Under the pieces are notes generated by a model, which worked only from the letters and a program-made list of their open reading frames with translations, was not told the origin of the DNA and did not search any database. Both the position numbers and the translations under genes were made by a program. DNA of 64,000 bases from Mobula hypostoma (taxonomy: Eukaryota): the NCBI RefSeq assembly GCF_963921235.1, contig NC_086097.1:92568001-92632000 (forward strand). Direction: 5' to 3'. Shown here one piece after another: positions 1 to 64,000 of this stretch (positions within the stretch are counted from its first letter, which is position 1; each line of letters starts with the position of its first letter).

Positions 1-1340
1 ACTATCTTAGATTTATTTCTGTTTTTCCCTTCCTCCGCTCTATCATTCCAGTTCCCATTCCCCTGCCAAATTAGTTTAAACCCTCCCTAACAGCTCTATT
101 AAACATTCCCGCCAGGATATTGGTCCCCTTCGGGTTCAGGTGTAACCTGTCCATTTTGAACAGGTCATACTTCCCCCAGAAAAGATCCCAATTATCCAAG
201 AATCTGAAGCCCTGCCCCCTGCACCAGACTCTCATCTACACATTCATCTGCCTGATCCTACTATTCTTGCCCTCGCTACCACGTGGCACAGGTAGCAATC
301 CCAAGATTACTACCCTGGAGGTCCTGCTTCTCAGCTTCCTTCCTAACTCCTAGAAATCTCTCTTCAGGACCTCCTCCCTTGTCCTATCTATGTCATTGAT
401 ACCAACATGTACCAAGACAACTGGCTGCTTGCCCTCTCCCTTCAGAATATTCTGGACCCGATCCGAGACATCCCGTACCCTGGCACCTGGGAGGCAACAC
501 ACCATGCGGGTATCTCTATCAGGCTCACAGAATCTCCTGTCGGTTCCCCTGACTATGGAATCCCCTATGACAACAGCATTCCTCTTCTCCCTTCTTCCCT
601 CCTGCACAACAGCGCCAGGCTCAGTGCCAGAGACCCGGTCACCGTGGGCGTCCCCTGTCAGGTCATCCCCCTCAACAGCATCCAGAACAAGTTATTTGTT
701 GCTGAGGGGGACAGCCACAGGGGTGCTCTCCACTATCCGGGCATTTTCCTTCCCTCTCTTGACAGTGACCCAGTTTCCTGACCCCCGTAGCCTAGGGATG
801 ACTACCTCCCTGTAGCTCCTGTCTATCACCTCTTCACTTTCCCTGACAAGCAGTAGGTCATCAAGCTGCAGATCCAGATCCCTAACACGATCTCTGAGGA
901 GCTGCATCTCGGTGCATCTGGCGCAGATGTGGCCATCAGGAAGGCTGGAGGTCTCCCAGGATTCCCACATCTGACACCCCGAACAAAGCACTAGCCCTGC
1001 AGGCATGCTGTCTAATTCTACAGGAACGAAACAGGAAAAATTCGCCGATTCGCGAAAGGGGGTGGGGGGAGGAAAAAAGAGTTGGTGCTTCGCTCTCGCC
1101 TCTTCCCGTTAACCACCGAAGCCCGTTGAAGCCGAAGCCCTACACTCTGCTACCACTCACTCTGCTGCCCGCTCCGACAGCTGCCCACTGTATAGGGGGG
1201 TCTCCTTTTTAAACTCTCCGCGCTGTCCTGTTACGTCACGCGCCTGCACAGTCTCGCCCTTCTTGCACTCGAAGAAGTTTTTTTAAAAAACTGCTTTCCT
1301 TCAGAATTCAGCTTCCATACCGCTCTGTTGTCCCGATCCA
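1..1340 (-). mobile_element. 5' part of a CR1 LINE (5'UTR + ORF1, continues off the window start)
   Basis: ORFs 692..1006 (CxxC..CxxC Zn finger + leucine zipper) and 350..607 (GDSIVRG..CCLPGARV..VHVGIND, SGNH esterase) are in the same frame, split by stops. ORF1 ends near 71 (GLN*). A CpG-rich leader lies at about 1007-1340. Confidence 0.9.
71..1006 (-). pseudogene. CR1 ORF1p (Zn finger/leucine zipper + SGNH esterase), disrupted
   Basis: In-frame stops at 692 and 350; GDS and GxND esterase motifs present. Confidence 0.85.
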
Positions 1341-2549
1341 AAAAATATATTTGAGGATACAAATATTAAGGAAATATTGTATGCCTGTGTGTGGAAGAAA
1401 GAAAGGGGAAATTATGCACAGTATATTATAAATAAAGAGGTTAATGAAACATTACAAGCCGTATTACTATTTATTGTGATCATAAATTATATTCAAGCCT
1501 CTACTGAGGATGATTTGGATGTTTTGCCAATACCGTCAAACTATGTGTCACCACCATCAGACAGAAAACCTGATGGTATTGACGTCTGACAGTAGTGACA
1601 AAAACACACTTTTTTACATGACATGCATGAGTTGTATACAGGAGCCATCTTGTTTTCCCTCTGCTGCTAGCTGCCTCTGGCCTCTATTTAAAACGCATAA
1701 ATCTATGTCATAATTTAAAATAATTCCTTCTATACAAAACAGACAGTGTTGACACGTCATGGTTGTGATAGTAGCAACATCAATAAGTATGTAAAAGTTA
1801 TTGAAAAAATAGCAAACTTATGGAGCTTGTTTAATCTTCTTGCATTTAGCAGATGTGGAGGGTGGAAAGGGGGCCCTCGAGAATATAGTTGAACATGTGG
1901 TTGCCTGATCTTATTGCTTTTTTATAAATGTCTGATGGTGTTGACAAAAACTTGGGACACATTTTGAACAACCACAAAATAAGAGTAAATATTGTTGAAA
2001 ATTCACTGCTTTTAGTTTTAAAGAGGTTTTTCGCTCTACTCTTTCATCTGGCATATATATTATACATATTAAATGATTTTTTCACACTTTTTTATCAAAT
2101 TGAAATAATAATCCATGTCTGAGGACGACTGATTCTGTGGGTACTGAGCTATCATATAATCATATAATTTATAAAATTAAAAACAAACATATGAAAAAAT
2201 GTTGCATTTGTGCAAAAGACCCTCAGATGATCAACCCTGATTATCTTAAATAAGAAAATGTTATTCATTTTCAACGGAATTAGCACTTTTCTCAATGGGA
2301 CGTGTTTTCGCCGAAGTCTGAAGAATCAGTGGTTTGTTGTTGTATGTCGCACCCTGGCCAACACCCCACCACAAGTTCCTAATCTCTTTAAATGCATATG
2401 GTGAATAAAGTTGATCCTTCATCACTGATATGGCATTGGGAAAGAGTGAGCTGATTGATACAAGAAATTATAAACTGTGTTTCAGGAGTAAAGATTTATT
2501 CTTGATCACTTATATTAAACACACACAACCTAGTAGCAGACCTTGGAAG

Positions 2550-4230
2550 GACCTGTCTATGGAATTAAGGGAAACAAGTAGTGAGATCATGGAAACTGTA
2601 CAGATCAAAAAGGAGGAGGTCCTTGCTGTCTTGAGGAAAATTAAAGTGGATAAATCCCCGGGACCTGACAGGGTGTTCCCTCGGACCTTGAAGGAGACTG
2701 GTGTTGAAATTGCAGGGGCCCTGGCTGAAATATTTAAAATGTCGCTGTCTACAGGTGAGGTGCCGGAGGATTGGAGAGTAGCTCATGTTGTTCCGTTGTT
2801 TAAAAAAGGATCGAAAAGTAATCCGGGAAATTATAGGCCAGTATGTTTAACGTCGGTAGTGGGTAAGTTATTGGAGGGAGTACTAAGAGACAGAATCTAC
2901 AAGCATTTGGATAGACAGGGACTTAGTAGGGAGAGTCAACATGGCTTTGTGCATTGTAGGTCATGTTTGACCAATCTGTTGGAGTTTTTCGAGGAGGTTA
3001 CCAGGAAAGTGGATGAAGGGAAGGCAGTGGATATTGTCTACATGCACTTCTGTAAGGCCTTTGACAAGGTCCCGCATGGGAGGTTAGTTAGGAAGATTCA
3101 GTCGCTAGGTATACATGGAGAGGTGGTAAATTGGATTAGACATTGGCTCGATGGAAGAAGCCAGAGAGTGGTGGTAGAGAATTGCTTCTCCGAGTGGAGG
3201 CCTGTGACTAGTGGTGTGCCACAGGGATCAGTGCTGGGTCCATTGTTATTTGTCATCTATATCAATGATCTGGATGATAATGTGGTAAATTGGATCAGCA
3301 AATTTGCTGATGATACAAAGATTGGAGGTGTAGTGGACAGTGAGGAAGGTTTTCAGAGCCTGCAGAGGGACTTGGACAAGCTGGAAAAATGGGCTGAAAA
3401 ATGGCAGATAGAGTTTAATACAGACAAGTGTGAGGTATTGCACGTTGGAAGGACAAACCAAGGTAGAACATATAGGGTTAATGGTAAGGCACTGAGGAGT
3501 GCAGTGGAACAGAGGGATCTGGGAATACAGATACAAAATTCCCTAAAAGTGGCGTCACAGGTAGATAGGGTCGTAAAGAGAGCTTTTGGTACATTGGCCT
3601 TTATTAATCAAAGTATTGAGTATAAGAGCTGGAATGTTATGATGAGGTTGTATAAGGCATTGGTGAGGCCAAATTTGGAGTATTGTGTTCAGTTTTGGTC
3701 ACCAAATTACAGGAAGGATATTAATAAGGTTGAAAGAGTGCAGAGAAGGTTTACAAGGATGTTTTCGGGACTTGAGAAACTCAGTTACAGAGAAAGATTG
3801 AATAGGTTAGGACTTTATTCCCTGGAGCATAGAAGAATGAGGGGAGATTTGATAGAGGTATATAAAATTATGATGGGTATAGACAGAGTGATTGCAAGCA
3901 GGCTTTTTCCACTGAGGCAAGGGGAGAAAAAAACCAGAGGACATGGGTTAAGGGTGAGGGGGGGGGAAGTTTAAAGGGAACATTAAGGGGGGCTTTTTCA
4001 CACAGAGAATGGTGGGAGTATGGAATGAGCTGCCAGACGAGGTGGTAAATGCGGGTTCTTTTTTAACATTTAAGAATAAATTGGACAGATACATGGATGG
4101 GAGGTGTATGGAGGGATATGGTCTGTGTGCAGGTCAGTGGGACTAGGCAGAAAATGGTTCAGCACAGCCAAGAAGGGCCAAAAGGCCTGTTTCTGTGTTG
4201 TAGTTTCTATGGTTTCTATGGTTCTATGGT
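2550..4230 (+). mobile_element. 5'-truncated CR1 LINE, RT domain + 3'UTR
   Basis: ORF 2430..3974 has [21 protein letters not shown] and KFADD. Frameshift in the G-run near 3960. 8-mer-type tail (TTCTATGG)n at 4204-4230. Confidence 0.95.
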
Positions 4231-4242
4231 CATGAAGACACT

Positions 4243-4505
4243 ATTTATTATTTATTTAGGGATACAGTGCAGAACAGATCCTTCCAGCCCAACAACCCGC
4301 CTGTTTAACAATAGCCTAATCACAGGACTCATTAACCTTCCAACAAGTACGTCTTTGGACTATGGCAGGAAATCCCAGCTCCTAGAGGAAACGCACACGT
4401 TTCACAAGGTGAACGTACAAACTCCTTACAGGTGACACCAGAGTTGAACTCTGAACTCTGGAATGCCACGAGCTGTAATAGTGTCGCGCTCACCCAGATA
4501 CGTGT
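4243..4505 (-). mobile_element. tRNA-derived V-SINE (HE1-like)
   Basis: Minus strand reads a tRNA-like head, then a V-domain-like core (gagtttgtacgttc..gcgtttcctc..tttcctgccatagtccaaagacgtac), then an (AAAT)n tail. Confidence 0.75.
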
Positions 4506-4674
4506 AAGCCCCTGCCACATTTCTTCTATAAAATGCTGCAGGTATGATTAATCTGTATTACATGTAGTCAGCACAGACTTCAATGGAACTGGACTTGAGA
4601 AGTGGGTAAAATGTGACTTTGCTACGTTACTATTAACTAAAGTGGACGGGGATGAATTTCTTCCCCTTGTTTTC

Positions 4675-5390
4675 AGGTCAGAGAGGATTTAAAGAGAAGA
4701 TGATAAAGTAGGGCAGCATATTTGAGAATTAGGAAAACTGAGAGTTGGAACAGTCTGCTGAGAGATGGATAGAGAGCACCAGAGAGAAAGAGAACTGTCA
4801 GAAAAGGGTGTGAGCGTATGGTGAGGGAGAGAGAGTGAGGGGTGGTGAGAGGAAGAGGAAAGAGATACAAGGTGGAAGAGCATGAGAGTGCTGAGGGAGC
4901 AGGGAGGTGGCTCTGACAGGGAAGTGGAGGATTGAGAGTTATGAGAATAGCAAAGGAGGTCAGGTGGGACAGGCGTAACAGGAGCAAGAGAGCGAGGGAC
5001 ACGTAAGAAGGACAAGAGGAGGTTAGTGGTTGGATGAAGGAAGTGATGAGACCGATGAAATCAGAGGGGAAAGTGAAGAGGCAGGACAGGGAGAAGAGAA
5101 GACTGAGAAAACATGAAGGAGTGGGGAGAAAAAATCTGAAGAGTGAGAGACAGAAATATGAGAGCAAAGTGCTGGTACACTTGACCAACATCCATTCATG
5201 GATGAGCAGAATTTTCTTGAAGCTAAGCCCTGAGGAAAAAAAAACCTGCAGCCGCCAGTCACCTTAGCAACCACTTTAGACTGAACATGAAGGACAAGCG
5301 GAGTGAGATCGGTGAGAGGAGCCAAGGGGGACACCATGAGAAGTGGGGAGGAACAGCATGTTGGAGTGGCATGAGATTGTAAAGGGGTGC
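4675..5390. repeat. Purine(GA)-rich low-complexity tract
   Basis: Strong G/A bias on the + strand; the minus-strand ORFs here are spurious S/L/P-rich frames. Confidence 0.8.
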
Positions 5391-5784
5391 TACACAAATG
5401 AAAGTTCTCTCCAACTTTCATATTCTTAACCTTAATGCTGTCGCATGGTGAGATTCCAATGGTATTTATTTTGTTTTCATCTTTGCACCTTTGTCTGACT
5501 CTATCATTCATTATTCCTGGATGACCTTCTAATACCCCTTTCTCCACCTACATAACTCGCTAGGAAACCCTCTTCTATCTGCTATTAACATAAGCTCATC
5601 CAGCATTCTGCTGCCTGGGTCCAAACAGGTTGGAATTCTGTTCACCTAAAGCCCCTGTTCTGACTTGAATTACTTTCTGGTTGAATATTATATTAAGTTT
5701 ACCATTCTCATCTCCCACTAAATCCCTTCATGGCATGTTTTTACACTATTGATTAATTTTTGTAACGTAGTAACTTACTGCACT

Positions 5785-6195
5785 CTTTTCTCTGCTGCCA
5801 TCAGGAAGAAGGTACAGGAGTCTCAGGGCTCAGATCACCAGGTTCAGGAACAAGCTTTACCCCTCAATCAGCAGGCCCTTGAACCACAGGCAATAGCTTC
5901 ATTCACCTCATCATTGAAATGTTCCCACAATCTATGGACTCACTTTCAAGGACCCTTTATCTCATGCTCTCGATATTTATTACTTACTTATTTATTTATT
6001 ATTATTTATTATTATCTCTTTCTTTTTGCATTTGTACAGTTTATTGTCTTTTGCACGCTGGTTGAGTGCCCAAGTTGGTGCAGTCTTTCATTGATTCAGT
6101 CATGGATTTATTGAGTATGCCTCCAAGAAAATGAACCTCAGGATTGTATATGGTGATATATATCTACTTCAATAACAAACTTGCTTTCAACTTTT
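5785..6195 (+). mobile_element. Rex1/Babar-type LINE 3' end
   Basis: ctgctgccatcaggaagaaggtacaggag (LLPSGRRYR C-terminal motif) followed by a T-rich 3'UTR. A related copy is inverted at 32650-33090. Confidence 0.75.
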
Positions 6196-6315
6196 GGCAC
6201 TGTACTGTGGCTGGAAAACAAATTTCAGGATATATCACGCTGATTTGGCAAGGAGAGGCATTGGCAGTAGGTAGATTTTTTCATTATTTTAACTTTCTTT
6301 CTGCCTTATGACAAT

Positions 6316-6934
6316 GATTATGAAGACACGTGGTCCTCTTTTATTGTCATTTAGTAATGCATGCGTTAAGAAATGATACGTTATTTCCTCCGGTGTGATA
6401 TCACAAAACACAGGACAGATCAAGACTGAAAAAACTGACAAAACCACATAATTATAACATATAGTTACAACAGTGCACAATACCATAACTTGATGAACAA
6501 GTCTGTGAGCACAGTAAAGTTCAAAGTTTCTCAAATGTCCCACGTCTCACACAGACGGGAGAAGGAAGAAAAACTCTCCCTGCCATGCCGACCACAGTCC
6601 AACTCTGAGTCGTCCAAAAACTTCGAGCTCTGATCAGCTTCCCGACACCGAGTACCGAGCGCCCTCTCTGTCCGAACGATTTGACCTCCTTCTCGGTCAC
6701 CAAAAGCAGGCAAGGCCGGGGATTTTGAGGCCTACCCTCCAAAAGATTCCCGACCGCATAGTAACGACAGCAGCAAACGAGCGTTTCAGAAATTTCTCCA
6801 GATGTTCCTCTGTGCTTTCACATCCATTCGCCATCAAATCAGAATTGTCCACAGCCCCTATTTAACAGATACGCTATCATTTTTCACCGGCGGGCTGCGC
6901 ACACGCGGGCGCGCTCCCATCTTCTCCTCCCGCC
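6316..6934 (-). mobile_element. Non-coding, non-autonomous retroelement (about 620 bp), copy 1
   Basis: Homologous along its length to 33535-34225 and 37000-37425. GC-rich head GGAGAAGATGG; 3' end AATAAAAGAGGAC..CATAATC. Confidence 0.8.
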
Positions 6935-6959
6935 GATAAATGCTTTATTGCCATTTAAA

Positions 6960-9325
6960 GCAGTGGAGATACCAGACAGGATGGGTGGATGCTCCTCTTG
7001 AGAGATGTGGAAAGACAGTGAGATCTCCAATGTCCCCGACGACTACACCTGCAAGAACTGCATCCAGCTGCAGCTTCTATCAGACCATCATAAGGAGTTG
7101 AAACTGGAACTGGATGAACTCCAGATCATTTGGGAGGCTGAGGGGTTGACAGACAGGATACAAGGAGGTAGTTACCCCCAAGGTGCAGGATACAGGTGAC
7201 TGGCTGGCCATCAGGAGAGGGAAAGGGGATGGATAGGCAGCTAGTGGAGAGTACCCCTGTAACCATTTCCCTCAGCAGCAGGGGTACTGTTTTGGGTACT
7301 GTTGGGGGGGGGGATGACATAGCACAGAAAATCCACAGTGGTCAGATCTCTGGTGCTGAGTCTGGCTCTGTGGCTCAGAAGGAAGCAGGAAGAAAAGGCA
7401 AGCTGTACTGATAGGGGACTCTGGTTGGGGGAACAGAAAGGAGGTTCTTTGGATGAGAACAAGATTCCAAGACGGTATATTGCTTCCTGGGTGCAAGGGT
7501 CAGGGACATCTCAGATCAAGTCTGAAGTGGGAGGGTGAATAGCCAGAGATTATGGTCCATGTAGGTGCCAATTACATAGGTAGGGAGAGTGATGAGGTCC
7601 TGCAAAGACAGTTCAGGGAATTAGGTGCAAAGTTAAAGGGTGGGATCTCCAGGGTTGTGATCTCAGGATTGCAATCTGTGCTTCTTGCTAGACAGGCCAG
7701 AAATAGGAAAATTATACAGTTTAACAAATGGCTAAGGAAATAGTGCGGGGGGGAGGAGGGAGGGCTTCAGAATTTTGGTTCATTAGGCTGTTCACAGGGA
7801 AGATGGGACTCTTACAGAAGAGACAGTTTGTACCTGAAATGGTGGGGGACTAATATCATAGTGGGAAGGTACAGCACGGTGGGGTTGAGGTAAGTTTTAA
7901 ACTATAGTTGTAGGGGGATGGGGACCAGAGCACTGGAAAGAAAGGCTCAATGAAAAAGCCAGGAAGTTATAGGCCAGTGAGCCTGACATCTCAAGAGGGC
8001 AAGTTACTGGAAGCTATTCTACGTGACTGGATATATAAATACTTAGATAGACAGGGACTGATTAGGGATATTTGACATGGCTTTGTGTGTGGTAGATTGT
8101 GTTTAACCAATCTTATGGTGTTTATTGAGGAAGTTACCAGGAAGGTTGAACAAGACAAGGTAGTGGATGTTACTGGCATTGACTTTAGCAAGGCATTTGG
8201 CAAGGTCCCACATGGGAGGTTGGTCAAGAAGGTTCAGTCCCTTAGCATTCAAGATGAGGTAGAAAATTAGACATTTGCTTTATGGTAGAAGCCAGAGAGT
8301 AGTAGTAGATGGTTGCCTCTCTAATTGGAGGCCTGTGACTAGTGGAGTACCACAAGGATCGGTGCTGGGTCCGTTGCTGTTTGTCATCTATATCAATGAT
8401 CTGAATGATAATGTGGTAAACTGGATCAGCTAATATGTGGATGCAACCAAGACTGAAGGTGCAATGGACAGTGAGGAAGACTATCCCAGCTTGCAACAGA
8501 ATCTGGACCATCTGGAAAATGGGCTGAAAAATAGCAGATGGAATTTAATGCACGCAAGTGTGAGGTATTGCATTTTGGGAGGACCAACCAAGACAGGTTT
8601 TACACTGAGCAGTAGGGCACTGAGGAATGTGGTAGAACAGAGGGAGCAGGGAATACAGATCTATAGTTCCTTGAAAGTGGTGTTCCAGGTAGATAGGGCA
8701 TCAAGAAAGCTTCTGGCACATTGGCCTTTGTCTATCAATGTACTGTGTACAGGAGATGGGATGTTATGTTGAAATTTTTAAGTCTCTGGTGAGGCCTAAT
8801 TTGGAGTATTGTGTGCAGATTTGGTCACATACCTACAGGAAAGATGTCAATAAGATTGAAAGAGTACAGAGAAAATTTACAAGGATGTTGCTGGGACTGG
8901 AAGACATGAGTTATAAGGGAAGACTGAATAGGTTAGAAATTTATTCTCTAAAATGTAGAAGATTGAGGGGAGAGTTGACAGAGGTATACAAAATTATGAG
9001 GGATATAGATAGGGTAAATGCAAGCAGTTTTTCCATTGAATTTGGATGAAACTACAACTAGAGGTCATGGGTTAAGTGTGAAAGGTGAGACGTTTGAGGA
9101 AACATGATGGGGACTTCTTCACTCAGAGTGTTGTTAGAGCTGTCAGTGTAAGTGGGGGTTGCATGTTCAGCTTCAATATTTAAAAGAATTTGGATAGGTA
9201 CATGGATGGTAGGGGTATGGAGGGCTATGGTCCAGGTGCAGGTTGGTGAGACTAGGCAAATTAATGATTTGGTACAGTCTAGATGGGCCGAGGAGCCTAT
9301 TCTGTGCTGTAATTTTTTACAACTA
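6960..9325 (+). mobile_element. Degraded CR1 with ORF1 joined directly to RT (endonuclease region missing)
   Basis: ORF1 remnants (CKNCIQLQLL, VESTPV, VHVGAN) run to about 7905, followed immediately by KKPGSYRPVSLTS, RT remnants and the CR1 3'UTR. Confidence 0.85.
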
Positions 9326-9439
9326 TTATAAACCTAATTCTGATTATGGCCAGTCTCCCCTGTATGATTTGCCAGTCCCACCATAGACTATGCATTTCTA
9401 TAAAGGTACCATAGACAATGTATTTTCTATAAAGTTACA

Positions 9440-10522
9440 AGACGAGTGAGAGACAAGAAGGGTAAAGGAGACAGGAGTGGGGGACAAGAGCAGAAAGGAA
9501 ATATAGTGAGAGAGTGCAGGTGAGTAAAGAATGATATTTGAGAAAAGGAAAGAGAGGGGGAGAGGGATAGAGAAAGGGGGGAGAGGCAGAGGGGAGGGGG
9601 AGTGAGGGAGGGGAGGGTAGGGAGAGAGAGAGGGAGAGGGATAGAGAAAGGGGGGAGAGGCAGAGGGGAGGGGGAGTGAGGGAGGGGAGGGTAGGGAGAG
9701 AGAGAGGGAGAGGGAAAGAGGAGACGGATAGGGGAGAGGGATGGAGAGAGGGATAGGGGAGAGAGATAAGGGAGAGAGATGGGGAGAGGGTTTGGGGAGA
9801 GAGATAAGGGAGAGGGATAGGGGAGAGGAATGGGGAGAGGGATAAGGGAGAGGGATGGGGAGAGGCTTTGGGGAGAGAGATAAGGGAGAGGGATAGGGGA
9901 GAGGGATGGGGAGAGGGATGAGGGAGAGGGATAGGGGAGAGAAATAGGGGGAGAGGGGAGAAGGAGGGAGGGAGGGAGAAGGAGACAGAAGGGGAATAGG
10001 CCAGAGAGTGTGTGCATGAAGGAAAGGAAGAAAAGGAAATTTGTGGGACAAGAAGTGCGATGAGGGGGAGGACAAGAGTTAGGGTTAGAGGGTTAGAAAA
10101 CTGAGGTGGAAGGGAAGGAGGAGTGTAAGGTTGAAAAATGGTCAGTGGGATGAGAGTGGTGAGGAGGGCAGAGAGATGTGTGGGAAAGCAAATGAATTAA
10201 TACAGAGGGCATAAGAAGTGTGAGGGAGAGAGAGGAAGGGTGAGCGGATGAAAGTTTGTGTGAATGAGTGAGAGGAGAGTGGGAAATCAAAAAGAGAGAG
10301 GGATGGTAGAGAGGTGGTAAAGAAAGCAAGAGCAAAGGCGAGCAGTCAGGGCAGAGATGTGAAAGCAGGAGGAAGTATTGAATTGGAAAGGGGCGTGAGA
10401 GCAGGAGAGAGACATGAGTGAGCTGAGAGAGTGGAGCAGGAGACAGGTGGCAGCAGTGAGAGAAAACAGAGTGGGGCAGATACCTGAATGAAGTAGGAGA
10501 GAATGGGATAAGAGAGGGGAGG
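9440..10522. repeat. Polypurine minisatellite/low-complexity tract (GGGGAGAGGGAT-type units, about 70-bp tandem duplication)
   Basis: The + strand is almost purely G/A from about 9540 to 10000. The block at about 9555-9625 recurs at about 9628-9700. Confidence 0.9.
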
Positions 10523-10611
10523 CATATGAACTGCTGACGTGCAGTCTGAGGTCTGATATGCTTCACCCTGTGCCACCACAATTACACCATGTGGACGTTA
10601 GCAGGAATTAC

Positions 10612-10679
10612 CATCTGAGCATCTGGGACACCCACAGCCAATCCAAGCATCACAGGGAGGAGACTGAACCTCAGGAGAT
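10612..10679 (-). CDS. Candidate coding exon, signal-peptide-like (xLLRFSLLPVMLGLAVGVPDAQM)
   Basis: Minus strand: tctgtctctttgcttttccatgtcag acceptor, 68 nt, ATG|gtaatt donor. Non-repetitive context. Gene not identified. Confidence 0.4.
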
Positions 10680-11344
10680 CTGACATGGAAAAGCAAAGAG
10701 ACAGAGCGTTTGCTTATCAAGGTTTGGTTTTATTTGGACATCACAGGGTAGTCAGCACTGCCCAAGAGCTAACGTATTCAAAGGCAATCGATAATGCACT
10801 TGAGAAAATAGTTCACCATGTTCAAACAAATTTGATATGATGCCAGAGTAAACATTCTTACACAGTACTTTAAAAATATCAAAGAGAAAGATTATTTACT
10901 CAAATGAATTGCCTGCATCACTGCAAATGAAGGTAAATCACCTTGCTCTGGCCTCAGTCTCTTTCTATTTACTAGCTATATCGGAAATCTAAACTAATTT
11001 ATGCCTGCAAAGTTCAGTGTGATTTAAGAAGCATTCCATTGAGTTTTACATGCTGTACACATTATCAGTTTAACCATGGCTGTGAAAGAACAAATGATAA
11101 GACTTCTTTTTCTAAAGCACTGTGTGCTAATTCAGAAACCAAGTCTATATTTGTCATTCAAACCCTTTACCCTAACTTCTCCCCAGCCACCCTCCTCTTT
11201 CTACCTTAGTTGTCATTCCAGCCAGGCAGACTGCCGTTTTTCATTCCCATCCTTCTTTTCTGATCCTTTGTGACCTTGCACAGCTCTTGGATAACCGTGA
11301 CCTCAATTTTGTTCATCTCATCTGCGTCCCTGATTTTAATCACA

Positions 11345-11517
11345 GGGGAGGGGGAGGAGGAGAGAGAGGGAGAGGTGGTGAAGAGAGGATAGAGGGAGAG
11401 GGAAAGGGAGAGGGAGAGGGGAATGTGGTGAAGAAAGGAGAGAAGGAGAACAGACTGAGAGGGGGTGAAAGCAGGAATGAGTAGAGTAGGAGGAAGAACA
11501 CAGAACGAGAGAGAGGT
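11345..11517. repeat. Polypurine tract
   Basis: G/A-dominated + strand. Confidence 0.8.
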
Positions 11518-11519
11518 AA

Positions 11520-11695
11520 ATTTGTTTATTATTGCCACACGTTCTGAGGTACAGTGAAAAACTTAGCAATACACACAGATCATTTCAAAACGCAACTACA
11601 TTACAAGAGAAAAGCAATAACAGAATAAGTATTACAGTTACAGAGAAACTGCAGCACATACAGACAATAAAGTGCAAAGCCATAATGAGGTCATT
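11520..11695 (-). mobile_element. Rex1-type LINE 3'UTR fragment
   Basis: Similar to the tails at 45545-45700 (-) and 49140-49330 (+). Confidence 0.55.
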
Positions 11696-11699
11696 GTAC

Positions 11700-12285
11700 T
11701 AAGGGTACAGGAGTTATGTTAAAGTTGTATAATATATTAGTGAAGCCTAATTTGGAATATTGTGTGCACTTTTGGTCACCTACCTATAGGAAAGATGTAA
11801 ATAAGACTGGAAGAGTACAGAGAAAATTTACAAGGATGCTGCTGAGACTGGAGGGCCTGAGTTATAAGGAAAGATTGAATAGGTTAGAAATTTATTTCTG
11901 AGAACATAGAAGACTGAGGGGACATTTGATGGAAGTATACAAAGTTATGAGCGGTGTACTTCAGAAAGGATAAATGCAAGCGGGCACTTTCCTCTGAAGT
12001 TGGTTAAGGGTACTTCTAGAGGTCATAGGTTAAGGGTAAAAGGTGAAATGTCTAATGGGACCACTAAGGGAAACTCCTTCACTCAGAGGGTGTGAGAGTG
12101 TGGATCAAGCTGCCAGCATGTGATGAATGCGGTTTTGATTTCAATGTTTAAGAGAAGTTTGGGTAGGTACATGTATGGGAACAGCATGGAGGCCTATATT
12201 CTGGATGCTGGTCGATGCGACCAGGCGGTTTAGATGGTTCAGCACAGACTAGATGGCTTGGAGGGCCAGTTTCTGTGATTCTCAG
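11700..12285 (+). mobile_element. CR1 3' fragment
   Basis: LVKPNLEYCVHFWSP..VQRKFTRML followed by a CR1 3'UTR. Confidence 0.85.
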
Positions 12286-13401
12286 ACTCCAGTCCTACTC
12301 TGTTTCTTTTCTGTCAATCAGTTATTAATCCATGCCAGTGCATCATCTCCCGATCCACATGCTTTACACTTGCACACTACACATCGAGGTGAAACCTTAA
12401 GAATTTACTAGAAGTTCAAATACACCACATCCAATTGTTCTCCCTTATCGAGTCACAAAACTCGAGTAGATTTATTAACCATAATTTCCCTTTCATAAAC
12501 CCATGTTGACTTTGTTTAGTCCTGTTAATGCATTCAATGGGTTCTGTTATAACATCTAAAAGACATGAGGTGACCTAGTCTGCATTTCACTGCCATTCCC
12601 CTCCCTGCTATAGTTACATTTGCCATCCCCTGAACTATAGCATTTGTTGTTAAGGTAACAGGTGAGTAATAGGTGGCATATGGTTGGACAAGGGTGTGGA
12701 TGGTTTTGTGCTGGTGAACATGTACAAAGAGTCAACACCTTCACAATTGACAAGGCAGAATAGATCTCAAGTGAAGCACTAACTACATTTCCTTCTGCTG
12801 CAAGCTTCATGACATCTGGACAATGATCCCTTTTCATACTACATGGTACTATTACCATGGCTGAATAACAAAAGAAGACATTGAAGTTATCACTATGACC
12901 AAGTAGCTGTTCATTCATTTAATGTTGTTATCTGTTGAACAGGAAAAGCACTCGATAAATCTAAATTATATTTTGCAAGGAAACACCCAATTAACTACTG
13001 GCTGTAATTGATTCTAAATAATCTGATATAGGTCCGATTTTAAAGAGCATCTGGCTCCGATTAATTAGACAGTAGCAAATCATGAGGCAGAATGGTGCAG
13101 TTATCAGATAATTAGTGTCTCTCCATAAAGGCAACAAATCAGTTCAGCCATTTGGGATGACTTTGAGATCAGGGATTAAAGTACACAGATGTGCTCGAGC
13201 AAGGTTTATTTGTGACCAGAAATAAATTAATTAGGACTTCTTTAATCAGGCAGAAACAGAACAAAATGGATGGAACTAACTGAAACAATAGTGTCAGCCG
13301 GGGATGACGTTCGAATCCATTTTACTAGTGGACCACTGCAGGCACTCGTTCTGTTTTGCAACTCCAAACCATTGAACTAATTCAAAGGTTAATTCGAAAA
13401 G

Positions 13402-13640
13402 GCAAGAGCTCATACGGCCAAAGGAGATGACTGAGATAAGAGGGCCATCCATGAAGCATTGAGGAACTGAACCAGGGAAGAATTTGAATGCAATGAGAAG
13501 AATTTTTAAACTGAAGCTCTCAATCTATATGACTAAGGAAAGGGTTGATGGATGAATAAGATACAAATAACAGTCTTTTAAATAAAGAGGGCATAAGGGG
13601 CCAGCCAAGTGATACTGGACTAAAGGACTGCAGAAGGTTA
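13402..13640. repeat. Local duplication, copy A (old LINE-like fragment)
   Basis: Aligns with 16431-16655 (gcaagag..ggccaaaggagatgac..gccagccaagtgatactgga). Confidence 0.85.
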
Positions 13641-13644
13641 AGAG

Positions 13645-13827
13645 AGCCGAGAGATGCGAGTCTTAAACTTGTACTTTAAGTGAGGTGTGCACATATCATG
13701 TGGTATCGTCATGACCTATGCAATTCATGTATTTTTACATATAACCCATAGTGAATTATTTAAATGAACAAGCATGCTTAATCAAACAATATATTTACAA
13801 TATTACTGACATATTAACTACACAACA
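13645..13827 (-). mobile_element. Probable LTR fragment
   Basis: Minus strand starts TGTTGTGT, is AT-rich and has an LTR-like layout. No partner LTR in the window. Confidence 0.4.
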
Positions 13828-14034
13828 GTACTGCTAATCTAAAACTAGGACAGTGTATGCTGAGAAAACTCTTCAGATGAGGTTGTACCTGGGTAAAGGA
13901 GGCAGGAAATGGACAAATTAACAGTCCAGGTGTGAGCTACAACAGAAAAGTCTTTTCATCAAAAACGTAACAATGTACAGCATCCCAAGTGAGTTCTTAA
14001 GTGCTTAACCAAAGAAGATTATATCATGCCAGAT

Positions 14035-16320
14035 ATAGAAACATAGAAACATAGAAAATAGGTGCAGGAGTAGGCCATTCGGCCCTTCGAGCCTGCACCG
14101 CCATTTATTATGATCATGGCTGATCATCCAACTCAGAACCCAGCCTTCCCTCCATACCCCCTGACCCCTGTAGCCACAAGGGCCATATCTAACTTCCTTT
14201 TAAACATAGCTAATGAACTGGCCTCAACAGTTTGCTGTGGCAGAGAATTCCACAGATTCACCACTCTCTGTGTGAAGAAGTTTTTCCTAACCTCGGTCCT
14301 AAAAGGCTTCCCCTCTATCCTCAAACTGTGACCCCTCGTTCTAGACCTCCCCAACATCGGGAACAATCTTCCCGCATCTAGCCTGTCCAATCCCTTTAGG
14401 ATCTTATACGTTTCAATCAGATCCCCCCTCAATCTTCTAAATTCCAACGAGTACAAGCCCAGTTCATCCAGTCTTTCTTCATATGAAAGACCTGCCATCC
14501 CAGGAATCAACCTGGTGAACCTTCTTTGTACTCCCTCTATGGCAAAGATGTCTTTCCTCAGATTAGGGGACCAAAACTGCACACAACACTCCAGGTGTGG
14601 TCTCACCAAGGCCTTGTACAACTGCAGTAGTACCTCCCTGCTCCTGTACTCGAATCCTCTCGCTATAAATGCCAGCATACCGTTCGCCTTTTTCACCGCC
14701 TGCTGTACCTGCATGCCCACTTTCAATGACTGGTGTATAATGACACCCAGGTCTCGTTGCACCTCCCCTTTTCCTAATCGGCCACCATTCAGATAATAAT
14801 CTGTTTTCCTATTTTTGCCACCAAAGTGGATAACTTCACATTTATCCACATTAAATTGCATCTGCCATGAGTTTGCCCACTCACCCAACCTATCCAAGTC
14901 ACCCTGCATCCTCTTAGCATCCTCCTCACTGCTAACACTGCCACCCAGCTTTGTGTCATCCGCAAACTTGGAGATGCTGCATTTAATTCCCTCATCCAAG
15001 TCATTAATATATATTGTAAACAACTGGGGTCCCAGCACTGAGCCTTACAGTACCCCACTAGTCACCGCCTGCCATTCTGAAAAGGTCCCGTTTATTCCCA
15101 GTCTTTGCTTCCTGTCTGCTAACCAATTCTCCACCCACACCAATACCTTACCCCCAATACCGTGTGCTTTAAGTTTGCACACTAATCTCCTGTGTGGGAC
15201 CTTGTCAAAAGCCTTTTGAAAATCCAAATATACCACATCCACTGGTTCTCCCCTATCCACTCTACTAGTTACATCCTCAAAAAATTCTATGAGATTCGTC
15301 AGACATGATTTTCCTTTCACAAATCCATGCTGACTTTGTCCGATCATTTCACCGCTTTCCAAATGTGCTGTTATCACATCCTTGATAACTGACTCCAGCA
15401 GTTTCCCCACCACCGACGTTAGGCTAACCGGCCTATAATTCCCCGGTTTCTCTCTCCCTCCTTTTTTAAAAAGTGGGGTTACATTAGCCACCCTCCAATC
15501 CTCAGGAACTAGTCCAGAATCTAATGAGTTTTGAAAAATTATCACTAATGCATCCACTATTTCTTGGGCCACTTCCTTAAGCACTCTGGGATGCAGACCA
15601 TCTGGCCCTGGGGATTTATCTGCCTTCAATCCCTTCAATTTACCTAACACCACTTCCCTACTAACATGTATTTCGCTCAGTTCCTCCATCTCACTGGACC
15701 CTCTGTCCCTTACTATTTCTGGAAGATTATTTATGTCCTCCTTAGTGAAGACAGAACCAAAGTAATTATTCAATTGGTCTGCCATGTCCTTGCTCCCCAT
15801 AATCAATTCACCTGTTTCTGTTTGCAGGGGACCTACATTTGTCTTTATCAGTCTTTTCCTTTTTACATATCTATAAAAGCTTTTACAGTCCGTTTTTATG
15901 TTCTCTGCCAGTTTTCTCTCATAATCTTTTTTCCCCTTCCTAATTAAGCCCTTTGTCCTCCTCTGCTGAACTCTGAATTTCTCCCAGTCCTCAGGTGAGC
16001 CACTTTCTCTGGCTAATTTGTATGCTACTTCTTTGGAATTGATACTATCCCTAATTTCTCTTGTCAGCCACGGGTGCACTACCTTCCTTGATTTATTCTT
16101 TTGCCAAACTGGGATGAACAATTGTTGTAGTTCATCCATGCAACCTTTAAATGCCTGCCATTGCATATCCACCGTCAATCCTTGAAGTGTCATTTGCCAG
16201 TCTATCTTAGCTAATTCACGTCTCATACCTTCAAAGTTACCCCTCTTTAAGTTCAGAACCTTTGTTTCTGAATTAACTACGTCACTCTCCATGTTAATGA
16301 AGAATTCCACCATATTATGG
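14035..16320 (-). mobile_element. Young 5'-truncated CR1 LINE (ORF2 3' part)
   Basis: ORFs 15045..16313 and 14133..15038 are in one frame, split only by TAA in GVL*GSVLGP. KFADD present. (TTTCTATG)n tail at 14035-14058. Confidence 0.96.
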
Positions 16321-16430
16321 CCTTGGACTCTTTAAAGAGGGAAAGAAAAAGGAGAAAAAGAGAGAAAAAGAGAGAGGTTTAGGGATATTCTGGAGTTTAA
16401 AGTCTGGGACACAATGAAAACTGGGAACGT

Positions 16431-16655
16431 GCAAGAGATCATAGGGCCAAAGGAGATGACCGAGATAAGAGGGTCATCAATGAAGCGTTGAGGAACTCAA
16501 CCAGGGAAGAATTTGAATACAATGAAGCTCTCAATCTATATGACTGAGGAAAGGGTTGATGGATGAACAAGAAATAAACAGCAGCCTTTTAAATGAGTAG
16601 AGTATAAGGAGCCAGCCAAGTGATACTGGAATAAAGGACAGTAGAAGTCACAAGG
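16431..16655. repeat. Local duplication, copy B
   Basis: Aligns with 13402-13640, with a small internal deletion. Confidence 0.85.
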
Positions 16656-16789
16656 ACATGAAGAAGTATAAGCTCCAGAGGTGACACTGGGCAGTCCTTT
16701 TCCTGGGGTCAGACCTGCAATCTTCCCATTTTGTGACCAGGATCTCATCTCTCTAAACAAGCACCAAAGAGCTGAATCCCAGAAATGAG

Positions 16790-17040
16790 CTAACTATAAG
16801 ACCATAAGACATCAAAGCAGAATTAGGCTATTTGGCACATTGATGTTGTGCTGCCTTTCCAGCACGGCTAATTTGTCATCCCTCTCAACCCCATTCTCTT
16901 GCCTTCTTTCCATAACCTTTGATACTCTTTACTAATCAAGAACTTATCAACTGCCACTTTAAAAATACCCAATGACTTGGCCTACACGGCCATCTGTGGC
17001 AATGAATTCCACAGATTCACCACACTTTAGCTAAAAAGCT
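16790..17040 (-). mobile_element. CR1 3'UTR fragment
   Basis: ataagaccataagac tail; similar to 14060-14280. Confidence 0.8.
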
Positions 17041-18080
17041 CATTTTGACTCGTTTGATTGGAGCAGTCAAAGTTCTAAGCAAACTGTGTACTTTTCCATT
17101 GATTACACTCAGTAACACTGGCACTTGCTTTTCTTTGGCTATTTCATTTGCTTCAAAATACTGCTCAATTTGTTCAGTATACTACATCCAGTCTTCCGTT
17201 GTGCAATTGAATGCATCTATCTTTCTGATGTAGCCAGCCATTTCTGCTTTTTTAAAAATTATTAGTATTATTATCCAGTACTCATTGTTTATGAACTCTG
17301 TCAACTTAGTAAAACCCGAACTTACCCACACAAAGCCATATTGGCTCTCCCTAGCTAGGCCATAGTTCCCCAAATGCTTGTAACTACTATCCCTGAGAAT
17401 TCTCTCCAGTCACTTCCCTACCACCGACATGAGACTGACTGGTCTATAGTTTCCAGGATTATTTGTGGTACACTTCTTGAATAATGCAACAACATTAGTA
17501 ACTCGCCAGTCCTCCAGGACCTCACATCAGGCTAGGGAGGACATAAAGATACAGGTCAAGGCCCCAGCAATCTCTTCTCTTGCCTCTCTCGATAATCTAG
17601 GGTATATCCCATCAGATCTGGAGATATATCTAGCTTAATGCTCTATAAGAGACACAACAGTACCTCCTCCTTCACCCCAAAGTGCCCTGGCAAATCAATA
17701 CACTCAGCACTGATCTCCCAATTCTCCACATTCTTCTTGGTAAAAACTAATGTAACATATATGACTCACTAAGGATCTCACCCACAGCCTCTGCATCCAA
17801 GAAAATATTCCCCCTTTATCCTTGAGTGGTCCTACCCTCTCCTTTGTTATCTTCTTGCTCTTGTTGTAGGTACTGACTACCTTGGGATTCTCCTTAATTC
17901 TACTTGCCAAGGACACTTAATGGCCCCTCCTGGCTTTCCTTAAGTTATTTTCTGGGTTTTTTATAATCCTCAAGGGCTCTGTCTGATACAAGCTTCCTAA
18001 ACTTTAAATACATTCTTGACTAAATTCATCACCTCTCTTGACATCCAGGGTTCTCTTATCTTGCCATCCTTGCCCTTCCT

Positions 18081-19805
18081 CATAGAATCATAGAAAAATA
18101 CAGCACAGAAACAGGCACTTCGGCCCATCTAGTCCACGCCAAATCATTTAAGCTGCCTCATCCCATCGACCTGCCTCCATACCCCTGTGGAGGACCACAG
18201 CCCTCCATACCCTTACCATCCATGTACCTATCCAAACTTTCCTTGTGTTGAAAATGAGCTCACCTGCACCACTTGTGCTGACAGCATGTTCCACACTCTC
18301 ACGGCCCTCTCAGTGAAGAAGTTTCCCCTCATGTTCCTCTTAAACATTTCACCTTTCACCCTTAGCCCATGACCTCTAGTTGCCTCAGTGGAAAAAGCCT
18401 GCTTGCACTTACCCTATCTGTACCCCTCATATTTTGTATACCTCTATCAAATCATCCTTCAATCTTCGACGTTCCGAAGAATAAAGTCCAAACCTATTCA
18501 ATCTTTTCTTATAACCTGGGTCCTCCAAACCCGCAACATCCTTGTAATTTTTCTCCATAATCTTTGAATCTAATTTACATCTTTCCTGTAGGTAGATCAG
18601 CAAAACAACACACAATACTCCAAATCAGTCCTCACCCAATCCTGTACAACTTCAGCATAACACCCTATCTCCTGTACTCAGTACTTTGATTTATAAAGGC
18701 CAATGTTTCAAAAGCTTTCTTTACATTTCCATCCACCTTTGCTGCCACTTTCAATGAATTATAGATCTGTATTCCCAGATCGCTTTGTTCTATTACACTC
18801 CCCAGTGCCCATCCGCTCACAGTGTAAGACCTACTCTGGCTAGTCCTTCCAAAGTGCAACACCTCACACTTGTCTGCATTAGATTCCATCTGCTATTTTT
18901 CAGCCCATTTTCCAAGCTTGTCCAGAACCTGCTGCAAGCCATGATAGCCTTCCTCACTGTTCACTACACCCCCAATCTTGGAGTCATCCAGAAATTTGCT
19001 GACCTAGTTAATCACATTATCATCCAGATCATTGATATAGATAACAAACAGCACTGATCCCTGCAGCACTCCACTAGTCACAGGCCTCCAGTCGGAAAGA
19101 CAGTGATCTACTACCACTCTCTGGCTTCTCTCACACAGCCAATACCTAATCCAATCTACTACCTCATACTGAATGCCAAGTGACTGAAACTTCTTGACAA
19201 ACCTCCCATGCAGGACCTTGTCAAATGCTTTGCTAAAGTCCATGTAGACAACACCCACTGCCTTGCCTTCATCAACTTTCCTGGTAACTTCCTCGAAAAA
19301 GTCTATAAAATTGGTTAGATATGACCTACCATGCACAAAGCCATGCTGACTATCCCTAATCAGTCCCTGTCTATTCAAATACTCATATATCCAGAACCTT
19401 TGAATTCCTTCCAATAACTTTCCCACTGCTGATGTCAATCTCACCAGCCTATAATTCCCTGGTTTATTTTTAGAGTCTTTCTTAAACAGCAGAACAACAT
19501 CATTTATCCTCTAATCCTCTGGTACCTCACCTGTCACCAAAGACGATTTATGCATTTCTAAATGACAATAAAAGAGGACTGAGTGTTCTCATAATCTAAT
19601 CTAATCTAAAAATCTTTGCTAGGGTCTCTGCAATCTCTGCATTTGCCTCCCACAGAGGCTGAATGAACACTTTGTCAGGTCCTGGGGATTTGTCCACCCT
19701 AATTTGTTTCAAAACAGCAAACACCTCCTCCTCTGTAATCTGTATAGGGTCCATTGCTGCTTTGCCTCACTTGTATGGACTCTGTGTCTGTCTCCCAAAT
19801 AAATA
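18081..19805 (-). mobile_element. Nested CR1 (RT + 3'UTR)
   Basis: catagaatcatagaa tail at 18081; SQHGF..DFSKAFDKV remnants. Confidence 0.85.
19551..19608 (+). mobile_element. 3'-terminal fragment of the 620-bp non-autonomous retroelement, with (AATCT)n tail
   Basis: aaatgacaataaaagaggactg..cataatctaatctaatctaa, inserted inside a CR1. Confidence 0.75.
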
Positions 19806-21825
19806 CATTCTGACTGGAATATACCTGTCCTGTACTCTGCATTTGGTCTTTAAAAACCTTCCACATATCTGACGTTGACTTGCCCAAAAACAGTTGTTCC
19901 CAATTAACCCTGTTTCTGACTACTGTTCTCATAATTAGTCCTGCTCCAATTTAATACTGTCTCACAAGGTCCATACTTATCCTTATCTATAGTGACAGTA
20001 TCTTAAAATTTAAAGAGTTGTGGTCATGTTCCATAACTGTTCACCCACTGGAAGGTCAGTCACCTGACTGAGCTCATTACCCAACACCAGATCCAGTACA
20101 GCCCCTCCTCCTGTTGGACTATCTACATATTGATTTAAGAAACCCTCCTGAATGTACCTGACAAATTCTGCCCCATCTAAACCTCTTGCACTCAGAAGGT
20201 CCCAGTTAATATTAGGGAAGTTGAAGTCCCCCACGACAACAACCCTATTTTTTACAGCTTTTGTTAATCTGCCCGCATATAGGTTCCTCAATTTCCTGGT
20301 AGCTACTGGGGGCCTGTAGTACAATCCCATCTCTTCTTTTTAAATTCTACCCATATAGACCCAGTTAGACGAGCCCTCTATTTTGTCCTGTTAAAGTGCA
20401 GCTGTGATATTGTCCCTGCAACTCCACCCTCCCCCAACCTTTCCCTCCCTCTCTATCTTTTCTAAAAATTCAAAACCCTAGGACATTAAACACCATTCCT
20501 CTCCCTCTCTCAACTAAGTCTCTGTAATGGCCACAACATCATGGTGCCTTGTACTAATCAATGTTCATCTCCTGTACCCATAATACTCCAAGCATTGAAA
20601 TAACTCATTCCCACCATATCTGTTACTTCGCTTCTACTAGCCCTGACATCTACCTTCCTGTCCATCCCTCCACTTTCTGACCTGGTGCTCTGGTACCCAT
20701 CACCCTGCCAAACTAGCTTAAACCTTCCCGAGCAGCATTAATGAACCTCCTGTCCAGGATGCTGATTTCCCTCCAGTTTAGGTGCAACCCATCCCTCTCA
20801 TACAGCCACCCCTGCCACAGAAGAGGTTCCAATGATCCAAGAAACTGAAACCTTGCCCCTGCACCACTTCCTCAGCCATTCATTCATCTGTTCTACTATC
20901 CTATTCCTGCCCTGACTAGCACATGGCACCAGGAGTAATCCACAGATTACTACCGAGGAGATCCTACTCTTGATCCTCTTCTCTAAATCCTTATACTCAC
21001 TGCACCAGACCTCTTCCCCCTTTCTACCCAAGTCATCGGTGCCAAAGTGCACCACAACCTCTGACTGCTCATCGTCCTCCTGAAGAATATTCTGCAGCTC
21101 CACTGAGACATCCTGTTCCTGAGCACCTGGGAGGCAACGCACCATCCTGGCTTCCCTTTTGTGGCCACAGAATCTCCTATCCATTCCCCCAACTACTGAG
21201 TCTCCTATCACTAACACTCTGCCTGGCTTTACCCTTGTCTGTGAGCCTCAGAGCCGGCCACAGTGCCACTGGCCCAGCTGTTGCTCCTGTTCCCTGTCGG
21301 GTCATTCCCCCCTCCTCCTCCCCACCACCCCCTGTGGTAAAAGGCATGTACTTATCGCTGAGGGGAATGCTTACTCCCCTTAAATCTGGTGGTCACCCAC
21401 CTACCATCTGAAACCTGCACTCCAGGTGTGAACATCTCAGTAAAAGTGTCATCTTTATGTATTCAGCCTTCTGGACGATCTTGAGCACATCAGCCCCAGC
21501 TCCAGTTCCTTGACCTTGTCAGTCTGGGGCCAAAATTGGGTGAATCTCCTGCAGAAATAGTCATCAGGGAGACCATGAGGTACCCTGAAATCCCTGGATT
21601 CATAGCCTCAGAACTTTATGAATAAGCCTACCATGAGAAACCTTGTTTGACACCTTACCGAAATCCATATACACCACATCCACTGCTCTACCTTCGTCAA
21701 TTTGTTTTGTCACTTGTTAGGCTCATGAGGCATGACCTGCACCTTACAAAACCATGCTTACTATTTCTAATCTGACTATATATCTCCAAATGTTTGTAAT
21801 CCTCTCCAATAGTTTGCCCATCACT

Positions 21826-22632
21826 AATGAGTACAGGGCTACGGTAGGAAATTTTGTCACATGGTGTGAGCAGAATTATCTCCAGCTTAATGTGAAAAAG
21901 ACTAAGGAGCTGGTGGTAGACCTGGGGAGAGCTAAGGTCCCAGTGACCCCTGTTTCCATCCAGGGGGTCAGGGTGGACATGGTGGAGGATTACAAATATC
22001 TGGGGATACGAATTGACAATAAACTGGACTGATCAAAGAACACTGAGGCTGTCTACAAGAAGGGTCAGAGCCGTCTCTATTTCCTGAGGAGACTGAGGTC
22101 CTCTAACATCTGCCAGATGATGCTGAGGATGTTCTACGAGTCTGTGGTGGCCAGTGCTATCATGTTTGCTGTTGTGTGCTGGGGCAGCAGGCTGAGGGTA
22201 GCAGACACCAACAGAATCAACAAACTCATTCGTAAGGCCAGTAATGTTGTGGGGATGGAACTGGACTCTCTGACGGTGGTGTCTGAAAAGAGGATGCTGT
22301 CCAAGTTGCATGCCATCTTGGACAATGTCTCCCATCCACTACATAATGTGCTGGTTGGGCACAGGAGTACATTCAGCCAGAGACTCATTCCACCGAGATG
22401 CAACACTGAGCGTCATAGGAAGTCATTCCAGCCCGTGGCCATCAAACTTTACAACTGCTCCCTTGGAGGGTCAGACACCCTGAGCCAATAGGCTGGTCCT
22501 GGATTTATTTCCTGGCATAATTTACATGTTACTATTTAACTATTTATGGTTTTATTACTATTTATTATTTATGGTGCAACTGTAACGAAAACCAATTTCC
22601 CCCGGGATCAATAAAGTATGACTATGACTATG
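21826..22632 (+). mobile_element. 5'-truncated Rex1/Babar-type LINE
   Basis: WCEQNYLQLNVKKTKELVVD..YKYLG and SHPLH..RHRKSF.PVAIKLYN; AATAAA + (TATGAC)n tail. Inserted in a CR1 fragment (21610-22705, -). Confidence 0.9.
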
Positions 22633-23983
22633 TAAGACTCACAGGTCTATAATTCCCAGGATTATCCCTATTACCTTTCTTGAATAAAGGAATAATGTTT
22701 GCCACACTAAAGTACGTTTACACATTGTGCATTAGTTCATATCTACTTAAAGAGAAGAATGTTAAATGTAATTTTGGTGCTCATATTTACTTCAGTGTCT
22801 ATTTTGTTATTTGGTAAATTTAGTTAAACTAAAAAAAAAGGGATCTAATGCTTCCCTGGCATATATGATGAATAAACTTTTCTCAGGCTTCCAATCAGGT
22901 ACAGTTAAACTATATAATTTAACCCCAATCACATTAATTGTGGTATAATTATATAATTAAGGTAGATTTTACTTCATTTACAAGGAATGTTATAAAACTC
23001 AATTGCATGGAAATAAATGCAAACATCATGACCTGACAGCGTAATAACCTAAGTAATGTGGTATAGCAGCTGGTGTTTAATAAAGCTTGATATTTTTGCG
23101 CATCACAATTCCTCTTTAAAGAAAATTCTCATTTAGATTCCACTTTTCCAATTAATAATTAACTAACTCTGCTGTGCCCTCTGATAACAGAATTTACGTC
23201 CTTTTATCTGGGTAAACAAAAGTGCTTGTTAGCGAATGCAGCAATGTAATGCTGAGCCAAGCTGAGAAGTGCTAGTGGTGTGGGGAGCCCCGTTCTGCAG
23301 TACACCCTGAGTACTCAGTTAATGGCTGGCTCCAAGACACATCAGCTCCTATTAATGGACTCCATTCAAGTTCATTACTAGGACCCAGAGTGAGCTGTGT
23401 TAACCTGACAGCCCAGCAGTCTAACAAAATTATCGGCAGTCTCCTCCAAGTTAACTGTTCAGCGACCCATGAAGATTATTCAACAGAACTGATGACCCAG
23501 CTTTCAAAAAGGTTTCTGTGTTCCGCAAGAGGGAATTATAAATTAATTACAGAAAAGGAAAAAAAAGAACTTGCATTTCCATGACATCTTTCACAGAGAC
23601 AGAGGCCATCCCAAAATAATTAAAGATACAGAATACTTTTGAAGTACTGTCATTGTTGAGTTGCAGAGAGTAAAATTGTATTGACCAGAACATCTGCTTT
23701 TAGCCGATATTTATCAGGATGTCTGCATTTCTACACAATAGTGCCACAACACCGGAACTTCTGAAGATACTGCTCCTTTCATAAACTTGCTTCAACATCT
23801 GCACAACTGGATCTAAAACACTGTATTCTTATTTTTTCTTTTATTCTTTTTGCAAGATATGAGGTGTCATCGATTTGGGTAAGTAGTTATTGCCCATTTT
23901 TAGACAGTGCCTCCAAGCTCAACGGCTTGCTAGCCATCTCAGGTGGCTACAAAGAGTCAATTTCCCTGCTTTGCATCAGGACT

Positions 23984-24268
23984 TATTTATTGAATGATTG
24001 ATTGATTGATTGATTGGAGATACAGCACAGAGTCGGCCCTTCCTGTCTCTCAATTTAATCCTATCCTAATGACAGGACAATTTACAATGACCAGTTAACC
24101 TACCAACCAGTACATCTTTGTACCATAGGAGGAAACCGTAGCACCCAGAGGAAACCTTCATGGTCACAGGGCGAATGTACAACCTCTTTACTGGCAGCAG
24201 TGGGAATTGAACCTGGGTCGCCTGTACTGTAAAGTGTTATGCTAACCACTACACTCTCATGCTGCCCC
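23984..24268 (-). mobile_element. tRNA-derived V-SINE (HE1-like)
   Basis: A-box-like TAGTGGTTAG, B box GGTTCAATTCC (about 24203-24213), V core gtttcctctgggtgctacggtttcctcc, (AATC)n tail. Confidence 0.8.
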
Positions 24269-24432
24269 TTACAGTACATCAGATATGGATGGTCAATTTC
24301 CTTCCCTGAAGCATATTAATGAATGAATTAGAATCAATGTTCCTTTCCATTCACAAGTCTACAGATAATGACGCAGACCATATAACATTAAGACAATGGA
24401 CTAAATGCTGAAAAATGGGGTCAGTATAGATT

Positions 24433-25952
24433 AGTGAAGGTCCAAGTATTTAAAAATCTGAAGTTCATAATGCAATAAATAAGATGAAGAAAGGAAAGAC
24501 AGAAGGTCCTAATGAATTAGTAATAGAACAAATTATTGCCCTTGAAGATTATGGAATTGAAAAACTTACTGATTTAATCAATGACATTTATGAGACTGGA
24601 ATAATACCAGAAGAGATGAAGAATCAGTATTTATCACTCTTCCTAAGAAACCTGGAGCAATAGAATGTGAATTACATAGAACCATAAGCTTAATGAGTCA
24701 TATCACCAAGATACTTCTAAGAATTTTGATGACAAGAGTTAAAAGTAAGGTGCAAGCTGAAATAGGTAAAGAACAATGTGGTTTTGTGAAAGACAAAGGG
24801 ACAAGAAACACAATATTGATGTTAAGGATACTATCAGAACAAGCTATTTAAGTGCAAAAAGATTTGTTTGTTTTAACAACTGCACAAAAGCATTTGATAA
24901 AGTGAAGCACAATAAGTATTTGAAATATTTCAGAAAACTCTAGATCTAGATTTGAAAGACCTCCGCCTAATCAGAAATCTGTACTGGGAACAAACTGCCG
25001 CTCTAAGAATAGATGGAGAAGTGAGTCAGTTTACAAAAACCAAGAGAGATGTTAGACAAGGGTATGTTTTCTCCCCTGATTTATTTAATGTGTACAGTGA
25101 AACAATATTACAAAAAATAAGAGACATCTTGGGAATCAAAGTTGGCGGTGAAAACATCAATAATTTCAGATATGCAGATGACACTGTGTTAATTGCAAGT
25201 ACGGAGGAAGAACTACAAAACTTTATTGATATAGTTGTTGAAGAAAGTGCAAAAATGGGTCTATCTATCAATTGCAAAAAGACAGAATGTATGGTGATAT
25301 CCAAAAAGAAGGAGAATCCTACCTGCAGGCTGAGAATAAACAGGGAAGACATAAAACAAGTATAGAACTTTTGCTACTTAGAAAGCTGGGTGACATCAGA
25401 TGGCAGGTGTGACATGGACATCAAAAGAAGAATAGGGATGGCAAAAGACACCTTTATGAGAATGAAGAGTATACTGACCAATACTAAACTAGGCATGACA
25501 ACCCGCCTCAGAGTACTGAAATGTTACGTTTATCCAGTTATGTTATATGGCTCAGAATGTTGGACAATATCTAGCAACATGAAGAAACGAATTGAAGCAA
25601 CAGAGATGTGGTTTTTGAGGAGGATGCAAAGAATATCATGGATGAAACGAATATCTAACAAGGACGTCATGAACAGAGCAAACACAAAAAGAGAAATAAT
25701 GTATGAGATCATGAAAAGGCAACGTAACTTCATTGGACATGTGATTAGGAAAGAGGAGTTAGAATGCACGGTAATTATGGGAAAGATTGAAGGGAAGAAA
25801 GCAAAAGGAAGACAAAGACAAATGATGATGGAGACAGCAGCCAGAGAACTAGAAATGAATACCAATGAATTGATCCACTTGACCCGAAACAGGAGTGTGT
25901 GGGCCATGGCAGGCAAAGCTCAAACTGGGCACGGCACCTGATGATGATGATG
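24433..25952 (+). mobile_element. 5'-truncated RTE-clade LINE
   Basis: VRQGYVFSP, RYADD, IKRRIGMAK, LYGSECWT, EMWFLRRMQRISW; (TGA)n tail. ATAGATT direct repeat at 24426-24432 and 25953-25959 (probable TSD). Confidence 0.92.
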
Positions 25953-26104
25953 ATAGATTTGTATTTGATGGTCAACATAGGCACAGTGGGTTGAAGGACC
26001 TGCTTCTGTGTGGTATGACTCAATATCTCCAAGATCTCTTTCAACCCATGTCTTTCAGTTCACACCACAGCCAAGACAAAAGTATCAAGTAAAATTTGCA
26101 CCAC

Positions 26105-26620
26105 CCACAAATGACAATCAGTGACTACCTCCAACAAGAGAAAATCTAATTACCTACCCTTGACATTTAACAAAATTAACATTGTTCACAAACATCAATA
26201 TCCCAGAGGGTCACTATTGTCAGATATTCAATTGGACCTGTCAATAAATACTGTGGCTTCAAGATCAAGTCAAAGGCTGGGTTTTCTGCAGCGAGTGACT
26301 CAACCTCTGACATCCTAAGTCTTTCCACTACCTGCAAAGCACAACTCAGGAATCTCCATTTGATTCTACCTCTGCCAACAAGAAGGACAGGGCAGCAGAT
26401 TCAAGGAAACACCATGTGCTTCAGATTTCCCTCTAAGACATGTGTTATCCTGACCTGGAATTATAGTTTTTTTTTCTGTTTTTGCATGATTCTGAAATCC
26501 CTTCCTAAATAGCATGGTGAGAGCATCCTTGCTAGAATTCTATAGCACTTCAAGCTAACAACTCATTTTTACTTCTCAAGGGCAATGAGTGACAGGTAAT
26601 AAATGCTGGTCTTGCCCACA
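26105..26620 (+). mobile_element. Ancient LINE 3' remnant (CR1/L2 group)
   Basis: SQRLGFLQRV-like remnant and a 3' end cttctcaagggcaat..aataaatgctgg. Confidence 0.5.
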
Positions 26621-27116
26621 AAACACATTCTACAAGACATTTAGCAGGTACGTGAATTGAGGAACATGGGCCAAATCAGGCAAATGGAGCTAGCTTGAAT
26701 CAAGATCTTGGTAGGGATGGACAAGTTGAGCATGGAGACTTGCCTTGCCCACAACATACTTTTTCACAAAACATCTAGACAGGTACATGAATTGAAAAAG
26801 TTTAGAGGAATGTGGGCCAAATGCTGGCAAATGGGACCAGCTTGGATGGACATCATGGTGGGCATGAACACGTTGGGCGTAAAGCGTACTTACGTGCTGT
26901 GTTTCTCTCTGACTCTTTAAGACCATTCTGATGACTTAGTGGTCATCAGTAAGTAACACTACATTTTATTTACAGATTTATTTGCTTTGATTTAAATTCT
27001 TCAGTTGCCATTGTGGGAATCAAACACATCTTTGGATCAATAGATCTTGCTTCCAGATATTGCTCCAATTAATTATATTCCAAGTTGAAGCACCATATTA
27101 TATTGCTGGTACTCAC

Positions 27117-27141
27117 CTGTACATAATCGTTTATCTCTCAT
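27117..27141 (-). CDS. Speculative start-codon exon segment (MRDKRLCT+G)
   Basis: GTGATG context and a strong CAG|GTGAGT donor. Phase 1 matches the exon at 10612-10679. The 5' boundary is unknown. Confidence 0.2.
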
Positions 27142-27204
27142 CACAGCCAGAAGATAAATGGCCAATGGATTACATTATAAGACTATAACTTCCAGTCACG
27201 TGCA

Positions 27205-29600
27205 GACAGAAATGGAGAAGGGTAATGAATACAGGACTGAAGGTGTTACATTTGAATGCACACAGTAGACGAAGTAAGGTAGATGATCTTGTAGCACAGT
27301 TAGAAATTGGCAGGTGTGATGCAGTGTGTATCATTGAGTCATAGCTGGAAGATCACAGTTGATGGCTTAACATCCAAGGACACACATTGTATCAAAAGAC
27401 AGGCAGGTAGGCAGAGGTGCTGGGGTGGCAATGTTGGTAAAAAATGAAATCAAATCCTTAGAAAGAGATAACATATGATCAGAAGATGTAGGATCATTGT
27501 ACAGTATGTAAAGTTAAGAAACTTTAAGGGTAAAAAGACATGGGGGATACAGGCCTCCGAACAGTAGCTGGGATGCAGGATACCAATTACAATGGGAGAT
27601 TTTAAAAAACACATGTAAAAAGGACAATGTAACAATAGTGATGGGGGATTTCAATATACAGGTAGATTGGGCGTCAGGTTTGTGTTGGACCCAAGAGAGT
27701 GAATTTATAGAATGCCTGCACAATGGCTTTTTATAAAGCAGCTTGTGGTTGAGACCAATAGGAGAAAGGCAATTCTGGATTGGGTGTTGTGTAATGTACA
27801 GGATTTGATTAAGGAGCTTAAGGTAAAAGAACCTTTAGGAACAGGTGATCATAATATGATAGAATTCACTCTGCAGTTGTGATGGATATTCACTTTCCAG
27901 GGCCTGAGAGATTCATTCCTAACCTCAGCTTCCTAGCCCAGCAAAATGACCTCTCCAAAGAGTCAGAGTTGTTTGTGACAAAGTTAAACTTCAAGCCGAT
28001 ATTCCTTACTCAGCTTCCTATTGTAAACAAGAACCAGTCGTCACTTCTTAATGAAAGATGCCAGCAATAATCGGTCTGAAGTTAAAAGAACAGCTTTGCA
28101 AACAAACAGCACTGTCTATTAGTGCATAGGATACTGGCCCACAGCAGCTGATAGGCTGCTCAAGTGATACGGTTTACAAAGAGAATGACATGAGGTGTTC
28201 CGATCTACATCAGCTAAATGTAAAACAATGGGAATATGTTAATTAGCCTGCATCAAACCAGGCAAAATCAGATACATCAGTATTATAGTGGATTAAAGGG
28301 AACAAAAGAGACATGAGAAAGGAGCTGGCCAAAACTGATTGGAAGGAATTCTAGCAGAGATGATGGCAGAATATCAATGGCTGGAGTTTTTGGGAGCAAT
28401 TTGGAAGGTGTGGGATAGATTCATCCTGAGGATAAAAGGAGGATGAGGCAACCGTGGCTGACAAAGGAAGTCAAAGACACCATAAATGTAAAATAGAGGG
28501 CATATGATATAGCAATAATTAGTGGGAAACTAGAGGATTGGGGAGGTTTTAAAAATCAACAGAAGGCAACTAAAAACAAAAATATTAAGGAGAGAAAATA
28601 TGAAATATGCAGGTAAACTAGCTAATAATATAAAAGACGATACCAGAAGTTTTCTTTCAGATATATAAAAAATAAAGGAGAGGCGAGAGTGGATATCAGA
28701 CCTCTGGAAATGACAATGGAGAAGTAGTAATTGGGTATAACTAAATGGTGGACAAGAGAAGTATTTTGCATCAGTCTTCACTGTGGAAGGCACCAGCAGT
28801 ACGCCAGAAATTCGAGAGTGTCGGGAAGCAGAAGCAAGTGTAGTTGCCATTACTAAGAAAAAGGTGCTTTGGAAGCTCAAAGGTCTGAAGTCACCTGGAC
28901 CAGATGAACAACACCCCAGGGTTCTGAAGGACACAGCTGAAGAGACTGAGGAAGCATTAATAGTAATCTTTCAAGAGTCACTCGATTCTGGAATGGTTCC
29001 AGAGGACTGGATAATTGCAAATGTCATTCCACTCTCAGAAGAGAAGCAAGCAAAAATCTATAAATTATAGGTCAGTTAGCCTGACTTCAGTGGCTGAGAA
29101 GATGTTAGGATCTATTATAAAGGATGAGGTTCTGGGGTACTTGGAGGCACTTGATAAAAGAGGAAAGTCAGCATGGTGTCCTTAGGGGGAAATATTAGCT
29201 GGACAGCTCTGGAGCATCAGAGGCTGTGGGATGACCCGACACAAGTTTATGAAGTGAGAGTCACTGATGGGTAAATGGTCAGAGTCCGTTTTCCCAGGAT
29301 GAAAATGCAAGAGGGCATAGAGTTAAAATGAGAGAAAAAAAGTTAAAAGGAAATTTGTGAGGAAAGTTTTTTTCTTAACTGAGAGAATGTTATGTGCCTA
29401 GAACACAATGCTGGGGGACAGATAGAACAGATTGATTTAGAGGCATTAGGACATACACATGAACAGGTAGTGAACAGGGGAACACAGATCATGTATAGAC
29501 ATATACGATCAGCTAGATTGCTTTAATAGTTGGTGGACATGATGGCCAAAGAGTCCATTTCTGCAATGCACTCCTCTATTTTCTACATTTTATGTTCTAC
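27205..29600 (+). mobile_element. Degraded CR1 ORF2 (endonuclease to 3'UTR, with deletions), interrupted at 27879-28262
   Basis: LNAHS start, MGDFN, DHNMIEF, KSPGPD, VPEDW remnants; CR1 tail near 29570-29600. Confidence 0.8.
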
Positions 29601-29629
29601 CATAAAACAAGTGTTAATAGTAAAATAAT

Positions 29630-31830
29630 AAAATGACCAAGCAGAGCCAGCAAGGACTTGTGGAAAATAAATCATTTTTAACAAATCTTTTGCAATTATT
29701 TGAGGCTATAGCTAGCATACTGGATGAAGATAGAGGAGGGGAAGAATCTTACCTCAGAAAATCAAGAAGTGGAATCATTTTGCCTGATGCTAGGAAATAT
29801 CAAGTGGCAGAAATCATCAAAAGATCCCATGTAGTGATGTTTGAGCCAGAGGTTAAAAGATCCACGTTACAGTGGTAATACAGTGATCAATGGGGACTTT
29901 TTCTACATGTAGACTGGGAAAAGTATTGAACAGTAATAGTGCAGGGGACAAATTCATGGAATGTATAAGAGATTGTTTTCTAGATCAACGTATTGAGGAA
30001 CCAATGACAGAACCAGTTATTTTAGATGTTGTCTTAAAAAATGAGAAATAGTTCATTGAATAACTTGTACTTAAGGGATCTTTGGGGAACTGTGCTCATA
30101 ATATAAAATAATTTTATATTATTATTGAAAGTGATTTTTTTCTGAATCAGGGCCTTAAATCCGAATAAAGCAAACTATGAAGGCATGATACATGTGTTAG
30201 ACTATGATAAATTGAGAGACTACATTGAAAGGTGTAACAGTTAAAAAAAATTATTACATAGATTATAAACAAAACTAAATAAGAAGTTAAAGGTAGTTTG
30301 GATCAAAGGAAAATGATTTAAAATTGTCCCAGAAAATGTGATAAACCAATGATTACAAAACTTCATAGTTCAGGAAAGGAGGACCAATATTGTTAAAGGA
30401 AGGGAAGGTGGTGCGGGAGAGAAAAACACAAGGTGCATAAAGGTTTGATACTGTAAATATGTAAAAAGGAGAAAACCGCAAAAAGTAAACATGTGTCCTT
30501 CACAGTCTAAGACGGGGGAAATTATCTGTGATGTAAGGAAATGGCAGGAAATAAACCAGATATTCTATACACCTTCACAGAAAAATGTGTGAAATTCTAA
30601 TTGAATAAGGAGTTCAAAGATTTACATTAGTTTAAAAAGACAATAAATGCCCAGGACAGTGTCCTTCAAACATTAAACAGAACTAATGATAACAAACAGA
30701 ATTTATTTCATCCTGAACATGACTATGAGTATAAATAAGAACATTTTACAATCGTTTATAATTTTTGAAGGTTATGGCTATGGAGATGGTGGTGCATATG
30801 TATTGTTTTCCAATATTCCATGGATTTTTGTACCGTTCCCACAGATTGAAAGGAAGCAAAGGTTTCTTTTTCAAAAAAAAAGGGAGGGAAAGAGGAAAAG
30901 GGGAATAGTAAACTAATTAACCAGGCATCGATAACAAAGTTCCGAAACTTATTACTACAGAAGTGGCAATAGGGCAGTTAGCATTAAGTATCAATCTGGG
31001 CAGAGTAAGCAAAGATTTATGAAAGGGAACTCATTTTTATCATATTTGATGGTGTTTATGAGGCCATAATTAGTAGGTTAAAAAAAGACAAAAACAAATG
31101 AGCTTAGTTTACTTGGACTTTCAGAAGATCTCCTATGAGGTGTCACACCAGAGGTTATTAAACAAAGTTATACTGCACGGTACTGGGGGCAAAATACTGA
31201 CATGGAACAAGGATTAACTAATGGACCACAAACAGAGACAGGAATAAGCAGCTCATCATCAGGTTGAAAGGCCGTGATCACTGAGGTGATACAGGGATCA
31301 GTATTCTAGCACAGCTGCTCACAATCTATTTCAACAGTTTGAATGAGGGATCAAGTATAATATGTTCGAGGTTGCTGATAATACAAGGTGGATGGCAGTG
31401 TGGGTTGTGAGCAGGATATAGAGAGGATTTGGTGAATCCAGGCAACCCAATAAATGTGCTAAGGCATATTATTTGGAAAAGTGAAAATCCATGTACTTCA
31501 TATACTTTACTTTCTATACTAAAGAAAATAAGAATAATCTGAATGTGCAAAATAGACTGAAAACTATTGGTGTTCAAAGGGACCTGGGAGTCCTCAATCA
31601 TGATGCATTGAAGGTTAATGTCCAGGAATAACAACCAATTTTGAAAGTAGACAAAATCATTATAAGATCAGACATGTGATACTCCAATTCTATAGGACTC
31701 CAGTGGCATTGTTCTCCCTTCCTAAAGGAAGAGGGGTTGCAGTGAAGGATCACTAGACTGATTCCTAGGATCACAGAATTTGTCAAATGAAGAGGTCAAA
31801 CAGTCAGGAACTATATTCTTTTCAGTATTT
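29630..31830 (+). mobile_element. Highly degraded CR1 ORF2
   Basis: Scattered EN/RT remnants (ggacttttc, ttggactttcagaag, cagggatcagt, gttgctgata, agggacctggg). Confidence 0.65.
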
Positions 31831-32649
31831 CATCAGTAACAACACATCAAAATGACATCATTTACTGTCCAGGATTTTGGAAGATCAAGTGGTTGTGAAA
31901 GATTGTGTAGGAAGTCAACCTTTTTCTTCTCTTTTATGCTAAAATCTTGCCAAAGTGATGCACGCTCAAATCCCAGAAAATTTACAGCAGAGGAGACAGA
32001 GATTTAACTCATCATTTCTATGCTAGTTGTAAAAATAGCCATCTGTCTAATCCCACCTATATCACTTCTAGCCTTATAGGTTTTGGTTCTTCAAGTGCAC
32101 TTCTAAATGCAGTACCAATGCAATGAGGGGTTTTGCTATTACCAAACTCTGAGTGACTACATTAAACCCTCCCTGCACCACCTCACCCTAATCAATCTCC
32201 CTAGTAGTTTAAACTTTTGTTTCTGACTTTGAAGGCTTAAAACGATAAAATGCTTTCTCAGACAAATGTAGAGTGCAATGAAACACTGGTGTTATCATAG
32301 GATCCAACCAACCATGCAAACAAGCCGGGTCTTTCAGAGTGAGCTGTCACACAACTAAATTCATGATCTGTTAAATCACAATGCCATTGAACAGAGCAAT
32401 TTTCACAAACCAGAGATTTTGGAAATTAGGCAGAAAATATGCAAAAGGCCAATTCAAAGTTCACATTACCTAATACAATTTTGGGCTTTATCCAATTAAA
32501 CCAAATTAGGTATTCATCTTCATTAAGACTTATGGATAAGATGCAAACCTGCTGAGTGTATGAATGCAGTTGTTATGATGCAGGGCTGATGTTTGTTTTG
32601 GAGGCTTGGACAAGTAATCCAGGCAGCACATGTTCAAAAAACCTCATGA

Positions 32650-33080
32650 TGGTTCAAAAGTTCAAAGTAAATTCATTGTCAAAGTATATACATGTCACCA
32701 CATAAAACCCTGAGATTAATTTTCCTGTGAGTATACTTAATAATAATCATAATAAAATCAGTGAAAGACCACAACAACCTGAGCATTCAACCAGTGTGCA
32801 AAAGACAACAAACTGCGTGAATACAAAAAGAAAAAAAAATAATAATACAGTAAATATTGACGAGATGAGATGAAGATTCCTTGAAAGTGATTCCATTTCA
32901 AAGATGGGGCAAATGAAGTTGTTCTCTTTGGTTCAAGAGCCTGATGGTTGAGGGGTAGTAATTGTCCTTGAATCCCGTGGTGTGAGTCCTCAGGCTCCTG
33001 TACTCTCTTCCTGACGGCAGTAGCGAGAACAGAGCATGTCCAGGGAGGTGGGGGTCCCTGATGATGGATACTGGAGAACT
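32650..33080 (-). mobile_element. Rex1/Babar-type LINE 3' end
   Basis: Reverse complement of the family at 5785-6195; (TTTGAAC)-type tail. Confidence 0.75.
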
Positions 33081-33534
33081 CTGATATCTGTTTAAGGGTA
33101 CCTGGAATATTATGGTGAATATTAAATTGTTTGATTATCATTAAGGTTTAACTGGTATTGAGCAAGTCATATTTGGAGTCCCTATCAGGCTGGTGAGGTC
33201 TGTATATGATTCCAGACTGTTGACTCTGTGTGCTCCATAGAATTTATTGAAGAAGCTTCTTTGTTGTATCAAGGAGTAACTAGAGAGAGGCACCAACTGA
33301 TGAACTTCCAGTAACACCCATATCCGAAGACAGGTGCATGTACAGGAAAGATTTAGAGAGCAATGGACCAAACACAGCCAAATGGGACTACCTTTCATGG
33401 CCCTCTTAGAGAGAAGTTGAACAGAAGGGTCTGCTTCTACACTGTATAACCCTGTGGCTCTAGGAATTAGGAAAACCAACAAACCAAATCGGGGAACATG
33501 GACATTCAGACTGGCTTTGCCAAGATGCATGAAT

Positions 33535-34225
33535 ATTAGATTATTAGATTATATTATGAGGACACACAGTCCTCTTTTACTGTCATTTAGTAATGCATGC
33601 ATTAGGAAATGATACAATGTTCCTCCAGTATGATATCACAGAAACACAAGACAGACCAAGACTGAAAAACTGACAAAACCACATAACTATAACATATAGT
33701 TACAACAGTGCAAAGTAATACCGTAATTTGATAAAGAACAGACCATGGGCACAGTAAAAAAAAAAGTCTCAAAGTCTCTCGGAAGTCCCATCATGTCACG
33801 CAGACGGTAGAAGGAAGAAAAACTCTCCCTGCCATGAACCTCCGGCACGGCAAACTTGCCAATGCAGCACCCTGGAAGCACCCGACCACAGCCGACTCTT
33901 GAGTCCGTCCGAAAATGTCTAGCCTCCAACCAGCCCTCCGACACCGAGCACCGAGCACCATCTCTGCCGAGCGCTTCGACCCTGGCCCCAGCCGCCAAGT
34001 AATAGGCAAAGCCAAGGATTTGGGGCCTTCCCCTCCGGAGATTCTCGGTTGCACAGTAGCAGCGGCAGTGAAGCGGGCATTTCAGAAGTTTCTCCAGATG
34101 TTCCTCCGTGCTTCTCACGTCTGTATCCATCAAATCAGGATTGTGCATGGTACCCTACGTAACAAATACAGATATTATTCCAGGGCGGCTGTGCACTCTG
34201 CATTGTGCCGCCATCTTCTCCTTCC
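33535..34225 (-). mobile_element. Non-coding, non-autonomous retroelement, copy 2
   Basis: Homologous to 6316-6934. Head GGAGAAGATGGCGGC; tail (AATCT)-like. Confidence 0.8.
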
Positions 34226-34384
34226 CTAAATATACATGAAAAGATAAGGATAAAGGAACTGGGGAAGGTAGCAAATGGAATTGAAAATGTAAGAACTAGG
34301 AATAGGAGTAGTACATCTGACCCTGCTCTGCCATTCATGAAGACTGGTCTTCTAACTCAGCTTTGTTTCAATACCATCCCCACA

Positions 34385-34745
34385 TTTACATGATGCAATG
34401 CCTCAGGAAAGCAGCATCTATCATTAAAGATCCCTGTCATCCAGGCCCAGCCATTTTCTCACAGCTACCATCAGGCAGGAGGTACAAAACTCAAGTCCCA
34501 CACCAACAGCTACTTCACTTTAACCATTCAGTTCCTGAACCAACTGGCACAAACCTAATCGCCATAGTACAGCAATGCTATGACCACTTTGATCACTTTG
34601 CAAGAAATGAACATTTTTTAAACTTATGTTCATCAATAAAAATTATGTATAATTTATATTTAATTTATACTTTTCTTGTGAATGCTGCTGTATGTTTGTC
34701 ATGTACTTTACTCATGTATGTAACAATAAACCTAACTTTGACTAT
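34385..34745 (+). mobile_element. Rex1-type LINE 3' fragment
   Basis: CLRKAASIIKDPCHPG..LPSGRRY. Confidence 0.8.
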
Positions 34746-35649
34746 GCTAACATCCTGAAATCTATCAAGCTCTGTTTCCCATGAATTCGCTAATACAATT
34801 TCTGAGTGAAGATACCTCTCCCTATCACAGTCCTGATTGGCTGGACACAGGGCGGGAATTATAGATAGTTTAAGAGTGATCTGAAGATTTTAGGGCCTAT
34901 TTTGGTTCAAACAGAGGCTTCAAACTTTCCCATGAAGTAGGAGGTAACTGCAAACCTGAGGGAATTTCAAAAAGCTGTAAGCTCATTATCAGCAAATGTG
35001 AAGCATTTACTGCCATTTTCAGTAAACAAAAATTGTTAACAGTAACACTTTGGAAAAGCCTACAGAAAAAAAGGGAATGCTATGATTTTGGGCTAGGGAA
35101 GCATTTAAACCAGCAACTCAATGGACTGGCTAAAAAATTGTAGAAAATATTGAGTCTATGTAAGCCTGCACCTGAGTGTTAGGTGAAGGCTTGGCCACGT
35201 TGCAGGAGGAATGAAGGACAGCAAAAAGGGTAGAGTGTTGATTTACTGGGATGCTGCCAGCTATGAGGAAATGCCAAGACTTGAACAATAGGAACATTTT
35301 TGGCATAATAGAAGGAATTATAGGTTGATGTAGTGGTGTGTATGGCAATTTGAAGGGATGGTATAGAGTTGGTAAAGATGGTTTCTAATGGTAAAGATCT
35401 AAGGAGCTCATACCTCACACCCAAGGCTTGCCTGTCTCTTTCCTAGCAGTAACGGTTCCAGTAAGCATTGCTCAGCAATGCCTCACCCACCTTGCAGAAT
35501 GCGTAGTGTACTACAGGCTCTCTTTCCACTGCCTCATTGGAGCAGAAGGTTTTAACAGTACCATCACCTGCAAGGGTGCGTGCACTGGTGAAGCCAATGT
35601 TAAAGCAGCACTCCCCCAAAAACTTGATTTTTTTTTTTGAAACGTCCCG

Positions 35650-36190
35650 GGCAAAACAGACAGATGAATTTCCTCCGCTCCATCTGCAAAAAACAGAACT
35701 TCCCGACGGCCAAGTATTTTATTTCTGATTCCCATTCCCATTCCTACACGTCAGTCTACTGCCTTTTCTTGTGCCGTGATGAGGGCACCCTCCGTGTGGA
35801 GGAGCAACACCTTGTATTCTGTCTGGGTACCCTCCACCCTGATGGCATGAATATTGGTTTATCCTCATGTTAAAAATATTTTCCCCTCTCCCTCCCCTCT
35901 TCCACCTGCCTATCCCCCTCCCCAGGTCCCCTCCTCCTCCTTTTCCCCTCTGGTCCACTCTCCTCTCTTATCACATTCCTTCTTCTCCAGCCCTTTATCT
36001 TTCCCACCCATCTGGCTTCACCTATCACCTTCTAGTTATGCTCTTTCCCTCCCCCCCACCTTTTTACTCTGGCCTCTTCCTCCTTCCATCTCAGTCCTGA
36101 AGAAGGATCTGAGCCCAGAACCTCAACTGTTTATTCATGCTGCCTGACCTGCTGAGTTCCTCCAATATCTTGTGGGTGTTACTTGAATTT
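35650..36190 (+). mobile_element. Penelope-like element 3' remnant (GIY-YIG endonuclease C-terminus + pLTR with decayed hammerhead)
   Basis: FLRSI..FPTAKYF..EEQHLVFCLGTLHPDGMNI, a pyrimidine-rich spacer, then cagtcctgaagaagg..ccc..caactg and tgctgcctgacctgctgagttcctcca. Confidence 0.8.
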
Positions 36191-36419
36191 CCTTTATTAT
36201 TAGGCAACATGGAAAAAATTCTCCCTGAGTTCTACCAGGGCACATCTTACAAATGCAGTAAAACATTTTATAATTTTCATTATGAATATTAATGTGCAGA
36301 GTACAACTCCACAGTATTAAACCCATTAACATTTTAATCATATCCTGCTGCCTTGTATACTCATGGCCTTTTTATACAAGTTTGAATGTCACTCTGTTTC
36401 AAAAATTCCAAATGTTTCG

Positions 36420-36630
36420 GGCAGAGGTAAGTTTTTTTTAACATAGAGAGTAGTTAACTGATGGAACTTGTTCCCTGGCTTGGTAGTAGAGGCAGATACA
36501 TTAGGGGCGTTTAAGAATGGATGAGAAAACATGGAGGGCTCTGTGGGAGGGAAGAGTTAGATTGATCTTGGAGTAGGTTATATGGTCAGCTCAGCATTAC
36601 GGGCTGTACAGTTTGATGTTCCATGTATTC
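36420..36630 (+). mobile_element. CR1 3'UTR fragment
   Basis: Same family as 40760-40940. Confidence 0.65.
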
Positions 36631-36854
36631 AATTAACCACATGGCTTCCTACTGTTCCTTGATCCCTGCATTTTTCTAATTACTTACTAAAATGGGAAAA
36701 AATAATTTTTAAAGTGGTCTATTTCTGAAAAATAATCAAGCTTCTATGTCCCAGCAGAGGGGGGTGGGGGGAGAAGGTAAAGAATAACGAGGGGATATAG
36801 ACATGTTAGTTATTGGAGGACAGCACGGAAGCTATAATAAGACAGTATACACCT

Positions 36855-37000
36855 TGAGGCCCTCATTGCTCAGGGGCAACCGTTGATGTTGAGTCCCAGC
36901 TGTCTATGTGATACGCAAGCCAGGGCAGTATGATACGGAGAGCAACGTGGTGCCCATGCAGTCGGCTCCCCCTCTCCATGCAGCTGATGAATCAAAAGGA
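36855..37000 (-). mobile_element. Short interspersed fragment, possibly RTE-derived
   Basis: Minus-strand ttgattcatcagctgcatggagaggggg resembles RTE 5' regions (from recall only). Confidence 0.35.
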
Positions 37001-37425
37001 AAGGGAAGGCCCCGAGTCCTCGACTTCGCCTGTTGCTCGGCGGCTGGGGCAGGGTCGAAGCGCTCGGCAGAGGATGGTGCTCGGTGCTCGGTGTCAAAGG
37101 GCTGGTCAGAGGCTCGAAGTTTTCGGATGGACTCAGAGTCCGCAGCGGTCAGGTGCTTCCAATGGTGCTGCATCGGCAGGTTTGCGGCGCTTGGAGGTTC
37201 ACGGCGGGGAGAGTTTCTCCCTTCTACTGTCTGCGTGAGATGATGGGGCTATCAGGACTTGAGACTTTTTACCGTGCCCATGGTCTGCTCTTTATCAAAT
37301 TACGCTATTGCTTTGCACTGTTGTAACTATATATTATAATTATGTGGTTTTGTCAGTTTTAGTCATGGTTTGTCCTGTGTTTCTGTGATATCATTCTGAA
37401 GGAACATTGTTTTTAATGCATGCAC
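37000..37425 (+). mobile_element. Non-coding, non-autonomous retroelement, partial copy 3
   Basis: Reverse complement of about 33590-34030. Confidence 0.8.
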
Positions 37426-38899
37426 TACATGCATCAACAGGTTAGCTCACAAAAAGAAAGTGAAATCCTATTTCCAAGCACGACCTTAGATCAGGGCTTC
37501 CCAATCATTTTTTGGCATTAAGCAAGTAGTCTGTGGATCCCAGCTTGGGATCCTCTGCCTTGGATGGAGTGGAGTCAGTACAACTTGTTTGTGTCTTCTG
37601 TTTGCACTGAGAGAGAAACTTTCAATGTCTGCTTCGATTCCCACTATGTTGTTCCAGAGCCATAACTTTCTGGTTTAACAGCAAGCTCGGCCTGAGCTTG
37701 TCCACGATTAACATGATCTATTGCACCTGGTTTTGAAGTGAGCAGATTCAAAGATGTGACTTTCATTCCTCACTAATCATTGAGATAGAAAACAGAGGAT
37801 GATAGTAGAGGTAAAGCATTAAGCACCCAAGTGAGGTGCATAATAGCACCAGGAGACGGCATGCAGGGAAATGACACAGACAAGGCTGGAGCAGTGTTGA
37901 GTATATAAATACAGGTAAAATTACAATTGCACTCAGAAGGCACAGAAACGTTCAGAGCAAACGGGACATCCATACTAGATTTATAAATCTGGAATGCTCT
38001 GGATAAAGTGGTGCTGGAAGCAGATTAAGTAATATCCTTCAAATCGGAATTGGATGCACGTTTAAAGAGCAAAGGTTTAAAGGTTTTTCAAGGAAGTGCA
38101 GGGAAATGCAGGGAACAAATTGGCAGCCACGATGGGCCGAATCCTGCCCATGACCAGATGTTAAAAGACACAAAGAGATCTGGCTTTTTGTTTTCTCACA
38201 AACAGCTGATGGGGTCAAGGGATTGGGAAAATAGAATGCAACTAATGCGTTTTCGCAGCAGGAGTGCAAGGATTGAGATCCAGCTGCATCTACATTCCTC
38301 GGGCAGATCCTGAATGAGGGAGAGCAGCATTGGCACTGGGAATGCATCAGCCCATGGCGGCTTTCCATAGAGGTTGCAAGGAAGTACCTTCCATGTACAT
38401 TACGGAACGAGGCTACACGGCAGATGTTGAGAAAAGATACATCTGTAATTTTTGAACGTTCTAACTCAAGCAATCCAAAATTAGTGCAGAGAAAACCTCA
38501 TTGTTTGGATCAACTGCAGGCTGCCCATTTCCTTGAAACTATTCCACCATTCAAATAGATTGTGATTGAGGAATGCCTTAATCCTTCAGCTGGCCTTAAA
38601 CCCCCTTAACAAATAAAATCTCAGCAGCGTCAGTTATTAAACTCTCTGACAAACACCATGGTTTTCTAAGAAGTGAGGCCTTTGAGAAGGACGATGCTTC
38701 CGCAAGCTGAGAGGCCTGCATCTGATTTTAATCTCATAGATACTTGCAATGGAGCCCCACATCTCCCTACCCACCCTTGGATTCACATAGGGATCTTGGG
38801 GTCCGGACCTTGGCTCTCTGAAAGTGACCATGCACGTAGATAGGGTGCTTAAAAAGGCATATGGCATGCTTGCCTTCATTGGTTGGCCACTGAATATCA

Positions 38900-39390
38900 G
38901 AATCAGGTTTATTTTTGCTGGCACACATGAAATTTGTTGTTTTGTGGTAGCAGTACAGACCAAGACATAAAAAATACTATTGCTTATAAAAATAAATAAT
39001 AATGCAAAAGAGGAATAGAAAGGTAGAGTTCATGGACTATCCAGAAATATGATGGGGAAGGTCAAGAAACTGTTCCAAAAATGTTGAGAGTTGGTATTCA
39101 GGCTCTCTGTACCACCTCCTTGATGGTAGTAATGAGAAGAGGATGGTAGGAGTCCTTAATGAGGCACTGTTTTCTGAAAATGCCTTTGATGTTGGTGAGG
39201 GCGATGCCTGTGATGGAGCTGTAGAGTCTACAACCCTCTGTAACCTCTTCCGATCCAATGCTTTGAAGCCTCTATACCAGACTGTGATGCAACCAGTCAG
39301 AATGCTCTCCAATAAACATTCATAGAAATTTTCAAGAGTCTTTGGCGATATCCTCCATCTCTTCAAACTCCTTATGAAGTACAGTCATTG
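38900..39390 (-). mobile_element. Rex1-type LINE 3' fragment
   Basis: NFYECLLESILTGCITVWY..RLQRVV. Confidence 0.8.
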
Positions 39391-41306
39391 AGGCAACTCA
39401 CCCTGCTCGTTTTGGGACATCGGTGTAATTGGTGGCCTTCTGAAGCGGGTGGCAACCCTGGACTGTAACAGCAAGAGATGGAAGATGACCTTGCTCAGCT
39501 CTGCCTATTTCTCAGCACCCTGCCCGGTACACCTCAGATACCTGACGCCTTGCCAGGATACACCCTCTTGAAAGATGTTCTGATGTCAGCCTCCTAGACA
39601 GAGGTCACAGGGTTGCTCAATACTGTGGGGATTGACACAGGAGTAGTGTTATTCTCTCTTTTATGCATGCTTTAAAACTTTCAAACCTAACAGCATAAAT
39701 GGCAGAGATGCTTCCCTTCCTGATGAGCTCAACATCAGGGAGTGAAGCGTCTCCTGCCATTTATACTGCCCGGCTTCACCTTCTAGAAAGTAAAAGCATT
39801 TCCGAGGGTAGAAATGTCAAGAGCGTGTATTGAAGGTAAGAGGGAGAAGGTTTAAAGGAGGTGTGCATAGGTAATCTATTTTTTTATGCAGTGGTGTCCA
39901 GAACTGGCTGCCAAGGGTGTTGGTGGAAGAAGAGATGATAATAGCATTTAAGAGGCAGTTGGGAACACAGATATACAGGGAATGGAGGGACAGAGACTAT
40001 GTACAGGCAGATGAGATTTACCTTAATTTAGCATCATGTTTAGGGCAGACTTTGTGAGCTGAGAGAACTGTTTCGGAGCTGTTTTATGTTCTACAAATCC
40101 TTGAATGAGCGTGAAGGCATCTATTAACATCTGTAATCCGTGTTTGCAATTTAACACATTGACACAACTGCGCTTGTACATTGTGGACCCCTTAGTAGCG
40201 ATGGCCTCACTGTTTCCATCACAGCTCCTAATTCCGAGAGTAAGGAGGCTGAATTCAAAGTCTGAGATCAGCACAACCCATTCCAGCTGACACCTTCCCA
40301 ATCAGTAATTTGATGATATTACGTCACCATATAATTGAAGATGTACTTTTCAACGCAAGAGCAAGACCTGGGAACTAGCACTTCATTGCTTTAAAATGTC
40401 TCCTAAAGCGAATGCACCGTGGCCAATGCCGCAGCTGAACTGACAGCCATTGTGCTCAGCTCTGACAGCTGCAGGGTCCGCGTCCGTGGATACGAAGCTT
40501 GCTGGCTAGTTATTTGTGCTCGTCTGCTTTGAATGTGTTTGCAAAATGCAGCTGAGGCTTCTGAGGCCGCCTGTCAACTTTAGTCTAGATTTGTTAATTT
40601 TCCAGGATTGCCTCAAGCTCTCTATAAGTCAGAGAGTCAAGGTCGGAGAGATATTCCAGGGAAATAGGTCCTCCAGCAAACTATAAACCACCCAGTTACA
40701 CTAATCCTACCCCGCAGTTACACTGATCCTACCCTAACCCATTGTATTAACACATAAGCCACCGGGTGAGTGGAACACCCTGCCAGGTGTGGTGGTGGAG
40801 GCAGATACATCAGGGACATTTAAGATAGGCACATGGATGATGGGAAGATGCAGAGCAGTGTAAGGAGGGAAGGGTTAGATTGATTTTACAAGTAGGTTAA
40901 AGGGTCAGCACAACATAGTGGGCTGTATTGTATTATTCTATATAATCCCACATTAACCAGAACATGCCAACTCATTGCTGCTGCTACCCCAATTTGCATC
41001 AAATTCCATTCACCCATCAGTGCCCTGCAGTTGGTCCCTACCCAATAAAAGACCCCATCCTAGTTCGAATCCCTCCTTGGTCTCAAAGTGCCCAATTTCA
41101 CCAGCCCTATAACCCTTAGATATCTCCCTACCCTCGCCCACCACCACCCACATGTGGTCCTCCCAATTATCCTCAGATATAATTACTCCACCACGAAGTC
41201 CATGGACCCCTTGTTCAATGCTATTGGTCCATGGCAAAAAAAGGCTGGGAATCCCTGCTTTAGATGGTTAGGATTTAAGCTCTCAAGTTCTCTCCTTAGA
41301 CCTCTC

Positions 41307-44291
41307 TGTTGTAATGTGACCATTATAAAAGTAAGTTAATACTAATTAGGATAATGGGGGGGGGGTTACTTCCGTTATTTTTACTTCTAGTGTGCTCTGT
41401 ATATAGTGTTCCTGCCATGCCGTACGGGTTGTGAAAGCCTCTGTATATACATAACGGTTTGACGTTCGAGATAAAGTTGTTTCTTTGGGCATGAAGTTGT
41501 TGAGTGTGCCTTTTTCAAAGTAGAAGTTACCACATATTTTTGGCGACAAGGTAAACTGGTTTTGTGGACGTGTCGGCACTTTTCGAACGGGAGCAGCAGC
41601 GCCGATAGGGGCCTCACGTTCAGATGGCTACGTTTGGGACTATCGTTGAACTTGTGGAAGTAATGGAGGACTGGCCGGAGTATGAGGAAAGGTTGGGACA
41701 CTTTTTCTGTGCTAATGGAATTACGGAGGAGGCTAAGAAGCGCTCTATTCTTCTGAGTGTGTGTGGGGCGAAGACTTATAGGCTATTAAGGAATTTAGCC
41801 TCACCGCGGAAACCGGGGACATTCCATATGACGAACTGATCAAGCTCGTGGGGAACCACTACAATCCGAAACCTTCTGTGATAGTCCAATGGTGTAAGTT
41901 TCACAGCCGTTTCAGGAAGCCAGGTCAGTCTGTGGCCAATTTTGTGGCAAAGCTTCGGCAGCTGTCGGAGCATTGTGATTTCGGAGCGGTGTTGAATGAC
42001 ATGCTCCGTGATCGATTGGTATGCGGCATTAATAATGACGGCATGCAACGCCGCCTGTTGGGGGAAACCCCACCGTTGACTTTCAGGAAAGCCTTAAAGA
42101 TTGCCCAAGGCATGGAGATGGCTGTTAATAATGTCAAGGATATCCAGAAAGGACATGGGGGTTGCAGTCGGCGGCAGTGCACCAAGTCGGGAGGGAGACT
42201 GGTAAACAGGCAAAGCGGGTGGAATGTTTCCGGTGTGGAGGGACGCACTATGCAAATGATTGCAAATTCACTGACAATGTCTGCTATGCTTGTAGCAAAA
42301 AGGGACATTTAGCTAAAAAGTGCAGAAGTTCAAAGGGTAAGATGAAGCCTGGGCAGCGGAAACCTCAACAGGGCTCAGGCAGCCACACACCATCTAGAAG
42401 AAGCAGATGAAGAGGCAGCGTGTGTCTACAACATGTTTGCAGTGGAAACAGATGAGGAACCACCTGAACCATATTATGCCACAGTCACTGTCAGGGGAAA
42501 GGACATTAAGTTTGAGATTGATTCAGGGGCTACTGCATCGGTCATTAGTGAAGAGACCTTCAGGAGGACATGGGGGTCCAACCTGCCTCCCATTAGACCA
42601 TCAAAGCTCAAACTTAGGATCTATACGGGGCAGCCCATACCTCATTTATGGGTGTTATATGTGGACATTTCAGCCGGGGGTCAGAAGGCTGAAGCCAGGC
42701 TAGTGATAGCTAAGGGCAGGAGAGACTGTGTTTTCATTGGAGAGGCTGTCAGAGACACCTGTAAAGGTGACCCAGATCAGGCAGTGGACAGAGAGGGACC
42801 CAGTCCTGTCCCAAGTCAAGACTTTTCTTTTACAAGGTTGGCCCAGAGTCCTGGAAGGAGAGGAACTGAGGCCTTATGCCAAACGCAAGACAGAACTCAG
42901 TCTGCAGAATGGCTGCATTTTCTGGGGGGCGAGGGTCAAGGTGCCTCCCCCGGCCATTCACAGATTGTGGAGGAAATTCATGAGACTCACCCAGGGGTGT
43001 CTCGAATGAAAAGCCTTGCAAGATCCTACGTTTGGTGGCCAAGAATGGATCAGGATCTGGAGAACAAGGTAAAATCATGCACGCAATGTCAGACTAATCA
43101 GAATATGCCACCACCAGCTCCTTTGCACTCATGGGAATGGCCAGACCACCCCTGGCCTAGGCTACATTTGGACTTTGCTGGCCCTTTTCTGGGGCAGATG
43201 TTTCTTGTAAAGGTAGATGCGCATTCTAAATGGATCGAAGCTCACATCATGAGCAACATCACATCCCCCTCAACCATAGACAAACTCAGGCAAATGTTTG
43301 CAGTCCACGGGTTGCCTGACACTCTGGTCACTGATAATGGCCCGACGTTCACCAGTGAGCTGTTCAGTGAGTTCATGCAGCAGAATGGCATTTGTCAAAT
43401 TCAGACGCCCCTTTCCACCCAGCATCCAGTGGTTTGGCTGAGCGGGCTGTTCAGACAGTGAAGGAAGGCTTGAAGCGGATGACAGGGGACTCTCTTAGCA
43501 TTCGGCTTTCACGTTTCCTGTTTAAATACCGCCTCACGCCACAGACTACGACTGCCCGCACTCCAGCAGAGATGCTGATGGGGCATAAATCCAAGTCAAG
43601 ATTGGACCTACTGTGCCGGACATGAAAGCAAAAGTGAGACAGACTATGGTGGAAGCATGTCCACCAGTGACTTTGCCAGAGGGCGAGACGCTGGCAGAGG
43701 GGTCGGGGTCCCCTAAGGAGGATGGACATTCTCACACAGACACACAGACCCCTCTCATGCCCCCAAAACACCCTCACCTGCTGGGTCACCAGGGGTAGTG
43801 CACAGATCACAGCGCACTCGTAAGCCTCCTGACAGACTGAATCTTTAATGGGACAGTTTTTTTTTATTGTTGTTAGATTGAATGTTGAATCTGTCATGTT
43901 TTCCAGATGTTTTGTATTGGTAAACTGTTGCTGAGATATTAGTATAAGTTTTCAGGGGTACGCAAGTTAATAACACCACTGTTTTTATTTCCTAGTTTTT
44001 TTTTACATTTGGGGAATGTTGGATTTTAAAGGGGGAGAAGTGTTGTAATGTGAGCATTATTAAAAGTAAGTTAATACTAATTAGGATAATGGGGATAAAA
44101 ATGGGGATAAATAGGATAAAAAGAACTTCCGTTCTTTTTACTTCCAGTGTGCTTTGTATGTGGTGTGCCTGCCATGCCGTACGGGTTGTGAAAGCCTCTG
44201 TATATACATAATGGTTTGACGTTCGAGATAAAGTTGTTTTTTTGGACATGAAGTTGTCGAGTGTGCCTTTTTCAAAGTAGAAGTTACCACA
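41307..44291 (+). mobile_element. Gypsy LTR retrotransposon, internally deleted (no RT/RNase H)
   Basis: LTRs at 41307-41534 and 44041-44291 (TG..CA). 5-bp TSD CTCTC at 41302-41306 and 44292-44296. PBS-like TGGCGAC at 41541; PPT AAAGGGGGAGAAG just before 44041. Confidence 0.96.
41624..43640 (+). pseudogene. Gypsy gag (Zn knuckles) - protease (DSGA) - integrase (HHCC, DDE), frameshifted
   Basis: LRDRLVCGI; CFRCGGTH..CYACSKKGHLAKKC; IDSGATAS; HPGVSRMK..CTQC; LDFAGP; TDNG; GLAERAV. Confidence 0.9.
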
Positions 44292-45539
44292 CTCTCCTGC
44301 CTCAATAATACCTGTGAAGCATCTAGTCAGGACTACTATGCAATGGGATGGCTTATGTGTTTCACAGTACCCCCTCTGACTCACCCACCCCTTATCTTTA
44401 CATTGGTTTTGCACTTGCTTAAAAACTTCTAACTCTAACATTTTCCAGTTCAAATGCGAGGTCATTAAACTGAAATACCAAGCTTTATGGCCTTGTCCCA
44501 CAAATTCAGGAATCTACTAAGCATTGCCAGTACTGTGCTTTTTATTCACGTCACAGGGTCTCACAGACTGCTGACTTGTACTTAACTCTTCTCACTACCA
44601 ATTCAACAGTGCCACCTGCTGAATTTGAGGAAGGCAGCCTTAGAAAGATCAAAGTGGGGACATTTAAACCAAAATTTATGGAATTAATATTACAAGAAAT
44701 AATTTGTATTTGCATAGTATCTTTTACATCCTCAGCATGTCCCAAGGCAGTATAGCAAGTATATTTTTAAATTACACCTTCAGTAATATAGAAAATAATT
44801 CAAGAATTCATGAGGATATGATAATTATTAATTAATTAATGTTTCTCAGAAGAACAAATATTGGCCAGGACCCCAGATAAATTTAACTCCTATACAAAAA
44901 CACCTTTTGGTTCCTCATGGTTTATCTTCATGTGCCTGCTCCCACCCCACACTGCTAGAAATGTATCCTTCTCTGAAACATATTCAGCGACTAGGTCTCC
45001 ACAGCTTTCTGTGGTAGAGAATTCCACAGGTTCACTACCCATAGAGTTAAAAAAAAAACGTAGATCTTTTTTTCATTCACAAAGACTGATGGTACCTTAG
45101 TGTAACCTTTCAACTGAAGGTAATCTATCCTCAGGACTACACGGGACAATCGATCTGGGTTTTTGGAATCTGGAGAGAGTGCTTCACTGAGCCAGGGTTG
45201 ACACACATCTCCCCAGACAGAGACACCAGAGACATCTCAGAATTGAGATGTGAGAAGTAATATAGGAAGAGACAATGTAAAGCGAAAGATATAATCTAGA
45301 CCTGAGGTGCAGTAGCAAATAATTGGCTGCACATTACTGGCAAGACAACTTGAGAAAATTGTTGAAAAGGCAAACCAGTTTCTTGGCTCTCCAAACAAAA
45401 GAGTACAAAGTTAAGGAGCGCATGCCAAATCTCATCAGTTTACATTAAACTTTTAAAACTCCGTGGAACTTGTATTAAATATTTATAACCCACTGGAACT
45501 TATGCAAAACCTTTACATCTCATTGGCAAGGATTAAATC

Positions 45540-46020
45540 AGTTTACTATTGTCACACATACATTGGAAACCCTTAGACTGTGACATCCAGGCAGATCATT
45601 CCACACGCAAGCACATCGAGATAGGAAAAAGGAAACAGAATCCAGAATATATTGTTGCAGCTACAGAGAAAGTGCAAAGCAGGTAGAAAAATAAACTGCC
45701 CCTCAGCCCAGTGGGGAAGAGAGAATGACCTAGGGATGGAACGGGTCCTTGAATGGGTTCTGGCTGCTTTCCCAAGGAAGGAGGAAGTGTAGACACTGTC
45801 AATGGAAAGGAGACGAGTTTGCCTGATGGACCGGGCTGTGTTCATAATTCTGTACAATTCCTTGCTAGATGGCAGAGCAGTTGCCATACCCAGCTGTGAT
45901 GCATCCAGATAAGTTGTTTTCAAGGTGCATCTGTAAAAACTGGTGAGGGTTTTCAGGGACACATTTCCTTAGTGTTCTGAGGAAGTAGAAGAGCTAGTGC
46001 GTTTTCTTGGCCGTGGTCGT
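45540..46020 (-). mobile_element. Rex1-type LINE 3' fragment
   Basis: LTSFYRCT.. remnant followed by a 3'UTR. Confidence 0.7.
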
Positions 46021-46329
46021 GAATGTGTATTAGACTGTAGTATTGTGTCAATGTTGGGCACTGGGAAGGATATCATGGCCTCAGAAAGGGTGTGAGCAGA
46101 TTTATTTGAATGGAATTAGGGATGAGAAGGACAGAATAGCAGTGGGATACAAGGAAGGATCACACTTTAAGATCAAGCATAAGTATACACATGCAGTTTT
46201 TCTCCGTAAAGATATGGCAGTAATAATTTTGTACACATTTATAGCAAGTGTATTAGATAAACTTGATTAATCTATTTAAGGTTTGGTGCAATTCAAAGAG
46301 ATTCCCCACCAATAATACTTGTGTTCTAA

Positions 46330-47530
46330 ACAGGGTAGATATCCGAGCCCTGATGAATTGCTAATTAGAGTGCTGAGCTCTGGGGTAAGTCACACTAGTT
46401 GAACTGTGGTTCGATCGATCGCTGGGTAAGGATATCGTGTTAGTCCAGACCAGCAGTGACGTAACTGAAGTCGTGCTACCTGATAGAATCGGGACATGCA
46501 GAGATGATGTTGAAGTCCAAAGATGGATTTCCACAATCCAAGCCACAGAGGACACCCCTTTCAGAGAAAGGTCTCAATGGTTAGCACTAGCAGAGATAGA
46601 GGATGTTTGGCAGCATCTGTTGAAACTAAAGGAAGCTAGAATTATCACAGAGTCCCTTTGCATCACCCATAGTGGTGGTGAGGATGAAGAATGGGAAGGT
46701 ACAAATGTGTGTTGACTATCTGACACTGGACCGACGCACTGTCCCCGCCCAGTATACTGTTCCACTGCTCTGGCCTGACTGAGTGGAGCAAAATGGTTCA
46801 GTGTGTTGGACCTAAGGAGTGAGTATTATCAGATACCCATGAGCAAAGTTAATAAAGAGAAGTCAGCATTTCTATGTCCACTTGAATTCTTCCAGTTTGA
46901 AAGAAAACCCTAGGGCATATCAAGAGCACTGGCGACTATCAAATGTGTCATGGAGAAGACTGTTGGGGACATGAACTTGTCTGAGGTACTGGTGTACTTG
47001 GATGATGTCATAGTGTTCGGATCTACACTGAAGGAGCAGGAGATGAGGCTACTGAAAGTGCTGGACTGCCTGAAAGCTGAATGGTTAAATCTGTCACTGG
47101 ACAAATGCCAGTTCTGTAAGACGTCAGTCAACTACGTCAGGCACAGTGTCTCACAGGATGGAGTAGGTAAGGATCTGTCCAAGATATGGATGGTAACCAC
47201 ATGATCAAGGCCCAAGAATGTGATTCCCTAAACTATTCCTTGGATTCTGTGAGTACTACCAGAGATTCATGAAGGACTACTCCAAAGTATGCCACTTTGA
47301 ATCAGCTTCTATGTAGTTACCCTCCCTTGGGGAAGAAAGGGAGGAGAACGAAAGAAGGAGGTAAAGTCTATTTCAGCCCTTTGGAGCCTTTTGGGGAAAG
47401 ATGGGATGCAAGATGTGAAGAGGTCTTTCAGCTGCTGATAGAGTTGCTGACTAAAGCATCTGGTTGGCCTTTGCAAACCCCCAGTTGCTTTATGTGCTCC
47501 ATGCCAATGCCAGCCGTGAGGGCTTAGTGG
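46330..47530 (+). mobile_element. Second Gypsy family, degraded internal fragments (gag N-terminus fused to RT)
   Basis: IEDVWQHL..SPIVVV..MCVDY, FSVLDLRS.YYQI, LVYLDDVIVF, LSLDKCQF. No LTRs seen. Confidence 0.8.
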
Positions 47531-47672
47531 GTGCTTAACTTCCTTACCACAAATTAACTCCCCTTCAACCCTTTTATTTCTTTGACCGAAGTGCATGATC
47601 ATACACTTCTTGACACTGTATTCTGTCTGCCAATTCTTTGCCTATTCTCCTAATCTAAATTCTACTGTAGCC

Positions 47673-47885
47673 AACAGGAATTCTGCAGATGCTGGAAATT
47701 CAAGCAACACACATAAAAGTTGCTGGTGAACGCAGCAGGCCAGACAGCATCTCTAGGAAGAGGCGCAGTCGACGTTTCAGGCCGAGACCAGTCCTGACGA
47801 AGGGTCTCGGCCTGAAACGTCGACTGCACCTCTTCCTCGAGATGCTGTCCGGCCTGCTGCGTTCACCAGCAACTTTTATGTGTGT
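47673..47885. mobile_element. Fold-back Penelope-derived mini-element, copy A
   Basis: 84-bp inverted arms at 47706-47789 and 47803-47886 (3 mismatches). 13-bp TSD TTCTACTGTAGCC at 47660-47672 and 47886-47898. Confidence 0.9.
47789..47826 (+). ncRNA. Minimal type I hammerhead ribozyme motif
   Basis: CAGTC-CTGACGA-AGG-gtctcgg-CCT-GAAA-CGTC^GACTG: stem I CAGTC/GACTG, stem II AGG/CCT, palindromic ACGT in place of stem III. Predicted cut after 47821. Confidence 0.8.
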
Positions 47886-48949
47886 TTCTACTGTAGCCTC
47901 TCTATTTCTTCACAACTATCTGCCCCTCCAGCTATCTTCATATCATCTGCACACTTTGCAACAAAGCCATCAATTCCATCATCCAAATCATTGACATATA
48001 ATGTAAGAAGAATCAGTCCCAACACAGACCCCTGTGGATCACCATTAGTCACCGGCAGCCAAGCAGAAAAGGCTCCCTTTATTCCCACTCTGCCTCCTGT
48101 CAATTAGGCACCGCTTTATCCATGCTAGAGTCTTTCCTGTAATACTATGGGCTTGTAGCTTGTTAAACAGTCTCCTGTGTGGCACCTTGTCAAAGGCCTT
48201 CTGAAAATCCAAGTACACAACATCAACTGATTCTCCTTTGTCTATCCTGTTTGTTACTTCTTCAAAGAATTCCAACAGATTTGTCAGGCAAGATTTTCCC
48301 TTGAGGAAACCATGTTGACTACATCTTATTTTATCACATGCCTCCAAGTAGCCTGAGACCTCAACCTTAATAACTGACTCCAAAATCTTCCCAACTACTG
48401 AGGTCAGATTATCTGGCCTAGTTTCCTTTCTTCTGCCTCTTTTTCTTTGTAAAGAGTGGAGTGTCATTTGCAATTTTCCAGTCTTCTGGAACCATTCCAG
48501 AATCTAGTGATTTTTGAGAGATCATTACTCATGCCTGCACAACCTCTTCAGCCACCTCTTTCGGAACTCTGGGGTGTAGGTGACATCTGGTTCATGTGGC
48601 TTATATACCTTTAGACCTTCCAGTTTCCCAAGAACCTTCTCTCTAGTTATGGTAACTTCACACACTTCATGCCCCTGTCACCTGGAACTTCCACCATACT
48701 GCAAGTGTCTTCCATAGTGAAGACAGATGTAAAATACTTATTCAGTTCATCTCCATTACTACTTCGCTGGCATTGTTTTCCGGCAGTCCAATATCCACTC
48801 CTGCCTCTCTTTCACACTTCACGTATCTGAAGAAATTTTAGGTATCCTGATACAATCTTTGCTCATTGGACTACGGTTTCCTTTACAAATAATGTATTCA
48901 TCTATTCCATGTATAAGGTCAATCCTCTATGGGTTCTGTCTATACTTCT

Positions 48950-49335
48950 TGCAGCCAGTGTAATCAAAGACCCCACCACCCCCCTCACCCCGGCAATCCT
49001 CTCTTCTCTCCCCTCTCATTGGGCAGAAGACACACAAACCAGAACAGACCATGCTCAAGGACAGATTCTATCACACTGTTATCTGATTCATGAATGGACC
49101 TCTTGTACAATAAGATGGACTAGACTTCACAATCTACCTCGTTATGATCTTGCACTTTATCGTTTATCTGCACTGTACTTTTTCAGTAGATTTTATACTT
49201 TATTCCTCATTGTTACTGCTTTACCTTATTCTAGCTCAATGCACTGTGCAATGATTTGATCCGTATGAACAGTATATAAGACAAGTTTTTTGTTGTATTT
49301 TGGTACATGTGACAATAATAAACCAATACCCAATC
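48950..49335 (+). mobile_element. Rex1-type LINE 3' end
   Basis: AASVIKDP.. remnant; aataaaccaataccaat tail. Confidence 0.7.
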
Positions 49336-49643
49336 TCACTTTTGAGGGCATGCCACTTAAAATAGGATAACACATAAAATGGACTTATTTGCTGCCAAGC
49401 AACCCTCTCCAAACACCACCAGAGGTCAGTAAAGTATTGATAATAAGAGACACTAGCAGTTCCATAATTGACAAAGTCAAAAGCCTTTATTTCAAGTCAC
49501 AGATTTGGAAGAGGTACAGTGGGGAACAGTAACATCACTCTCACCCTTTTGGATTTTCTCCTAGACTGTCTCTGAGGGTTGTTGAGAATAAAGCCTAGCA
49601 CTGACAATAGTAAAACCAGAGAAATGAGTGGTTAATATTCAAA

Positions 49644-49801
49644 CAACAGGAATTCTGCAGATGCTGGAAATTCAAGCAACACACATCAAAGTTGCTGGTG
49701 AACACAGCAGGCCAGGCAGCATCTCTAGGACAACGTCGACTGTACCTCTTCCTAGAGATGCTGCCTGGCCTGCTGCGTTCACCAGTAACTTTGATGTGTG
49801 T
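49644..49801. mobile_element. Fold-back Penelope-derived mini-element, copy B (hammerhead 5' half absent)
   Basis: Inverted arms aacacacatc..tctctagga / tcctagaga..gatgtgtgtt. 15-bp TSD TGGTTAATATTCAAA at 49629-49643 and 49802-49816. Confidence 0.9.
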
Positions 49802-49899
49802 TGGTTAATATTCAAATCTTTGCTCAGCCAGCAAAGTAAACTCCAATTATCCATAAATTTAAGAGCAGGGAGCACTGGCAAAAAAAAATGTCCTTCTTG

Positions 49900-52640
49900 A
49901 AGATGTTATCCTTGACTGTTGAACCTGCAGTAAGCTTGCATCATGTTAAGTCACCCATTCTTACTATCTGTGCTAAAGAAGTCTCCATCATTTTTGGTAT
50001 CCCTAGTGCAAGGGCATTGTTCAGTGAGTCATTCCTCATCACAACTTTGTTGTTGAGTCTTCAGTGGAGAAAAACGCCCCACATCTGGAAGTGTTGGGAA
50101 TCTGGTTCAGAGAATCTGGTATACGTGGCAAAAATTGATTGGAGTGGATAGCCAAGGTAAAACAAAAATTGAGCCCAGGAGAACAGTAACTCCTCTTGTT
50201 GGTAAACAGAGAAATGGTCATCAAGTGCAAGGTGTGCACAGTGTTGCTGGATGTGGCACCATAACCTGCTGCTGCATTGTGACAGTCATTTAAGCTATTT
50301 TCCACTTCATCTGGAGATTCAGGATGGAGCATGTCCAACAGGTTATAACATACAAGTCTCCAGACAACAGAGGAAGCTCTCCTTCGCCTAGTTTTTGGAA
50401 AATCAGATCACTCTTCGATCCTGCTTTTACCGATGTACAGGCAGAAGCTGAAACAAGAGATGGCCATAGTTAAAACCATCCACTGTTGGTCCCACCAATC
50501 GGTCTCCATGCTGCAGGACTGTTTCAATGATGCTGACTGGAATGTTTTCCATGATGAGGATGCCTCCAAGTTCATGAATAGAGTCACGTGCTTCACCTGG
50601 AAGTGCATCAATGATGTTGTCCCCCAGAAGTCAGTCAGGGTCTTCACGAACCAGAAACCCTGGATCAATTGTTCCACTTCCACACGACACAGAGCTTACA
50701 CTGCCAGCAATCAGGAGGAGCTCAAGAAAAGCAGCTACGATCTGCGCAAAGCTATAAAGGCTGCGAAACAATACAGGGTCAAGATTGAGTCAAGAGTCAC
50801 TACGAACAGCACACGTGACTTGTGGCAAGAGTTGCATACCATCAAAGCCAAATGTAATGATGCCGCCAACATCATGGCCTCTCTCCCAAATGTGCTGAAT
50901 CACTTTTACTCTCAGTTCAATGTCACTAACTCTGAGCCTCCGAGGAAAGCCACCGCTACAACCTGCAACCTGGTCATCTCTGAGGCTGAGGTATGCAGAT
51001 GTTTCCAACAAGTGGACAGTCACAAGGCTGCAGGACAGGACAGCATCCCAGGGCAAGTACTCCAGATGTGCGCAACACAACTGACAGGTGTGTTTACAAA
51101 CATTTTTAATCTCTCCCTCTCCCACTGTAGAGTGCCCTCCTGTTTCAAATTATCCACCATTGTTCCTGTACCAGAAAAGACCGAGGTAACACATCTCAAC
51201 GACTGGTGCCCTGTTGCACTCACCTCAACAATAAGCAAATACTTAGAGATGCTGGTCAAGGACTACATCCAAGCTGGACTCAATAGCCACTACTCTACAT
51301 ACCGTCCGCACACATTTAAGAAGGATGCTTATGTGAGAATGCTGTTCTTGGACTACAGTTCAGCATTCAGCACCATCATTTTCTCCAGGCTCGACAGGAA
51401 GCTCAGAGACCTCAGACCTGACCCTGCCTTGTGCAGCTGGATCCGGGACTACTTATCAGATCACCAGCAGGTGGTAAGAGTGGGCTCTCTCACCTCCAGT
51501 CCTCTGACTCTCAACACAGGAGCCCCTCAGGGCTGTGTACTAAGTTCCCTCCTTTACTCCCTGTATCCCTATGACTGGGTCACTGCCCACAGCTCTAATC
51601 TGCTAATTAAATTTGCCGACGACACTACACTACATTGATTGGCCTAATCTCAAACAATAACGAGGTGGCCTACAGGGAAGAAGTCATCTCTCTGACACAG
51701 TGGTGTCAAGAAAACAACCTTTCCCTCAATGTCGCAAAAACAAAGGAGCTGGTTGCGGATTACAGGAGGAATGGAGATGGGCTAACCCCTATTGACATCA
51801 ATGGATCTGGGGTTGAGAGGGTAAACAGCTTTAAGTTCTTCGGCATCCACATCACCAAGAACCTCATGTGGGCTGTACACACCAGCTGTGTGGTGAAAAA
51901 GGCACAACAGCAACTCTTTCATCTCAGGTGGTTGAGGAAGTTTGGTATGGATTCCCAAATCCTAAGGACTTTCTACAGGGGCACAATTGAGAGCATCCTG
52001 ACTGGCTGCATCACTGCCTGGTATGGGAACTATACCTCCCTTAATTGTAGGACTCTGCAGAGAGTGGTACGGACAGCCCAGAACATCTGTAGTTGTGAAC
52101 TTCCCATAATTCAGGACATTTACAAAGACAGGTGTGAAAAAAGGGCCCGAAGGATCATTGGGGACCCAAGTCACCCCAATCACAATCTATTCCAGCTGCT
52201 ACTATCCGGGAAACATCGCAGCATAAAAGCCAGGACCAGCAGACTCCAGAACAGCTTCTTCCATTTGGACCTTTGTGCACAACTTATCCTTCATAGAAAA
52301 TTTGCTGTGGAGAAACAACTTCTACTACAAATGCATCCGGCAGTGGTCAACACAGAATGACTCTGATTTATTGGCAGTTCCCAGGGACTCACACTGATAT
52401 AAACATCAAGTGATGCTCGGAGGTCAACAACTCAGTGAAGGATGCATTTTGGTTTTCTTGAAACATGTTGGACTCACAGTGTAAGGAGATGGCAAGAAGG
52501 GAAGGCTGCCAACTGGCACAGTATGAGCTCAGGGATACAATGAAGGTCAGTGCAGCAAAAGTTTTATGGACAAGGACCACAATCTTACATCCTCCTGCCA
52601 CTGAGCATCGAGGGGCTGGTCCCTGTTTCTTTTCACAGAT
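49900..52640 (+). mobile_element. Degraded Tx1-type LINE ORF2 pieces (49900-50345 and 52265-52640) split by a Rex1 insertion
   Basis: LEVLGIWF, AKVKQKL, MVIKCKV..VLLDVA; C-terminal NSVKDAFW..EGCQLA..LWTRTT. Confidence 0.6.
50350..52264 (+). mobile_element. Rex1/Babar LINE ORF2 (RT), frameshifted
   Basis: ORF 50433..51638 (YRQKLKQ, KAAGQD, PVALTS, GAPQGCVLS, KFADD) and ORF 51635..52360; short duplication near 51625. Confidence 0.93.
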
Positions 52641-52821
52641 GAATTATTGAAAGAGAAAACACAAGCAACAATAATTCATTATAAATAGAAGATACTGCTA
52701 TGATGACACAATTAACATAAAGAAAGCCTTACTGATGTTCTCCAGAATTGCAGCTGCTGCAGAACAATAAATTTCATTTCACATAAGTCAGTGATAATAA
52801 ATCAGATTCTGATTGTTTTGT

Positions 52822-53012
52822 AGCAACACACAAAGGAAATGGAAAAACCCAAGTCAGGTTGCATCTGTGGAGGGACATGAATAATCAATGTTTTGGGTCA
52901 AGACCCTTTATCAGGACTTGATGAAACACCAAGTGTCCATTTCTCTCCATAGATGCTGCCTGAACTCCTGAGTACCTCCAGCTCCTTTGTGTGTTATTAG
53001 AGACTTCCAGTC
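52822..53012. mobile_element. Older fold-back Penelope pLTR remnant with decayed hammerhead (minus strand)
   Basis: Minus: agtcctgataaagggtcttgacccaaaacatt. Plus: catagatgctgcctgaactcctgagtacctccag. Confidence 0.6.
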
Positions 53013-55140
53013 TGTCATGTCTCCTAATTGTATTGTAGTTTATGCAGATATTTTTATGAAAAGGTTTATTTTTGAAACAAAAAAATTATGGAACCAAATC
53101 TTATGCTATTTAGAGTTATTAGAACAATGACCAAATAATTAGCCAAAGAAGAGGGTTTTAAGAACCACCAAAGTAGGAAAAAGAGACAAAAAGGGCTTTA
53201 AGAAATAGATTTCCTCAAACAGCCTAGCCTGTTGAGGGCACTGTTCTCAATGATATAGTGATTAATATTGCAGATTCAAAGTACATTTGTTATCAAAGTA
53301 TGTATGCAGTAGAGATACATACTGTCTGTAGTTCCCCAACGACAGCCATGAAACAAAGGCAGCTATGGAACTTGCTCAAAAAAAAATCAACACACCCCCC
53401 CATACATGAAAAAAGTCATGTAAAACGGCAACAGAAGAGTGAAAAACACAAAATCGAAAGTCTAGGCATATTCATTTCAGCTCAATGTCCGTTATCTGCC
53501 AGCCGTCCTGATTCAAAGTTGCCCAAAATAGCTGCAAAAAAGAGGAGCAACCAAAAAACCAGAAACACATCATAACATGAACTACAGAGTCCAATCCACA
53601 AACCACATTGATTAAACCTTGCCTGAGACCCAGAACTCCAGCACTACCTTTCGACAGAATCGAGGGAAAGAGAGACCATTCAAACACATTCCACTGGGAG
53701 CAGCGAGCATGAGAGAGACCGTCACACACAGACACCTTCATCTGGCAGCAATGAGCAAAGGGCTGGTAGACTGCGCTGAACACCCGCTGGCTTTCCACAG
53801 ATAATCTAAAGGCCACAACTCATAGAGCTCAAAGAGCTCAGAATTTTAAAGGACTACAAGAGTTTAGAGATAGATGTTGGTGAAACAAAAGATGGATTCA
53901 AAAGCATGGATGAGGATTTTAAAATGGAAGAATCGCCAGCCTGGGACTAATATGGGTCAGAGATCCTCACGTAGGACTGGTGAAAGGGACAACACAGATG
54001 ACTTCAGGTTTACAAGAGGTGCAACACCAGAGAAAAACAAGGAGAGCACCGGAGTAGTTACTGCAAAATTCAAACATCTTGAGTCCAACATTGGCCTTTG
54101 TGCAGGGTGCAGAAAATCAGCCATGCCCCTTGATCAGTCCAAGAAAATGTTGGTGGCAATTACATACTGTTGCCTTGTTGAGTAGCTGTTAAGCCTCCTG
54201 CAGTCAATTTGTGGTGTTGAGAGTAATCACTGTGTCTTGTGGTTGAGTAAGAGTGTTGGTTAGAAATAGTGCTTCCTGCAGAATTCATTAGTGTCCCTTA
54301 TCATTACAGTAATCAATTTACATTGATTGATTTACAACTAAACATCCAAACGATTATTAATCAAAGAAATTAATCTGACCTGCTCACAGCATGGTACAAG
54401 AATTAATCTGCATATTACAGGTATGATACATAAAAGAGAGATGTAGCATAGAATGCATTAGGGGGGATGATTTGCCCAGTTGACTGTCATTGGCTCTTAC
54501 CCTCACTGGTACAGCTTGTTGTGTCAGTCAGTACAGGGTTACTATGATACTATCTTATTACCATACCCAAGCCACTGGCAGAAAACTGGGAACCACAGCC
54601 TTGCCCCTCTGCCCCCTCCTCCCATTCTCTCTGTAACCTCCAGTAACCACTCAACCCTTCAGGGTTTTTGGTCTGATCCAGTAACGGACTCCTGTGAATC
54701 TCTCACCAGGTCCACCATGAACAAAAGCTGTGACTTCCAGAAATCCCTCTCCTTAAATAAGTTTATGGCTCTGAGCAATTTTTTTTTCCTTTTCCATCGT
54801 GAAGTACCTTATGGCTTTTTAATGGTGTTGAATTGCAAATGGAAGTTGTTTTGTTTGGTAGAGGAGAGTTTGTTGATGTCTTGCAGCGTTTTTAATTATC
54901 TTCCTGGATGACTTTGTAACTTTGCAGAGGAAACAGGCCATTGGCCTACTTTTGTTTAAAGCATTTGTGATCATTTTTGCGGTCTCCAAGTACCCAAACT
55001 TCAATGCCCAACTTTAGCTGAGAGCTTTTAAAGGAACATAGCCTCTCAATTTGCCTCTCCACAGCATCCATTGTATTGTGTTTCACAGAATATACATCAC
55101 AAGAGGCCATTCAGCCTATCAAGTCAGCCCTGAACAACTT

Positions 55141-55601
55141 AAACACAAGGAAATCTGCAGATGCTGGAAATTCAAGCAACACACATCAAAGTTGCTGGTG
55201 AACGCAGCAGGCCAGGCAGCATCTCTAGGAAGAGGTACAGTCGACGTTTCGGACCGAGACCCTGCGTCAGGACTAACTGAAAGAAAAGCTAGTAAGAGAA
55301 TTGAAAGGGGGAGGGGGAGATCCAAAATGATAGGAGAAGACAGGAGGGGGAGGGATGGAGCCAAGAGCTGGACAGGTGATTGGCAAAAGGGATATGGGAG
55401 GATCATGGGACAGGAGGCCCAGGGAGAAGGAAAAGGGGGGGGGGACCCAGAGGATGGGCAAGGGGTATAGTCAGAGGGACAGAGGGAGAAAAAGGAGAGA
55501 GAGAAAAGGAATGTGTGTATATAAATAAATATCCGATGGGGTACGAGGGGGAGGTGGGGCATTAGCGAAAGTTTGAGAAGTCAATGTTCATGCCATCAGG
55601 T
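55141..55601 (-). mobile_element. Penelope-like element 3' end (ORF end PDGMNIDFSNFR* + pLTR)
   Basis: Same pLTR as the fold-back copies. Hammerhead at 55238-55275 with core variant CTGACGC. Confidence 0.88.
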
Positions 55602-55949
55602 CATAACAGCATCTCCTTTGAATTAAGTCATTTCCTTTAAATTGGTGTTGACCACCCTGCTGTGAAACATCCTCTCCTGATTACTCCATCTATTGAAGTT
55701 TCCCATTAATCATCCTTGTTTTAAAGGCATTTTCAGTTCCCCAGTTTCTTCATTTAATTGAAGCTCCTCACCCCAGAATCATTTCAGTAAATCTCTTTTC
55801 AAATCTCTGTACAGCTATGGCATCCTTCTGAAGATAGGGTATCCAGGAATGGATCAATGCTCTTGCTAATACACAGCTAGTAAGTCAGTAAAAAACTCAA
55901 ATCCTACAAACAACTGGTTCCAGTTTTTTCCCTGATCACATCATCTTAG

Positions 55950-57300
55950 AGTCAGAGTTGAACAGTAAAGAAATGGATCCTCCAGCCCACCTTAACCAGG
56001 CCAAACTTTCTGCCCATCTACACTAATCCCATTTTCTGCATTAGGTCTGTACCCTCCCAATTCAAGTGCCTGTCTAAATACCTCTTAAACATAATAATTG
56101 TATCTGATTTCATCAACTCTGGCAGTAAGTTCCAGCTATCAGTAACTCCAGATGCCCGTCATTTCCCAGCCACATCACCGGCCTTTGAATGTGGAGTGGA
56201 GGCCTGGACTACGAATGCCCTTTGCCCCACATCCAAATTGCTGATCCTTTAGATTCCCTTTAAAACTCCTTCCTCTCACTTTAAACTCATGCCCTTTTGT
56301 TTTTGATACACCTATCATAAGGAAAAAAATCTATCTATGCCACTTAATATTATATACCTCCTCCCTGTCTCCTTTTAGCCTCCTTGCTCCAGAGTAAATA
56401 AGCCCAGCCTATCCAATCTCTCTCTATAATTGGTCCTCCACTCCAGCACAACCACATCCTTTCTATAGTCTGACAACTACAACTGAACCACAATACTCAA
56501 GTGCAGTCTAACCAGTGTTTTTTAAAGTTGCTACATAACATCCCAACTTTTATTTTCTATGCACCGACCCAGGAAGGCAAACGTGCCATATGCCTTCCTC
56601 ACCATCCTACCTACCTGTGTTGCCACTTCCAGAGAACTATAGACTTCTGCCCCAAGGTCTCTCTGCTCGTCAACATTCCTCAGTACCCTACCATTTTCTG
56701 TACATGTCTTAACCTTATATGACTTCATAAAATGCATCACCTCTGACTAGTCAAGATTAAATTCCACCTGCCAATGCACAGCCATCTTTCCATTTAATCA
56801 ATATCTTTACGTAGCCCGAGACAATCTTCTTCGCTATTCACACCACCACCAACATTCGTATCACAAACTTAGTAATCATACCACCAACATACAGAACAAA
56901 ATCATTACTATATATCACAAACAAAGATCCCAATAGTGAACACTAATTACAGACTTCCAGTCAGAAAAGCTTCTGTCCACCAATTAGCCATCTTGCCTTC
57001 CACGTGCTTTACCCTCCTACACCATCCTACGATGCAGGACCTTATCAAATGCCTTGCTAAAGTCCAAAAAGATAACAACTTCCATCTGTCATCAGTCTTT
57101 ACAATTACCTCCTCAATAAACTCAAACAAATTAGACAGACAGCATTTCCTTTGCCCAAGTCAGTTCCTGCCTTTCTGAATAAATACTACCCCTTAGAATT
57201 ATTTTTAGAAATTTCCCAACCACTGCTCACTGGTGTGTAGCAATCCAGCTTAAGTCTGCAGCCCTTTTTAAATGAAAGAACATTACCAACTCTCCAGTCT
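55950..57300 (-). mobile_element. Degraded CR1 RT + 3'UTR
   Basis: EQRDLG..LEVATQVGRMVRKAYGTFAF remnants. Confidence 0.75.
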
Positions 57301-57342
57301 TGATGCACACATATTAACAGTGATTACACAACATCTTTCGTT

Positions 57343-57348
57343 TTTAAT
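57343..57348 (-). terminator. RPAP1: Candidate RPAP1 polyadenylation signal (ATTAAA)
   Basis: About 570 nt past the stop codon, followed by GT-rich sequence at the end of the unique segment. Confidence 0.45.
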
Positions 57349-57919
57349 GTACTTTGTTCCTGTCCATGCAGTTGTTGTAAACAATGACAAAGTGAACTGA
57401 CATTATGTCAAGTAATCACATCCCTGGAAGAGTAGATGCCTAGCTCTGCATAATTCACAATATGCCAGGCTGCCCAGAGACCATAAAACTGGAATAACCA
57501 ATTTTGTTTCTCTTTCCCAGAAATCTTCACTTGCTTCAAAGAAAAATATGGACTTTTTGGGTTAATCCTTGATTCCTGAGTGAGGATAGACACAATCTTC
57601 CTATTCCACTGTGCAGCTGGAACTTTGCAAATAGAAACTTGAACCAGCTCAGGACAAGAGGGTGGTCGGCACAAGGCAGTGAAAACAGCACTATTGAGGG
57701 GATCAGACAATCATTTGATGAAAGGCAGGGTCAGTACTCCATCCAAGTACAACCTGATTATCACATACAAGTTAAAAAGTAATCACAAGTGGCACTTGGC
57801 TTTTCCCCAGTCGTCTGTGATCCTGCTGCCAGCAATGGTCGATGCAGAATCAGAGGGTCCAGTGTCACGTATACCCATTCAAGGGAATTGAGTCCACCTC
57901 TCCCTGCTTATTGTGCCTC

Positions 57920-58063
57920 CTACTCCTTCTCCAGATGCAGTAGGTCTCCAAGGACTTTCTGCAGCCACTTTTGCCTCATAGGAGGCAGCTCCTCGTACAT
58001 GTCGAACCCGATGGATGACTCCACGTTAGGCAGCTTGAAGTGAAGCAGATGCCTCCTCAACAC
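57920..58063 (-). CDS. RPAP1: RNA polymerase II-associated protein 1, last coding exon (VLRRHLLHFKLPNVESSIGFDMYEELPPMRQKWLQKVLGDLLHLEKE*)
   Basis: Polypyrimidine tract + AG at 58064-65, phase 0, TAG at 57920. Matches my recall of the mammalian RPAP1 C-terminus (LRQHLLHYKLPN..GFELY.QLPPLRQ). Confidence 0.9.
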   Translation of the reverse strand: MLRRHLLHFKLPNVESSIGFDMYEELPPMRQKWLQKVLGDLLHLEKE

Positions 58064-59110
58064 CTGATCAAGAGAGGGAGGGAGAAAAGAACCATGGTTA
58101 AATACACATATTCCATGGTTTTGTTGTCTCACAGCACTTTACAGCCAACTCTGAAGTGCAGTCACAACTGTAACATTAAAAATGCAAGTTGGCTTACACA
58201 CAAAACGTAGGTGCAAAACAGCAATACACTAATGACTCACAATCAATGATACAGAAACAGCTTCCACCTCTCCACCATCAGATTTCTGAATGGTCTTGGA
58301 ACACTAGCTCTTTGTTTATTCCTTTTTTCCCCTCTTATTTTTCTTATTCCTTTTTTTTGCACTATTTATATTTATAGCAATTTTATGTCCTTACACTGTA
58401 CTGCTGCCCCAAACAACAAATTTCATGTCATACAAGTCAGTATAAATCATATAAATCTAATTCAGTCCATTTAAGTATTACTGACGGATAGATAAAAGCT
58501 GGCTTGGTCAAGGAAAATAACTTGCTTTGTCCTTTCTTTGAAAAATGCCAAGGGATCTATTACATTCACTCAAGGAAGGACCCAGGATCTTGGTTAATCA
58601 ACATACCTCTAATACTTCAGTGCTCTCTCAGCAATGCACTACAGTATCAAATAAATTGTGACATCAGCTGTTGGACTTGAACCTATAACCTAACACAAGA
58701 AAAGAATTGCCACTGATAAATTTAGCTCATTACTAACTGGTGCACTGAGAAATCCTCTCTCATCAATGCCTTTATAAGGACTCTTGAGGGCTGGCCTTCC
58801 TCACATTCAAACCAAAGGTTAAGAGCACAGGCTCCACTCTACACAATACTGAGACAGGCCAGATCACAATGCTAGAGCAGTGGTCCCCAACCTCCGGGCC
58901 GCGGACCGACACATTACTGCGAAGAATGCAGTGGTACAGCAGTAGCCGGAACGCACCCAGCACATCTGTAAGAAAAAAGCCGAAATAAACAAGCTAATTA
59001 ATTAGGTGCCTCCTGGCACGTAAATGTCGGACCAGATCAGAGGTGATTGCCGATTGCATTGCCTCTGATCTGGGCCGACATTTACGTGCCGGGTGGCACT
59101 TAATTAATTA

Positions 59111-59331
59111 CAAACAACAGGAATTCTGCAGATGCTGGAAATTCAAGCAACATACATCAAAGTTGCTGGTGAACGCAGCAGGCCAAGCAGCATCTATAGG
59201 AAGAGGCGCAGTCGACGTTTCAGGCCGAGACCTTAGTCCTGACGAAGGGTCTCGGCCTGAAACGTCGACTGCGCCTCTTCCTATAGATGCTGCTTGGCCT
59301 GCTGCGTTCACCAGCAACTTTGATGTATGTT
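59111..59331. mobile_element. Fold-back Penelope-derived mini-element, copy C
   Basis: Perfect 84-bp arms at 59149-59232 and 59248-59331. 13-bp TSD AC(T/C)TAATTAATTA at 59098-59110 and 59332-59344. Confidence 0.92.
59234..59271 (+). ncRNA. Minimal type I hammerhead ribozyme motif
   Basis: TAGTC-CTGACGA-AGG-gtctcgg-CCT-GAAA-CGTC^GACTG. Predicted cut after 59266. Confidence 0.8.
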
Positions 59332-60204
59332 ACCTAATTAATTAGCTTGTTTATTTCAGCTTTTTTCTTAAAGGTGCGCTGGGTGCGTTCCAACTATTGC
59401 TGCACCACTGCATTCTTCGTGGCACTGTATTGGTCCGTGGCCCGGAGATTGGGAACCACTGTGCTAGAGGATCGAAAGTTTGAACACACCAATACAAAGG
59501 TGTATTTAGTGCATAAACTGGCCCTGAGTTCACTGTTTTCTGGGAAAGGATCATCTACTGGAATCCAATGTCGAATTGTCTTTACACAATTTAAAATGGT
59601 AACATCTTGTTCATTCCCACGCAATTTAATTGGAGCAAGCTGTCTATTCTCTTCAACGCATCATGATCTCAGCAGCTTTAAAGTGTAAAGGTTCTCTGCA
59701 CCCTATTCAGAATCACAATATCTTGTGACGGAACCGAAACTGAACAAGGGTCAGGAGTTATTTGTAAAAAGGAGAAATTTGTACTTATCGAGAGGAAATT
59801 CATTCATTCTCCAATATCAGTCATACCAGAGGAGATCAATATCCTTGTACTTCTTCGCAGTTAGCACTAGTATCACCTCTCCACACCTTGACATCCATTC
59901 AACCTGGTCAGCAACAGCAATTCAGCATTTTTGAGTGCTTGGGAGCGTACACTTCTATATGCTGAAGTAGGCAAAGTAAAGTTCAGAACTTCCACACATT
60001 AGATTACCATTCCCTGAACAACTGTGCTCCTCTGCTGGACTCCTCAGAAGTCTAGCGGGACAGCAATAACCTCTGCATATTTCCCCTCATACTGGCAGGA
60101 AACCTTGACACATGAAGCAGATGTATTCATCTGAATGGGAGGAAATGGACACAAAGGGAAAAACACTGGCAAGACCATATTCATTTAACACTTTAATTAT
60201 TTTC

Positions 60205-60342
60205 CTTTCATCAGGACTGATTAAGGATCTTGGCCCAAAACCTCAAATGTTTATTCTCTTCCATAGATGCTGCCTGACCTCCTGAGTTCCTCCAGCGTGT
60301 GTGTTACTCTGGACTTCCAACATCTCCAGAATCTCTTGTGTT
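60205..60342 (+). mobile_element. Older Penelope pLTR remnant
   Basis: ctgattaaggatcttggcccaaaac..catagatgctgcctgacctcctgagttcctccagc. Confidence 0.65.
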
Positions 60343-61366
60343 AATTAGTTTACAGTGATTTAAATTTTAACTGTTCTGAGTTACATAGTATTCAGAAGCG
60401 TTTTTAAATTTTAAATATTTGTGAATGTCAAAGACATTCAAGACAAGCCTGATTCTTCAATTGCAAAAAAAAATCCTGCACTGTATCTCACGGTTCAGAT
60501 GAAACCTGGTCTCGTGTGCTGGCACCCCTCTCCAGTAATCAACAGGTTGTAAATTGGTGAGCTCAGGCAGGTTGGAAGCAAGAAAATCCCAGATCACACA
60601 GCCTTAAAAATAAGTCACACAGAGAAAGCACCTACTAACTAGAACATAAGTGCCATACAGATTATAATAGTATAAAAAAAATACTGTGAAAAGAATATTC
60701 TTGAGTATTGCAACACATATTTAAATGTTCATTTGGGGTGTGGGTGTCAAAGAACTGTTTCTTGTGGCCCAGCTTCAGATACCCTCATGGTGAGGATAGT
60801 GCGTTACCTCCATGCTCTGGTAGAGGGCTGTGTTCTTCCCAGGATCAAAACTGGAAAAGATACACACTGCCTAGTCAGGATGGCTGTTAATTGGAGGTGG
60901 GAGCTCCAAGCAACTCTGTTGTAGGAGGTCCAGAAGCTGTTTGAATGAGAGACTGGCAAGGCAGTATAACTGACAGTGACTGCAGGTGACGAGATGAGGA
61001 GAAGTTCATTTAGTTCAGTTTTGCCATCATCAATATTTGATTATATAATTCCTCCAACCTAATTTTAGTTTTGGTAAAAGAACCTCAAGCTTAGGCAGGC
61101 TTTTTTGATAATTATAGCTTCTCATCCTTGTATTATCCCCAGGAATCTTTTCTACACCTTCCTCAGTGCCTCACCACCCAACCTGGAAGAATGGAGTCAG
61201 AATGACACAGTTCCCAAAATTAGTTAGGGCTCTGTTCCTCCCTAATCCCACCTGCATTTTTTCCTTAACTTCTTAAATGTATTTATACCTTTTAACTCCT
61301 TTTATACCTGTTAGTGTACATAATGTTCAAATCATGATTGATATCAATCCTTCGACTGATACCCAC

Positions 61367-61423
61367 CTCATCTGTTAATAGGTATGACTTTCGCAGCATA
61401 CTCCTTCGGGCAGCATCAAACTC
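61367..61423 (-). CDS. RPAP1: RPAP1 penultimate coding exon (EFDAARRSMLRKSYLLTDE)
   Basis: gttttgttttgcag acceptor, 57 nt, phase 0/0, GAG|gtgggt donor. Matches recalled mammalian EVKAARRSMLQKTWLLADE and splices in frame to 58063. Confidence 0.92.
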
Positions 61424-62799
61424 CTGCAAAACAAAACATCATTAAAGGGAAGGTGGGAAATATTATAATACACAATATTTTTGATAGGAAATTAAGCATC
61501 GAGTTTCCACTCAGAACTGTTTGATACTAACTGTGCCTGAACATTGGAGAGGATGTCAATTGTAATTATTCTGCTAGTTTTACGGCCTCAGTGTGAACTG
61601 GCCAAGCAAACCTAACTTAGTATTTCAGTGATTACAGTATAGTCTAGTAGTGTGGACAAGGTCTGTTAATTCAAATAACGAGTTCTAAAATTCACAGCAA
61701 TTCCAATGCAGAATTCTTGCATTATAAACAGTACACTATTGTTGGAGAAGCTAAACCATATTCTATTACCACCTAGAGTCCAAGATCCCAGTGGATCAGT
61801 TAAGTCCAATAGAAACAAGCTAATCAAGCTTTTTCCATGGAGTCCAATGCCTAAAATTCAAGTGAATCAAACAAACCTCCTAGTTAATCCCTTATTTCAG
61901 ATTGTAGTTAAATTGAGTTCTTACGCAGAACACAGCGCAAAAATACATACCTACAAATCTATTTCTTTTTCCATCATGCATTTATAACTTTTCCCTTTAA
62001 GAGTCAATGCTACTAATCTCAACCAAGTCTTACAACAGCAGGTTTCATATCTCAATTTTTCTTTTTACACTAATTTCATCCAAATTCCATTTGCGGTTTA
62101 TCAGAGGTTATTTACAGCTGCAAACTGACCTACCTCTACAACTCTCAATCATCTTGGCTGTGGATATTTTCAATTCTTGGCCTATTTTTGTTATCTCCTC
62201 TAACCAGTGAGACTGTACTTCCCTGATTCTGGCAATTTTAAAGACCTCTAGTTATCCTCAACGGCAGTTGTAAACATAAAGCTGACGTCTTAAAACTCTG
62301 GAATTTTTTTCCTAATCCTTGCCATCTCCTTTAAACCACTATTCTAAACCCACCTCTTAGCCTTTCACACTTTACCACATTCTTAATGCGAGGTGTTGTG
62401 GTGGTACGTCGATCCCATTGATTGCCCTCAATTTTTAAATAACTCAGTTAATTATTTCTTATTTATTATATAAATGTATGTTTGTACTTGGGAATAGAAA
62501 GTCTTCTGCTTCAGAAGCAGTACTCATTACCAGCTCAGGTACTGAGAAAAACTCAACTATGTCCGAAAATTTATCTCAAACTCAACAAGGGACCTCTGAA
62601 GCTCTGCTTATGACAATTTTCCACATTTCTTCCCTTCAGCCTTTCTGAACAGTGTTGCCATTTGTAAACTCAGCAAGTTAAATTAGCTCCTTGTGGTGCT
62701 TGGATGCAATGGTCCTGGGGAGTTCCTGCTCACCAGATTTGGGATATCTAACCATAAAGTGCCACCCACACTACCAGCTGTACTGCTATGACGGAGCTC

Positions 62800-64000
62800 T
62801 GGCAGTGTCCTCAGATCCTGAGTGGATCAGCTGGCAGGGTATTGCAGACATTTTTAACCCCCTCCTGATTTCAACCTGCTTTAAGAAGACCACTATCATC
62901 CTGATGCCTCAGAAAAATAAGGTAACATTACTGAACAGCTACTGCCCAGAGGCTGTGAAATCCACAATCCTGAAATGCCTGAGAGGTTGGTCATAACATA
63001 CAGTACAGCAGCTCCAGCATCTCAGGCAACCTCAACCCCCTGCAATTCACCTACCAGCAAAACAGGTCAAGGCAAATACCGTTGCCAAGGCCTTACACTC
63101 ACCTCTGAAGTGCCTGAAGAACAAAGTCAGGCACCTCATTATTGCATGCAGCTCCATCTTCAACACCATAACTCAAACTCAGCTCCTAGGTCTAGGACTC
63201 AGTACCTCTCTTATCAAATAGAACCCTTACTTCCTGGCCAAAAGTAAGGAAGTACTGGAAGCAATCAGTAAGGTTAGGCAGCAACATCTCTGCCATGATT
63301 ATCCTCAACCCTGATGACCTGCAAAGCTGCGTCCTCAATCCCTACTCTGTTCTCTATACACTCAGCTGTATGGCCAGATTCTGCTCCAGCTCCATACAGA
63401 AATTCACAGATGACACCACCATAGTCAGCCAGATCTCAAATAACGAAAAGACATAGTACAGGAAGGAGACAGAGAGAGCTTAGTGCCTTGGTGTCAAGAC
63501 AATGTCCTCCAATGTGAAATAAACTAAACAGCTGGTCATTGACTTCAGGAATCCAGGTACAATACATAACATAGTCTGTATCAATGGTGCTGAGGTGGAG
63601 ATGGTTGGCTGCTTCAAGTTCCTAGGTATAAATATCACATTATAACTTGTCCTAGTCCAACCACATACAAGTTATGACCACACCAGTGCCTCTAATTCCT
63701 CAGAAGGCTAAGGAAATTTGGCCTGTCCCCACTGTCCCTCACTAATTTTTATATATGTACCACTGAAAGAGTCCTATCCAAGTGCATCACGGGCTTGGTA
63801 TGGCAACTGCGCTACCCAAGACAGCAAGAAATTGCTGGAAGTTTTGGGCACATTTCAGTACATCAGGAAAACCAGCCTCTCCTTCACGAATGCTGTCTAC
63901 ACTTCTCCATGGGAAAGCAGCTAACATTATCAAAAATTCCCTCCCAACCTGGTCATTCGCTCTTCTCACTTCCATCAGGCACAGATTCAAAAGTTTGAAA
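62800..64000 (+). mobile_element. Degraded Rex1/Babar LINE RT region
   Basis: CFKKTTII, KFTDDTTIV, AWYGNC remnants. Confidence 0.8.

What the first reader, a model, noticed from the sequence alone, without database searches (positions are those of the whole stretch)
47660..47898. Tiny TSD-flanked fold-back element carrying an intact minimal hammerhead ribozyme (retrozyme-like Penelope derivative)
Seen: a 213-bp non-coding insertion with a 13-bp TSD, 84-bp inverted arms, a 33-bp one-sided extension and a complete hammerhead core (CAGTC CTGACGA AGG..CCT GAAA CGTC GACTG). Copy C at 59111-59331 has the same architecture and its left arm ends at the same point (..CCGAGACC). Established: PLE pseudo-LTRs carry minimal type I hammerheads whose palindromic stem III (here ACGT) forms by dimerisation, and pLTRs are often inverted with a short 3' extension. 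Inference: this is either a protein-free, ribozyme-bearing mobile unit mobilised by a PLE, or a very recurrent abortive integration product. In a full transcript the antisense arm would pair with the ribozyme's 3' half, making cleavage conditional on folding.
Basis: partly seen in the sequence, partly recalled or inferred. Interest (0 to 1): 0.8.

Follow-up and report, generated by a model that had tools for sequence, protein, structure and literature searches.

The report
Stub insertion of a Penelope retrotransposon
This 213-base hairpin is a real but ordinary stub left by a very abundant Penelope-type jumping gene, two back-to-back copies of its end that were likely written afresh at each insertion from the two cut DNA strands, not a self-copying ribozyme element, and its built-in ribozyme is predicted to be blocked by the hairpin.

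Summary
The anatomy is confirmed: 13-bp TSD, 84-bp inverted arms, 33-bp one-sided tail, minimal hammerhead core. It is the shortest form of the published Penelope-like element (PLE) insertion: a 5'-truncated, tailed pLTR joined head-to-head to a tail-less inverted pLTR. An unfolded relative at 55141-55601 runs on into a PLE ORF end. It is not a discrete retrozyme family. The window's fold-backs (B, C, D, F) have four different hinges, B and C carry different alleles on both arms, and D lacks the ribozyme core. In public contigs all 15 joints shown (of 362) differ: tailed arms stop anywhere over 66 nt, while inverted arms start within 16 nt of the hammerhead's 5' edge, not at its cut site. Most likely mechanism (inferred): both target nicks prime cDNA at the two known PLE start sites, the cDNAs run off an RNA 5' end near the hammerhead edge, and are joined. 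Eight bases of antisense arm abolish the predicted ribozyme fold. This scan has noted the same class and clustering many times before, on this and other genomes. Interest is low to modest, as a record of PLE integration.

The parts
47660..47672 (+). left target-site duplication (13 bp), inside a decayed CR1-type LINE RT sequence on the minus strand
47673..47705 (-). PLE 'tail', 33 bp, present on this arm only
   Evidence: matches the 30-40-bp tail of PMC8557442 and PMC11167929
47706..47789 (-). 5'-truncated pLTR arm (element positions s14-s97), ending inside hammerhead stem II
47790..47885 (+). inverted, tail-less pLTR arm (s1-s96), starting at the 5' strand of hammerhead stem I; 47790-47802 is the unpaired spacer
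47789..47826 (+). minimal type I hammerhead motif; predicted cut after 47821; G-U at pair 10.1-11.1
47886..47898 (+). right target-site duplication
49629..49816 (.). sister fold-back D: TSD 13-15 bp, tailed arm ends at s45, inverted arm starts at s27, lacks the CUGACGA core
55141..55601 (-). unfolded 5'-truncated parent copy E: last 12 codons of the ORF (PDGMNIDFSNFR-stop), 3' UTR, pLTR with mutated core, tail
59098..59344 (.). sister fold-back C: TSD 13 bp (1 mismatch), identical 84-bp arms, inverted arm starts at s-1; inserted in a hAT-like MITE
52809..53038 (.). older-subfamily fold-back F: TSD 13 of 15 matching, tail-less arm (left) starts at s1
60193..60351 (.). older-subfamily locus G: tailed arm plus an inverted stub of about 16 nt starting at about s-1; TSD tentative (10 of 11, AT-rich)

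Best explanation
The element is a minimal insertion of an abundant Penelope-like retrotransposon, made of a tailed and a tail-less copy of the element's end joined head-to-head between a 13-bp duplication, and it was likely built during this one insertion rather than copied from a hairpin master. Shown: the anatomy, the parent copy, different hinges and alleles among copies, and clustering of inverted-arm starts at the hammerhead's 5' edge. Inferred: the PLE protein nicks both strands 13 bp apart; each nick primes reverse transcription, one at the tail start site and one at the tail-less start site about 33 nt away; both copy uncleaved RNA towards its 5' end, which likely lies just upstream of the hammerhead (an initiator-like TCAGTT that also reads as a splice acceptor, labels recalled); the two cDNA 3' ends are trimmed and joined. 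The ribozyme is a passenger and is predicted to be unable to fold in a read-through transcript. Confidence that it is a recurrent product and not a family: about 0.85; in the full two-nick run-off mechanism: about 0.55.
For: Published typical structure: inverted pLTR, 31-bp tail and 9-bp TSD (PMC3846280); inverted 5'-truncated copy and 30-40-bp tail (PMC8557442). In vitro a PLE protein cleaves and extends both strands, starts at two internal sites that delimit the tail, and does not need ribozyme cleavage (PMC11167929). Parent copy E reaches the ORF end. Window hinges (inverted start / tailed limit): B +1/14, C -1/14, D 27/45, F +1/about 6-25, G about -1/about 9. Arms match within a locus better than between B and C: 3 and 0 mismatches against 5-8 over 83 nt; one diagnostic allele of each is a common family allele (about 27-29% and 22-25% of depth in X1 and X5). 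15 joints shown of 362: inverted-arm start s0-s16 (sd 4.4), tailed-arm limit s47-s112 (sd 21.9), all distinct. Loose ends pile at both 3' ends, tailed (47672/47676) and tail-less (47702-47704). Folding: ribozyme stems fall from above 0.87 to 0.02 with 8 nt of antisense arm.
Against: B and C share the same tailed-arm end (s14), which a shared ancestor would also give. The joint tally is a biased 15 of 362: a B-type hinge is not a joint on this reference, starts upstream of s1 collapse onto s0-s1, and joints inside the inverted repeat fit two places and are under-reported. One search shows one inverted arm starting 25 nt upstream of s1, and D starts at s27. No RNA 5' end was mapped. The abundance of the exact B hinge is only bounded (at most about 2-7% of peak depth; depth is not copy number), which leaves room for many copies. 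Matching alleles on both arms could also come from conversion after insertion. Short spacers could be secondary deletions of longer palindromes.
Confidence: 0.75

Rival explanations
1. The 213-bp hairpin is a discrete non-autonomous family (retrozyme-like) that is transcribed whole, perhaps circularised, and re-inserted by PLE protein.
For: B and C share the tailed-arm end and nearly the same length. One search lists a joint of a tail end directly to a tail-less end (55141-55174, opposite strands; 8, 3 and 1 contigs in X1, X5, X15), as a tandem or circular unit would give. One search lists one other hinge at high depth (47717-47862, depth 1461 in X5).
Against: Different hinges in B, C, D, F; different alleles in B and C; D has no ribozyme core; no tandem copies in the window; the whole transcript is a -172 kcal/mol hairpin with no ribozyme fold; 15 distinct joints of 15 shown. 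The tail-to-end joint can also arise when one element inserts at the end of another.
Confidence: 0.1
2. A single cDNA folds back on itself and self-primes, or a longer head-to-head palindrome is later trimmed at its centre by cruciform repair, so the hinge position reflects DNA structure and not an RNA end.
For: Spacers are similar and always from the tail-less arm in B, C, D (13, 15, 18 nt) at different depths; arms share alleles within a locus. Two joints carry short inverted letters at the hinge, a weak hint of snap-back.
Against: Simple snap-back from the tail-less cDNA cannot supply the tail of the other arm. In one search many joints pair a tailed arm of 19-84 nt with an inverted arm starting at s0-s16, so the two lengths are not coupled (Spearman -0.35, p 0.20, n 15). 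An older subfamily (F) starts at the same base as B.
Confidence: 0.12
3. Hammerhead cleavage creates the RNA end at which reverse transcription stops and so sets the hinge.
For: The hinge lies within the ribozyme; an earlier scan note on another genome reports hinges at the cut site (not verified here).
Against: Cleavage predicts starts at s33. None of 5 window loci and none of the 15 joints shown start there; they include the sequence 5' of the cut. Catalytic mutants do not change insertion in vitro (PMC11167929). Joints at s14 or beyond are under-reported, so a minor peak is not excluded.
Confidence: 0.05

Closest known systems
EN+ Penelope-like element insertion with adjacent inverted pLTR, one-sided 30-40-bp tail and TSD (Adineta Pen2a, PMC3846280; overview PMC8557442; D. 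virilis Penelope, PMC2377424)
   Same: Inverted 5'-truncated pLTR, tail at one end only, variable TSD, minimal hammerhead in the pLTR, heavy 5' truncation.
   Different: No ORF or body at all: only pLTR sequence, about 130 + 96 nt. The inverted arm's start clusters at the hammerhead's 5' edge, which the passages read do not describe.
Anolis Poseidon (PAc) in vitro system (PMC11167929)
   Same: Two RT start sites delimiting the tail; both strands cut and extended; hammerhead about 100 nt upstream of the start sites.
   Different: That paper does not describe joining of two cDNAs or the inverted product. The clade here is not established; Neptune is suggested by recall and by an earlier scan note.
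Non-LTR retrozymes (PMC7229834; bioRxiv 10.64898/2026.07.22.740005)
   Same: Small, non-coding, type I hammerhead, pLTR-related.
   Different: Retrozymes are head-to-tail tandem repeats with at least two ribozymes that yield monomer circles. This is a single head-to-head fold-back with one minimal motif facing its own antisense.
L1 twin priming (recalled; no paper read)
   Same: Both nicks prime cDNA, giving an inverted segment inside a TSD.
   Different: In L1 the two cDNAs copy different parts of one RNA; here both copy the same pLTR, giving a palindrome.

Membership tests
EN+ PLE insertion | pLTR sequence contiguous with a PLE 3' end | tested here: met
   92-94% match to copy E, which continues through a 3' UTR to an ORF end
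EN+ PLE insertion | adjacent inverted 5'-truncated copy | tested here: met
EN+ PLE insertion | 30-40-bp tail at one end only | tested here: met
   33 bp in B; same side rule in C, D, F
EN+ PLE insertion | target-site duplication | tested here: met
   13 bp exact; single in homologous CR1 copies within 4 nt
EN+ PLE insertion | autonomous partner with RT plus GIY-YIG ORF | tested here: inconclusive
   Only 12 terminal codons are in the window; PDGMN resembles PDGLN in GIY-YIG regions of two PLE proteins in the PMC8557442 supplement; no full ORF was retrieved
Neptune clade | Cys-rich linker between RT and EN | not testable with these tools
PLE minimal hammerhead | CUGANGA and GAAA-N-UH core, extra base between 9 and 10.1, palindromic 15.2-16.2 | tested here: met
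   against the features in PMC4209133
PLE minimal hammerhead | G10.1-C11.1 pair | tested here: not met
   G-U in B and C; U is a common minority allele, 30-46% of depth in four runs (place 55251)
PLE minimal hammerhead | self-cleavage as a dimer | not testable with these tools
   predicted active-type dimer -14.5 against -33.3 kcal/mol for an alternative fold; needs an experiment
Non-LTR retrozyme | head-to-tail tandem units with two or more ribozymes | tested here: not met
   single head-to-head unit; 2 family-type cores in the whole window, 11 kb apart
Non-LTR retrozyme | one fixed unit shared by copies | tested here: not met
   different hinges in B, C, D, F; 15 distinct of 15 joints shown
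Non-LTR retrozyme | circular monomer RNA | not testable with these tools
   only contigs of runs guessed to be RNA were available
MITE / fold-back DNA transposon | terminal inverted repeats at both ends with a short fixed TSD | tested here: not met
   33 bp of unpaired tail at one end; TSDs of 13-15 bp with unrelated sequences

The most novel reading that the evidence does not exclude
A short RNA of about 135 nt that begins at the hammerhead's 5' edge, possibly transcribed from solo pLTR stubs themselves, is the real protein-free mobile unit: PLE protein copies it from both target nicks and rebuilds a new hairpin at every insertion, so the hinges of these stubs map the RNA's 5' end and record the undescribed second-strand step of Penelope integration.
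Probability: 0.3. Interest if true: 0.55.

Novelty: new member of a known kind. Interest (0 to 1): 0.25.

Why it matters
As a new ribozyme element it does not hold. Its value is as evidence on how Penelope-like elements make their inverted ends, a step that PMC11167929 leaves unvalidated. If the inverted arm is a run-off cDNA from the second nick, the many stubs in ray genomes give a direct count of priming sites and RNA ends, and predict what the existing in vitro system should produce. It also suggests that the hammerhead is usually uncleaved in the RNA that is copied.

Tried and rejected
Rfam gave no hammerhead match; the miRNA-family hits are generic hairpin matches below gathering score. 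Pattern scans found nothing in viral contigs, nothing in metagenomes with a hammerhead pattern and nothing in prokaryote genomes. A looser metagenome pattern gave 120 loci; none matched the pLTR over more than 35 nt, so all were dropped. No RNA holder is on record; runs guessed to be RNA are contigs, so their depth was not used for expression or RNA ends. No splice-type joint at the candidate acceptor was among the 15 joints shown of 127; this is uninformative because the list is cut. No empty site of locus B was demonstrated: two rows skip the whole insert but come from a repeated flank. A protein search with the pLTR reading frame returned only two Mobula gene models containing the same peptide, which places the family in rays but gave no PLE ORF. 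No TSD was found for E (best 8 of 9, not adjacent). My first stem II register was wrong and was redone. Literature searches listed no paper devoted to pLTR-only fold-backs or to hinge clustering; most subscription papers are not in the library and the bioRxiv supplements were not seen.

Full report
Observation. The described structure is present. A 13-bp direct repeat flanks a 213-bp insert; the chance of such a match is about 5e-6. The insert is a 33-bp tail, an 84-bp arm, a 13-bp spacer and the inverted arm, with 3 mismatches between arms. The two flanks are consecutive parts of a decayed CR1-type reverse-transcriptase sequence; aligned separately to two other CR1 copies in the window, they imply a single copy of the 13-mer within a 4-nt gap (offsets worked out by me; RVT_1 hit further along the same LINE). 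The hammerhead core is complete, with the cut predicted after 47821. The better register has an extra A after A9, stem II GGGU/GCCU and a G-U wobble at the conserved 10.1-11.1 pair (features from PMC4209133, parts 1-2 of 4 read).

Origin. A profile built from window copies finds seven loci. Copy E (55141-55601, minus strand) is unfolded and runs from the last 12 codons of an ORF through a 3' UTR into the same pLTR and tail. Its terminal motif resembles the end of GIY-YIG regions of two PLE proteins in the supplement of PMC8557442; a full ORF was not recovered, so the clade is open. Two Mobula gene models contain the pLTR peptide, pointing to a ray genome. The family is very abundant: 155,440 contigs of run X1 were laid on E. 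In element coordinates (s1 = 47790) B is a tailed arm s14-s130 joined head-to-head to a tail-less arm s1-s96. This is the typical PLE layout: PMC3846280 (parts 1-3 of 5 read) describes an adjacent inverted pLTR, a 31-bp tail and a 9-bp TSD, and PMC8557442 (passages) gives the same as general. B is that layout without a body.

Family or recurrent product. Inverted-arm start and tailed-arm limit in the window are B +1/14, C -1/14, D 27/45, F +1/about 6-25 and, tentatively, G about -1/about 9; E and H are not inverted. D has the same architecture and a TSD but lacks the ribozyme core. Over 83 nt the arms differ by 3 (B) and 0 (C) within a locus and by 5-8 between B and C. One diagnostic allele of B and one of C are each common in the family (places 55187 and 55225), so the two loci likely derive from different source lineages. 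Laying four public runs on B gave 362 joints, of which 15 are shown. All 15 join a tailed arm to an inverted arm and all differ. Tailed arms stop at s47-s112, inverted arms start at s0-s16. Six of the ten rows of table 5c that join the two arms or skip the insert and are not repeats of table 5 also start at s2-s12; one starts at s73, one more at s12, and two skip the whole insert. Against over-reading: the list is cut, counting was incomplete for X1, a B-type hinge is invisible as a joint, starts upstream of s1 collapse onto s0-s1, and joints inside the inverted repeat fit two places. One search shows one inverted arm starting 25 nt upstream. The depth at the hinge bin is 1.7% (X5) and 6.6% (X1) of the peak, a loose ceiling on the share of B-type hinges, not a copy count. 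B and C do share the tailed-arm end, which I cannot explain beyond a hotspot.

Mechanism. PMC11167929 (parts 1-2 of 4 read) shows that a PLE protein cuts and extends both target strands, starts reverse transcription at two internal sites that delimit the tail, and inserts equally well with a dead ribozyme. Loose ends mark the same two 3' ends here. I infer that the two nicks prime one tailed and one tail-less cDNA, that both run towards the RNA's 5' end, and that their ends are trimmed and joined. The clustering at s0-s16 is best read as run-off at an RNA end just upstream of the hammerhead. The parent has TTTCAGTT there, which fits an initiator and also a splice acceptor (both labels recalled; D. 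virilis has an internal promoter, PMC2377424 passages, and an intron ending at helix I). I cannot separate the two; no upstream exon letters are seen at the hinges of B, C or F. The cut site (s33) is not the hinge in any window locus or shown joint.

Ribozyme. Alone, the 38-mer forms stems I and II but also pairs its core into an inactive helix. With 8 nt of the antisense arm the stems fall to 0.02, and in the whole transcript to 0.000. An active-type dimer is predicted far above the best alternative (-14.5 against -33.3 kcal/mol). These are predictions; minimal PLE hammerheads are weak in vitro and may need protein.

Comparison and novelty. Non-LTR retrozymes are tandem units with at least two ribozymes that yield circles (PMC7229834 passages; bioRxiv 10.64898/2026.07.22.740005 parts 1-3 of 5); both testable features fail here. 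Eight searches listed no paper on pLTR-only fold-backs or hinge clustering, but coverage is limited. My reading was recorded before consulting earlier notes. Those notes show that the scan has met this class often: 388 findings hold the search words, and several in this genome reach the same reading. They are not independent support.

Verdict. A real, ordinary member of a known insertion type, with a modestly interesting regularity. Interest 0.25.

Noticed in passing
window 58870-59469: Copy C sits inside a hAT-like MITE with long inverted repeats and an 8-bp TSD; the MITE's mirror arm shows C's target sequence once.
   Followed up: partly
window 55141 and 55174 (table 5): Joint of a tail end directly to a tail-less end on opposite strands in three runs; fits tandem or circular hairpin units, or insertion at the end of another copy.
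   Followed up: no
window 47717 to 47862 (table 5c): One hinge with depth 1461 in X5, far above the others; may be an amplified very small fold-back with a spacer of about 15 nt.
   Followed up: no
The other loci here were not checked for this.
   Followed up: partly
window 36072-36192: Old un-inverted pLTR (H) with a decayed hammerhead of an older subfamily.
   Followed up: partly
window 41782-43461: Decayed LTR-retrotransposon-like reading frames (gag-, protease- and integrase-like by eye).
   Followed up: no
window 45134, minus strand: A third CTGA-GA...GAAA motif outside the PLE family; probably chance.
   Followed up: no
P0001 and P0002: Two Mobula gene models include the pLTR reading frame in their predicted proteins; exonisation or annotation artefact.
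   Followed up: partly
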